From an uncultured Candidatus Saccharibacteria bacterium (GTDB lineage: Bacteria; Patescibacteriota; UBA1384; UBA12157; JAENIV01): 44,030 nucleotides of DNA. The stretch covers positions 1-44,030 of the forward strand of contig CAYSSM010000004.1 in assembly GCA_964433905.1 (NCBI GenBank). The letters are read 5' to 3'. Positions 1-44,030 of this stretch are shown here, piece after piece (the stretch's first letter is position 1; each line of letters starts with the position of its first letter). The position numbers were made by a program, and so were the translations under genes. Under the pieces are notes generated by a model. That model was given only the letters and a program-made list of their open reading frames with translations. It was not told the DNA's origin and ran no database searches.

Positions 1-342
1 CTGAGAGATTTTCCGACCAAAAAAACCTTGCTGATTAATTTCAATAATTGTGTCAAAGCAAACAATATAAACATCATAATAATACGAGATCCATGCGATA
101 AATGTGACTGTGGCAGTAATAAGATAATAAATTGATAAAATAAGGGTTAAAAAGTTCAAAACCAATCCTTGAAGAATTACTCTTTGGGTAAAATAGATTG
201 TGATCAATATTATCACTGGTAGGATTAACATCATCATTGACAGCAAAAATTGACCGATAAATGACGCCCAATGACGGTGAACAAAAATCACTATTTTAGA
301 TTCATCGACCGACCCCGGCACTGGAAAATGATATTCAGCCAT
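1..342 (-). CDS. Membrane protein with probable bacterial PH (bPH_2-like) domain, truncated by window edge
   Basis: Own translation from ATG at 342: MAEYHFPVPGSVDESKIVIFVHRHWASF... two hydrophobic helices ...WISYYYDVYIVCFDTIIEINQQGFFGRKISQ, open to position 1; not in the ORF track. Confidence 0.7.
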   Translation of the reverse strand, partial: MAEYHFPVPGSVDESKIVIFVHRHWASFIGQFLLSMMMLILPVIILITIYFTQRVILQGLVLNFLTLILSIYYLITATVTFIAWISYYYDVYIVCFDTIIEINQQGFFGRKISQ

Positions 343-362
343 TACTAAACCCTTCTAAAAAA

Positions 363-584
363 TTAAAGATGTAATAATTCCGGTAAATTTTTACCCCAAT
401 CCAATTGAGAGGTTATGGTAAATGTAATAAAGATAACCGCGCCGATAAAAATTAAATAAACTAAAATTGCCAAAGGAATTTTATCGCCCTTTATTCTCAT
501 TTTGATAACCCGATAAATTCCGTAAACATTAAAAACAGAATAGATAAGTAAAAATAAAAGCCAAAAAATTAAAAATAGATACAT
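363..584 (-). CDS. Small two-helix membrane protein, hypothetical
   Basis: 73 aa ORF with two hydrophobic segments, tightly packed in the operon. Confidence 0.65.
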   Translation of the reverse strand: MYLFLIFWLLFLLIYSVFNVYGIYRVIKMRIKGDKIPLAILVYLIFIGAVIFITFTITSQLDWGKNLPELLHL

Positions 585-593
585 AATTTATCT

Positions 594-1712
594 TTAGTCG
601 ATCATGTGACTGTAACGCGTCCAAAGCCCGCCGCCATGATCAACAATTACCGTATTGCCAAAACCGCCGTAATATTCATGTAAAATAATATCGCCGGCAG
701 CTGCAGCGCGAATGGGAGCGCCGTAACCGTCATTTGAAGCCAAATCGATTGCACTATGAAATGAATACCAAGGTGAAGCCCATTGAGCCGGACCAAATTC
801 TTGAGTCACTCGAAAATTAGTCATTGGCCAGGCTAAAATTCCACCTAAATAGTTACGAGGATTCACTGGCGAGCCATTAACATAAACGCCAAAATCAAGG
901 TGAGGGCCGGTTGAAAAGCCACTATTTCCTTCATAACCAATAATATCGCCTTGATTGACATAACCGTAAGATACTCGATTACCGCGAGTTAAAGCCGCAA
1001 TCTGCGCATTAAGTTTAGCCAGCGACGCTCTTGCTTCTGCGGCTTTCTGTTCATAAGCTTTTTGCGCGTCAACAGCCGAAGAAAGCATGATGTTTTTCTG
1101 ACTTTTTTGGGAATCCAAACCGCGTTTTTGCGCTTGCTGTTGGGATTTCAAATCATCCAAACTGGTTTTTTCTTTTTCCAATTCGTTACGCTTGTCTTCC
1201 AGCTGTCTTTTTAATTCATAAATTACATTGATAGTCGTCTCAATTTGATATTCTAACGCCTCAATGTACTGAGCACGGTCGACAATTTCCGATAACGAAT
1301 TCGAGCCAACAATAATTTCCACTGTTGACTGTTCCGGGCTTTCATACATTACCCGCATCGTCTCAAACAAATTTTCTTTTTGAACCGCCAGTTCTTGTTC
1401 TTTTTGAGTAATTTGATTTTGAGTATCTTTAATCGCTCTTTCTGTCTCTTGAATATTAAAATCGGTCTGGGCAATTGATGCTTCGATTTGAGAAATAGAA
1501 GCATCCAAAACTTTAATTTCGTTCTTCAGCGACTGAGCTTCTTTCATTTTCTCGTCAGCCGCTTTTCTTGCCGCGTTAAGTTCTTGATTCTTTTTTGTCT
1601 GCTCTTGACGCAGACTGTCAAGATCGTCGGCAGAAGATGTTTTTAAGTACCCAAAAAAAGCAAATATTAGCACGAAGCAGATTAATATCATCCTGAAAAA
1701 AAATTTAGCCAT
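594..1712 (-). CDS. Coiled-coil M23 family peptidoglycan hydrolase/activator (EnvC/CwlO-like FtsEX partner) with permuted M23 domain
   Basis: Signal peptide from MAKFF (ATG 1712), long coiled coil, [18 protein letters not shown] and [15 protein letters not shown] motifs; directly downstream of ftsX. Confidence 0.85.
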
Positions 1713-1713
1713 T

Positions 1714-2628
1714 TTACACCTTAAGATATTTTCTAATTGAAAATAACGAACATCCAATACCGACAAGAATGCCAACCAAAAATTGCAGCAGTAAAATCAA
1801 GCCAAAATGTCCAGCAAAAAAATTCCTCATATTTTGAGAGACAGTCTCGCCTAAATATTGGTTAGTCAGCGGCGTGATTAGGCCAATACCAATCCAAAGC
1901 AGTAGCATGGCCAAAATACAAGCCAAAAATCCGTATAAAGCGCCTTCAACAATAAATGGGACTTTGATAAATCGATCGGAGGCGCCGACTAAGCGCATAA
2001 TTTCAATTTCCTGTTTTCGGGTAAAAATTGTTAAACGGATAGTATTTAGAATAACCAAAATCGACATTATAATAAATATGATAGAAAAGAAAGTCCCCAG
2101 TTTTTTAATAAAAGAAGTGATCGCCAAAAGTTTATCGATAATTTGCTTATTCTCTTCATAAGAAATTTTATGAATAATCGACCGGAAATCGTCAGAACTT
2201 AAATAATCGGCAATATTGTTTAAGTTCGAGGGATCAATTGCCTTCACGGCAAGCGATCTTGGTAAGGGATTTTCGTCAGTTGTAACCAATTCCCTTATCC
2301 TTTGGTTTTTCTGCTTTTCGTTCCAAATTTGCAAAGCTTCTTCTTTGGAAATATAGCGCACTTCCTTAACATCGGACCGAGCAGCTAATTTCTGTTGAAT
2401 ATCGCTTATTTCATCTGTTGTCGCCGAATCTTTAAAATAAACCGTAATATCCATTTTCGCTTTTATTCGATCGGTCGTTTTACCAATAACAATCGTCATA
2501 ACCACGAAAAGAGAAATAATGAGCAATGTTAGCGTCATCACCAATGTCGAAGCTAGTGATAGCCAGCGGTTACGCCAAAAGTTCGTTAATCCTAAATTTG
2601 TAATCCTTTTAATTGAAATCCAGTTCAA
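1714..2628 (-). CDS. ftsX: Cell division permease FtsX
   Basis: [52 protein letters not shown]. Confidence 0.95.
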
Positions 2629-3305
2629 ATTACGTATCCTCCCCGATATTTATCAGAACCTATTTGACCATTTTTAATTAAAATGACTCGTCTTTTTAAG
2701 CGGTCAACGATAACTTTATTGTGAGTAGCTAAGATGACAATTGTCCCCCGCTGGTTGATGCGATCAAGCAATTCAATAATTTCCCACGCATTAACCGGGT
2801 CTAAATTGCCAGTAGGCTCATCGGCGATTAAAATTTTTGGCGAATGGACTAAAGATCTGGCAATGCTTACCCTTTGGCGTTCACCACCGGATATTTCATC
2901 CGGATAATTATCTTTGCGCTTAAGCATGCCCACCAAATCCAAGATCCGAGGAACTTTATCGCTAATTTCTTGGGGATCAGCATCGCAAACTTCCAAGGCA
3001 AAAGCCACATTTTCATAAACGGTTTTTTGCGGCAAAAGTTTGAAATCCTGAAAAACAACGCCGATTTTTCTTCGAAAATAAGGCAACTCGTTCGATTTAA
3101 GTTGGACTATGTTTCTACCGGCAATTAAAATTTTTCCGGCAGTCGGTTTTTCCTCGCAAATAAGCATCTTGACAAGGGTTGATTTCCCTGCTCCAGAAGG
3201 ACCAACGATCGAGACAAACTCGCCTTTTTCGATTTTAAGATTTATATTTGTTAATGCAAGGATTTTTTCACCGTATGTTTTTGAAACCCCAATTACTTCG
3301 ATCAA
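2625..3305 (-). CDS. ftsE: Cell division ATP-binding protein FtsE
   Basis: GPSGAGKST, RRKIGVVFQDFKLL, SGGERQR, IADEPTGNLD; adjacent to ftsX. Confidence 0.95.
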   Translation of the reverse strand: MIEVIGVSKTYGEKILALTNINLKIEKGEFVSIVGPSGAGKSTLVKMLICEEKPTAGKILIAGRNIVQLKSNELPYFRRKIGVVFQDFKLLPQKTVYENVAFALEVCDADPQEISDKVPRILDLVGMLKRKDNYPDEISGGERQRVSIARSLVHSPKILIADEPTGNLDPVNAWEIIELLDRINQRGTIVILATHNKVIVDRLKRRVILIKNGQIGSDKYRGGYVI

Positions 3306-3344
3306 AAAGCGCCTCCTTTATCAGTTTATCAAAAAAATTCTCAA

Positions 3345-5072
3345 TTACCAATGCCCGCTCCTTTTACTCCACAAAATAAGCGAATTAACATCTCTACTAT
3401 TAACAATATCTTCTTTTTCCAACCATCCGCGCCGCGCCACCGCCACTCCAAAACGCATTAACTCAAGATGACCGGCTTGGTGAGAATCGGTCGAAATAGC
3501 AAATTTAACCCCGTAAGATTTCGCTTCCCTGCAAAGACTGTCTTTCAAGTCTAATCTATTAGGAAAAGCGGAAATTTCTAAAACGGTGCCGGTTTCTTTA
3601 CAAGCACGAAAAACTTGCGACCAATCAACTTCGTATGGCTCGCGCTGACCGATGATACGGCCCGAAGGATGACCGATAATATCTACATGAGGATGATTGA
3701 TTGCCTTAATCAATCTATTGGTCATAGTTTCTTTATCCTGGAAAAAACTGGTATGGACTGAAGCGGTAACTATATCTAATTTTTCCAGCATCCAGTCTTT
3801 TATATCCAAATCACCATCAGCTTTGATGTTAACTTCAACTGATGATAAAATTTTTATTTTAGGATGTATTTTTTGAACTTTTTCAATTTCTTTTTGACGA
3901 AGTTCCAGTCTTTTTTCATCCAAGCCATTGGCGATGCCTAAACCGACCGTATGATCGGATATGACGATATATTCATATCCAAGCTTTTCAGCAGCTCTAA
4001 CAATCTCAGAAATTGTCATTGCTCCATCCGACCAATTTGAATGAACATGCAAATCGCTTTTGATATCAGTAAGTTCAACCAATTTAGGTAATTTATGTTT
4101 TAAAGCTGCTTCAATTTCACCAGTATTTTCCCGCAATTCTGGCTCAATAAAATCCATGCCTAAAAAATTATAAACTTTCTTTTCCGTAGTAAATTTATGA
4201 AGCTTGCCTTCAAATTTAAAGCCGTGCTCGGAAAAACTCATATTTTTAGTTTGAGCGTATGTTCGCATTGCCACATTATGCTCTTTAGAACCAGTAAAAT
4301 GCTGCAGAAGCGAACCATACTCATCAGCCGGCAGTATCTCCAGATCAATTTGTGTTTTCTGATTGTGAATAACTGTTGACTTTGTCTCTCCCTTAGTTAG
4401 AACTTGAGAAATTCCAGGAAATTTTATAAATTCCTCAATTAGTTTTCTGGGATTAGAACTGGCAGCAATAATATCAATATCACCGATTGTTTCTTTCATC
4501 CGGCGCAGCGATCCCACATAATCAATTTTTTCTACTCCTTTTACTTTCTTCAAGTAAGTAACAATTTCTTCTGCAAGCGGCAGAGCTTCGGTAATTAACA
4601 TCCGACCGGTCATTCTTTTCATAATTTGGATTCCTCGTAAAATATTTGTAGCAGTTTTCGCCTTAAATAATTCATCACCTTTACCAGATTTTAGTTTTTT
4701 TTCTAAATCATCAATGTTTTTGGCTTTGAGTTCTTTGGTGATTTTAATTGCGGTTTTTGGCCCTACGCCAGGGATTTTTAGAAATTCGACTTCGGAAACG
4801 GGAACATCTTTTTTTATCTCGTCTAAATATTTTAATTTGCCGGTTTTTAAAAGCTCTTCGATTTTTTCAGCGATCGATCCACCGACATCAGGAATGTCGT
4901 TTAACGCTTTTATTCCGCCTTTTCTATAAACATCCTTCATTTCTTCGGCATAATTTTCGATTGTTTGAGCCGCCCGTTCGTAAGCGATGATACGGAATCT
5001 ATCAGCTGGATTTCCTAATTCCAATATTTTCGCGATTTGATAAAAAGTTTGTCCGATTTCTTTATCGGTCAT
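3345..5072 (-). CDS. polX: DNA polymerase X with C-terminal PHP domain
   Basis: GSLRRMKETIGDID, HFTGSKEHN, PHP motifs DLHVHSNWSDG, SDH, HPSGR, STDSH. Confidence 0.95.
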   Translation of the reverse strand: MTDKEIGQTFYQIAKILELGNPADRFRIIAYERAAQTIENYAEEMKDVYRKGGIKALNDIPDVGGSIAEKIEELLKTGKLKYLDEIKKDVPVSEVEFLKIPGVGPKTAIKITKELKAKNIDDLEKKLKSGKGDELFKAKTATNILRGIQIMKRMTGRMLITEALPLAEEIVTYLKKVKGVEKIDYVGSLRRMKETIGDIDIIAASSNPRKLIEEFIKFPGISQVLTKGETKSTVIHNQKTQIDLEILPADEYGSLLQHFTGSKEHNVAMRTYAQTKNMSFSEHGFKFEGKLHKFTTEKKVYNFLGMDFIEPELRENTGEIEAALKHKLPKLVELTDIKSDLHVHSNWSDGAMTISEIVRAAEKLGYEYIVISDHTVGLGIANGLDEKRLELRQKEIEKVQKIHPKIKILSSVEVNIKADGDLDIKDWMLEKLDIVTASVHTSFFQDKETMTNRLIKAINHPHVDIIGHPSGRIIGQREPYEVDWSQVFRACKETGTVLEISAFPNRLDLKDSLCREAKSYGVKFAISTDSHQAGHLELMRFGVAVARRGWLEKEDIVNSRDVNSLILWSKRSGHW

Positions 5073-5144
5073 TAAACACCTCGTTAAATATATTATACTC
5101 TAATTTGAACATTATTAATTTATTAATCCTCTTTATAAACCATA

Positions 5145-5182
5145 TTGATGCCTATAAACGCGATAGCAGTTATAGGCATCAA
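5145..5182. repeat. 38-bp palindrome with 13-bp perfect arms, downstream of PaaX-like gene
   Basis: ttgatgcctataa-acgcgatagcag-ttataggcatcaa. Confidence 0.8.
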
Positions 5183-5188
5183 CAAAAT

Positions 5189-5731
5189 CTATCTGTCAAA
5201 GAAATATTTCATTATTTCTACATGATCGGAAATGTATTCAAGACGGCCTATTGTAACAAATCTTTCGATACCACATAAAGAGGTTAGAAATAAGATTTCT
5301 TCTCCGCATTCGTAAGGAAAAATAAAAACACTTTCCTGGAATCGATAAAAACCAATATCTTTTAATTTTTGAGCAAAAAAATCCCGTTCTTTCTTTTTGG
5401 TTTCAGGAATATCAAAAAAAACTATTCTCCATTTTTTATCCCATTTCGAGGGTTTTTTAATCTCCAGATGGTCAAGATCGATTTTCTTTAAAAAATCTCT
5501 GCCATTTCTTGATAATCTAACCGAATAACCATCTTTTGTTTCTTGTAGTTCGACCATCTTCCTTTGTTTCAAACGTAATAACGATCTCTTAACGTCTCCA
5601 CTATTCATTTTTTTATTCAGAAATTCATAGAATGACTTTATCATTTTAGGATTTTGCAAAGAAAAATAAAAAGCTCCGCTTAAAGCAGTGAACTTTAAAA
5701 TTTTAATTGCCAGTTCGCCAGGTCTTTTCAT
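5189..5731 (-). CDS. PaaX-like protein (winged-helix N-terminus, Cas2-like ferredoxin-fold domain) of the type common in CPR
   Basis: WDKKWRIVFFDIPE..KKERD..L..IGFYRFQESVF motif. Confidence 0.8.
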   Translation of the reverse strand: MKRPGELAIKILKFTALSGAFYFSLQNPKMIKSFYEFLNKKMNSGDVKRSLLRLKQRKMVELQETKDGYSVRLSRNGRDFLKKIDLDHLEIKKPSKWDKKWRIVFFDIPETKKKERDFFAQKLKDIGFYRFQESVFIFPYECGEEILFLTSLCGIERFVTIGRLEYISDHVEIMKYFFDR

Positions 5732-5761
5732 ATAGTATTTTCCATTTGAATAAATAAATCA

Positions 5762-5795
5762 TAAGCCTATAAGCGCTATAGCGATTAAAGACTTA
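5762..5795. repeat. Imperfect palindrome upstream of PaaX-like gene, homologous to 5145-5182
   Basis: taagcctataa-gcgctatagcga-ttaaagactta. Confidence 0.65.
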
Positions 5796-5831
5796 CTTTT
5801 TAAATTATATCACAATATTCCATGATATAGG

Positions 5832-6386
5832 CTACAGTTCTTTGTACATTTTAACTGAATCAGAAAATCTATTTTTTCGAAACAAACCATTGGGCAATCT
5901 GCCCCATTCCTTAAAACCCACTTTTTTATAAAAAGAAATTGCAGGATTATTATCGGAAAAAACGGTTAGAGAAACTATATTCATTTCCATATTTTTTGCA
6001 TGTTCAATAATCAAGTTTAAAAGAAAACTGCCAATTCCTTCACGGCGAAAATTTTTATCAACCATTATTCCGATTTTACCGACATGTTTATCGCGAGCAG
6101 TCCCGCCTTGGTAGACATCGCACGAACCTACAATTTTATCATTACATATCGCCCAAATCACATAAGCTTTTTTATATTTGATATTATTTAATACAGACTT
6201 TAGCCAAAGCTCCTCTTCGATTTTTGTAATTGGCTTTTCGGGAATAAATGATAAAAATGTGTCCTCCTTGGAAAGATCATTAACGAATTTTAAAATTTGA
6301 TCGAGCCGATCTAACGACGGCTCATAAATTTCAATTTCTTTGCCGCTTTTTGACATAAATTTCATCAAAGGTTTATTACTAAACAT
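5832..6386 (-). CDS. GNAT family N-acetyltransferase
   Basis: IGIMVDKNFRREGIGS, VFSDNNPAISFYKKVGF. Confidence 0.9.
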   Translation of the reverse strand: MFSNKPLMKFMSKSGKEIEIYEPSLDRLDQILKFVNDLSKEDTFLSFIPEKPITKIEEELWLKSVLNNIKYKKAYVIWAICNDKIVGSCDVYQGGTARDKHVGKIGIMVDKNFRREGIGSFLLNLIIEHAKNMEMNIVSLTVFSDNNPAISFYKKVGFKEWGRLPNGLFRKNRFSDSVKMYKEL

Positions 6387-7350
6387 TTTTACCTTGTGCT
6401 AAATTGATTAATTTTGTCAATAAATCTTTATATGAAAGCCCGCTTGCTTCAATAAGCTTTGGGTACATTGAGATGCTCGTAAAGCCAGGAATAGTGTTTA
6501 ATTCATTAATATAGACTTTTTTATCCTTTTTTCCAACAAACATATCAACCCTGGCCATGCCGACACAGCCTAATACTCGATATGCTTTTTCAGCCATGTT
6601 TTGAATTTCTTGTTGTTTGCGCCGAGAAAAGTCAGCCGGAATAATAAGTTCTGATTTAGCGCCATATTTTGCCTTATAAGTGTAAAATTCTTCTACGAGA
6701 ATGATTTCGCCGGGAAGCGAGACAAGTAAATTATCAGTCCCTAAAATTGCCACTTCAATTTCGCGGATGTTATCAAGAGCTTTTTCGATAATTATTTGAT
6801 CGTCATATTTTAAAGCAAGGTTAATGGCCTTTCTAAGATTTAGTTTTGACTTAACTAAGCTTATGCCAATGCTTGAGCCCGTATGAGCGGGTTTAATAAA
6901 AACCGGTGGCTTAATGCTATTAATAATTTTTCGAGGAGTTTTTAGCCACTGGTTTTTCGTAAAAAACTGGAAAGAGGGGATTGGTATTTTTAAATTTTGG
7001 AAAATTTGTTTTGAAGCAATTTTATCTAAGGCTAAAGCTGAAGCTTCAATACCGCAACCTACATATGGCTTTTGCATAATCTCACAAAATCCCTGGATAG
7101 AACCGTCTTCCCCACCGATTCCGTGAAGCACAGGGAAAATTACATCTGATAATAAGAAGGATTTTAATTCAAATTTACCGTCTTTTGAAATAAAAATCGG
7201 CACGACATCAAAAAGACTGTCGTCAATATTTGCCATCACCGATTCCGCCGACATCACCGAAACATCGTGCTCGGCTGAAATTCCCCCATACATTACCGCA
7301 ACTTTAACCCGCGGCGGCGGCGGATTTCGCTTTTGCTCAATTTTTTTCAT
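6379..7350 (-). CDS. ddl: D-alanine--D-alanine ligase
   Basis: YGGISAEHDVS, LHGIGGEDG, GSSIGI, NELNTIPGFT..SMYP. Confidence 0.95.
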   Translation of the reverse strand: MKKIEQKRNPPPPRVKVAVMYGGISAEHDVSVMSAESVMANIDDSLFDVVPIFISKDGKFELKSFLLSDVIFPVLHGIGGEDGSIQGFCEIMQKPYVGCGIEASALALDKIASKQIFQNLKIPIPSFQFFTKNQWLKTPRKIINSIKPPVFIKPAHTGSSIGISLVKSKLNLRKAINLALKYDDQIIIEKALDNIREIEVAILGTDNLLVSLPGEIILVEEFYTYKAKYGAKSELIIPADFSRRKQQEIQNMAEKAYRVLGCVGMARVDMFVGKKDKKVYINELNTIPGFTSISMYPKLIEASGLSYKDLLTKLINLAQGKNV

Positions 7351-7511
7351 CCTGTTTTTTTCTTAGAAATTCTATGGCCAGCAGCTCTGGCTTTGGAGAT
7401 ATTAATAGCCGCTTCCTGCTTTTCAGCAGAAGCTTGCGTGGCATGTCTTCCCAAAATCCTTTTGCCATCGTGGGTATAAAGATACCACTTTTTCCCAACT
7501 TTTTTGATCAT
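7347..7511 (-). CDS. 54-aa basic small protein, hypothetical (absent from ORF track)
   Basis: MIKKVGKKWYLYTHDGKRILGRHATQASAEKQEAAINISKARAAGHRISKKKTG; fills the gap and its TGA overlaps the ddl ATG (ATGA). Confidence 0.7.
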   Translation of the reverse strand: MIKKVGKKWYLYTHDGKRILGRHATQASAEKQEAAINISKARAAGHRISKKKTG

Positions 7512-7527
7512 TTTTACCCCCGCAGAT

Positions 7528-8142
7528 TTATTCTATTTTATAACTCGATAAGATATTGTCAAAGACATGCGCCGAAAATTCATCGTTGTCTGAAAAAGCG
7601 ATTTCCATTTGCAAATTATAAAAAATACCGTTTTTTAAAGCCGAGACTTGATCAACAAAAGTTAAAATGCCTGTAATAGAATCAATGTATGTCCATTGTC
7701 TTTCCTTAGCGGGAACCCCTCCCAAGGTTGTATCCTCGGTCAGAATTTCTTTGGCACTTTCTGGATTTTTTGCCTCTTGAAATAAATTGTTTCTTACCCA
7801 ATCAAGATATTCGGAAAGATCTTGGGACAAAACATTGTTCGATCCATATACCCTAACTGTCATTTTGGGATCGCTTGTAGACAAAGTTACACCGTCGCCA
7901 TTCTGCGACTCCTGCGCGGAAAAAGTTGAAGGGTATTTGAGTGAAAAACCATAACGAGCGTTTGCGTAAGAAGATAATGTCCCAGTCTGGAGATTCGTCG
8001 TCGGCGAAGGCGATATTTGTGTTGTCCCGACTTTGTAGAAATAGTAGCATCCAAACCCAAAAAGCAATCCGCCGATAATTAAAATTCCAAAAACCACCGC
8101 CACAATAATCCAAATTGTTTTTGAGTTGTTTTCTTTAGCCAT
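7528..8142 (-). CDS. Membrane-anchored extracellular protein, PsbP/Mog1-like domain possible
   Basis: N-terminal TM helix, S/P/T linker, Y.N..YGFSLKYP and FDNILSSYK motifs. Confidence 0.7.
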   Translation of the reverse strand: MAKENNSKTIWIIVAVVFGILIIGGLLFGFGCYYFYKVGTTQISPSPTTNLQTGTLSSYANARYGFSLKYPSTFSAQESQNGDGVTLSTSDPKMTVRVYGSNNVLSQDLSEYLDWVRNNLFQEAKNPESAKEILTEDTTLGGVPAKERQWTYIDSITGILTFVDQVSALKNGIFYNLQMEIAFSDNDEFSAHVFDNILSSYKIE

Positions 8143-8217
8143 TTTTCACTTTCTAGAGGATATTAATTTGCAATATTTTAAATTTCCCTTCGGTTTTGTT
8201 TTTGGAAAAAACCTTTA

Positions 8218-8273
8218 CCCCTCGTAGCTTTCTTGTCCGCCATAGCTTCAGCGAAGGCGGAAGCGAAGTGGGG
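8218..8273. repeat. Nested REP-like palindromic element
   Basis: Outer cccctcgtagctt...agcgaagtgggg enclosing inner tccgccatagcttcagcgaaggcgga (8236-8261). Confidence 0.75.
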
Positions 8274-8299
8274 CAATTAAATTCTGTTTTATATCCCAT

Positions 8300-8725
8300 T
8301 TATTTACCCAAATATGCCAATATTGATGAACCGCCAATTATTAACATCAAGGCAATAATTTTTAAAAAGCTAACACTTTCACCCATAAAGAATCCAATTA
8401 CTGTTGCAAGTGCCATACTCCCACCGATAATTATTGGTCCCCCAATAGAAACCGGAAGTCCTTTTCCATAAGCTGACAAAGCAAAAAAATCAATACAAAA
8501 TGCCGTGATTCCAGCCAAAATCACAAAGACTATTCCTCGCCAATCTTGTATAAGATCAATAGATTTAAATCTTGGTATTAAAACAATAAGACCCACAACA
8601 ACTGCGACTGCGGAAACAATAATTGCTCCAAAAATTTGATTAATATGAGGTGCAGCAACTTTATGAAAAACGGTCCAAAGACCGAAAGATACCGCCGCCA
8701 AAATTGCTAAATAAATTGGATTCAT
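8300..8725 (-). CDS. EamA/DMT family small membrane transporter
   Basis: 141 aa, about five TM helices, GESVSFLKIIAL motif. Confidence 0.8.
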   Translation of the reverse strand: MNPIYLAILAAVSFGLWTVFHKVAAPHINQIFGAIIVSAVAVVVGLIVLIPRFKSIDLIQDWRGIVFVILAGITAFCIDFFALSAYGKGLPVSIGGPIIIGGSMALATVIGFFMGESVSFLKIIALMLIIGGSSILAYLGK

Positions 8726-9324
8726 TTTTGCTCCTTCTTAATAACCTTAAATACCTTTCCATGGCCGGGAATAATAAAATCCCCAATTTCTAAAATCTTT
8801 TTCCGGCTATTCCCAAGAACTTTTTCATCCTTAACGTAAGGATCTTTATGTTTGATTAGACTTTCATAATCAGTCTTTTGCTCGTCATTATCCATCCACC
8901 AAAAAACATCACCAGCGACAACATAAGTGCCATCATCAGTTGGAACAATTAAGGCGCAATGAAATTGATCATGGCCGGGAGTTTGAATAATTTTCAAATC
9001 AGTACCAGGAATAATATTTTTATGATCGATCTGTTTATCGTTTTCGTAAATCTCCGTATCATTAAGAACTTTGGCATTTTCGAAAATTCCGGTGAGTAAT
9101 TGATGATCTGTATGATTGTGAGTCAAAAGAACATAATCGATATCAGTTGTAGTTAATTTATTTCCCGCCAAAGCTTTAAGCAATTCAGTCCGATTGCAAC
9201 CGGGATCAACAATAATTTTTTTGCTATCACTCTCTATCAAAGTCACTGTTGAACTTGCCAACCAGCCATCGGCAATTTTCTTTGCATAACCTTGGATTAA
9301 AATTTTTATTTGATTATTTTCCAT
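8722..9324 (-). CDS. Metallo-beta-lactamase fold hydrolase
   Basis: VDPG, THNHTDH, TPGH, AGD, IPGHG; likely start MENNQ at 9324. Confidence 0.9.
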
Positions 9325-11884
9325 GACATTTCTTATACTTCTTGCCGCTGCCGCATGGACAAGGATCATTGCGGCCGACTTTGGCGAAAGCACTGACCGT
9401 ATTTGTGGACACCCCTGGGGTGTCCAAATTGGTTGATTTGGTTCGGACTGATACTTGAACGCCATTATTTGATCCGGTTGTAGGAGTTTGTGGTTGTTGA
9501 GGTTGAGATGATTGACTAGATTCTGGCGCCACATCTGTAAAGGTTCCGGCCGCGGCTTGTTCGTCGGCGCCGCGCATTTGCATTGTTCTCATTGGTTGGC
9601 GTTCAATCGTTACCGGTTCCGGACGAATATCAGCTTTAAGCAAAATTTCCACTACTTGACCATCAATATTTTGCATTAATCTTTGAAATAAATGATAACT
9701 TTCAGCTTTATATTCCACGAGTGGATCACGTTGACCATAACCACGTAGACCAATTCCTTCTCTCAAATAATCCATGGCATTTAGATGCTCTATCCACATT
9801 GTGTCAATTGAACGAAGATAAACCATTTTTTCAATCTGACTCATTGTTTCCGGACCGACTCGATTATATTTTTCTAAATATTCTTTTCTTCCCACTTCGT
9901 CTATTAGATTCAAAATATCATCGTGAATTTCCGCACCTTCTAATATTTTTTTTCGCTTTGAATAAATTGCTTGACGATGTTTATTAGCAACATCATCATA
10001 ATCAACTAAATGTTTTCGTATATCAAAATTATGACCTTCAACTTTTTTCTGAGCCGATTCAATCGAACGGGAAATTAAAGAATGTTGGATTGGCATATCG
10101 TCCGGCAGACTCATACGAGTCATCAAACTTTTCATTCTATCGCCGCCAAAAACTCGCATTAAATCATCATCCATTGAGACAAAAAATTGCGAAGAACCAG
10201 GATCACCTTGTCTGCCGCAGCGTCCACGAAGCTGGTTATCAATACGACGAGCTTCATGGCGTTCAGTACCGATAATATGAAGTCCGCCAGATTTTACCAC
10301 TTTATCCCTTCTTTTTGAATCAAGAGGCGCTCCACCTAAAATAATGTCAACGCCGCGGCCAGCCATGTTGGTGGCAACAGTAACCGCGTCAACTCTGCCC
10401 GCCTGCTCAATAATTTTTGCTTCTTTTTCATGATGCTTGGCGTTTAAAACTTCATGTTTAATACCGTTTCGTTTTAGCATTTGCGACAGCTTTTCTGATT
10501 TTTCAATGGAAATTGTGCCAATCAAAATCGGTTGGCCAGTCTTGTTTCTCTCAATAATTTCTTTGACAACGGCGGAAAATTTTGCATCTTCATTTTTGTA
10601 AATTTGGTCTTGCGTATCCTTACGGATATTTTCTTTATTAGTAGGAATTTCCACAACATCAAGTTTGTAAATTTTCCAAAACTCTTCGGCTTCGGTAGAA
10701 GCCGTTCCCGTCATTCCAGCTAACTTTTTATACATTCTAAATAAATTCTGAAAAGAAATGGTTGCCAAAGTGTCGGACTCGCGCTGGACTTCAACATTTT
10801 CTTTGGCTTCAATCGCCTGATGTAAACCTTCGCTGTAACGGCGGCCGGGCATCATCCTTCCCGTAAATTCATCAACAATAATCACTTCAGCGTCTTTAAC
10901 AACATAGTCTTTATCTTTTTTATAAAGCGCGTGCGCAGTTAAGGCCTCTTCCAAATGATGAACGAGATTGATCGATTCCGTGCTGTAAACATTTTTAATT
11001 CCCAACATTTTTTCAATTTTATCCATACCAGCATCGGTAAGGGCGACTGAATGCATTTTTTCATCAACCGCGTAGTCAGCCGTCTCCTTCAAATTAGGGA
11101 CCATTTGTGCAAATTGTCGATACAAAGAAGCAGATTCTTCGGCTGGCGCGGAAATAATAAGCGGAGTGCGGGCTTCGTCAATTAAAATAGAGTCAACCTC
11201 GTCAACGATAGCAAAGTGTTGCTCACGCTGAGCCATTTGTTCCAAAGATTGGACCATATTGTCCCGAAGGAAGTCAAAACCAAACTCATTGTTTGTGCCA
11301 TAAGTAATGTCGGCAGCGTAGGCTTCTTTACGGGAAATTGGCAATAAATTATTATATTCAATATCAACCGGATCTTCATCCTTTTTTTCAGCGGTAAAAA
11401 GATACGACTTTTCGTGGTTAATGGCTGCAACCGTTAACCCCAACTTATTGTAGATAACACCCATCCAAGCAGCATCTCGGCGAGCCAAATAATCATTAAC
11501 AGTTACCAAATGAGCACCCTTGCCTTCCAAAGCATTGAGATAGAGCGGGAGAGTGGCAACTAAGGTTTTTCCTTCACCGGTTTTCATTTCAGCGATTTTA
11601 CCTTGATGCAAAACCATGCCGCCAACCAACTGGACATCAAAATGCCTTTGACCGATGGTCCGCTTGGCAGCTTCCCTTACACAAGCAAAAGCTTCAGGCA
11701 AAATATCATCAAGAGTTTCACCTTTATTCAATCGCTCTTTAAATTCAATAGTTTTTTCTTTAAGCTGTTTATCAGAAAGCTTTTCAATCTCTTTTTCAAA
11801 CCCATTAATCTTATCAACTGTCGGTTGAAGCTTACTTACAACTCCCTGATTTGAACCAAATATATTACTTAAAAAATTAAGCAT
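9314..11884 (-). CDS. secA: Protein translocase ATPase SecA with SEC-C motif
   Basis: [59 protein letters not shown]. Confidence 0.99.
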
Positions 11885-11926
11885 TTTTGATATGCCTCCA
11901 CCTCATATTTTAGCACTTTTTAGGGT

Positions 11927-11959
11927 AAAAGAAAAGCGGCAAGTGTGTTACCTACCGCT
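11927..11959 (-). terminator. Rho-independent terminator after hypothetical gene
   Basis: Minus strand agcggtaggt-aacac-acttgccgct then tttctttt. Confidence 0.7.
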
Positions 11960-11968
11960 GGAATAGAC

Positions 11969-12439
11969 TCATTCGATTAAAGTCACTGGCCGATTGAGCG
12001 CTTCGATCGGAATAGCAGCGACAACTTCTGCAAGGGTTGATCCTACTTCTTTTTCTGTTGCCTGTCGCTCATAGAAAAAGCGAATCTGTTTTATGAGCTT
12101 ACTGGCGAGCTGATGACCTATTGTGATGATCTCTTGACGATTATCGAACCGAGACTCGATATCCTTAATTGTCCAATAACTACTAGTTAGAGTGTTATTA
12201 CCGTGTTCACGGATGATAAACAGGTAATCTGGTCTAAAATAACCCACCCAAGTTATTTCAACCATATCAATCTGTCTAAGAAAATCATCAGGCAGAAGCT
12301 TACAAGCCTCAATTAATGCTCCGACTGCTCCGGCAATATCATCTGGACCGAAATTCTGATAATCTTGCGGATCATGATGTTCTAATCCGTGTACCGGAAT
12401 ACCAGTTTTTACCAGGAATCGAGGGATCAGCTTTCCCAC
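11969..12439 (-). CDS. Hypothetical protein (monocistronic orphan)
   Basis: 156 aa ORF with GGAG RBS-like motif, own promoter and terminator; no family recognised. Confidence 0.6.
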   Translation of the reverse strand: MGKLIPRFLVKTGIPVHGLEHHDPQDYQNFGPDDIAGAVGALIEACKLLPDDFLRQIDMVEITWVGYFRPDYLFIIREHGNNTLTSSYWTIKDIESRFDNRQEIITIGHQLASKLIKQIRFFYERQATEKEVGSTLAEVVAAIPIEALNRPVTLIE

Positions 12440-12471
12440 TTTCTTACTCCTCTCGTCATCAGAGTGATTTT

Positions 12472-12499
12472 AGTATAGCAAATTTTTCTATTCTGTCAA
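12472..12499 (-). promoter_or_regulatory. Sigma70-type promoter
   Basis: Minus strand TTGACA-16 nt-TATACT with extended -10 TG. Confidence 0.6.
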
Positions 12500-12634
12500 T
12501 GCAGCAAGATGTATTATTTATTACAACTTTTCCGCGATCGCGAGATTGTTGTAATAATTTAAACCTGTTATTTGAGTGATGCGCAATTTATGATACAACC
12601 AAAATAGTATCACTTCGGAAGTGTGATTAAATGG

Positions 12635-13006
12635 TCAGAGTTCGTTTGCTTTTTCTTCTTCAATTTTTGCTTCGTAATATTTGGTAGGGAAGCGAGAACC
12701 GATTTCTTTTTCTTTTATATTTTGTAGTTCGTGTTCTATTTTTTTATAGGCGATATCAATTGATGCCATAAATTCATTCGTCCGAGCGTGTGAAAAAATA
12801 GGGTTTTTAGATTCCGCCATAGTAAGCGATATATGAACGTCTTTATCCAAACCCCTTTTAGGACCTTGAGACTTTTCCGATAGGGTGACTTCGCAAACCA
12901 CCGGTTCTTTTACAAACTTATCAAGCCTTTCAATTTTTTCTTGAATGTAGGAATAAAGATTTTGGTCGACTTTATAATTGTTTTTGCCGCGGATTATTAT
13001 CTTCAT
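12635..13006 (-). CDS. hpf: Ribosome hibernation factor HPF/RaiA
   Basis: MKIIIRGKN..V...LYSYIQEKIERLDKF, ASIDIAYKKIEHEL. Confidence 0.85.
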   Translation of the reverse strand: MKIIIRGKNNYKVDQNLYSYIQEKIERLDKFVKEPVVCEVTLSEKSQGPKRGLDKDVHISLTMAESKNPIFSHARTNEFMASIDIAYKKIEHELQNIKEKEIGSRFPTKYYEAKIEEEKANEL

Positions 13007-13017
13007 TAAAAAACCTT

Positions 13018-13050
13018 TCTACTAAATACTAAATTATACGAAAATACTAA
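13018..13050. repeat. Left inverted-repeat arm flanking GxxExxY gene
   Basis: tctactaaatactaaattatacgaaaatactaa, complementary to 13456-13489. Confidence 0.7.
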
Positions 13051-13068
13051 TATTAAATCCGCAATTTT

Positions 13069-13455
13069 TTAACGAATATTTACCACCCGATAATATTTTA
13101 CACCATCGCGAGTAAAATTAGCTATAATTCCAAGTTTAAGACCAGTTATTTTTAAATAGCTTAAGATTTGTTCTAGATTTTGTTTTTGATAATAATTACC
13201 AGATTTTAATTCTAAAACAATTTTATTATCTATCAAAAAATCTAAAAAATTAATTCCGATTTTAATATTATCATATTTTAGATTAACAGCAATTTGTTCT
13301 TGAAAGGATATCTTTCTTTTAATAAACTCTTGTCTAACAGCGTTTTGATAATATTTTTCTCGATGACCTGCTCCCAAATTTTTAAAAACTTCGAAAAGAC
13401 ATCCAATAATTTCGTAACTCAAATCTGGATAAATTAGATCTTCTTTCTTTTTCAT
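13069..13455 (-). CDS. GxxExxY protein (PD-(D/E)xK nuclease-like)
   Basis: LGAGHREKYYQNA, DFLIDNKIVLELK, QILSYLK..LGIIANF. Confidence 0.9.
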   Translation of the reverse strand: MKKKEDLIYPDLSYEIIGCLFEVFKNLGAGHREKYYQNAVRQEFIKRKISFQEQIAVNLKYDNIKIGINFLDFLIDNKIVLELKSGNYYQKQNLEQILSYLKITGLKLGIIANFTRDGVKYYRVVNIR

Positions 13456-13489
13456 TTCGTATTTTAGTAATTATTTCGTATTTGGTAGA
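13456..13489. repeat. Right inverted-repeat arm flanking GxxExxY gene (overlaps serS 3' end)
   Basis: Reverse complement tctaccaaatacgaaataattactaaaatacgaa. Confidence 0.7.
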
Positions 13490-14679
13490 GTAATTACTTT
13501 GAAATCTACATATTTTTGTAAAACTTCCGGCACTTTAATCGAACCATCTTCCTGTTGATAATTTTCGAAAATGGCAATCAGCATGCGGCCGATAGCGGCG
13601 GCAGTGCCGTTAAGAGTGTGAACAAATTTATTTGAGCCGTCTTCTGTTTTGCAGTTACTTGATGAATGAGTCTCGCGATAGCTTTCTTGGCCTGGCATCC
13701 AAGTTTCGATATCGATAGTTTCAGCCGATGGCAAGGAAAGATCACCGCCACAAAGCGCCATCACTTGATATGGCAAGCCCAATCCTTGCATTATTTTTTC
13801 TTCAAGCGATACTATTAATTCGTGCTCTTTTTTAGAGTCTTCAGGCTTACAAAATGAAAACATTTCCAGTTTATCAAATTGGTGAACTCGCAGAATGCCT
13901 TTGACATCCTTGCCGTAGGATCCTGCTTCACGACGCAGGCAAGTTGAGAAACCAATAAATCTTTGCGGTAAGTTTTCAATTATTTCGCCAGCAAAATAGG
14001 GTAAAATTGATTGCTCTGAAGTTCCTACCACTACCATCTCATCAGTTTTGGTACGATAGGCGTCATCATTTACGGCTTCAAAATGACCGGTCCCCCACGC
14101 CATTTCATCTTTAATTAAAATCGGTGGGATTATCGGCTTAAAACCTTCTTTTTTAACAATATCTAAAACATAATTTATTAAAGCAAATTCCAGTTCAACA
14201 GCCTGATTTTTTAAGTAGTAAAAACGCGAGCCAGAAACTTTAGCCGCCCGGTCGATATCAATAAGATCTAAATCTTTACCAAGCTCAATGTGATCTTTGC
14301 CTTTTTCTAACTTTATCTCTCCCTCTTTTTTGAGAACTTTATTTTGAGTTTCATCAGCACCGTCAGGCACATCTTCAAGTGGAATATTAGGAATTACAGC
14401 GGCGGCAACTTTATAATTTTCCTGAACCTCTGCCAGCTGCGGCTCGAGATCTTTTAACATCTGTTTTACTTCAACAGCTTTATCGGTCCGCCGGTCGGCG
14501 GATTTACCTTCTTTAGCCAGCTGGTTTGCTTCGGCTCGTAAAGTTTCGATTCTATTTTGAAGATCTTTTTTTTCTTCATCTAATTTAATTACTTTTTCTA
14601 AATCAACATTAGTATGTCTTTTTGCCAATGATTTTTTAACTTCTTCCAAATTTTCCCGAACATATTTTATATTAACCAT
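13471..14679 (-). CDS. serS: Serine--tRNA ligase (apparent internal in-frame deletion)
   Basis: GSRFYYL, TSEQ, RREAGSYGKDVKGILRVHQFDKLE, HTLNGT. Confidence 0.95.
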   Translation of the reverse strand: MVNIKYVRENLEEVKKSLAKRHTNVDLEKVIKLDEEKKDLQNRIETLRAEANQLAKEGKSADRRTDKAVEVKQMLKDLEPQLAEVQENYKVAAAVIPNIPLEDVPDGADETQNKVLKKEGEIKLEKGKDHIELGKDLDLIDIDRAAKVSGSRFYYLKNQAVELEFALINYVLDIVKKEGFKPIIPPILIKDEMAWGTGHFEAVNDDAYRTKTDEMVVVGTSEQSILPYFAGEIIENLPQRFIGFSTCLRREAGSYGKDVKGILRVHQFDKLEMFSFCKPEDSKKEHELIVSLEEKIMQGLGLPYQVMALCGGDLSLPSAETIDIETWMPGQESYRETHSSSNCKTEDGSNKFVHTLNGTAAAIGRMLIAIFENYQQEDGSIKVPEVLQKYVDFKVITLPNTK

Positions 14680-16312
14680 TTGAGACCTCCTCTAATCTTT
14701 TTATAACAAAATTTTTATCTAAACTTGCTAGAAGCCAGCCGGCTTGCGGGCCAGAATCTTTACCGATGAAAATTAAATATATAGCCGAAAAAGCATCGCG
14801 GGGTGGAATTCCCATCTCATTTTTAATATTGTGGATTTCTTTGTGAAGATCTTCGCCAGCCCAAGTTTCTTTTGATTTTATTAAATTCAAAACTTTATTC
14901 AAAAATGTTTTTTGATCGCTATTTAATTCTATTCCCTGCGGTAATTCATCACAAATATTAAATTTATAATTTTCCGGAGCAAATTTTTCTAACCACAATT
15001 TGGCAATTTCAATCCTACTTTCGATTTCTTGTTTTTCGATATCCGATAGTGGAATAGCTCCCTCGTCGCCTTCGGCTCCTCGAGACTTCGCTACATGCCT
15101 AAAGGCGCTCGCTTTTTCTTTTTCGGCATATTCAAAAATATCAATTCTCGGCATCTGCAACATATAGGCAATTTTCGAAAACCGCAATAAATATTTAGGC
15201 TGGCCTGCCCCGAGCGAAGTCGAAGGGTCTTTTTTCATATCAATTTCGGTATAGTAGAAAGCTCGAGCTAAATCTGACTTTGGATCTTCGTTAAACATTA
15301 CAGAGGCACGATCATATTCATCATAAAGAAGCGGAATTGCATCTTCTTCGGGCTGAAAATCAATTGCCCTTTTTGCTTTTGTTCTGATAAGTAAAAATCT
15401 CAAAATGTTGGCCGGCAAAAAATCGTACATATCCTTAGCTGTTACACCAAGACCTTTTGATGAAGCCATTTTTTTACCGCCAACCAAAAAGAATTCGTAA
15501 TGAATGTCGTACGGCGGTTCTTGCTTAAAAACTTCTCTAAAAATCGCATTGGCCACATCTCGAGAACCACCGGCCGCAAAATGATCCTTGCCCTCACCTT
15601 CGATGTCAGTATTAAAAACAAACCATCTTGCGCCCCAAGCTACCTTCCAAGGCATCTTAGCATTACCGCCAAAGGGACTAATCTCGCCTTCGTAACCGCA
15701 ACCTTGTGCCCACTCTACCAGCTTTTCTTCACATCTGAATTTTACGAGTTTGCCATCCCAACCAGTTACTTTGGTTGTTCCTATTTTTCCACATTTAGGA
15801 CAGATGACCTGCAGGGGGAACCAATCAGGATCTTTCTTCGAACCCGAAATCTCAAAATAGATTTTTTGAATAGCGGAAGCATTGTCCAATACGATTTTTA
15901 TAGCCTCATCGTATTTCCCTTCTTTATGTAGCACCGAATCTCTAACAAATTTCGCTTTAATGCCTAGACCATCAAATATTTCTAGGGCTTCATTCAAATA
16001 TTGATCGGCAAAACTGGTCGATTTTCCATCCGGAGCAGGCACCTTATTAAGAGGCAACCCCATGTATTTTTGCCAGTTTTTGTCAACATAAATCGGCAGT
16101 CCATCCATAGGGTCAAAGTCATCAAAGCCGAATTGGAAAACAGCTTTCTTACTTTTATCTTCAAGACCGCGTCTGACTAAATCATGAACGATAAGTCCTC
16201 TAAGTGAGCCAATATGAGCATGGCCAGACGGTGTCATCCAATCAGTAATTAAATAAGACTCCTTGTCAATTTTCTTTAAAATATCTTCAATTATTTCATC
16301 TGTCCAAAACAT
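14672..16312 (-). CDS. lysS: Lysine--tRNA ligase, class I
   Basis: TPSGHAHIGSLR, CPKCG, GKDHFAAGGS, KMASSKG, SGPQAG. Confidence 0.95.
   Translation of the reverse strand: MFWTDEIIEDILKKIDKESYLITDWMTPSGHAHIGSLRGLIVHDLVRRGLEDKSKKAVFQFGFDDFDPMDGLPIYVDKNWQKYMGLPLNKVPAPDGKSTSFADQYLNEALEIFDGLGIKAKFVRDSVLHKEGKYDEAIKIVLDNASAIQKIYFEISGSKKDPDWFPLQVICPKCGKIGTTKVTGWDGKLVKFRCEEKLVEWAQGCGYEGEISPFGGNAKMPWKVAWGARWFVFNTDIEGEGKDHFAAGGSRDVANAIFREVFKQEPPYDIHYEFFLVGGKKMASSKGLGVTAKDMYDFLPANILRFLLIRTKAKRAIDFQPEEDAIPLLYDEYDRASVMFNEDPKSDLARAFYYTEIDMKKDPSTSLGAGQPKYLLRFSKIAYMLQMPRIDIFEYAEKEKASAFRHVAKSRGAEGDEGAIPLSDIEKQEIESRIEIAKLWLEKFAPENYKFNICDELPQGIELNSDQKTFLNKVLNLIKSKETWAGEDLHKEIHNIKNEMGIPPRDAFSAIYLIFIGKDSGPQAGWLLASLDKNFVIKRLEEVSNG
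15055..15110. repeat. Composite REP-like palindrome lying in frame in lysS
   Basis: tagctccctcgtcgccttcggctcctcgagacttcgcta plus gcctaaaggc; encodes SAFRHVAKSRGAEGDEGA. Confidence 0.65.
15203..15227. repeat. REP-like element lying in frame in lysS
   Basis: gcctgccccgagcgaagtcgaaggg (PSTSLGAG); intergenic relative tcctgagcaaagtcgaagga at 25075-25094. Confidence 0.75.
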
Positions 16313-16393
16313 ATTACCCTTTCAGGGAAATCCAAAACTCAAATACCAAATGCCAAATATTTCAAAATTTTGATTATCTAATTTCACTCTATC

Positions 16394-16442
16394 AAAAAAG
16401 AGACCTGATATCAACCGAGCATCGATATTTGGTCTCTTTTTT
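16394..16442. terminator. Hairpin with A/T tails, probable terminator after greA
   Basis: aaaaaagagacc...ggtctctttttt. Confidence 0.6.
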
Positions 16443-16448
16443 AAAAAT

Positions 16449-16475
16449 AGATCCCTCGCTAAAACTCGGGATGAC
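16449..16475. repeat. REP-like imperfect palindrome
   Basis: agatccctcgctaaaactcgggatgac. Confidence 0.55.
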
Positions 16476-16484
16476 CTTGTTAGG

Positions 16485-16940
16485 TCATTTTATGTCAATA
16501 ATCTTACAAGTCATCTTGCCATTAGGAGTATTGATTTCCACATTCTCACCTTTGACTTTGCCCATCAAAGAGTGTCCAATGGGCGAATCGGCAGAAATTT
16601 TTCCGGCAGTAGGATCAGATTCAGAAACGCCCACGATAACGTAAGTTAAAGTTTCGCCGTCTATTTTTAATGTAACAGCTGAACCCAATTCGACTTTATC
16701 AGTGCCATTCTTAGTAACGATTTTCGAATGCCGCACCATTTCTTCCAATTCTAAAATCCGCCCTTCAACAAATGACTGTTCATTCTTAGCATCTTCATAC
16801 TCGGAGTTTTCCGATAAATCACCATACTCGCGGGCATTACGGATTCTTTCGGAAACTTGCTTGCGCCGCTCCTTTAAAGTTGCTATTTCGGTTTGAATTT
16901 TTTGAAAACCTTCCTGAGTTAAGAGAATTTTTTCTGGCAT
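16485..16940 (-). CDS. greA: Transcription elongation factor GreA
   Basis: GDLSENSEYEDAK, ISADSPIG. Confidence 0.97.
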   Translation of the reverse strand: MPEKILLTQEGFQKIQTEIATLKERRKQVSERIRNAREYGDLSENSEYEDAKNEQSFVEGRILELEEMVRHSKIVTKNGTDKVELGSAVTLKIDGETLTYVIVGVSESDPTAGKISADSPIGHSLMGKVKGENVEINTPNGKMTCKIIDIK

Positions 16941-16990
16941 GTTTATTCCTTTTTTAATATTTTACATTATTTTAAAAAAAAGTCAAGTAT

Positions 16991-17551
16991 TTATTGGGTT
17001 AAACGCAACGGCACTTGAGTTAAGCTCTTCTCGCTACCATCGGCAGCTGAATTTTCGTAAACCTCTAAAATTACATCCATAGGTGATCGGCTTAAAACAG
17101 CGGAGATTGATTTATTGTAAACCGCATTGCCCATTTCACCGCTTGCTTCGACAAGTCCCTCTTTTATTACCGGTCCACGGCAATCTTTTAGGCGAAAATT
17201 GAATTGATTTTCGAAAACGCTAGCTTTACCCCTAAAAGTTAAATCTTTGCTCTTTTGAATCGAATAATCTTCCAGATTTTCGACGGTAATATTGGTGCTT
17301 TTGGCCGGTTTTTGTAGGCAATGAACTTCTTTTATTGTTTTTTCGGCATTGGCTGTTGAGGTTGGAGAAGCTGAAGGCGATGGCGAGAAACTTGCAACTA
17401 TCGAGCTGCTTACTGCAGGCGAAGGCGAACTTTCAACTTTAACATTTACCCTATCCTTAAAATAAAAAAACCAAGCGGCAGTAAAAACAGCTAATAGAAC
17501 GATAACGATGATGACAATAAAAATCCAATATTTTGATTTTTTTTGAGACAT
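16991..17551 (-). CDS. Membrane-anchored protein with Gmad2-like Ig domain
   Basis: TM helix, SP-rich linker, GKASVFENQFNFRL, EVYENSAADGS. Confidence 0.7.
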   Translation of the reverse strand: MSQKKSKYWIFIVIIVIVLLAVFTAAWFFYFKDRVNVKVESSPSPAVSSSIVASFSPSPSASPTSTANAEKTIKEVHCLQKPAKSTNITVENLEDYSIQKSKDLTFRGKASVFENQFNFRLKDCRGPVIKEGLVEASGEMGNAVYNKSISAVLSRSPMDVILEVYENSAADGSEKSLTQVPLRLTQ

Positions 17552-17586
17552 TCTCCCTCCTTTTAAGTTACTTTCTATATTTTATA

Positions 17587-19485
17587 CTATTTGTTGGTAA
17601 AATACCAGTATAATACATCTTTGGCCACCGGCCCGGCCGAAGAATATCCTTCACCGCCAGCTTCAACCAAGACAATAACGACAATTTCCGGATTTGCCGT
17701 CGGAGCAAATGCGGCAATCCAACCGTGAGTTTTCCCTTCGCTTCCAAATTGCGCTGTTCCGGTTTTAGCGCCCACCGTCACCGGTAAATCTGCTAATGAT
17801 TTGGCCGATCCAATCGTTACCGCCTGACGCATGCCCTCGCGAACAACAGTAAGATTTTCGCCGCTAATAAAATCTTTTTTAATAACACTCTTTTGCGATT
17901 CGTAAACTACTTTGCCATCTTTATTGCTGATTTTTGCGACAATTTGCGGTTTTAAAAGTTCTCCACTGTTGGCAATCGCAGAATATGCCGTCGCCATTTG
18001 TAAAGGCGTAATTAAAAAGTCGCCCTGCCCAATTCCCAACTGATAAGTATTGCCCAAATACCAAATTTCCTTTTTATTTTTTTCTTTCCACGCCGGATCA
18101 GGCACTAAACCAGTGGCTTCGCCAGGCAGGTCAATTCCGGTCTTGCTGCCAAAACCAAATTTTACTAAATAGTCATTTAATCTCGCAATACCCAAACCGC
18201 TAATTTTATCCCAACCACCGGCAACGGCATAGAAAAAAACATTCGCACTGACTGCCAGAGCTTTACGGACATCAACCAAACCATGCACCTTCCAGTCTGG
18301 ATAAACATAATTGCCAACTCTAATTTCCCCCGTAGCATTAATTGTTGTATTTTCAGTGATTACTCCTTCTTGAAGGCCGGCCGCCGCCACAAACGGTTTG
18401 ACAATTGAACCGGAAGGATATGTCCCAGAAACAGGTCGATTAAATAACGGTGTCGAAGGATCACTAATTAATTTTTGAAATTCTTCAGATGTTGACTGGG
18501 AGAATAAGTTATTGTCAAAAGTAGGGTAACTTACCATTGCTAAAATTTGGCCATTTTGAGGATTAATTGCCACTGCCGATCCGCCTGGCGAATCATTGGC
18601 AATAACACTATTTTTTAAACTTTGCGCTAATATATATTCGAGATTGGCATCAATACTTAAAACCAGATTATTTCCCGGAAACGGCTCAGAAAGAGACAAC
18701 TGCCTTTGCTGTTGGCCTTTAGAATCAACTTCAACTTCTAAAATTCCCGGAATTCCTTTTAGATTTTTTTCATAGCTAAATTCCAGACCGTCTTTACCTA
18801 TTTCGTAAAAAGGTTTATATGTCGGATTTTCCTTTAAATCATTTTGGCTCATTTTTCCAACATAGCCAATAATTTGGCTAAAACCTTCTACGGAATTATA
18901 CTCGCGAATCGGTTTCTTACTAATAACAACGCCGGGCAAATTAATCGTTCTTACTTCTAAAATCATGGCCGTGTCGCGATCAATATTTTCTTTTAAGACT
19001 ATGGGATCGTAGGTCGAAAACCCTTTTTCAGTGACTCTTTGTTTGATTTCATCTTCGGAAATTTGAGAAGCTTGGGATAATTTTTGATAGACTGCCTCTT
19101 TCTTAGCACGGTCTTTGGGCAAATCCAACGGATAAACTTCCAAATTGAAAGAAGCTTTATTCTTTGCCAAAATCACTCCCTTCGAGTCATAAATCAGCCC
19201 GCGGGAAGCGGTAACTTCCCTGACTCTTACACGATTACCTTCAGCTAGCGTTCTGTTAAATGCCCCGTTAGCTATCTGTAATCTTAAAAGTTGGGTTAGT
19301 AAAATAGTAAAACTAATTGCGCAGATTAGATAGGGAACCCATAATGGTTTGGGCGGAGCTTTAAATATTTCCTCACCTTCCGCATCATTTTTGTAATGTT
19401 CGTATTCCAAAACTTCCGTGGTTATTTTACGGAATGATTTATCGCCTCCCAACGGTTTGTCGTCATAAAGATCAAAAATTGACAT
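17587..19485 (-). CDS. mrdA: Penicillin-binding protein 2
   Basis: ASRGLIYD, SIVK, SAN and KTG motifs; follows mreBCD. Confidence 0.95.
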   Translation of the reverse strand: MSIFDLYDDKPLGGDKSFRKITTEVLEYEHYKNDAEGEEIFKAPPKPLWVPYLICAISFTILLTQLLRLQIANGAFNRTLAEGNRVRVREVTASRGLIYDSKGVILAKNKASFNLEVYPLDLPKDRAKKEAVYQKLSQASQISEDEIKQRVTEKGFSTYDPIVLKENIDRDTAMILEVRTINLPGVVISKKPIREYNSVEGFSQIIGYVGKMSQNDLKENPTYKPFYEIGKDGLEFSYEKNLKGIPGILEVEVDSKGQQQRQLSLSEPFPGNNLVLSIDANLEYILAQSLKNSVIANDSPGGSAVAINPQNGQILAMVSYPTFDNNLFSQSTSEEFQKLISDPSTPLFNRPVSGTYPSGSIVKPFVAAAGLQEGVITENTTINATGEIRVGNYVYPDWKVHGLVDVRKALAVSANVFFYAVAGGWDKISGLGIARLNDYLVKFGFGSKTGIDLPGEATGLVPDPAWKEKNKKEIWYLGNTYQLGIGQGDFLITPLQMATAYSAIANSGELLKPQIVAKISNKDGKVVYESQKSVIKKDFISGENLTVVREGMRQAVTIGSAKSLADLPVTVGAKTGTAQFGSEGKTHGWIAAFAPTANPEIVVIVLVEAGGEGYSSAGPVAKDVLYWYFTNK

Positions 19486-19486
19486 A

Positions 19487-19963
19487 TTAAGCTATTTTAA
19501 TTTCTTCTTTTGGTTTAATAACATTTTGTAAAAATATATATATCAGACAACCCCAAACGCCCGAGATAAAAGCGGAAATCACTACCTGCCAAGACGGAAG
19601 CATTTTCAAAAATAGATGGATTCCTAAATCGTTAAATAAAACCGCGCTGGTGAAAATGAAAAAAGCGATAATAATTTTTGGCGTTGGAAGAATTTTCAGT
19701 AAATAAAAATTGATAAAAATAATTTCAATTAGAAATAAGATTGTATAAATGCCAAACTTCATTGTTGAACTAATGTCTAACATTAAGCCACCAATAGCAG
19801 CAATTAAAAAACCTTCTTGACTGCGTCCAAACAAAACAAAAGCAACCGCTAAAATAATAATAATATTGGGAATTGTATCAAAAAACATAATTTTATTAAA
19901 TAATGTTAATTGAAAAATACCTAAAGCGATAATGAACAAAATTTTAAGAATTGTTTTTGTCAT
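19487..19963 (-). CDS. mreD: Rod shape-determining protein MreD
   Basis: Polytopic, IPNIII, GGLMLDI; lies between mreC and mrdA. Confidence 0.85.
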   Translation of the reverse strand: MTKTILKILFIIALGIFQLTLFNKIMFFDTIPNIIIILAVAFVLFGRSQEGFLIAAIGGLMLDISSTMKFGIYTILFLIEIIFINFYLLKILPTPKIIIAFFIFTSAVLFNDLGIHLFLKMLPSWQVVISAFISGVWGCLIYIFLQNVIKPKEEIKIA

Positions 19964-20742
19964 TTTTGGACCACAAAGACGAATTCCAGGTAATAAAATT
20001 GAATCGGCGATTTAACGGTTACTTTTTGAAAAATTTCACCTTCTTTAGAAACGACATCTTGCACTTGTCCAACAGCAATACTGCTTGGCATGTCACCGCC
20101 AAGTCCGGAGGACACTACTTGTTCACCTTTTTTTATCGTAATATTAAGGGGGATGTCTTCAACAACTAAGCCACTAATGCCTCCGCGCAGAAGGCCTGTC
20201 CCGCGGGAATCTTGAAGCAAAACCGGCACCAAAGAATTATAATTATTAATTAAAGTAACTTCTGAATTATTTTCATTAACTTGTTTGATAATACCCACCA
20301 AAAAACCTTGAGAAACAACGGCTTGACCAACATTAACACCATCTTTGCTGCCACGATCAATGATAATATTTTTTAAAAAACTGTTAAGTGGCCGGGCGAT
20401 AACATTTGCCGGCGTTAATTTCATTTCACCTTTATTGGAAAGAAAACCGAGTTCTTTTTTTAAAACTTCGCTTTCATGCTGAGCTTCTTTTAAAATTGAA
20501 AGCTGGCTTTGAAGTTCTAAATTTTCTTTAATTAATCTTTCATTATCATATGAAAGCGAGACTAAGTGAGTAAAATTTTTAAAAAAGAGCGAGACGCGAT
20601 TGGTTGAAACATTGCCAACTACAGAAAAAGGAGTCGTTGCTTGATAGAATAAATTTTTTATAGGTTGAAAAAAATTATTAGGCAAAAATAAGCCGATTAA
20701 AGCGATAACCCCAACGATAATAATGATTCGATATTTTTTCAC
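19960..20742 (-). CDS. mreC: Rod shape-determining protein MreC
   Basis: IIIDRGSKDGV, GFLVG, VVSSGLGGDMP. Confidence 0.95.
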   Translation of the reverse strand: MKKYRIIIIVGVIALIGLFLPNNFFQPIKNLFYQATTPFSVVGNVSTNRVSLFFKNFTHLVSLSYDNERLIKENLELQSQLSILKEAQHESEVLKKELGFLSNKGEMKLTPANVIARPLNSFLKNIIIDRGSKDGVNVGQAVVSQGFLVGIIKQVNENNSEVTLINNYNSLVPVLLQDSRGTGLLRGGISGLVVEDIPLNITIKKGEQVVSSGLGGDMPSSIAVGQVQDVVSKEGEIFQKVTVKSPIQFYYLEFVFVVQK

Positions 20743-20753
20743 TATCCCTCCGA

Positions 20754-21803
20754 TTAAGGATTAAATTGCGTTGGCAGTAGCACCCCTTTTAGAGTCTCGA
20801 TATCTTCTAAAACCAATCCCGTACCCCTTACAACTGAAGTCAAAGGATCATCAGCGATATGAACATCGGTCTGGGTTGATTGTTTTATTAATACATCCAA
20901 TCCTTTTAGCAAAGCGCCGCCGCCGCAAAGAATGATGCCTTTTTCCATTATGTCGGCAACCAGTTCTGGCGGAGTTTCTTCCATGGTAGCACGAATGGCG
21001 TCGACAATTTGCTGAACTGATTTTTTTAGTGCGGCCCTAATTTGTTCATCATTAATTATTATTTCTTTTGGCAAACCGGTTACTAAATCACGGCCGCGCA
21101 TTGGCAGATGAAATTTCTCTTTAAGTTCAACAGCCGTACCAATACGAATTTTTATTTCTTCAGCCGTCCGCTCACCTAACATCAAGTTAAATTTATCGCG
21201 GGCAAAATCAATTATGTCTTGGTTCATTTCATCACCGGCAACCCTAAGAGACCTTGAGGCAACAATTCCCCCCAAAGAAATGACTGCCACTTCGGTCGTG
21301 CCACCGCCAATATCAACAATCATGTTGCCCGAGGCTTCTTGAATAGGAAGTCTTGCGCCAATTGCTCCCGCTACCGGCTCTTCGATTAAAAAAACTTGAC
21401 GAGCGCCAGCCGCGGTAGCGGCTTCTTCCACTGCCCGACGCTCAACTTCCGTCACACCATAAGGAATACCAATAACCACACGGGGTCTGGGAAATAAAGA
21501 GAATTTCTCACGATGGACTTTGTCAATAAAATATTTGAGCATTTGTTCGGTAACTTCAAAATCAGATACAACTCCATCAACTAAAGGACGAATAGCAACA
21601 ATATGAGACGGTGTTCTACCAACCATACGCTTGGCGTCATTACCGATAGCTAAAATCTGTTTGGATTTTTGATTAATTGCTACCACCGACGGCTCATTGA
21701 TAACAATCCCTTTACCTCGAACATAAACTAAAGTATTGGCCGTTCCTAAATCAATGCCAATATCGTGGCTAAAAAATCCCCAAATTCTGTCGAAAATTGC
21801 CAT
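20754..21803 (-). CDS. mreB: Rod shape-determining protein MreB
   Basis: IGIDLGTANTLV, NEPSVVA, DIGGGTTEVA, GGGALL; ATG at 21803 preferred over GTG at 21815. Confidence 0.98.
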   Translation of the reverse strand: MAIFDRIWGFFSHDIGIDLGTANTLVYVRGKGIVINEPSVVAINQKSKQILAIGNDAKRMVGRTPSHIVAIRPLVDGVVSDFEVTEQMLKYFIDKVHREKFSLFPRPRVVIGIPYGVTEVERRAVEEAATAAGARQVFLIEEPVAGAIGARLPIQEASGNMIVDIGGGTTEVAVISLGGIVASRSLRVAGDEMNQDIIDFARDKFNLMLGERTAEEIKIRIGTAVELKEKFHLPMRGRDLVTGLPKEIIINDEQIRAALKKSVQQIVDAIRATMEETPPELVADIMEKGIILCGGGALLKGLDVLIKQSTQTDVHIADDPLTSVVRGTGLVLEDIETLKGVLLPTQFNP

Positions 21804-21842
21804 AATATTTCCCACATTAATTACACAATTAACTATAAACTA

Positions 21843-21926
21843 CCTCGCAGCAAGCTGACGAGGTATCCCTAAAGGGAAAGTTTGTTTTTAATAGGTTTTC
21901 ATCCTCGCAGCAAGCTGACGAGGTAT
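21843..21926. repeat. Two identical 24-bp palindromic direct repeats, 60-bp period
   Basis: cctcgcagcaagctgacgaggtat at 21843 and 21903. Confidence 0.85.
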
Positions 21927-22072
21927 TCAACCTCTAAAAATAAACTGCTTTGTAAAAAACGCAAAACATCCCTGTTTGTATTCAAGGGCTTTTGGCCTCT
22001 CGACTATAACAAAAAGACGGCACTATTAAAAGCCCTCCTTATACTAATAATAACTAATTTACTGCTATTTTA

Positions 22073-22978
22073 CTACCGGTATTTTTTAAGATTATCTTCG
22101 TGTTCTTGAAGGGTGGCCGAAAAAACCGCATGGCCGTCTTCTTTATTAAAAAAATACAGCCAATCGCCTTTTTGCGGATACATTACCGCCTCAATTGACT
22201 TTAATCCAGGATTGCAAATCGGTCCCGGCGGAAGGCCAAGATATTGGTAGGTATTATACAACGAATTGGTATTTCTATAGTCAGATACTTTAATCGGATT
22301 CCATGAGCCTTTGGCGTATTGAATCGTTGGATCGGCTTCCAGTTTCATTCCCTTATCTAAACGATTCAAATAAACCCCGGCAATTTTAGCTCGATCATCG
22401 TCGAATTTAGCTTCTCTTTCTACAATTGAAGCTAAAATTATATTATCCCTGGTTGGATTTAATCCGGCTGTTTTGGTAACAAAATTATCCATCATTTCTT
22501 TTTTAATATCTTCCGGTTTTGAATTGGGTAGAAATCGATAAGTATCGGGAAAAAGATAACCTTCAAAAGACGAAGCAATTTTTAAAAGTTCTCCCGCTTG
22601 AATTACTTTTTTTTCCGCTAAATATTCGTCGATTTGTGTAACCCGCCAACCCTCGGGTATGGTGACTAAATATTCCGAAGCTTTGCCCGAAGCCAAAATT
22701 GCCAAGATTTCTTTAATATTTTGCGACGAAGACAATTTGTAAACGCCAACTTGAATTAAATCATTCTTGAATCTGACATACATAACAAAAGCCGTGGATG
22801 AAGAAATTATCCCCTCTTGCTGAAGATTTTGAGCGATTGTTTTCGTGCTTTGCCCAGATTTAACAATGAATTCCTTTTCGCTACCCGATCCTTTATGATT
22901 TATTAAATAAAAAAAGTAAGCTATAAGCAAACCGATTATCAGAATTATTACCCCAAAAATAATAAGTATTTTTTTCAT
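22073..22978 (-). CDS. mltG: Endolytic transglycosylase MltG
   Basis: TIPEG, EGYLFPDTY, LASIVERE, LEADPT, GLPPGPICNPG. Confidence 0.95.
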   Translation of the reverse strand: MKKILIIFGVIILIIGLLIAYFFYLINHKGSGSEKEFIVKSGQSTKTIAQNLQQEGIISSSTAFVMYVRFKNDLIQVGVYKLSSSQNIKEILAILASGKASEYLVTIPEGWRVTQIDEYLAEKKVIQAGELLKIASSFEGYLFPDTYRFLPNSKPEDIKKEMMDNFVTKTAGLNPTRDNIILASIVEREAKFDDDRAKIAGVYLNRLDKGMKLEADPTIQYAKGSWNPIKVSDYRNTNSLYNTYQYLGLPPGPICNPGLKSIEAVMYPQKGDWLYFFNKEDGHAVFSATLQEHEDNLKKYR

Positions 22979-23373
22979 TTTTCTTTTAAATATTGTTCTA
23001 ATATTAGTTTGGCTGAAAGCTTGTCAACTTCTTCTTTAAATTTTTTTGTTTTGGGATTTTGCCCCCCGGCTTTCAATTGAAATTCGGCTTCTTTCGAAGT
23101 CAAAGTCTCGTCTGTGTAGTCGACTTCAATGTTTAAGCTTTTAGCCAGCTCTATAGCAAATTTATGGATCCTGTCAGCTTGAAAAGTATCAGAATTTTTA
23201 GGAATGCCAATAACTATTTTTCCGATTTTTTTTTGACGGCAAAGATATCCAATTTTACTAATTAGCACAGGTAAATCTGTTGCTTCGATTATCATGAGAG
23301 GAACGACTACATTATCAGAAAAAAGAGCTACTCCGATTCTTTTTTCTCCGACATCCAATCCGATAATATTCAT
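22975..23373 (-). CDS. ruvX: RuvX/YqgF family nuclease
   Basis: GLDVGEKRIGVA, DETLTSKEA, VDKLSAKLILEQYL. Confidence 0.93.
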   Translation of the reverse strand: MNIIGLDVGEKRIGVALFSDNVVVPLMIIEATDLPVLISKIGYLCRQKKIGKIVIGIPKNSDTFQADRIHKFAIELAKSLNIEVDYTDETLTSKEAEFQLKAGGQNPKTKKFKEEVDKLSAKLILEQYLKEK

Positions 23374-25067
23374 GGCAATGCCTCCGTCGATGCAGGGGTA
23401 GCCGGCAAAGAAGGAGAAACTTCGGAACTTGGAGCAACAGGAATAGTTTCTTCGTTCATATACTCAAGTTCAACTTTTAAATTGCGCTGAAAATTAGAAA
23501 TTCGCTTTAACCACCATGAAGGGCTAAACTTGATCTCAAAGCCGTTTATGCCATCTATTTTACTTAAATAGTTATTAATAGCAGTATTACTTTTCCCTAA
23601 TAAATCTTTTTTTACTTTCTCAATATCAACTTTTGATGAAATTTTTGCTTTCACATGGACTTCTAAATTTAGAGATTTTTCGTCATATTTAGTTTCTTTA
23701 ACTACCGGAACAATAGTATCATCCAAACCCAAAGTAATCATTTTATCTTGAGGTATTTGTTTTTCCAAAACCTCTACAATGAATTGATCGAAACCGGATT
23801 TATTAAAACCCATTACTCGTGTTCGCTCTTTAATTTTCAAAGTAAAATCATTAGCTTCTTGATCGACATTAGCCGAAGATTTTGTCTCGACAGTATCATT
23901 TTGAACCGTTTTATCTAAGATTTCCAAATCATTGGTTTTTTCTTTCAACTGATTTTTCAAATCGTCATTTAATTCTTTAGTCAATTTATCTTTGGCTTGA
24001 TCGTAATCCTGTTGAGATACCACCGTAACTTCCTTTGAAAAACCGCCTGTTAAATCTTTGTTTGACTGACCATAAATTTTTTCTTGTTGAGCAGCTGGCA
24101 AACCAACGATCGTAAAGCGTCCAGATTTAACATTGTAATCCTCACCGGCATTTTCGGCTTCGATATCAACATTGACATTGCCCGGGACAATATTGCCGCC
24201 GCGAATCGAAGTGCCGGGAACGGTAACACTACTTTTTGAAACAAATGTTTTTGATGATGACAAAAATTTTGTACCGGTTGGAAAAGTTTGCGGATTAGAA
24301 TCCCAATAATTGTAAACTGTTAATGTTCCGCTTGCTTTGCCACCAAGATTTTTTTTGCCCGTAGCAGTAAACTTATCTTCTTTTTCGCTTGTTAGATCAA
24401 TCAAATTGCCTGAAAATGTATTTTCACTAAGATTACTGCTTTCCTCAGCTGAAATTTTTGCTTCTAAAGTCTTGTCGTAATTTTGAGCCAAAACTTTTAT
24501 TTTGATGGTAACTTTTGGCAAAATTAGAAAAAGACCAATTAATATTAATAAAATAGAAGCTGTAATTAACGGCCAAATAATTTTTCGAGTTTTTTTCCAA
24601 TCAAATTCAACGACTGGTTTATGCGGTTTCCATGAAGGTTGAGAAGTCGGTCTGATTTCTTTCTTGGACCAACCTTTATGAGCTTCTTCTTGAAAATGAT
24701 GGACTTGGACTCCCTTGGGCTTTGCTTGAGGAACTTCCTCTTTGCGCATGTCTATCTCGATTATTTCTTGTTCGTCTGGCAAAGAAGCCGGCGGCTGATA
24801 AATCGGCCGTCCACTTTTAATAGAATCAAAAACTGTTAAACCAACTTGCGCAGCTAAATTTCTGCCAATTTTATCGGAAGTAACTAAAACAATTTCTTTG
24901 CTAAATTTCGCCGCTTCTTTAACTAATAACTTTAGATTAACAACCGATTGAAGTAAAGTGGCTTCGCGCGGCACGACTAAACTAATCCGATTAGATTTCG
25001 AATTTTTAATCTTGTCAATAACTGAAGTTATTTCTTCATCCGGTTCTAAATAATATATTTCATCCAT
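23370..25067 (-). CDS. Conserved membrane protein with baseplate J-like domain
   Basis: YLEPDEEITSVIDKI..QSVVNLKLL N-domain, one TM helix, ASGTLTVYN, EAENAGEDYNV, LTGG. Confidence 0.75.
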   Translation of the reverse strand: MDEIYYLEPDEEITSVIDKIKNSKSNRISLVVPREATLLQSVVNLKLLVKEAAKFSKEIVLVTSDKIGRNLAAQVGLTVFDSIKSGRPIYQPPASLPDEQEIIEIDMRKEEVPQAKPKGVQVHHFQEEAHKGWSKKEIRPTSQPSWKPHKPVVEFDWKKTRKIIWPLITASILLILIGLFLILPKVTIKIKVLAQNYDKTLEAKISAEESSNLSENTFSGNLIDLTSEKEDKFTATGKKNLGGKASGTLTVYNYWDSNPQTFPTGTKFLSSSKTFVSKSSVTVPGTSIRGGNIVPGNVNVDIEAENAGEDYNVKSGRFTIVGLPAAQQEKIYGQSNKDLTGGFSKEVTVVSQQDYDQAKDKLTKELNDDLKNQLKEKTNDLEILDKTVQNDTVETKSSANVDQEANDFTLKIKERTRVMGFNKSGFDQFIVEVLEKQIPQDKMITLGLDDTIVPVVKETKYDEKSLNLEVHVKAKISSKVDIEKVKKDLLGKSNTAINNYLSKIDGINGFEIKFSPSWWLKRISNFQRNLKVELEYMNEETIPVAPSSEVSPSLPATPASTEALP

Positions 25068-25074
25068 TTTTTTA

Positions 25075-25094
25075 TCCTGAGCAAAGTCGAAGGA
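25075..25094. repeat. REP-like element, intergenic
   Basis: tcctgagcaaagtcgaagga; same family as 15203-15227 and 33981-34017. Confidence 0.65.
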
Positions 25095-26351
25095 TTATTC
25101 TCTTAGGCTTGTAACAATCTTATTTAATATGCTGTCAGTAATGCGTTCTTCACCGACTAAATCGATGGCTAAATTGGCCAAACTCATTGGGGTGATATCC
25201 CATGGATTTACTAAGTCTTCCGTTTTGTCAGTAATATTTTCAACATCTATAGGTTTAATAAAATGTACCGTCGGTTTTCTGGCAAAAGGTAGATTCGTAG
25301 ACCATTCAGCGTTTTCAAGCGTTTCAGCAATATCGGGCAAAATGGTGCCGCCGCCGCAAAGAAGAATCCGTGAAGGCAGAAGTTCCACCTGCGAAAACTC
25401 TTCCAAAGTTAATTCTACGCCGGAAAACCAAACCTGACAATCGGTTTTTAGAGCATTTTTAAGAAATTGAGTGTCTTCTTTTTCTAATTCGTTCTTAGAA
25501 TATTTTATTTTCATTTCTTCGGCTTCTTCGAAAGAATTGCCAAAAACTTGAGAAATCCTTTTGGTAAAAGACCGACCTCCTAAAGCAAACATTTTAGTGC
25601 CTTCGACCCCGCCCTGACGGACAACAGCTATATCAGTTGTGCCGCCGCCAATATCAATAAAGATGGCGGAAAATTCACTTGACTCTTTAGGACCGACAGA
25701 TCTAGCTAATGCATAAGGATCGGCAACGATAGAAAGCAAGTCCAAACCCAATTCCGCCGCAATTGTCTGTAAAGCGCCAAGATGAACAATCGGTGCAAAA
25801 GCGTTGAAAACTCCTACTTGCAGCTGCCTGCCCTGAAAACCCAAAGGGTTTGTCACTTTATAACCGTCAATTTTAACATCAACGATAGCGGCATTAACCA
25901 ACCTCACATCCATTTCTGCATGGCCGGTTTCCCAAGCTAAAATTTGACGGGCTCTGTCGAATGAACGGCGCTGAATACGAGCAATGATGTCTTTTAGCTC
26001 TTCTAAAGTTATGCCCAATTTTGGATCTGGCCGCGTATATTTAATGGTAGTAGTGTTGCCTTTAACCAATTCGCCGGCAATACCCATAATCACCTGAGTC
26101 GGCATAATCTGCGCCTGCTCGGCCGCCCGCTCAATCGCTTTTTGGCAGTTTTTAACTACTCCATGAATATCAGTCACCGCCCCACCCTGCATATCCGAAA
26201 GCTTTTGACGTTGACGTCCAGTGCCGGTAACTATTCCTTTATCCTCTTCAACCTTAAAAATAAGGCACTTGGCAAACTCTGTGCCAATATCAAGAGCAAT
26301 AGCATACCTATTTTCAATTTTTTTTGATCCTAAGAAATCAAAAAGTCCCAA
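25095..26351 (-). CDS. FtsA-like actin-fold ATPase
   Basis: ALDIGTEFAK, IDIGGGTTDIA, LCGGG; no ftsZ adjacent. Confidence 0.85.
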   Translation of the reverse strand: MGLFDFLGSKKIENRYAIALDIGTEFAKCLIFKVEEDKGIVTGTGRQRQKLSDMQGGAVTDIHGVVKNCQKAIERAAEQAQIMPTQVIMGIAGELVKGNTTTIKYTRPDPKLGITLEELKDIIARIQRRSFDRARQILAWETGHAEMDVRLVNAAIVDVKIDGYKVTNPLGFQGRQLQVGVFNAFAPIVHLGALQTIAAELGLDLLSIVADPYALARSVGPKESSEFSAIFIDIGGGTTDIAVVRQGGVEGTKMFALGGRSFTKRISQVFGNSFEEAEEMKIKYSKNELEKEDTQFLKNALKTDCQVWFSGVELTLEEFSQVELLPSRILLCGGGTILPDIAETLENAEWSTNLPFARKPTVHFIKPIDVENITDKTEDLVNPWDITPMSLANLAIDLVGEERITDSILNKIVTSLRE

Positions 26352-26606
26352 ATCCCCTCCGTACCTGTTTTTCCACCTCTTCGGCGGATATCCTAATTAT
26401 TTATCTAATACAGCAAAAACTGGACAAAATGTCCTTTTTTTAAGTATACCGCAAATGTCTGAATAAAAAAATCCCGATGATATCGCAAGATTAAACTACC
26501 TACTTTGTCTAAACCTTAACCCCCACTTCGAAAGTAAGAATAAATTAGTTTTATTAGAAAAATAACTTATTTCACCTTTGATAGCAAATTCCTTTACAAA
26601 AAATCG

Positions 26607-26633
26607 AAAATCCCAAGCGCTTGGCTTGGGATT
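26607..26633 (-). terminator. Rho-independent terminator
   Basis: aatcccaagc-5 nt-gcttgggatt followed on the minus strand by ttcgatttttt. Confidence 0.7.
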
Positions 26634-26672
26634 ATGATATTGGAGGGTTCACGTGACGCCATCTCCTTTCGG

Positions 26673-27128
26673 TTAGTTGATCTCCAAAACAACATTGTCT
26701 TTGCCAAAGCGAGTAATAGCCCAATCGACAGCTTCGACAATCGATCTAATGATGGTCTTGACCTCAGATAACGTAAGGGTATCTGATACTGAATTCTCGG
26801 GATCCCTTAGCGGCAGACAGAGAAATTGTGACCTGCTCCGCTTACGCCATTTTTCTTTCCACTTGTTTTCGATGTCGACAGAGATAGGATCAAAGTCAGA
26901 AACACCATTATCCTCGAAACCCTGAATATCGTCGCGCAGTTGTTCGATAGCACCAATGCAGTCAGAAAGTTCGAATGTGCCTTCGTGAGAAACCAACATC
27001 CGAAACCCAGGCGACGCACCACTTATGACAGGTGCGAAATGCCACGACCCACTAAAAGCAAGCTTGCTTTGACTAGGACGAGGACTTCCGTAACAGCCTC
27101 TTAAACCGACAATGATGTCACAGCCCAT
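26673..27128 (-). CDS. Hypothetical protein (monocistronic orphan)
   Basis: 151 aa ORF with own promoter, purine-rich RBS and terminator. Confidence 0.6.
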   Translation of the reverse strand: MGCDIIVGLRGCYGSPRPSQSKLAFSGSWHFAPVISGASPGFRMLVSHEGTFELSDCIGAIEQLRDDIQGFEDNGVSDFDPISVDIENKWKEKWRKRSRSQFLCLPLRDPENSVSDTLTLSEVKTIIRSIVEAVDWAITRFGKDNVVLEIN

Positions 27129-27158
27129 AAGTCTTCACCCTTTCTCCTTGATAGAATG

Positions 27159-27216
27159 TATTTCTCAAGCTAATAAGCTTGAGAAATATGATAACATATT
27201 ATTGCGTAGAAGTCAA
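27159..27216 (-). promoter_or_regulatory. Sigma70-type promoter followed by 13-bp perfect inverted repeat
   Basis: TTGACT-17 nt-TATCAT (27216-27188); tatttctcaagct-aata-agcttgagaaata (27159-27188). Confidence 0.6.
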
Positions 27217-27373
27217 GATTAGCAACAAAAAAATTTTTACAAAATATAGTTCGAGATAATAATTTTCCACCTTAATTTTGTTCAACTCTCTCTGTTTATT
27301 AACCCCCCACTGCGTCAAAACCATGTCAAATCTCCAATTTTCTATCCACTTCCTCCTTCGGCCAAACCATCCA

Positions 27374-27392
27374 CCCCGCTCCTGGAGCGGGG
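27374..27392. repeat. REP palindrome upstream of RAYT
   Basis: ccccgctcctggagcgggg. Confidence 0.9.
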
Positions 27393-27423
27393 AAAAATGG
27401 TTAAAGGATGATATAATAAAATT

Positions 27424-28092
27424 ATGAGAAGGAAAGAACAATTAAATACCAATCAGATTTATCATATTTACATCAAAAGCATTTCCGATTATAGAATATT
27501 TAATAATTCTGAAGAATTTTGTAGAATGATGGATTTATTACTTTACTATCAGATTAGAAATGAGGTTAAATATTCAGATTTTATCCAGCAAAAACAAGTT
27601 GCAGAATATGGGTTTCGTAAGTTTATTGAGATCATTTCTAAAAATAAAGAAAAGATTGTGCAGATAATTGCTTATTGTCTTATGCCTACCCATATTCATT
27701 TAATTCTTAAACAATTAGAAGAAAAAGGAATTTCGTCTTATATGGGAAGTGTGCTAAACAGCTATACACATTACTTTAATGCAAAACATAGAAGAAAAGG
27801 TCCTTTATGGGAAAGCAAATTCAAAAATATCTTGGTGATTAACGATGAACAATTAATCCATTTGACTCGTTACCTTCATCTAAACCCTACTACTGCATTT
27901 TTGACCGATAAACCGGAACAATGGTCTTTTTCTTCTTATGGAGAATATTCGTCACTAACAAACGCAAATCCTAAACTTTGCCAATACAGTGATATTTTAG
28001 AGATCAATCCACTAGAGTACAAAAAATTTGTAAACGACAGGATAGCATACCAGAAAGAATTAGCTAAAATCAAAAATTTATTACTAGATTGA
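27424..28092 (+). mobile_element. REP-associated tyrosine transposase (RAYT; Y1 HUH, IS200/IS605 superfamily)
   Basis: YHIY, AYCLMPTHIHL (HUH), GPLWESKF, YLHLNP, WSFSSY; flanked by matching palindromes. Confidence 0.93.
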
Positions 28093-28095
28093 ACC

Positions 28096-29772
28096 TTATT
28101 CAACCCGCTCCTGGAGCGGGGTTAAGGTTGCTTTAACTCTACGCACCCCAGCTGACGAGGACTCTTCTTTTATAATTTTAAAATGGCCTAAAACACCGAT
28201 TTTTTCCACATGAGGACCGCCACAAATCTCTTTGGAAAAATCACCCATAAAATATACTTTTACCTTGAAACCATATTTTTGGCCAAATTCACCGACCGCA
28301 CCACAGTTTTTAGCATCTTCAAGGCTCATTTCTTCCATTTTAACTGGCAGGTCTTCTCGGATTTTCTGATTAACAATATCTTCAACTTGTTTTAGCTGCT
28401 CATCAGTTAGTTTATCAGGATAAGAAAAATCAAATCTTAACCGTTCAGCGGTAATATTCGAACCTTTTTGATGAATATCTTCACCTAATACTTTTTTTAG
28501 GGAAGCGAGGAGCAGATGAGTGGCGGTGTGATATTTTATTTCCTGCTCTCCCCCACCAGCTAACCCGCCCTTAAACATTCCGGCCGATGCAGTACGAGAA
28601 AGATCTTGATGAGACTTAAAGGCTTGCTCAAATTGAGACTTTTCTATTTCGATACCATTTTCTTCCGCCAATTCCTCTGTCATCTCCAAAGGAAACCCAT
28701 AACTTTGATGCAAATCAAAAGCAATTTTCCCATCCAAATCATTTTTTACTTTCTCGAACTCTTTTAACCCTAGCTCTAATGTATTTCTAAACTTTGATTC
28801 TTCTTTGGTTAGCTCTTCTTCGATTATTTCTGTTTTAAAATCGTAAACATCTTTGTAAGTATTAAAAACTTCCTTTGCCAAAACTGTCGTAAAATTTTCG
28901 TTTATCCCCAGTTTCTTAGCTTTAATTACCGCCCGGCGGATTAATCTGCGAACGATGTAGCCGGCATCTTTATTCGCCGGCAAAATCCCGTCATTAATGG
29001 CAAAAACTGCTGCTTTTATGTGATCTAAAATTATTCTTTCATTAATAGGATCTTCTATTTTGAGTAATTCATACAATTTTTTACAAGGAAGCCCGAATAA
29101 ATCAGTATGAAAAACATTTTCGACATTATTAATTTTTACCAACATTCTTTCCAAGCCCATTCCAGTATCAATGCCTTTTGTTTCCAATGGACTGAATGCG
29201 CCATCTTTAACATAATATTCATTAAAAACCAGAGTCCAAACCTCAACGTCATCAATATAGACTTCTACAGCTGGACCGCATGGGCCTTCATCGCCAGTCG
29301 GTCCCCAAAAACAATCTTCACGAGGAAATTCCTTATATTTTATCTGCATCGATTCTAAGATTTGAGCCGACTCGTCATCACGAGGATTTTTATCGTCTCC
29401 TTGAAATATCGAACACCATATTTTTTCCTTATCGATGTTAAGACCATCTAAGAACTCTATTACCATTTCAATCGCTTCTTTTTTAAAATACCCTCCAAAT
29501 GAAAAGTTACCGAGCATTTCAAAAAAAGTTAAGTGAGTATTGTCGCCAACCTCTTCAATATCGGAAGTTCTAATACAAGGTTGGCATGTTACGACATTTT
29601 TAGCAGGAGCGTTTTCAGAATTTGTATAATAAGGCTTAAATTGTTGCATGCCGGCAGTCGTAAACAAAACAGACGGATCGTTTTCAGGAATTAGACTAGC
29701 GGGAGGTAATTTTTTGTGATCTTTACTTTCAAAAAAATCTAAAAATTTTTGGCGCAATTGAAATGAGTTCAT
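28096..29772 (-). CDS. alaS: Alanine--tRNA ligase, short form lacking the C-Ala domain
   Basis: LFTTAGMQ, HLTFFEMLGNFSFG, DTGMGLER, HTATHLL, EICGGPHV. Confidence 0.97.
   Translation of the reverse strand: MNSFQLRQKFLDFFESKDHKKLPPASLIPENDPSVLFTTAGMQQFKPYYTNSENAPAKNVVTCQPCIRTSDIEEVGDNTHLTFFEMLGNFSFGGYFKKEAIEMVIEFLDGLNIDKEKIWCSIFQGDDKNPRDDESAQILESMQIKYKEFPREDCFWGPTGDEGPCGPAVEVYIDDVEVWTLVFNEYYVKDGAFSPLETKGIDTGMGLERMLVKINNVENVFHTDLFGLPCKKLYELLKIEDPINERIILDHIKAAVFAINDGILPANKDAGYIVRRLIRRAVIKAKKLGINENFTTVLAKEVFNTYKDVYDFKTEIIEEELTKEESKFRNTLELGLKEFEKVKNDLDGKIAFDLHQSYGFPLEMTEELAEENGIEIEKSQFEQAFKSHQDLSRTASAGMFKGGLAGGGEQEIKYHTATHLLLASLKKVLGEDIHQKGSNITAERLRFDFSYPDKLTDEQLKQVEDIVNQKIREDLPVKMEEMSLEDAKNCGAVGEFGQKYGFKVKVYFMGDFSKEICGGPHVEKIGVLGHFKIIKEESSSAGVRRVKATLTPLQERVE
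28104..28120. repeat. REP palindrome downstream of RAYT, within the last codons of alaS
   Basis: cccgctcctggagcggg inside a longer aacctt...aaggtt hairpin. Confidence 0.9.
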
Positions 29773-30389
29773 TGATTACCTAAAATTAATTTTTTAACAT
29801 AATCGGAAATATTTCTAAAACCAATCGTCGCCGGATTTCTTTTCTCGGAAGCAACTTGCGAATACCACGAACCATAAACCTTATTATACATTTCTTCAGC
29901 ACCCTTGACTTTCTGAATAAAAAAGACTGTCTCATAAGGAAGAGCTGCACCGCTATCCTTGTACTTGTCCGCCCGGCTGACACCGGCATTATAGGCCGCT
30001 AACACTAAATCGGTATTGTCGGAGTATTTATCCATTAGTCCCCGTAAATACCATGTGCCATATTTGATATTAGTGTCTGGGTCGCGCAAATTACCCGTAG
30101 GCTCACCAATTTCTGAAGCTATTGAATCGGCTGTCCTTGGCATAACTTGCATTAGTCCCACTGCTCCGGCGCCGGAAACAGAATCTTTATTAAACCTACT
30201 TTCAGTATAAATTACCGCGGCGACAAAATTAGGACGTAAATTTCGCTCTTCAGAGTATTTTTTTATTAAGTCTTTGTAATCAAGCGGATACAATATTTCT
30301 CCCCAAACATGAGGAAAAAAGAAATAAAAGATCGCCAAAAGTGCAACAGTGACAAAACTGACAATTATAAATTTTATCGTTCTTTTCAT
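29769..30389 (-). CDS. Lytic transglycosylase, SLT domain
   Basis: AVIYTESRF, GAVGLMQVMPRTA, LAAYNAG. Confidence 0.95.
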   Translation of the reverse strand: MKRTIKFIIVSFVTVALLAIFYFFFPHVWGEILYPLDYKDLIKKYSEERNLRPNFVAAVIYTESRFNKDSVSGAGAVGLMQVMPRTADSIASEIGEPTGNLRDPDTNIKYGTWYLRGLMDKYSDNTDLVLAAYNAGVSRADKYKDSGAALPYETVFFIQKVKGAEEMYNKVYGSWYSQVASEKRNPATIGFRNISDYVKKLILGNQ

Positions 30390-30433
30390 ACTCTTATACT
30401 AACAGTTAATAATTCTGCCGCCAAACTTATCTC

Positions 30434-30510
30434 TGATGCCCGAGATCGGACTCCCTCCTACATCCTTACTGATCTACTTTCAGTGCGGACTACGGCGGGA
30501 AAGCGGACTT
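30434..30510 (-). pseudogene. Degenerate tRNA 3' half with T-loop interrupted by palindromic element
   Basis: Minus strand gtccg[insert 30453-30503]agtccgatctcgggcatca; aligns with 35634-35704. Confidence 0.6.
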
Positions 30511-30529
30511 TCACTTTCTTATTCTGATG

Positions 30530-30614
30530 TGCCGCGGGTGGGATTCGAACCCACATGAGCGATGAAGCTCACAGCATTTTAAGTGCTGCGCGTAAACCGT
30601 TCCGCCACCGCGGC
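30530..30614 (-). tRNA. tRNA-Leu(TAA), CCA not encoded
   Basis: GCCGCGG/CCGCGGC acceptor, CAGCA-CT TAA AA-TGCTG, long variable arm, TTCGAAT. Confidence 0.95.
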
Positions 30615-30642
30615 AAAATATATTTTAATTATACCCTGAAAA

Positions 30643-31602
30643 CTACTTTAAAACAATCTCCCAATTTTTGCCATTGAGTTTTAAATCGGCCGAAACTGTA
30701 AAACCAGCGGCTTTCTTGTGGCCGCCGCCGCCGAAAAGCTTGGCAATTTTTGAAACATCAACATCATCTTTTTCGGTTCTGATGGAAGCGCGGATCTGGC
30801 CATCGGGAGTTTCGAAAAATAAAACCGCCGCTTTCGAATCGGGAATTGAATTCATCAGATTAACCACTCCTGTTAAATCGTAGTATGTCGCCTTACATGT
30901 CGCCAAATCCTTGAGCGTAATTACCGATGAGACAAAACCCAAATCTTGATTTTTATGTATTCTTGAAAGCGCAATCCCCCAGAGTTTGAGTGAAGCGATA
31001 CTTTTATTTAAAGATACATTGCGGGTAATTTCTTTAAGACGAGCGCCATAGTTAAGTAATTCCGAAGAAATTTTCAGCGTTTCGGGCGAAGTGTTCGAAT
31101 GCTTAAAACCACCAGTATCAGTATATATCCCAGTTAAAATCGCGGTGGCGATATCGCGCGTAATCGGAACATTCATTTCTTTAATTAGTTGCCAAACAAT
31201 TTCCGATACGGAGGAGGCTTTTTGATCAACAAGATTCAAATTAGCAATTTTCCACAAATCATTTTTAGGATGATGATCAATATTTATTAAATTACGATAA
31301 TTCTTGGCAAATTTTTTAAGTCTCTCGGGAAAACCGGTTCTTTTTAAATCACCGCAATCAATAATTACAATAACTTCAAAATCGCCGAAAAGAACATCCT
31401 TTTGAATTTTTGAGACCTCTTTTAAAAACAAAAAAGGTTGCGGAATAGAATCTTTGCACACCATTGAAGTCTCTTTCCCCAACTCTTTTAAAACCATAAA
31501 CATTGCTACCGTTGCCGCCAAAGTATCGCCGTCGGGATCTTCGTGGATCATTAATAAAATCTTTTGGTAATTTTTAATCTTTGAAATAACTTTATGAAAC
31601 AT
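30643..31602 (-). CDS. nrnA: DHH/DHHA1 phosphoesterase NrnA
   Basis: HEDPDGD, IDHH, TDTGGF, GGGGHKKAAG. Confidence 0.93.
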   Translation of the reverse strand: MFHKVISKIKNYQKILLMIHEDPDGDTLAATVAMFMVLKELGKETSMVCKDSIPQPFLFLKEVSKIQKDVLFGDFEVIVIIDCGDLKRTGFPERLKKFAKNYRNLINIDHHPKNDLWKIANLNLVDQKASSVSEIVWQLIKEMNVPITRDIATAILTGIYTDTGGFKHSNTSPETLKISSELLNYGARLKEITRNVSLNKSIASLKLWGIALSRIHKNQDLGFVSSVITLKDLATCKATYYDLTGVVNLMNSIPDSKAAVLFFETPDGQIRASIRTEKDDVDVSKIAKLFGGGGHKKAAGFTVSADLKLNGKNWEIVLK

Positions 31603-32065
31603 TGAGGACCATAACTTTTCTTTCTTCGTTGGGTAATTCAGTAAAAGAAAATTTATATTGATCCGCCCCTTCTTGTGAAACGCCTTCTTCGCGCAAAAAA
31701 CTGTCTAAATTTTCAGAATACATAGGGATGACCACGGCCGGATCAATTTGATTAATCACATCCATAGCCATTTTTGTTTCAGTAAACTCGCCCCCGCCGA
31801 CGCCGATTATTAAAACATTGATACCATTTAATTTTTCCAACTCTTCATTGGTCAGAATTTTCGCTTTTTTGATCCAAGCGATTGTCATCTTTTCAGATAA
31901 AATTTCCGTAATGCCGTCGATAACTTCAAGCTGAACCCCGCCTGATTCGTATTCACCAGGGTTGGAAATTTTCATCTCGCCTAAGCTTATTTCTTGACCA
32001 ATTTTGACTGTTTTGCTTTTAGTCTTGATGGTAAAATTTTCTTCGCCGTTGTAACTAATAATCAT
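31592..32065 (-). CDS. Degenerate MBL-fold protein
   Basis: PGEYESGGV, LIIGVGG, QIDPAVVIPM; metal-binding histidines absent. Confidence 0.7.
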   Translation of the reverse strand: MIISYNGEENFTIKTKSKTVKIGQEISLGEMKISNPGEYESGGVQLEVIDGITEILSEKMTIAWIKKAKILTNEELEKLNGINVLIIGVGGGEFTETKMAMDVINQIDPAVVIPMYSENLDSFLREEGVSQEGADQYKFSFTELPNEERKVMVLNVS

Positions 32066-33222
32066 TTTTTCACCTTTTTGGTTTTAGCTTTTGATGTAAT
32101 TTTGGATGTTGTTTTTGATTGGATCTTTTTATCGTCTTGTTTTACAAGATCCTTCATCGACAAACTTAACTTATGTAATTCCGGCTCGATCGAAATAATT
32201 CTGAATTTATACGATTTTCCTTCTTCGACTTTTTCTTTTGGATCGGAAACTTTTTCTCCTAACTCGGAAATATGAACTAAACCGTCTAAACTGCCAACTT
32301 TTACGAAAGCCCCAAAAGGAGTGATTTTGGTTATGCTACCGGGAATTTCATCACCAACCTTAAACCCTTCCGATTCTTTTAGCCATGGATCTGGCTGAAG
32401 TTTTTTTATTGATAAAGAAAGTCGATTATTGTCGGTGGAAATTACTTCAACATCAATCTTATGGCCAATTTTGAAAAGATTGTTTAAATCTTCAACATGG
32501 TCCCAAGAAACTTCAGAAATATGGATTAATCCTTCCATTTCTTCTTCAACATCAGGCAATATCACTTTAACAAAAAGACCAAAATTAACAATTCCTGTTA
32601 TTTCGCCCGTCAACTTTTGGCCGATTTTAATTTTTGTTAATTTCTCTTGCCAAATTAAATCACCCGCGGCTTTTTCGGAAAATATTAATTTTCCCGACCC
32701 GGGTTCAAAATTTAATATTTTAACTCGAAAATTCTGACCAACTAAACTGTGTAATTTTTTATATATTTCATCGCGATCGCCGGAATTAACTTTTGGATAA
32801 TGCGATGTGGTCAGTTGTGAAACAGGCAAAAAACCTTCAAAATCACCAAATTGGCAAATTAATCCACCTTTATTGGCAGAACTGGCTTTGACTTGCAAAA
32901 CATCACCGGTCTCAAATTTTGTCGCTAAGAGCTTGCTGATTCTTTCTTTATCGGCTCGGCGTAAAGACAAAATGACATAGCCATCGTCGTTTTCAACCGT
33001 CAAAACATAGGCCAAAATCTTGTCACCAACTTTTAGGTCACCCATGTCCGGTGAAAATTCTTGTTCGGGAATTATTCCTAAAGATAAACCGCCCACATCA
33101 ACTAAAATTTTATTTTTTAGACTTTGTAAAATTTTAACCTCAAATAGTTCGTTTTCTTTAATTGAGATTAAACGATTGCCGGCGGCAGCAACTAAATCCT
33201 GCATTGTTTGGGGTTTACTCAT
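32062..33222 (-). CDS. rpsA: 30S ribosomal protein S1 (four S1 domains)
   Basis: EGFLPVSQL, FGLFV..EGLIHISE, FGAFV..DGLVHISE, LSLSIK. Confidence 0.92.
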   Translation of the reverse strand: MSKPQTMQDLVAAAGNRLISIKENELFEVKILQSLKNKILVDVGGLSLGIIPEQEFSPDMGDLKVGDKILAYVLTVENDDGYVILSLRRADKERISKLLATKFETGDVLQVKASSANKGGLICQFGDFEGFLPVSQLTTSHYPKVNSGDRDEIYKKLHSLVGQNFRVKILNFEPGSGKLIFSEKAAGDLIWQEKLTKIKIGQKLTGEITGIVNFGLFVKVILPDVEEEMEGLIHISEVSWDHVEDLNNLFKIGHKIDVEVISTDNNRLSLSIKKLQPDPWLKESEGFKVGDEIPGSITKITPFGAFVKVGSLDGLVHISELGEKVSDPKEKVEEGKSYKFRIISIEPELHKLSLSMKDLVKQDDKKIQSKTTSKITSKAKTKKVKK

Positions 33223-33248
33223 TGATCACCTTTCTTATCCCTCCATTG

Positions 33249-33665
33249 TTATGGTAAATATTTGTTATAAATTTGTTCTTCGCGGAATTTATTAATTTTT
33301 TGAGGTAGAATTTTAAAATAAAAATAAAGTAAATAAATTGACCAGATGATAAAAACTAATATCAATATTAACAGAAATAAACGGCTACCTAAATATGGAA
33401 TTTGCTGAAAACGAAAGAAAATTAATACCAAACCTGAAATACCCGTATAGAAAAAAATATTGAAAAACCGTCCTTGTAAACTGCTCAAAACCGGCAGATT
33501 TTTCTTTTTCTTGCCGTAAATAAACCAAAAAACAATGGCTAAAACAATAAACAACCCGAAAACAATCGCAAGATAAAGATAATCTGAATTGGCTGACGGC
33601 GTTTTTTCAAAAATGTAAGAAGGCTCGAATAACTTTTTGGGATTAATATTTTTAAACAATTCCAT
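33249..33665 (-). CDS. Three-helix membrane protein, hypothetical
   Basis: Hydrophobic helices, FFRFQQIPYLGSR, C-terminal KYLP. Confidence 0.75.
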   Translation of the reverse strand: MELFKNINPKKLFEPSYIFEKTPSANSDYLYLAIVFGLFIVLAIVFWFIYGKKKKNLPVLSSLQGRFFNIFFYTGISGLVLIFFRFQQIPYLGSRLFLLILILVFIIWSIYLLYFYFKILPQKINKFREEQIYNKYLP

Positions 33666-33735
33666 AGCGATGTCTCATATTGATATCTGAAACAATGGAC
33701 AGACTCTCAATACCACTATATGCATGCCAACAAAT

Positions 33736-33905
33736 TGCCGGGTCGCAGAATCGGACTGCGTACACGTTGACATGCGTGCCGACTTTTGCCTATGCCTGGG
33801 GCGAGGATCGAACTCGCGACACCATGATTTTCAGTCATGTGCTCTACCACTGAGCTACCCAGGCAAAAGTCACAGTCAACTGCTCTACCAATGAGCTAAC
33901 CCGGC
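33736..33905 (-). pseudogene. tRNA-like shell whose anticodon loop contains an intact tRNA-Phe
   Basis: GCCGGGT TA GCTC ATTGGTA GAGC A GTTGA [insert] TCAAC GTGTA CGCAG TCCGATT CTGCG ACCCGGC A; all four stems pair. Confidence 0.8.
33793..33864 (-). tRNA. tRNA-Phe(GAA), CCA not encoded
   Basis: GCCTGGG/CCCAGGC, CATGA-CT GAA AA-TCATG, GCGAG TTCGATC CTCGC. Confidence 0.95.
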
Positions 33906-33915
33906 AATTTGTTGG

Positions 33916-34060
33916 CAGCCATGTGCGATATTTATCCGCCAAAATCCGCACTGTAAGCAGAGGATACAATCCTCGTTCGAGTCTGAGCCTGAAGGCTCAT
34001 CCCTCAGAGTCGAAGACCTTTTACAGTAAGGATGTCGGCGGACCACTGAGCTACCCAGGC
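33916..34060 (-). pseudogene. 5' half of a second tRNA-Phe copy with D-loop interrupted by a composite palindromic element (33935-34042)
   Basis: GCCTGGGTAGCTCAGTGGT (34060-34042) identical to the tRNA-Phe 5' end; resumes as GCACATGGCTG (33926-33916) versus GCACATGACTG. Confidence 0.7.
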
Positions 34061-34197
34061 AAATATAGTTACAAGTTAAAAGTTACAAAAGAAAAAACAA
34101 TTTTCTTTGTATCTTGCATCGTATAACATATAACTTGTAATTAGGAGGCTGATATTTAAATCTATTTTATAATAGCAGAAAAATAATTTTATATCAA

Positions 34198-34272
34198 TGG
34201 TGGCCGCTGCAGGATTCGAACCTGCGACTTTCTCGATGTAAACGAGACACTCTACCGCTGAGTTAAGCGGCC
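34198..34272 (-). tRNA. tRNA-Val(TAC)
   Basis: GGCCGCT/AGCGGCC ACCA, TCTCG-TT TAC AT-CGAGA. Confidence 0.97.
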
Positions 34273-34277
34273 ATAAT

Positions 34278-34856
34278 TTATTTATTTTCTATTGTTATTT
34301 TTTCAATTTTATCACCGACGGCAATTTTTTTAACCACATCCATTCCTGAAATTACCTGACCAAAAAGACTATATTGTTTTGGAAGAGTAGGTTGATCGTC
34401 TAAACAAATGAAAAACTGCGAACCATTAGTATTGGGACCGGAATTAGCCATCGCAACCGTCCCCGCTTTGTATTCACCTTCAACTTTTTCATCGTCAAAT
34501 TCATATCCCGGACCGCCGGTGCCATCGCCTTTTGGATCTCCCCCCTGAATAACAAACCCTGGCACAACCCGATGGAAAGTTAACCCATCGTAAAAACCTT
34601 TTTGAGCCAAGTAAATAAAGTTGCTGACAGTTATCGGCGCCTTATTGGCAAATAGCTCAAATTCGATTGTGCCTTTACCAGTTTTAACCACCGCTTTTTT
34701 GTTTTGAATCATTTCGCCCGATAAAAGTCCCGGGAATTCATAAGTCATATTACTCTCCTTTAGATTTACAGAATCCGATTTATTTTTATTACTAAAACCA
34801 TAATAAATAATTACCCCAACGATTAAAAGTATAATTATTATGCCAATATTTTTCAT
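34278..34856 (-). CDS. Cyclophilin-type peptidyl-prolyl isomerase, membrane anchored
   Basis: FYDGLTFHRVVPGFVIQGGDP, AMANSGPNTNGSQFFI. Confidence 0.96.
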   Translation of the reverse strand: MKNIGIIIILLIVGVIIYYGFSNKNKSDSVNLKESNMTYEFPGLLSGEMIQNKKAVVKTGKGTIEFELFANKAPITVSNFIYLAQKGFYDGLTFHRVVPGFVIQGGDPKGDGTGGPGYEFDDEKVEGEYKAGTVAMANSGPNTNGSQFFICLDDQPTLPKQYSLFGQVISGMDVVKKIAVGDKIEKITIENK

Positions 34857-34878
34857 AAGTATAAATCCATGGTTGACA

Positions 34879-34964
34879 CCCTGTGGTCTTTGCCACAGTT
34901 CAATATTTTATCAATAAAATGTTTTCATCTTTTATTTTAACGCCCTGCGGTCTCTGCCGCAGGG
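34879..34964. repeat. Pair of related palindromes in direct orientation
   Basis: ccctgtggtctttgccacag and ccctgcggtctctgccgcaggg. Confidence 0.7.
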
Positions 34965-34995
34965 GGATTTACAAGTAATTGTAGGATGTTAAACG

Positions 34996-35082
34996 TGGTG
35001 CCCAGGACAGGACTTGAACCTGCACGGGCTTGCGCCCATAGCCACCTCAAGGCTACGCGTATACCGATTCCGCCACCTGGGC
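34996..35082 (-). tRNA. tRNA-Leu(GAG)
   Basis: GCCCAGG/CCTGGGC ACCA, TAGCC-TT GAG GT-GGCTA, long variable arm. Confidence 0.96.
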
Positions 35083-35236
35083 ATCTATTATGATTATACC
35101 TTAAAAAAGTGTTTTTTTCAACTTAAAAATGCTCTATTCTCAAGACAAGAACCTGCTTCGCAGAACTTGTTTCTCAATTTACTTAAAATAGTTCGAAGAT
35201 GCCTGACTAACAGACAGGCAAAATGTGACTGGTAGT

Positions 35237-35578
35237 TTATACGCCTGTCATTCTAAGCTTTTTTTCCAAAACTAAAACTCTCTTCTCTAGCTTCTCGTAT
35301 TCTTCATAGTCAACTTTTCTTTTAAGCATTCCCTTGATCATCTCAATGTTTTCCGTATTAAGAGCCGTCATTTCCATAATCGCATCTAATTTTTTAAATA
35401 TCTCATTAAACTTTTTTGTATGATCAACTTGCACTTCAACGATAATTTTTAAACGACTGTCAAACTCCTCCAAAAGCATTTTCTGATGTCGTTGCATCTC
35501 TACCGTTTGTGTAGTCAAGTTCTCATTAATATGCTTGGTTTGGTCATCTAATAATTTTTTGAACGTTTTATCTTCCAT
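35237..35578 (-). CDS. Hypothetical coiled-coil protein
   Basis: 113 aa, GGAG RBS, KRKVDYEEYEKLEKRVLVLE heptads. Confidence 0.75.
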   Translation of the reverse strand: MEDKTFKKLLDDQTKHINENLTTQTVEMQRHQKMLLEEFDSRLKIIVEVQVDHTKKFNEIFKKLDAIMEMTALNTENIEMIKGMLKRKVDYEEYEKLEKRVLVLEKKLRMTGV

Positions 35579-35633
35579 ATTGGTCTCCTGATTTTAACAA
35601 TATTCTATTTAGAAAATGATGTCAATTTCCAAC

Positions 35634-35828
35634 TGGTGCCCGGGAGAGGACTCCCTCCTGCGTCCTCTGCTTGCAGTGCGGACTTCGGTAGGGCAAGCGA
35701 ACCCATACTTGCAGATTCGTATATGCCAGTGGTGGGATTCGAACCCACAATCCTTGCGGAACACGGCTCTGAACCGTGCGCGTATGCCAATTCCGCCACG
35801 CTGGCATGCATTATTCCAGCACCCGGGC
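35634..35828 (-). pseudogene. Degenerate tRNA-Leu-like shell enclosing intact tRNA-Leu(CAG)
   Basis: 5' GCCCGGGTGCTGGAAT (35828-35813); 3' GGGTTCG[insert]AGTCCTCTCCCGGGCACCA; perfect 7-bp acceptor stem. Confidence 0.8.
35724..35805 (-). tRNA. tRNA-Leu(CAG), CCA not encoded
   Basis: GCCAGCG/CACTGGC (one mismatch), CACGG-TT CAG AG-CCGTG, GTGGG TTCGAAT CCCAC. Confidence 0.93.
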
Positions 35829-35833
35829 AGATT

Positions 35834-37198
35834 TTATTTTTTTATTCTTTTAGTATGAATATACCACAAAGCGACATTCAAAAATCGGTCTCCTTCGGTT
35901 GCTGCAACAATTTTTTCGATACCATAAACTTTATTAGATACCAAATAAAAATAATCTTGATGCTCAACAACATAAGCCGGTATTTCCTGATCAATAATTT
36001 GCTGAAATTCAGCGTATTTTTCTTCGCGTTTTTTAAAATCAAATTCCTGGCGGGCATCTTCCATTAATTTATCGGCTTTAATATTTTTAAAATTTGATAA
36101 ATTACGACCGTCTTCTTTGATTTGTGAGGAATGCCAAAACGGATAAGGATCAGGATCTTCACCGTAATCAAGTCCGTATAGCAATAAATCATAGTCCCGT
36201 TTTGGAATGGTAGTTTTTTGCAAAGTAACATTATCCTTAACATCTAAAGTAACCTTTACGCCGGCTTTCCCCCATTTGTCAACAACCGCTTTAGCCAGCT
36301 CAACATTTTTGGCATTATCAGAAGTAACCAATCTCAAATCCAATTCTTTATTCGGTGAAGAATTCTCTTTTAATGCTCGGCGAATATTAATGTCCTGCAA
36401 GCTTTTATTGGAAAGATTAAAAAATAAATATAAATCTCTTGGCAAATGAACTTCAAATTTATTATAATCTTTCATGTCCTGATTATTTTGGATGCCCAGT
36501 CCGTAAATATCCTTCCTTCTTGCCGCTTTTAATAAATCGTCCTGGCTATTAAACAATTTGACAACTACTTTATTAATGTAGGGTTTACCCGCATAATAAT
36601 CGTCACGAGCCGTTAATTCGACTTCGTCTTTCGTTTCTTTAGAAATTCGATATGGCCCGTAGTCAAAGATTGGTTCAGTCGAAGCATAGAGAAAAGGACT
36701 AAACGGTTGTTTGAAGGAAAATGTAATTGTACTCGAATCGGGAGTTGAGATCTCAATATCTTTCCAAATATTTTTTGATAGAATTTGACTGGCCAAATCC
36801 TCTGAACTAAAATTATCCCTTAGTTTGAATTCGTATAATTTACCGTTATTTTTTATCTCCCAACTTTGAGCCATATCGGCAACAATGTTTTTTTGATTAT
36901 CGTATTTGGTTAAACCGGCATAAATTAACCGCGGCAAGTGCTTATCAAGATCTTTGCTTTCACCAACAATTCCTTCAACAAATTCACCTCCGGTAGCTGG
37001 CACTTGCCTGGTACCAGAAAGCCAATTACGATAGCCCAAGAAAACAAAGGATATCGCTACTGTTGCAAAAAGGCCCAATAATATTATTTTTTCTATCCTT
37101 GAAAAAACTCGAGGCAAGTGTTTGAAACTATAAAGTGTATCCCGCCAAGGATATTTTTTTATCGAATTGAGAATTTTTTTAGATTTGATAAATTTCAT
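35834..37198 (-). CDS. ABC substrate-binding protein family 5 (OppA-like), membrane anchored
   Basis: PATGGEFVEGIVG, IYAGLTK..ADMAQSW, DPDPYPFWHSSQ, NLSNF; next to secG. Confidence 0.88.
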   Translation of the reverse strand: MKFIKSKKILNSIKKYPWRDTLYSFKHLPRVFSRIEKIILLGLFATVAISFVFLGYRNWLSGTRQVPATGGEFVEGIVGESKDLDKHLPRLIYAGLTKYDNQKNIVADMAQSWEIKNNGKLYEFKLRDNFSSEDLASQILSKNIWKDIEISTPDSSTITFSFKQPFSPFLYASTEPIFDYGPYRISKETKDEVELTARDDYYAGKPYINKVVVKLFNSQDDLLKAARRKDIYGLGIQNNQDMKDYNKFEVHLPRDLYLFFNLSNKSLQDINIRRALKENSSPNKELDLRLVTSDNAKNVELAKAVVDKWGKAGVKVTLDVKDNVTLQKTTIPKRDYDLLLYGLDYGEDPDPYPFWHSSQIKEDGRNLSNFKNIKADKLMEDARQEFDFKKREEKYAEFQQIIDQEIPAYVVEHQDYFYLVSNKVYGIEKIVAATEGDRFLNVALWYIHTKRIKK

Positions 37199-37232
37199 AT
37201 AAGATATTCTCCTATAATAAATGAGGACTTTA

Positions 37233-37448
37233 TTAGATCAGAAAATTAATTATTACCAAGCCAACAAAAATTAGAGCCATAGCTATGGTAAAATAAAATA
37301 AAAATTTTTCCGCTCCGCGGCGAGTTCTGTAAACAGCTCCCTCGCCACCGAATGCTCCACCCAAAGAAGTACCGCGATGCTGAAGAAGGATGGCTAACAT
37401 TAAGATAACAGATACAACAATTTGAACGATCAATAAAATTTGGTTCAT
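37233..37448 (-). CDS. secG: Preprotein translocase subunit SecG
   Basis: ILLQHRGTSLGGAFGG..RTRRGAEKFL. Confidence 0.95.
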   Translation of the reverse strand: MNQILLIVQIVVSVILMLAILLQHRGTSLGGAFGGEGAVYRTRRGAEKFLFYFTIAMALIFVGLVIINFLI

Positions 37449-37540
37449 TACTTTAATATTATAAGATATTTACCAAAAATTGTAAAGGTGGTATAATTAT
37501 ATCTGTGAGAAGTTAACGCTGAGAAGTAAAGCGACGAAGC

Positions 37541-37615
37541 GCGAGAGTAGTTCATCGGTAGAACGTCTCCTTGCCAAGGAGAAGGTAGCGGGTTCAATTC
37601 CCGTCTCTCGCTCCA
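37541..37615 (+). tRNA. tRNA-Gly(GCC)
   Basis: GCGAGAG/CTCTCGC TCCA, TCTCC-TT GCC AA-GGAGA. Confidence 0.97.
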
Positions 37616-37664
37616 CATCGCTATCGTTCGGTGTAAACTAAGCTTGCATTGAACGAAGCAAAAT

Positions 37665-37738
37665 GGCCTGATGTCCGAGTGGCTAGGAAGCGGTCTGCAA
37701 AACCGCGCACGCCGGTTCAATTCCGGCTCAGGCCTCCA
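37665..37738 (+). tRNA. tRNA-Cys(GCA)
   Basis: GGCCTGA/TCAGGCC TCCA, GCGGT-CT GCA AA-ACCGC. Confidence 0.97.
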
Positions 37739-37810
37739 TCTCGCTACGCTCGGCGTAAACTTGATTCATAAAAAACATTAGTTTATACTGAAACGACTGA
37801 AAGGAGTAAA

Positions 37811-38152
37811 GTGAGTAAAAAAGGTAAATCAAAATTCCATCGCCAAATAAGAGCTCGGATTCTCCAAGAAATGGTTAAAACTCAAGCTCAATCAGTATCA
37901 ACAACTGAAATATCACCTGCAGCTAAACCGATATTGCCACCTCAAAAAACCGAGTTCACACCCGCTCCAGGAGCGGGATTACAGGTTGGTTTTGGTACTT
38001 TGCAACTAGTCCGCGCTGATTTAAAAAAATCAGCCATTATTATCGGCTCAATTATATTAGTCATCATTGCGTTAGCGATTATTGATACTAAAACAGGCAT
38101 TCTTTTAAAAGCAGGCAATAGTATTTTTAAAACACTCAATATTGGAGTCTAA
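37811..38152 (+). CDS. Small membrane protein, hypothetical, carrying an in-frame REP copy
   Basis: AAGGAG RBS, basic N-terminus, VRADLKK plus TM helix; cccgctccaggagcggg at 37961-37977. Confidence 0.75.
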   Translation: MSKKGKSKFHRQIRARILQEMVKTQAQSVSTTEISPAAKPILPPQKTEFTPAPGAGLQVGFGTLQLVRADLKKSAIIIGSIILVIIALAIIDTKTGILLKAGNSIFKTLNIGV

Positions 38153-39657
38153 TAAATAGATTGATCTTTTGGCCGATATTGCAAGGCCTCGGCCAAATGA
38201 GAAGTTTTGATATTATTACTTCCCTCCATGTCAGCAATTGTCCGCGCCAATTTTAATGTTCTAACATATTGGCGGGCTGACAAATTTAAACTGTTTACCG
38301 CCGAACGCAGAAGCTCTTTTGAAGGAATATCAATAGCACAATGTTTTTTTATTTCCGCCGGCTTTAATTCAGAATTGGTTTTTTTCGATCTTTTTTGCTG
38401 AATTGCTCGGGCTTTTTCAACCCGGCTTCGAATTACGCTTGATTCTTCAGCCACTTTTTCGTCAGATAATTTTTCAAATTTAACTCTCGGCACTTCGATA
38501 TGAATGTCAATTCTGTCAAGTAGCGGTCCCGAGACTCTTTTTTTATAACGAAGGATTTGCGTCGGCGTACAGATGCATGATTTTTGCGTATCACCTAAAT
38601 AGCCGCAGGGACAAGGATTTTGAGCAGCAACTAAAATAAATTTCGCCGGATATAAAACAGATCCCTGCGCTCTCGAAACCGTAATCACACCATCTTCCAA
38701 AGGCTGGCGCAAGGCCTCTAAAACTGATCTTGGAAATTCAGCAAATTCATCCATAAACAAAACTCCGCGATGAGCCAAGGTTATCTCGCCGGGCTTGGGA
38801 AAAGTACCGCCGCCAACCAACGCCACAGAGGAAGTTGTATGGTGAGGCGCCCTAAAAGGCCGGGTATTGATAATTGGCTGATCGGCTGGAAGTATGCCAG
38901 CGACCGAATATATTTTTGTTACTTCAATTGCCTCCTCTTCGTAAAGCTGAGGTAAAATTGACGGGATTGTCCGCGCCAAAAGAGTTTTGCCTGATCCGGG
39001 CGGTCCCATCATTAAAACATTATGTCCACCGGCGGCGGAAATTTCTAAAGCCCGTTTTGCTTGCTCTTGACCTTTAGCATAAGCCATATCAAAATCGTAT
39101 GTTTTTGGTAAAGTAATCTTAAATTTCTTGAAATAAACCGATAAATTTTTTTCATTCTTAAAATGGTAAATTAAACTTTTTAAATTTTCCGCCGGATAAA
39201 TTTTCATACCCTTAACGATAGCCGCCTCGTCTTTATTAATATCAGGAAGGATAATTGATAAATATTTATTTTTTAAATTAACGGCAATTGGTAAAATACC
39301 ATTTATATGGCGCAGATTTCCATTTAAAGCCAGCTCCCCGACTAATAAAGTTTTACTGTCAATTTCCGGCAGCTGGTCGTCGGCGATTAAAATCCCTAAA
39401 GCGATGGCTAAATCATATGACGGTCCTTCTTTTTTAATATCGGCTGGAGCTAAATTAACCGTAATCCGTTTCATTGGAAAATTGGCGCCAGAGTTTTTAA
39501 TCGCCGAACGGACGCGTTCTTTGGATTCTTCAATCGCCTTATCCGGCAACCCTACGATTGTAAACGAAGGAAGCCCGGCAGAAATGTCGGCTTCAACTTC
39601 AACCGGAAAAGCTTCCAGACCTAAGACTGCGGCTGAATTTACTTTAGCGAGTGGCAT
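38149..39657 (-). CDS. comM: YifB/ComM Mg-chelatase-like AAA+ ATPase
   Basis: [56 protein letters not shown]. Confidence 0.96.
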
Positions 39658-42142
39658 TATTTTTTTGAGATTTTCTTTTTCTTACTATGATAAATACTAT
39701 AATTGTCACAAGCAAAGCAATTCCGACAATTAAAGCAATGCCTGTGCCGGATTTAAAAAGAGTCGTTATTAAAGATGTTTTAGGCGAAGGTGAAGGCGAA
39801 GGTGAAGGTGAAGGTGAAGGGCTGGCAGGTAAAGAAAGCTTTGGCGTCGGTGTTGGAGAAATTTCAACGGGAGTTGGAGTTAGAATAGGCGTAGCTGTTG
39901 GAGTAGGAGTAGGAGCGGGAGTAGGAGTTGGCGTTGGTGAAGGAGTTGGCAAAATTTCCTGAGGTAATTGAACAATTCTGATATGGTTATTGGCCACGGT
40001 TTGACCCCCTCCATAATAGCCGGTAGCAAAAGCCAGGTCGTCTTTCACTCTCATCCTAATTTCCAAAAGGCTAGTCGTTGGAGCACTACCGCCGCATGCG
40101 AGATAACGGATAGCCTGAGGATTTTCAATGTCTAAAACGCAAATATACGGGTCTTCTAAGGTATATAAAAGATTGCCGACTATTTCCGCATCAAAGGTGT
40201 GAACGCTTTGAAACTGATAGGAAAGGGTGGGCGATAAAGGATTACCGATATCATATAAATAGTTAGTACTTTGACCGCCTATCATTAATTTGTTACCAGA
40301 GACAGCCAAATCAGGATAAGAAAGACTGCCGATCTGATTAGAATTAGAATCGAGGAAACTTACTGGAGATATGACTGGATTTGAGGGATCGCTAATATCT
40401 ATCACCTTGATTCCACCAATTCCACCGCCATGCTGTGATGCATAAACCAAATTACCTTTGACGGCTAATCTCCATGGTATTTGCGGTAAATCAATAAACG
40501 ATCGCAATGCGGGATTAGCAGGATCGGCAATATCAACAATATAAACCCGATATTTAGTTACAAGCCCCGGATTATGATGGCTTTCGGCCGTGACATAAAC
40601 ATAATTTCCAGAGGTGATTAAATCGTACGGATACCAATAATCATCAGAGGCATTCAGGGGATCTAAAGTAAGCGAGCCAATCTTTTGTGGATTTGAAATA
40701 TCGCTAAGATCAAAAACTCTAAATTGGCTATTTTCACCTGTTTGAGAAAAGAATACATAATTTTGCTTTGTTGAAACTGCCCCTCCCCCAACATACAATC
40801 CCCTAAAAGATTGGACATTATCGCCAAAAAATCGAGATTTTAGGATTGGATTTCGCGGGTCGGTGGCATCCCAAAATTGTAAGCCAGCGCGGGTTACCGC
40901 CACCATAGCTTTATTATCCAAGAAATTAACATCTAATGTCTGATTTAAAACCGGAGCGATTTGGACGATTTGCGGATAATAATTAGAGGCAATATTTTGG
41001 ACATCGTAAACATTAAATAAAGTTTGATTGTCAGTAAAAAATACATATCCTCTCGGATCTGCCATCACATCAGCCGACACCCCCGGGGTGGCAAAATTAC
41101 GCACCGGCAAGGCAATTCCATCAGCCGGCTCAGGTCCAGGAAGCCAAACTGCATTAGCCGGATTAGAAATATCAAAAACAAAACCGCCTTGCTTGTTGCC
41201 AATAATTCCATTGGTGGCATAAAGATAATTTCCTGAAATATCTATTCCCATAATATCAGAGCCGTTTCTGCTAAAAGCCTTATCAACCACGACAGGAGAA
41301 AAGGTGGGTGTTCCAATTCCATTGATATCCACCACTTGCAACCCCGCAATTCCGGCCGCCACATAAGCGTAATATCCCGCAATCTCAACATCGTAGGCTT
41401 TATCCCCACCGTATCCAACCAAAGGAATGGTAAAAGCTTGATCGGTTTGAGCATCGATTATTTTAAAATCATTGAGAATACCGGTGAAAAGAAAAACTTT
41501 TCCGCTAAATTCTCTTGCTTTAAGAGTATTGCGGTTAGCGCTATTACCTAACCCGACATTGATGGTTTTTTCTAAAATAGGATTGGCCGGATTAGTTACA
41601 TTACGAACTTGAATTTTGCCTTCGGTAGAGGCAATATACAATTTATTATTTAAATAATCTAATCCCCGCGCATAGTAGATCGAACTAGAGACTACGGGAA
41701 ACTCGGTAATTTTTTGAATCGAGGCCGGATTAGAAATATCTAAGATAAATGCTCTGGTGCCGGCAGTGGCATAAAGATAACTTCCGTTAACTTTTATATC
41801 CCATGGCATCCAGTTTAATCCCGTCGTGGACAGAAATTGATAGCCATTCCCGAGCTCCCTCGGACGCAATGGATCGGTATTGTCAAAAATTTTCACGCCA
41901 TTGTCAAAAGTCGAATAAATTCGAGGCGGATTATCGGTTAGAACAATTTTTGTATCGTATTCAGACGGCGCCCAGAGCATTTTGGCAAGCTGAGGGGTGC
42001 CAATTATTTCAGCTGCCCAAGGCGAATATTTTTTTAGATACCATAAACCGCCTGATATAATTGCTAAAATCAGAAATAAAGCGCTTAATAGGACGATTTT
42101 CTTTTTTAAAGAATATTTTTTAAAACGGTTAATAAACTTCAT
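39644..42142 (-). CDS. LVIVD-repeat surface protein with Pro/Thr/Ser linker and C-terminal TM anchor
   Basis: Repeated YAYVA..GLQVVD / FD(I/L)S(N/D)P..P units, PTPTPTP and SPSPSP linker, hydrophobic tail then RKRK. Confidence 0.88.
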
Positions 42143-42182
42143 TTCCCCTCTTTATTTATTATACAGTGAACTCTGTCAAAAT

Positions 42183-43088
42183 CTACTTAGACAGAAATTT
42201 TTCGATTAATTTTTCCGCCTGATTAATGTTTTGAACCCAATAAATGTTTTTATCCCGCCTAAACCAAGTCATTTGGCGGCGGACATATGCGTGAGTGTTG
42301 AATTTAATTTTTTGGATCGATTCTCTAAGAGATTTTCGACCTTTTAAATAATCAATAATTTCCTTATAGCCAATGCCACTCATCGCCGGCAGATCCTCAC
42401 GATATTTTTTTAATAGATTTCTTACTTCCTCAACTAAACCACTCTTAACCATCTCTTCTATTCTAGCGTCAATTTTGGAATATAAAGTTTCACGGTCCAC
42501 ATCAATGCCGATAATTAACGAATCGTATTTTGGCTTCTTTTTTTGCAATTTGCTAAAAGGATTCTTTGTCAATATCGATACTTCTAAAGCGCGGATAATG
42601 CGGCGGCGGTTTTTAGGATCAATTTTTTTGGCTGAGATCGAATCGAATTGCTGTAATTTTTTAATTAATTCAGTATCTTTGAGTTTTTCAAAACTCTGTC
42701 TTAGTTTTAAGCTTTCCTTTTTTAGATCAGGGATAACATAACCGTAGAGAACTGATTCAATATATAAGCCCGTTCCGCCGGCAATCACTGGTAAAATATT
42801 TTGTGCTTGATATTTTGCAATTAGCTCTTCGGCTTTTTTTTGATAATCGGCAACGGAAAATATCTTGTCTGGATAAATGATATCAATTAGATCTTGTTGG
42901 AAGCTTTTATCTTTACCAGTACCAATGTCCATCCCAATATAAACTTGGCGTGAATCGGCTGAAATAACTTTGCCGTTAAATTTTTGCGCTAAAATTTTTG
43001 CCCATGAAGTTTTCCCCGAGCCGGTCGGACCAACAATAGCAACCAGTCTCGCCGAGCCTAGGCGGATAATTTTTTTAGTATCTGGCAT
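42183..43088 (-). CDS. miaA: tRNA dimethylallyltransferase
   Basis: GPTGSGKT, SADSRQVY.GMDIGT, GGTGLY, IGYKE, RRQMTWFR. Confidence 0.97.
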   Translation of the reverse strand: MPDTKKIIRLGSARLVAIVGPTGSGKTSWAKILAQKFNGKVISADSRQVYIGMDIGTGKDKSFQQDLIDIIYPDKIFSVADYQKKAEELIAKYQAQNILPVIAGGTGLYIESVLYGYVIPDLKKESLKLRQSFEKLKDTELIKKLQQFDSISAKKIDPKNRRRIIRALEVSILTKNPFSKLQKKKPKYDSLIIGIDVDRETLYSKIDARIEEMVKSGLVEEVRNLLKKYREDLPAMSGIGYKEIIDYLKGRKSLRESIQKIKFNTHAYVRRQMTWFRRDKNIYWVQNINQAEKLIEKFLSK

Positions 43089-44030
43089 TGGTTTTTCTTC
43101 TTACTAATTTTTCTATTTCAACAACTAAGATGATTGAGAAAGAGACAAGGACGATTTTTATCCAATCAGTTCCGCTGAGAGCCGTGGTATGAAAAATTCT
43201 TTCCATCGGCAAAACATAGACAGTTGAAATTGAGAGAAAAAAAGAAAGAAGCATTGAGCCCAAAATATATTTATTAGAAAAAAATGGCAAGCTAAAAATT
43301 GACTCTCTCAAAGACCGGCAATTTAAGACATTGAAAACCTGGAAAACCACCATCGTGATAAAAGCAATGGTTCGAGCGCGGTTAATATCTGCTCCGGCTT
43401 GGACTTCCGCCCCATAAAGAATCATCGTTCCCACTAGCATAACTAATCCCACTAAGAGAGTCCGGGCAATCATAATCCGGTTGAAAATACCTTCTTTTGG
43501 CGAGCGAGGGGAAAATCCAAGAACTCCTTTATGAGTTGGTTCCATGGCCAAAGAAAGACCAACGGTGCCATCGGTGACTAAATTTAACCAAAGAATCTGA
43601 ACCGGCAAAAGCGGTAAATTATATGGCGGGGGGAATAAAAGCAAAGCTGAAAAGATAATTATTAACTCACCGATGCTGGTTGAAATAAGATAAAAAATCA
43701 CTCGGCGAATATTTTGAAAAATCGTTCTTCCTTCTTCAACGGCGGCGACAATCGTGGCAAAATTATTATCAGTCAAAACCAAATCGGCAACTTCTCTTGA
43801 GACATCGGTCCCCCCCTCGCCCATAGCCACGCCAATATCGGCTTTTTTCAAGGCAGGGGCGTCATTGATACCATCACCAGTGACGGAAACAATTTGGTTT
43901 TGGCCTTGCAAACTTTCAACAATTTTTAACTTTGTCTCCGGCGAGATCCTCGCAAAAACAGAAAAATCACCGAGAGCTTTTTGGAAATCTTCTGGGTCTA
44001 ATTTCTCTAACTCTTGACCAGAAATTAAGC
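43075..44030 (-). CDS. Cation-transporting P-type ATPase (Ca2+-like), C-terminal part only
   Basis: VFARISPETK, TGDGINDAPALKKADIG, QILWLNLVTD; frame open to window edge. Confidence 0.95.
   Translation of the reverse strand, partial: LISGQELEKLDPEDFQKALGDFSVFARISPETKLKIVESLQGQNQIVSVTGDGINDAPALKKADIGVAMGEGGTDVSREVADLVLTDNNFATIVAAVEEGRTIFQNIRRVIFYLISTSIGELIIIFSALLLFPPPYNLPLLPVQILWLNLVTDGTVGLSLAMEPTHKGVLGFSPRSPKEGIFNRIMIARTLLVGLVMLVGTMILYGAEVQAGADINRARTIAFITMVVFQVFNVLNCRSLRESIFSLPFFSNKYILGSMLLSFFLSISTVYVLPMERIFHTTALSGTDWIKIVLVSFSIILVVEIEKLVRRKTNARY

Follow-up and report, generated by a model that had tools for sequence, protein, structure and literature searches.

The 44,030-nt stretch of DNA analysed here (the window), from an uncultured Candidatus Saccharibacteria bacterium, contains three generations of tRNA-Phe at one syntenic site, each enclosed by the one before. 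Two-level intermediates are present in relatives, the same site turns over within the family, and nested tRNA genes recur over the class and over isotypes. The nest has probably arisen by serial insertion of small, hairpin-flanked tRNA cassettes, each replacing the resident gene, with the shells left as relics.

Layout of the locus

The genome of the window (G000) is 90.7% complete; its relatives are labelled G001 and so on, and L319 is a metagenome contig. The nest lies on the minus strand from 34060 to 33681, bounded by a tRNA-Val(UAC) gene and a conserved ORF. The three layers described in an initial annotation of this DNA were all found by sequence inspection, on the minus strand and at the same coordinates. 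The features are as follows.

34198–34272, minus strand: tRNA-Val(UAC), upstream neighbour and synteny anchor (ARAGORN; Rfam, 72.4 bits)
34043–34060, minus strand: outer tRNA-Phe positions 1–18, acceptor 5′ strand and start of the D arm (18/18 identical to the inner tRNA)
33935–34042, minus strand: 108-nt palindromic element in the D loop of the outer tRNA-Phe (22-nt arms, 82% complementary)
33972–34017, minus strand: 46-nt multi-copy palindromic core within the 108-nt element (copies elsewhere)
33916–33926, minus strand: outer tRNA-Phe, end of the D stem, anticodon stem 5′ strand and C32-U33-G34 (10/11 identical to the inner tRNA)
33906–33917, minus strand: left arm of the perfect 12-bp inverted repeat flanking the shell (inverted-repeat search)
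33873–33905, minus strand: 5′ half of the shell (middle) tRNA-Phe, up to G34 (33/33 identical to the intact tRNA-Phe(GAA) of L319)
33865–33872, minus strand: left flank of the inner tRNA (repeat arm 33871–33861; inverted-repeat search)
33793–33864, minus strand: inner tRNA-Phe(GAA), intact, with no CCA encoded (ARAGORN, Rfam)
33771–33792, minus strand: right flank of the inner tRNA, arm 33791–33781 and 10 more nt (inverted-repeat search)
33736–33770, minus strand: 3′ half of the shell, with anticodon stem 3′ strand, variable loop, T arm, acceptor 3′ strand and A73 (comparison with L319 and G002)
33725–33736, minus strand: right arm of the 12-bp inverted repeat, with A73 of the shell common to both (inverted-repeat search)
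33681–33716, minus strand: decayed 3′ half of the outer tRNA-Phe, with variable loop, T arm, acceptor 3′ strand and former CCA (comparison by eye with G002 and L319, whose outer 3′ halves are intact)
33249–33665, minus strand: downstream ORF of 138 amino acids, synteny anchor (ORF scan)

A tRNA-Val gene is also found upstream of the tRNA-Phe locus in G013 (ARAGORN and sequence), and a sequence read by eye as tRNA-Val precedes the locus in G003. ORFs with a similar start, as judged by eye, lie 3′ of the tRNA-Phe locus in G001, G002, G003, G004, G006 and G008.

The inserts between 5′ and 3′ halves are 102 nt and 170 nt long. A 24-nt inverted repeat with 92% complementarity (33720–33743 / 33899–33922) includes the perfect 12-bp pair and the acceptor stem of the shell. 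The 380-nt strand folds at −163.7 kcal/mol, compared with −122.1 ± 6.1 kcal/mol for 100 shuffled sequences (z = −6.8), none of which folded as well, and its minimum-energy structure is a nested stack of cloverleaves. An Rfam scan of 33500–34300 (E up to 10) returned nothing for the 108-nt element or the flanks. Weak matches to Plastid-ycf2, FTX and HPnc0260 in the same interval were rejected as tRNA antisense or chance.

The inner tRNA-Phe and the shell

The inner copy is the sole tRNA-Phe that ARAGORN found in G000. It was called as tRNA-Phe(GAA) at 33792–33865 and belongs to RF00005 (33793–33864, 73.7 bits, gathering score 29). Together with its inverted-repeat flanks, it sits in the anticodon loop of the shell. 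A perfect 11-nt inverted repeat surrounds it (33781–33791 / 33861–33871); the left arm extends into the first 4 nt of the tRNA, and the right arm pairs with both the left flank and tRNA nucleotides 1–4 as their reverse complement. The idea that these flanks insulate the folding of the inner tRNA gained no support from shuffling them in silico, a weak test, in which the probability of the inner cloverleaf was 0.868 and 0.879 compared with 0.928 for the native sequence.

The shell is a tRNA-Phe of a different sequence type from the inner copy. Its 5′ half has 1 difference from the intact tRNA-Phe(GAA) of G002, and a single T-loop nucleotide distinguishes its 3′ half from the intact genes of both L319 and G002. 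The left 12-bp arm prolongs its acceptor helix without a break. Its four stems pair within the nested cloverleaf fold, as had been proposed from the sequence. When the insert was deleted in silico, leaving eight possible 7-nt loops, ARAGORN called a tRNA in all eight variants with scores of 105.9–115.0 (the 44 real tRNAs of G000 score 110.6–127.0), so that the collapsed shell scores as a tRNA in ARAGORN. On the native sequence, ARAGORN in intron mode called the inner tRNA only and not the shell.

The anticodon loop of the intact form is CTGAAAA in G002 and L319. The shell retains only CTG of it, which bears out the earlier remark that no anticodon can be read there. The collapsed variants read Cys, Tyr or His and have no Phe anticodon. 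A working gene requires a 7-nt loop with a fitting anticodon, which the shell does not have. Its TCCGATT T loop had been taken for atypical. Since 6 of the 17 plain tRNA-Phe genes in relatives have this loop, it is not the mark of a pseudogene.

The outer tRNA-Phe and its D-loop element

The shell lies after G34 of the outer copy, with the perfect 12-bp inverted repeat around it. The outer copy of L319 begins with the same sequence as 34043–34060, and the piece at 33916–33926 has an orthologous piece in L319 and G002. Only a 5′ half of this copy had been described initially. A decayed 3′ half was recognized by eye at about 33716–33681, and its changes relative to G002 and L319 appear to be mostly C to T.

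The palindromic element of about 108 nt that had been reported in the outer D loop was found at 33935–34042. It folds alone at −49.9 kcal/mol, and G002 and L319 have a smaller hairpin at the equivalent place in the D loop. Its 46-nt core has four further copies in G000, copies of 85–98% identity in G057, G059, G022, G032, G049 and G013, and copies in many other contigs of four metagenome runs. No hammerhead-like motifs were seen by eye in the core. The core also falls inside two long ORFs of G000.

The same site in relatives

Comparison of the locus in related genomes, which the initial annotation had suggested, revealed both intermediates and turnover at the syntenic site. In G002, of the same family, the outer copy encloses an intact tRNA-Phe. 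The outer copy of L319 is of the same type as that of G000; its D loop carries a hairpin at the corresponding position, and an intact tRNA-Phe(GAA) lies inside. This contig was the only one among metagenome contigs matched by a degenerate junction pattern; the exact 24-nt junction pattern had no match there. The syntenic site is occupied by a plain tRNA-Phe in G001 and G004 and by a group I intron in the tRNA-Phe of G006 and G007. In G003, a new tRNA-Phe gene stands next to an old one riddled with hairpins. Thus the syntenic site of one family exists in plain, intron-bearing, two-level and three-level forms.

Recurrence of nests across the class

We scanned 162 genomes of the class for the nest pattern, defined as a tRNA start that comes too early after a tRNA 5′ half. 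The pattern was found at 38 places in 29 of the 162 genomes, and the reversed control gave 0. The pattern needs a well-kept D arm, and therefore these counts are biased and partial. All but one of 29 distinct loci finish in an intact tRNA, which is Met, Ile, Phe, Thr, Val, Ala or Arg. Three more nests, around Ile(TAT), Ala(CGC) and Glu, were seen by eye in G000. The genome-wide and viral scans each gave at least 120 stretches, and 80 of those were examined in each. Among the matches listed, 41 of the 81 genome matches examined were dropped as whole tRNAs with the motif in the 3′ acceptor strand.

Among the matches listed for the class, a 3′ half lay downstream in 11 of 26 nests, and complementary flanks (p ≤ 0.02) were present in 18 of 26. 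Complementary flanks were found around 3 of the 36 plain tRNAs of G000; inserted tRNAs show them far more often than plain tRNAs. For viral-contig cases with a 5′ fragment, again among the matches listed, the figures were 0 of 50 for a 3′ half and 2 of 50 for complementary flanks.

Break points cluster in the anticodon loop (positions 31–37), irrespective of the anticodon. Junctions vary among the best-preserved nests, with clean joins, 1–9 nt lost or 3–6 nt duplicated, and the cassettes of G000 have no terminal repeat in common. A MITE-like transposon would be expected to have conserved terminal inverted repeats and a target-site duplication of constant length; in the nests, the inverted flanks of the 18 listed cases differ in sequence, and the best-preserved junctions show anything between a loss of 9 nt and a duplication of 6 nt. 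The flanks might be remains of the ends of the group I intron, to which they bear a weak likeness by eye.

Outside CPR, the pattern was also matched in sequence, among the matches listed, in Psychromonas, Ramlibacter, Micromonospora, Terriglobia and a Clostridia MAG.

Probable serial insertion of tRNA cassettes

Repeated insertion into, or replacement of, resident tRNA genes had been the initial reading of the locus, and it gains support from the intermediates, the turnover of the site and the recurrence in the class. We regard serial insertion of hairpin-flanked cassettes as the likely origin of the nest. A cassette of about 95 nt, composed of a whole tRNA-Phe of the other sequence type and short inverted-repeat flanks, would have entered the resident (outer) tRNA-Phe after G34 and split it. 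This first insertion would have killed the resident gene and at the same time provided its substitute. Later, the anticodon loop of the substitute would have been broken at the same place when a second cassette arrived with the present working tRNA-Phe. The disabled copies may have persisted as shells, decaying and gathering hairpin repeats such as the 108-nt D-loop element. Each layer would then have come from a related lineage as a discrete DNA cassette flanked by hairpins, and the cassettes would target the anticodon hairpin at its tip, whatever the sequence there.

Several observations do not fit easily. The flanks still pair in each of the orthologous nests (G000, G002 and L319), with sequences that differ between them, which dead relics do not account for. 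Nor do they account for the contrast between the first 18 nt of the outer copy, which are unchanged, and its 3′ half, which is heavily changed. That ARAGORN in intron mode did not call the shell also counts against this reading, as does the lack of association between Y1_Tnp genes and nests given below. The non-uniform junctions, the missing common terminal repeat in G000 and the failure to find a mover among the genes searched weigh against cassettes.

Alternative origins of the nest

The flanks would also suit an origin by copying in situ rather than by import. Replication or repair errors at the gene's own hairpins would make the flanks by fold-back or template switching, and out-of-register recombination between outer and inner copies would add layers. 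In three cases (the inner layer of G000, G002 and L319), reverse-complementing the left flank together with the first 2–4 nt of the tRNA gives the right flank, and the flank of the middle layer of G000 is a seamless 19–20 bp extension of the acceptor helix. Two successive layers of G064 have the same flank, the outer and inner copies are nearly identical in G008 (L054) and G064 (L038), and no enzyme is associated with the nests in the Y1_Tnp comparison given below. However, the layers at our locus alternate between two sequence types, the flanks of two layers differ, and the inner tRNA shares 95% identity with the plain gene of G001, a member of another genus. Copying in situ also does not explain how a whole gene first came to be inserted in its own loop, and we consider it unlikely.

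A specific mechanism for cassette insertion, not an alternative to nesting, would be that the cassettes are REP/REPIN-like hairpins with a tRNA in the loop, moved as single-stranded DNA by a RAYT-like Y1 transposase into hairpin tips. A profile search found 8 PF01797 ORFs in G000, one of them in the window:

27424–28092, plus strand: RAYT-like Y1 transposase gene with its own flanking hairpin, a candidate mover of hairpin repeats (PF01797)

This gene scored 33.2 bits against PF01797 in the genome search and 32.1 bits as a protein. Its hairpins lie at 27374 and 28103, and the same hairpin recurs at 37960. Two of the PF01797 ORFs were compared with NF047646 (REP-associated tyrosine transposase) and scored 57–60 bits (56.7 bits for the gene in the window), below the curated cut-off of 80. 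Seven of the eight ORFs have their own short GC hairpin on both sides, and one hairpin occurs in 7 copies in the genome. G000 thus has the combination expected of a REPIN/RAYT system, namely a RAYT with its cognate hairpin and further copies of it, at scores below the NCBIfam cut-off.

The likeness to REP/REPIN systems lies in these short GC-rich hairpins, in the hairpin-flanked RAYT-like genes and in an arm motif common to some cassettes: the arms of the 7-copy hairpin (CCGCACC / GGTGCGG) are the cassette flank motif in G013, G039 and, among the matches listed, several named CPR records. In addition, the D, anticodon and T loops of dead tRNA genes hold hairpin repeats. REPINs are without a cargo gene and are not known to occupy tRNA loops. 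Against this mechanism, Y1_Tnp showed no association with nests across the 162 genomes (15 of 29 genomes with the pattern and 72 of 133 others), and G062–G065, G033, G013 and G035 have nests but no Y1_Tnp. By eye, the flanks at the locus (33906–33917 and 33865–33872) match none of the 7 hairpins of G000. Movement by a RAYT-like enzyme is improbable. As for other recombinases, no tyrosine integrase (PF00589) was matched in G000, and one PF00239 resolvase lies on another contig.

A functional shell is very unlikely. The shell could be a processing scaffold, as the initial annotation had offered as an alternative, or a tRNA of the intron or split kind, its halves being ligated once the inner tRNA has been excised. 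The pairing of its four stems, the folding of the strand as a nested cloverleaf and the maintained flank stems are in favour of a function, but no Phe anticodon is left after removal of the insert. EndA-type splicing endonuclease (PF01974) and RtcB (PF01139) had no match in the 90.7%-complete G000, whereas the control genomes were matched. The close relatives G001 and G004 do with a plain gene and have no shell, the outer copy and many shells elsewhere are decayed, and shuffling the flanks had little effect on the inner cloverleaf. Archaeal multi-intron, split or permuted tRNA genes are likewise broken at loops, sometimes at several places (PMC4090602). There, EndA and a ligase make one working tRNA; in G000 those enzymes were not found and the broken copies have no anticodon. 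A protein-spliced intron or split tRNA would be expected to come with both enzymes, neither of which was found in G000, and with a bulge-helix-bulge (BHB) motif at the exon-intron borders; by eye, the loop remnants there appear to face each other and not to be staggered by 4 bp.

It is similarly hard to see the nest as scars left by elements of the integrase type (att sites of phages or islands) or as a decayed group I intron with a captured tRNA. tRNA genes are classic integration sites, and integrative elements insert into a tRNA gene, restore a working tRNA with the incoming DNA and leave tRNA fragments behind (PMC9897764). These elements are kilobases long, encode an integrase, duplicate only the 3′ part of the gene and place the partial copy at their far end. 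By contrast, the nest insert is about 95–102 nt, a whole tRNA with inverted-repeat flanks; the two halves hug it, nesting is repeated, and no integrase was found in G000. The locus does not show a whole and a partial 3′ copy as direct repeats, and the viral-contig cases with a 5′ fragment had, as given above, no 3′ half.

Group I introns are frequent in tRNA genes of metagenomic lineages, according to two reports (10.1101/2020.01.27.920355; PMC8172020). With these introns, as in the nest, the anticodon loop of an essential tRNA gene is interrupted and the function is kept, and both forms occur at the syntenic tRNA-Phe locus of this family. In relatives the intron is in the same loop, with 7 of 8 split loci reaching RF00028 at 50–75 bits, and the tRNA-Asn of G000 holds a group I intron. 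But RF00028 had no match in 33500–34300 at E up to 10, and only about 30 nt of non-tRNA sequence are left there. The intron lies between U33 and G34, one nucleotide off from the family's cassettes, which lie after G34. At our locus there is no ribozyme, the split copy is dead, and a second whole gene rescues the function at the DNA level and not by splicing. We give scars of either kind very little credence.

Misassembly of tRNA repeats from mixed strains, which a 22-nt stretch common to the outer and inner starts and the ending of public contigs inside the inner tRNA might suggest, is extremely unlikely: contigs from other runs span 33830–34300, 33836–34272, 33838–34199 and 33885–34047, and one from run X1 covers 33500–33832, all with 0 differences; a 57-nt piece bridges 33803–33859; run X3, of the same study as X1, covers 33564–33761 with 4 differences; the 5′ side was re-assembled with 0 differences in contigs from three studies, and although the run with the best coverage may be the source sample, the two other studies concur on that side; and nests are also present in the single-contig genomes G004 and G035, besides the ordered intermediates G002 and L319.

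Implications

No description of a nested tRNA-in-tRNA arrangement was found in the literature searched, in agreement with the initial annotation, which knew of none in bacteria. Nested transposable-element insertions are known to lie layer in layer, as in the nest, and Rickettsia palindromic elements are palindromic repeats that land inside genes. The present case differs from both in that the inserted unit is a copy of the gene that it splits.

The usual view is that bacterial tRNA genes are compact, stable and passed on vertically. At this one site, at least 2 replacements of an essential, single-copy gene have taken place, and each has left its record there. Nesting points to an undescribed route of tRNA gene replacement. 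It is found in many genomes and isotypes, and therefore represents a general process in this large, little-known group. Since plain, intron-bearing, two-layer and three-layer forms make an ordered series at one locus, the process is directly testable. In annotation, shells give rise to ghost exons and to false calls of introns or pseudogenes, and genes inside a nest may be overlooked.

More tentatively, and with less confidence than for serial insertion itself, CPR bacteria may harbour an undescribed class of mobile DNA. Its members would be cassettes of about 100 nt, each a whole tRNA gene between short complementary arms, that home to the anticodon-hairpin tip of the cognate resident tRNA and kill and replace it in one step. 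They would nest repeatedly because each replacement gene is a fresh target. If so, selfish DNA would have, in homing cassettes, a second means besides self-splicing introns of residing in essential tRNA genes, and lineages could exchange tRNA genes by this route. The nests bear on how selfish DNA can occupy essential RNA genes without splicing, on the evolution of tRNA sets in reduced genomes and on the horizontal exchange of tRNA genes.

Three layers at the tRNA-Phe locus

In the window's genome (G000; 751 kb, 47 contigs, 90.7% complete), the single tRNA-Phe gene seen lies inside two broken older genes. We conclude that this locus (34060-33681, minus strand) probably records two successive tRNA-Phe replacements, each by insertion of a whole new gene into its predecessor's anticodon loop, and that the broken genes, or shells, are most likely relics. 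The intact inner gene splits a middle tRNA (the shell), which splits the oldest, outer copy. In locus order, the features are:

34272-34198, minus strand: tRNA-Val(UAC), first in locus order
34060-34043, minus strand: start of the outer tRNA-Phe (18 nt), identical to the tRNA-Phe start
34042-33935, minus strand: palindromic element of 108 nt, followed by an 8-nt spacer
33926-33916, minus strand: outer tRNA-Phe, 11 nt matching tRNA-Phe, D-stem/anticodon-stem part through C32-U33-G34, followed by a 12-nt arm
33905-33873, minus strand: 5′ half of the shell tRNA
33864-33793, minus strand: intact inner tRNA-Phe(GAA), with an 8-nt flank on its 5′ side and a 22-nt flank on its 3′ side
33770-33736, minus strand: 3′ half of the shell tRNA, then a 12-nt arm complementary to the first arm

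The intact inner gene proposed in the initial annotation was called by both ARAGORN and Rfam (73.7 bits), and a repeat search recovered all the repeats reported there. ARAGORN in intron mode made no call on the shell in the native sequence. When the insert was deleted by script in the 8 possible ways that retain a 7-nt loop, a collapse that the same annotation had proposed, a tRNA was called in all 8 versions, with ARAGORN scores of 105.9-115.0 compared with 110.6-127.0 for 44 genuine G000 tRNAs. The shell is a tRNA-Phe. Uninterrupted genes with its body and a CTGAAAA loop are present in G008, as the inner gene of G002 (both other genomes of the class) and on the metagenome contig L319. Compared with the L319 gene, the shell has no difference in the 33 nt of its 5′ half and 1 in its 3′ half; 102 nt (33872-33771) occupy the place expected for AAAA.

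The outer copy is likewise a tRNA-Phe and shares its sequence type with the inner gene. It had been described as a 5′ half only; taking G002 and L319, where the outer 3′ half is intact, as reference, we read by eye a decayed 3′ half at 33716-33681, changed mostly from C to T. Decay of this copy is uneven, the 3′ half being changed and the first 18 nt equal to the tRNA-Phe start. The 380-nt strand folded more stably than shuffles, by 6.8 standard deviations, and its minimum-energy structure was the nested cloverleaf stack.

Assembly support

The assembly was checked against contigs of metagenome runs. Run X1 gave contigs over 33500-33832 and 33830-34300, both with 0 differences, and a 57-nt piece over 33803-33859. 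In run X3, from the same study, 33836-34272 was matched without a difference and 33564-33761 with 4 differences. Single pieces with 0 differences came from a second study (X5, 33838-34199) and a third (X6, 33885-34047). The run with the best coverage may be the source sample. Contig breaks were confined to the inner tRNA, whose sequence words occur in other organisms too. Nests in the single-contig genomes G004 and G035 and the existence of ordered intermediates likewise speak against an assembly artefact.

The same site in relatives

The site between tRNA-Val and a common downstream ORF has several states within the window's family. It holds a plain tRNA-Phe in G001 and G004, a tRNA-Phe with a group I intron between U33 and G34 in G006 and G007, an old gene full of hairpins with a new gene alongside in G003, a two-level nest in G002 and the three-level nest in G000. 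Of the 8 split loci that we examined in relatives, 7 matched RF00028 at 50-75 bits. The window, L319 and G002 have in common the outer type, the position of the D-loop hairpin, the break after G34 and related flanks; by sequence, L319 and G002 represent the state predicted before the last insertion of the window's nest. In the three orthologous middle layers, flank sequences differ and complementarity is kept in each pair.

The T loop TCCGATT, which has C in place of the usual conserved U at position 55, was seen among relatives in 6 of their 17 plain tRNA-Phe genes (L003, L004, L006, L007, L009, L015) and in 3 intron-bearing ones (L026-L028).

Recurrence

We searched 162 genomes of the class for a second tRNA start lying too close behind a tRNA 5′ half. 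This pattern matched at 38 places, in 29 of the genomes; the reversed control pattern had 0 matches in the 162. An intact tRNA lay downstream in 28 of 29 distinct loci. The nested isotypes were Met, Ile(GAT), Ile(TAT), Phe, Thr, Val, Ala and Arg, with some loci three levels deep. Among 26 class cases, the 3′ half was recognisable downstream in 11, complementary flanks (p≤0.02) were found in 18, and both in 9. The corresponding numbers for 50 viral-contig controls with a 5′ fragment and a tRNA (80 of at least 120 stretches parsed) were 0 for the 3′ half and 2 for the flanks; plain G000 tRNAs had complementary flanks in 3 of 36. An all-species scan, with 80 of at least 120 stretches parsed and 41 trivial matches left out, gave at least 26 parsed matches that combine a 5′ fragment with an inner tRNA; they fall in at least 25 loci, at least 10 of those 25 in records named as CPR lineages. 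Because the pattern needs a well-kept D arm, these counts are lower bounds biased to preserved 5′ halves. Further nests were read by eye in G000:

C2:43330-43620: Ile(TAT), three levels
C1:51230-51480: Ala(CGC)
C17:6230-6700: Glu(TTC)

The serial insertion into, or replacement of, resident tRNAs that was first proposed agrees with this recurrence, with the syntenic states and with the G002 and L319 intermediates.

Anatomy of the cassettes

The inserted unit (cassette) is a whole tRNA between two complementary flanks, the left one 8-20 nt long, often with a second small hairpin. The old gene is broken in its anticodon loop irrespective of the anticodon: at 34|35 for Phe in the window's family and G033, at 35|36 for Met, Thr and Glu, at position 37 for Ile(GAT), where 3-4 nt are duplicated, and at 31/32 with a second hairpin after 39 in one Phe family. 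An exception was seen once (L048, G015:C38), where the T arm of an older tRNA-Met was replaced by a tRNA-Met with a GC-clamped stem. Junctions vary among nests. In the window's family the right flank takes two forms: a seamless acceptor-helix extension of 19-20 bp in the window's middle layer, and, in the window's inner layer, G002 and L319, the reverse complement of a stretch formed by the left flank and the opening 2-4 nt of the tRNA. CCA is not encoded in cassette tRNAs of the window's family. Many plain G000 tRNAs have a common TTTACATTGAGCGAAGCGAAAT-like leader and a CTCGCTTCGTTCGGTGTAAAC-like trailer, partly complementary (e.g., window 37541-37738).

Possible mechanisms

G000 has 8 Y1 (IS200/RAYT-like) transposase ORFs, 7 of them with their own short hairpin on both sides. 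The one inside the window (27424-28092, plus strand; RAYT-like) lies between copies of its own GC hairpin at 27374-27392 and 28103-28121, with a further copy at 37960-37978. Cassettes in other genomes have a flank motif identical to the arms of one Y1-flanking hairpin of G000, and single-strand hairpin transposition is therefore attractive as the mover. However, Y1 genes do not track nests, being present in 15 of the 29 nest-pattern genomes and in 72 of 133 others, and the flanks of the window locus matched no G000 hairpin by eye. We regard RAYT-type movement of cassettes as improbable. Nor is it likely that nests were made by in-situ fold-back copying and recombination.

Classical integration is unlikely because PF00589 had no match in G000 and the locus does not have the right geometry. 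Protein-based RNA splicing is likewise unlikely because profile searches for PF01974 and PF01139 had no match in G000, although both matched their control genomes; the shell as a processing scaffold, an alternative in the initial annotation, is accordingly not supported. Flanks as protectors of the inner fold had no in-silico support (0.93 for native and 0.87-0.88 for shuffled flanks). No group I intron lies at the window's tRNA-Phe locus; elsewhere in G000, a 255-nt one (RF00028, 68.8 bits) splits tRNA-Asn(GTT) (C2:18733-19062), a gene that plain ARAGORN did not list.

The D-loop element has a 46-nt palindromic core (window 33972-34017), which is a dispersed repeat with no Rfam match. Other G000 copies are at C31:2930-2975, C34:4392-4437, C5:23031-23076 and C6:7678-7727; 2 copies lie within long open frames, of 462 and 383 aa, and 1 lies between genes. 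Six other class genomes and many contigs of four groundwater runs also contain it, in copies 85-98% identical. The core is similar to the palindromic elements located in genes of Rickettsia. A tRNA-Lys pseudogene was read by eye on C6, some 230 nt upstream of tRNA-Lys(TTT) (8866-8939); its D, anticodon and T loops all contain arrays of mini-hairpins, each 12 nt long with a 4-bp stem and a 4-nt loop.

Two replacements leaving relics do not account for the kept flank pairing, the uneven outer decay, the varied junctions or the lack of any enzyme associated with nests.

In the accessible text of PMC8172020, group I introns are frequent in CPR tRNAs. Such introns have been mapped, and ARAGORN 'ghost exons' close to true exons were regarded as errors (10.1101/2020.01.27.920355). 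The tRNA fragments described in the accessible text of PMC9897764 are integrase- and CRISPR-derived only. The initial annotation knew of no bacterial tRNA gene nested in another, and we found none described in the literature outside subscription journals. Nesting of tRNA genes within tRNA genes is a general phenomenon in the class. More tentatively, the nests could reflect a distinct class of mobile tRNA cassettes, a wider reading to which we give somewhat less than even weight.

Follow-up and report, generated by a model that had tools for sequence, protein, structure and literature searches.

The minus strand of the window (the whole stretch of DNA analysed here, 44,030 nucleotides from an uncultured Candidatus Saccharibacteria bacterium, GCA_964433905.1 CAYSSM010000004.1:1-44030) carries a complete tRNA-Leu(CAG) gene enclosed by two fragments of tRNA-Leu sequence. 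Read from 35828 to 35634, the pieces follow one another as a 5′ relic, 7 nt, tRNA-Leu(CAG), 18 nt, a T-arm-like piece of 8 nt, a 45-nt hairpin and a 3′ relic; every component of the nested layout described in the first-pass annotation is present on this strand. The features of this locus, together with two related structures in the window, are as follows.

35831-35859, minus strand: promoter-like site within the end of SBP_bac_5, matching the consensus at 9/12 positions, weak
35813-35828, minus strand: 5′ relic, 16 nt, tRNA-Leu-like start, assigned to the type A resident
35806-35812, minus strand: junction spacer, 7 nt, with a palindromic hexamer as its core
35724-35805, minus strand: inner tRNA-Leu(CAG), type C, called by ARAGORN and by Rfam RF00005
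35706-35723, minus strand: spacer 3′ of the inner tRNA, 18 nt
35698-35705, minus strand: piece resembling the 5′ half of a T-arm, 8 nt
35653-35697, minus strand: truncated copy of the hairpin repeat R1 (covariance model), apex deleted, in the T-loop of the relic
35634-35652, minus strand: 3′ relic, 19 nt, comprising the 3′ half of the T-loop, the 3′ strands of the T-stem and acceptor stem, A73 and CCA
33700-34061, minus strand: Phe locus, a layered nest of a 5′ tRNA-Phe fragment, a second, split tRNA and a live tRNA-Phe
30425-30528, minus strand: sister structure of a spacer, an R1 copy (32.2 bits) and a decayed tRNA-Leu 3′ relic

The inner gene was the only tRNA called by ARAGORN and Rfam in 35828-35634 (RF00005, 49.5 bits, E 1.8e-8; gathering score 29), and it is the sole Leu(CAG) gene among the 44 tRNA genes that ARAGORN found in this 751-kb, 47-contig genome (G000). 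It encodes no CCA and has a single C:A mismatch, at acceptor pair 6:67. The 5′ relic corresponds to nucleotides 1-16 of a tRNA, which are the 5′ strand of the acceptor stem, positions 8-9, the 5′ strand of the D-stem and the start of the D-loop. Its outer 7 nt are complementary to those of the 3′ relic at 7/7 positions, and A73 and CCA are encoded behind them, so the perfect 7-bp outer acceptor stem around a CCA-less inner tRNA, noted at first pass, can be read directly from the DNA. Simple arithmetic (30 × 120 × 4^-11, for an upstream 7-mer at ~30 positions and its complement plus ACCA within ~120 nt) puts the chance of such a pairing at ~0.001. The shell lacks the whole region that lies between nucleotide 16 and the T-loop, including the anticodon arm. 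The first-pass annotation had placed the inner gene within a D-loop; this describes the metagenome locus L221, where a near-whole outer gene has its D-loop split, but not the present locus, from which position 16 to the T-loop is gone.

The 8-nt T-arm-like piece does not pair with the T-stem strand of the 3′ relic, and the 18-nt spacer is ~70% like the spacer that follows tRNA-Leu(TAA) at 30503-30528 when the two are aligned. Palindromic hexamers similar to the core of the 7-nt spacer were seen by eye at junctions of the Phe locus of the window and of the Gly and Met loci of a complete genome of the same family (G004). The neighbouring ORFs encode SBP_bac_5 (oppA-like), a cyclophilin and one product without a Pfam family; the 113-aa ORF behind the nest (35237-35578) matched no Pfam family.

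Comparison with related genomes clarified the identity of the outer pieces. The gene order SBP_bac_5 to tRNA-Leu(CAG) is kept in eight genomes of the same family, and an intact tRNA-Leu(CAG) of the type that we call A occupies the same place in four of the eight family relatives (G001, G002, G004 and G005), which is the uninterrupted tRNA-Leu downstream of the oppA-like gene that had been proposed as a check. Type A is also intact at this place in the metagenome loci L211/L212, L216, L217 and L233. The 5′ relic starts ~12 nt past the SBP_bac_5 stop, where type A starts in G001 and G005, and 15 of its 16 positions agree with the intact type A genes of G001, G002 and G004. It is likewise 15/16 identical to Leu(TAA) of G007 and G008; the assignment to Leu(CAG) rests on position and one D-stem base, and on these grounds we read the 5′ piece as the start of the resident type A Leu(CAG) gene.

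The 3′ relic is identical at 20/20 positions to tRNA-Leu ends in seven genomes of the class. Over positions 58-73 it agrees at 15/16 positions with the Leu(GAG) genes of G001 and G006 and with Leu(TAG) of G000, and at 14/16 with type A Leu(CAG); it is best described as a true tRNA-Leu end that is not assignable to one isoacceptor. Its origin from the gene that left the 5′ piece is not certain. Behind tRNA-Leu(GAG) of G005 lies a homologous block (82% over 81 nt), in which the same 8-nt T-arm-like piece precedes a truncated R1 copy and a tRNA-Leu tail, followed by an ortholog of the 113-aa ORF. The type A Leu(CAG) gene of G005 is intact, and therefore the tail may predate the break at the 5′ side. 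Both pieces thus bear out the derivation of the shell from tRNA-Leu (15/16 to intact tRNA-Leu(CAG) genes of relatives for the 5′ piece, 15/16 to tRNA-Leu ends for the 3′ piece), and host and guest share their isotype as the first-pass annotation had suggested, in that a tRNA-Leu relic surrounds a live tRNA-Leu(CAG). The outer pieces are a relic, and neither a working nor a spliced tRNA.

The inner gene is of a different type, C, and is 92% identical to Leu(CAG) of G033, which belongs to another family. Type C also occupies the site in G007, type B in G008 and G003, and a fourth type in G006; three species of a single genus have three Leu(CAG) types there (G001 A, G007 C and G008 B). The flanking protein gene has only ~70% DNA identity within the family. 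Relics at the Leu(CAG) site were found in 2/9 family genomes and in 3/14 metagenome loci, the latter being, of 80 loci retrieved with the SBP protein, the top 12 matches and two partial ones; a complete Leu(CAG) is present in 12 of these 14. The most elaborate case is G003, with three layers: a type C relic preserved at both ends encloses a type A 5′ relic, which is broken at the same D-loop position as in G000 and in turn surrounds the live type B gene. In L221, a live type B gene, preceded by 24 nt and followed by 6 nt, splits the D-loop of a near-whole type A gene, and removal of the insert gave an 83-84-nt class II tRNA in 9/3721 trial excisions. L222 has a 5′ relic and then a live gene, and L233 a 5′ relic ahead of Leu(GAG).

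Relics are not confined to this site. The sister structure directly follows tRNA-Leu(TAA) (30529-30614) and has no 5′ partner piece; the orthologous relic of G004 is better preserved and agrees with the type of Leu(TAA) found intact in G002, G003, G007 and G008. At the Phe locus, R1 sits in the D-loop of the 5′ tRNA-Phe fragment (33931-34046, 48.5 bits), the second tRNA is split after position 34, and the live tRNA-Phe occupies 33792-33865; trial excision of the middle tRNA mostly reads His(GTG) (53/200 matches). A self-similarity test (blastn-short, same strand, within 350 nt of a tRNA, E up to 0.001) detected flanking tRNA pieces at 5/44 tRNAs of G000 (Ile-TAT, Phe, Lys-TTT, Glu-TTC and Gln-CTG), to which three loci with differing host and guest, Leu-CAG, Leu-TAA and Thr-GGT, were added by eye. 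Relics thus occur at at least 8 of the 44 tRNA loci of this genome, and the picture is similar in two further complete genomes. The same test returned 9/46 tRNAs in G004 (8 without a cross-match of neighbouring Ser genes) and 16/47 in G035, a genome of another family that lacks R1 (14 after removal of a Leu/Leu cross-match). The relics at this site in other genomes and metagenome loci, together with those at other tRNA loci, agree with the recurrent process, rather than a one-off accident, that the first-pass annotation had postulated.

Clean nests have a common architecture. A complete tRNA lies inside the anticodon loop of a gene with the same anticodon that is broken after position 34 or 35, and the inner tRNA is clamped by an inverted repeat of 9-15 nt that extends its acceptor stem; this was seen for Ile-TAT and Phe in G000, Asp and a Met in G004, and Ile-GAT and Ile-TAT in G035. 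Across the nests, the acceptor stems of host and guest often differ. As a separate observation, a perfect palindrome of 20 nt lies in the D-loop of a Met relic of G004; it has four exact copies in G004, one with two mismatches in G000 and none in G035.

Small nuclease genes lie close to tRNA genes in several of the genomes. Open frames of 84-163 aa with a GIY-YIG domain number 13 in G000, G004 and G003, and 11 of them lie within 350 nt of a tRNA gene; by our own arithmetic, tRNA genes with 350-nt flanks make up ~4-5% of these genomes. One such ORF is inside the Lys(TTT) nest of G000 and another inside a Met nest of G004, a third lies 67 nt behind the Asp nest of G004, and in G000 two are located behind a tRNA gene interrupted by a group I intron. 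LAGLIDADG ORFs precede tRNA-Leu(TAG) in G000 and overlap the end of tRNA-Leu(TAA) in G001. Nuclease genes are also found at the Leu(CAG) site elsewhere: in L219, a 78-aa GIY-YIG ORF (54.8 bits) lies between a broken tRNA-Leu and the start of a further tRNA-Leu, and L213 has a LAGLIDADG ORF (LAGLIDADG_3, 37.3 bits) directly behind the gene, the remaining 456 nt of its contig containing no tRNA. There is no nuclease gene at the Leu(CAG) locus of G000, its neighbours being housekeeping genes or genes without a Pfam match, and a tblastn search for GIY-YIG remnants with 10 proteins against 29500-38000 and nine orthologous loci gave a best E of 0.098.

These comparisons make it likely that the stretch records the in-place replacement of a tRNA gene, probably spread by homing nucleases. 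The replacement itself is well supported, and the nuclease engine is the most likely of several. We infer the following order of events. A type A tRNA-Leu(CAG) would have resided directly behind the SBP_bac_5 gene until a short incoming DNA with a complete type C tRNA-Leu(CAG) broke it at the D-loop, leaving as dead flanks its first 16 nt and a tRNA-Leu tail from T-loop to CCA. The 3′ half of the D-arm, the anticodon arm and the variable arm of the old gene would have been lost, and the T-loop came to hold a truncated R1 copy. A cassette that brings a substitute tRNA could disrupt an essential tRNA gene present in one copy and still leave the cell viable. Such cassettes would most likely be spread by free-standing small GIY-YIG or LAGLIDADG homing endonucleases that recognize tRNA genes, with the nuclease gene lost afterwards, as proposed for the Leu(CAG) locus. 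A point against this engine is that classical homing by gene conversion predicts clean replacement and not nests.

The inner gene is probably transcribed from the old promoter, with the 5′ relic as pre-tRNA leader. Four promoter-like sites occur in 35500-36000, against 1.3 ± 1.2 in shuffled sequences, and the one listed above ends 3 nt ahead of the 5′ relic. The inner tRNA would then be cut out by the usual end-processing enzymes and receive its CCA from the CCA-adding enzyme, a gene for which is present in the genome (130 bits). More generally, and tentatively, the CPR may harbor self-rescuing homing cassettes, each composed of a complete tRNA, often with an inverted-repeat clamp and a tiny nuclease, that invade the resident, essential single-copy gene for the same tRNA, assume its function and so make themselves indispensable. 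Allele turnover would then outpace species divergence, insertions would build up Russian-doll nests, and the nuclease would decay; the Leu(CAG) locus could represent a late, nuclease-free stage.

An alternative without a dedicated nuclease, which we regard as possible although unlikely, is that foreign tRNA-Leu DNA was joined illegitimately or through short homology at conserved blocks of the tRNA gene after DNA uptake, or that hairpins of the R1 type, moved by single-strand HUH/Y1 transposases with a preference for the loops of folded tRNA DNA, disrupt tRNA genes and either bring the replacement along or set it off. The second variant involves the repeat to which the 45-nt insert belongs. The "palindromic insert" of the first-pass annotation is indeed a 45-nt hairpin, now corrected to a truncated copy of a dispersed repeat, R1: the R1 covariance model matches 35649-35696 (21.3 bits, E 0.0165), and the insert is homologous to copies at 30449-30503 and at G000:C27:1482-1552. 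Full-length R1 is a rod-like hairpin of ~70 nt with 23 pairs and strongly conserved internal loops, and compensatory double changes occur at 11/23 pairs among eight full-length seed copies from six genomes. The insert therefore belongs to a dispersed, multi-copy imperfect palindrome with compensatory changes, a trait in which it resembles REP/REPIN-type repeats. The copy described here is without the apex, its sister behind tRNA-Leu(TAA) has a different deletion, and the G004 ortholog of the latter is full-length and lies in the T-loop of a Leu(TAA)-type relic.

The covariance model detected nine R1 copies in G000 and found R1 in 48/151 genomes sampled from the class, including 8/8 family members, with up to 19 copies per genome. 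No Rfam family matches it, and R1 is in our view a well-supported new structured repeat. Six of the nine copies in G000 touch tRNA genes or relics: they occupy the T-loops of the Leu(CAG) and Leu(TAA) relics and the D-loop of the tRNA-Phe fragment, flank tRNA-Glu on both sides, and adjoin a T-arm fragment on C17. When the best copy of each of 30 genomes was considered, five lay within 60 nt of an intact tRNA. The stretch between two R1 copies of G004 (~902.6-903.4 kb) gave no Rfam match and no clear ORF.

Several observations favor an explanation of this kind. R1 is found in the T-loop of Leu relics in G000 (twice), G004, G005 and G148, and its positions in the Phe fragment and on both sides of tRNA-Glu point the same way. 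The arms that clamp the inner tRNA of the G004 Asp nest resemble the R1 basal stem, the breakpoints of nests fall in loops (the D-loop, anticodon-loop positions 34/35 and the T-loop), and G000 encodes eight Y1_Tnp genes. G035 has no small GIY-YIG ORF and no LAGLIDADG_3 match, yet the most flanking tRNA pieces; the two nuclease families are therefore not the only engine. The same genome speaks against R1, however, as it has many nests and no R1 match, and R1 as the cause of nesting was rejected. The nests of G003 and L221 at the Leu(CAG) site also have no R1 inside. Transposition is disfavored by the clamping inverted repeats, which differ from nest to nest and hence are not transposase-recognized ends. 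The Y1_Tnp gene on C27, the one inspected, is flanked by another repeat family, and R1 was rejected as its repeat; an R1 copy beside a Y1_Tnp gene was not seen.

Integration scars of the attL/attR type, in which an integrase element enters a tRNA gene, duplicates part of it and is later deleted to a few nucleotides, are an improbable source of the locus. Integration is the textbook origin of tRNA gene fragments, as stated in PMC9897764, and inserts of ~160 nt behind three tRNAs of G004 (Glu, Lys and Ser), each with a perfect 23-nt duplication from T-loop to CCA, as well as tandem 3′ fragments after tRNA-Phe and tRNA-Lys of G035, would fit such an origin. At the Leu(CAG) locus, however, the relics are not copies of the live inner gene (12/16 for the 5′ piece and 10/16 for the 3′ piece) and lie only 7 nt and 71 nt from it, with no integrase among the neighbouring ORFs. 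The inner gene is whole, its own 5′ and 3′ ends included, and the 5′ piece sits at the orthologous start of the resident gene.

A function of the outer pieces in a working RNA, either through intron-like joining of the two halves or as an acceptor-helix signal for processing, is very improbable. The perfect 7-bp helix with A73 and CCA is closed in the predicted fold of the whole stretch (-79.7 kcal/mol, z -2.16), and the relic 5′ ends at Ile(TAT) have been retained in both G000 and G004, which belong to different genera, as a working role would allow. Against this, the shell has no anticodon arm and its T-stem halves are unpaired, 0/3441 trial excisions gave a tRNA across the joint, and the Leu(TAA) sister relic has no 5′ partner. 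Rfam searches at E up to 1 returned no second tRNA match for the outer shell, and only tRNAs and chance matches in 30000-38500 and at nine loci with hairpin copies. No match to the group I intron RF00028 was obtained in 30000-38500 at the same threshold; RF00028 does match elsewhere in G000, in another tRNA gene (C2:18757-19014, 68.8 bits). The tRNA splicing endonuclease (PF01974) and the ligase RtcB (PF01139) gave no match in G000, which is an estimated 90.7% complete, and the corresponding controls were positive in 4 and 10 of 14 named genomes, respectively; archaeal-type splicing of the outer pieces was rejected on this basis.

Two samples of one study, possibly the study from which the window itself comes, yielded Logan contigs over 35300-35785/35797 and 35768/35770-36100 that differ from it at 0-1 positions. 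A single contig spans each junction in both samples at equal depth (~7-8), and the DNA is therefore real. Contigs from a second and a third study cover the stretch in part; one from the second matches 35549-35709, comprising the 3′ relic and hairpin, with 0 differences. Among the 20 runs found, no RNA run was listed. An assembly chimera or chance resemblance is accordingly hardly credible, even though the genome was assembled from a metagenome and the Logan contigs end within the tRNA, given the junction-spanning contigs, the same layout in independent genomes and the low chance expectation calculated above.

Genes for tRNAs are usually treated as static, vertically inherited markers. In-place replacement of the kind described here has occurred repeatedly, even within a genus, and in organisms with one copy of each tRNA gene, so that phylogenies of these lineages cannot safely rely on tRNA alleles. 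If a cassette of nuclease and substitute gene is indeed responsible, it would be a new route for selfish DNA into essential RNA genes without splicing, and a counterpart of the known insertions in rRNA genes of the CPR. There is also a practical consequence for annotation: tRNA finders miss or miscall the relics, and island finders based on tRNA genes will misread them as integration scars.

Among known systems, REP/REPIN elements are hairpin repeats moved by RAYT transposases. Like them, R1 is an imperfect palindrome present in many intergenic copies, its stems covarying and its unpaired bases conserved, in a genome with Y1_Tnp genes; it differs in that no Y1_Tnp gene was seen flanked by R1. 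To our knowledge, REPINs have not been described inside the loops of tRNA relics. In word searches of the literature, we found no account of a bacterial tRNA gene nested in a tRNA gene; comparable cases may be listed in the supplementary tables of PMC9897764 and PMC11270868.

The disrupted tRNA genes of archaea and algae, with multiple introns or in split and permuted form, share interruptions in the D-loop and T-loop with the present locus, and mobile origins have been proposed for them (PMC4033280, PMC4090602 and PMC3978253). In those genes a protein endonuclease and a ligase splice the pieces into one tRNA, whereas these enzymes were not found here and the outer pieces give no tRNA. Partial tRNA genes at attL/attR sites are similar in that mobile DNA targets a tRNA gene and leaves one live copy together with partial ones; their breakpoints, as here, fall in the anticodon loop or T-loop (PMC9897764, citing Williams 2002). 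Unlike those sites, the nests have no island or integrase and span distances of a few to tens of nucleotides, and the guest is complete and of another type, with up to three layers.

The closest precedent for the proposed engine is SegB of phage T4, a free-standing GIY-YIG homing endonuclease encoded, as here, among tRNA genes. SegB is reported (PMC2330249) to recognize the T-arm motif conserved in tRNA genes and to drive inheritance of the tRNA region, such that its own gene and neighbouring tRNAs are inherited non-reciprocally and the tRNA-region markers of the rival are lost. SegB acts between co-infecting phages and results in clean gene conversion, whereas the nests lie in a bacterial chromosome and leave the old gene as flanks. 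Also unlike SegB, the nucleases described here are tiny (78-125 aa) and putative, and none is present at the Leu(CAG) locus. The insertions in rRNA genes of the CPR come from the same radiation and likewise place LAGLIDADG and GIY-YIG genes in essential structural RNA genes; many of the short inserts are not introns, and they sit at the tops or bases of stem-loops (PMC11270868, the main text of which does not contain the word tRNA). Inserts in rRNA are removed from the transcript or tolerated (PMC11270868), whereas the nests in tRNA genes stay in place and are compensated by a substitute gene.

A live tRNA gene lying within the broken remains of an older one, here called a nest, recurs in the window, elsewhere in its genome (G000) and in G004, a complete genome of the same family, where the following loci are relevant:

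Window 33700-34061, minus strand: layered Phe locus
G000 contig C6:8540-9120, minus strand: Lys(TTT) nest
G004 C1:380640-381201: Asp nest
Window 30425-30528, minus strand: decayed tRNA-Leu tail behind tRNA-Leu(TAA), with a copy of the hairpin repeat R1 in its T-loop

The Phe locus is layered. It holds a 19-20 nt copy of the tRNA-Phe start, whose D-loop is occupied by an enlarged R1 copy, followed by a second tRNA that is split after position 34 and has a perfect inverted repeat of 17 bp as its clamp. This second tRNA encloses the live tRNA-Phe, which is flanked by a further inverted repeat of 10 bp. In the Asp nest, the break in the outer tRNA-Asp falls precisely between positions 34 and 35 of the anticodon, leaving both halves of the loop intact, and the T-arm of this outer tRNA holds a full R1 copy; the arms that clamp the inner tRNA-Asp resemble the basal stem of R1, and a GIY-YIG ORF (a putative homing nuclease) follows 67 nt downstream of the nest. 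At the Lys(TTT) nest a 15-nt inverted repeat forms the clamp around the live tRNA, and the broken tRNA-Lys contains a 94-aa GIY-YIG ORF, whose end reads through the 3' relic, and a 7-nt duplication at the T-arm; this old copy is riddled with small palindromic repeats of another family. The arrangement behind tRNA-Leu(TAA) is found again in G004 (C1, about 426100-426241), where it is less decayed than in the window and where the relic is of the Leu(TAA) type still intact in four other genomes of the family.

R1 itself is a ~70-nt hairpin repeat whose stems covary and whose internal loops are strongly conserved. It has no family in Rfam and is present in 48 of 151 genomes sampled from the class, at 1-19 copies per genome. 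Two further occurrences lie outside the loci listed:

G000 C27:1482-1552: R1 copy, with the first ~39 nt of a minus-strand ORF present on either side of it
G004 C1:902591-903386: GC-rich stretch bracketed by two R1 copies ~650 nt apart, with no Rfam match and no clear ORF

Small ORFs of homing nuclease type also lie near other tRNA genes of G000:

C2:18733-19805: stretch that holds a tRNA gene missed by ARAGORN and interrupted by a group I intron (18757-19014; 68.8 bits in Rfam), together with the two ORFs of the next line
C2:19087-19299 and 19584-19805: two small GIY-YIG ORFs, 3' of that gene
C25:7187-7588: LAGLIDADG_3 ORF in a 232-aa frame, ~250 nt upstream of tRNA-Leu(TAG) (7835-7920)

The 751-kb genome G000 additionally carries eight Y1_Tnp (RAYT-like) transposase genes, one of which lies inside the window:

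Window 27541-27879: Y1_Tnp gene

The repeats on either side of the C27 Y1_Tnp gene form a family of their own, distinct from R1.

G004 contains four exact copies of a perfect 20-nt palindrome (C1:480842-480861 and three more), of which one falls within the D-loop of a tRNA-Met relic; in G000 there is a single copy with two mismatches, and in G035, a genome of another family, there is none. By eye, similar palindromic hexamers lie directly at the nest junctions of the window (35806-35812, beside the inner tRNA-Leu(CAG), and the Phe locus) and at those of the Gly and Met loci of G004.

G004 also contains three related inserts, each of ~160 nt:

C1:369194-369450, 370509-370769 and 749378-749653: inserts behind tRNA-Glu, -Lys and -Ser

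Every insert has at its flanks the T-loop-to-CCA end of its own tRNA, perfectly duplicated over 23 nt, and all three are terminated by the same small hairpin.
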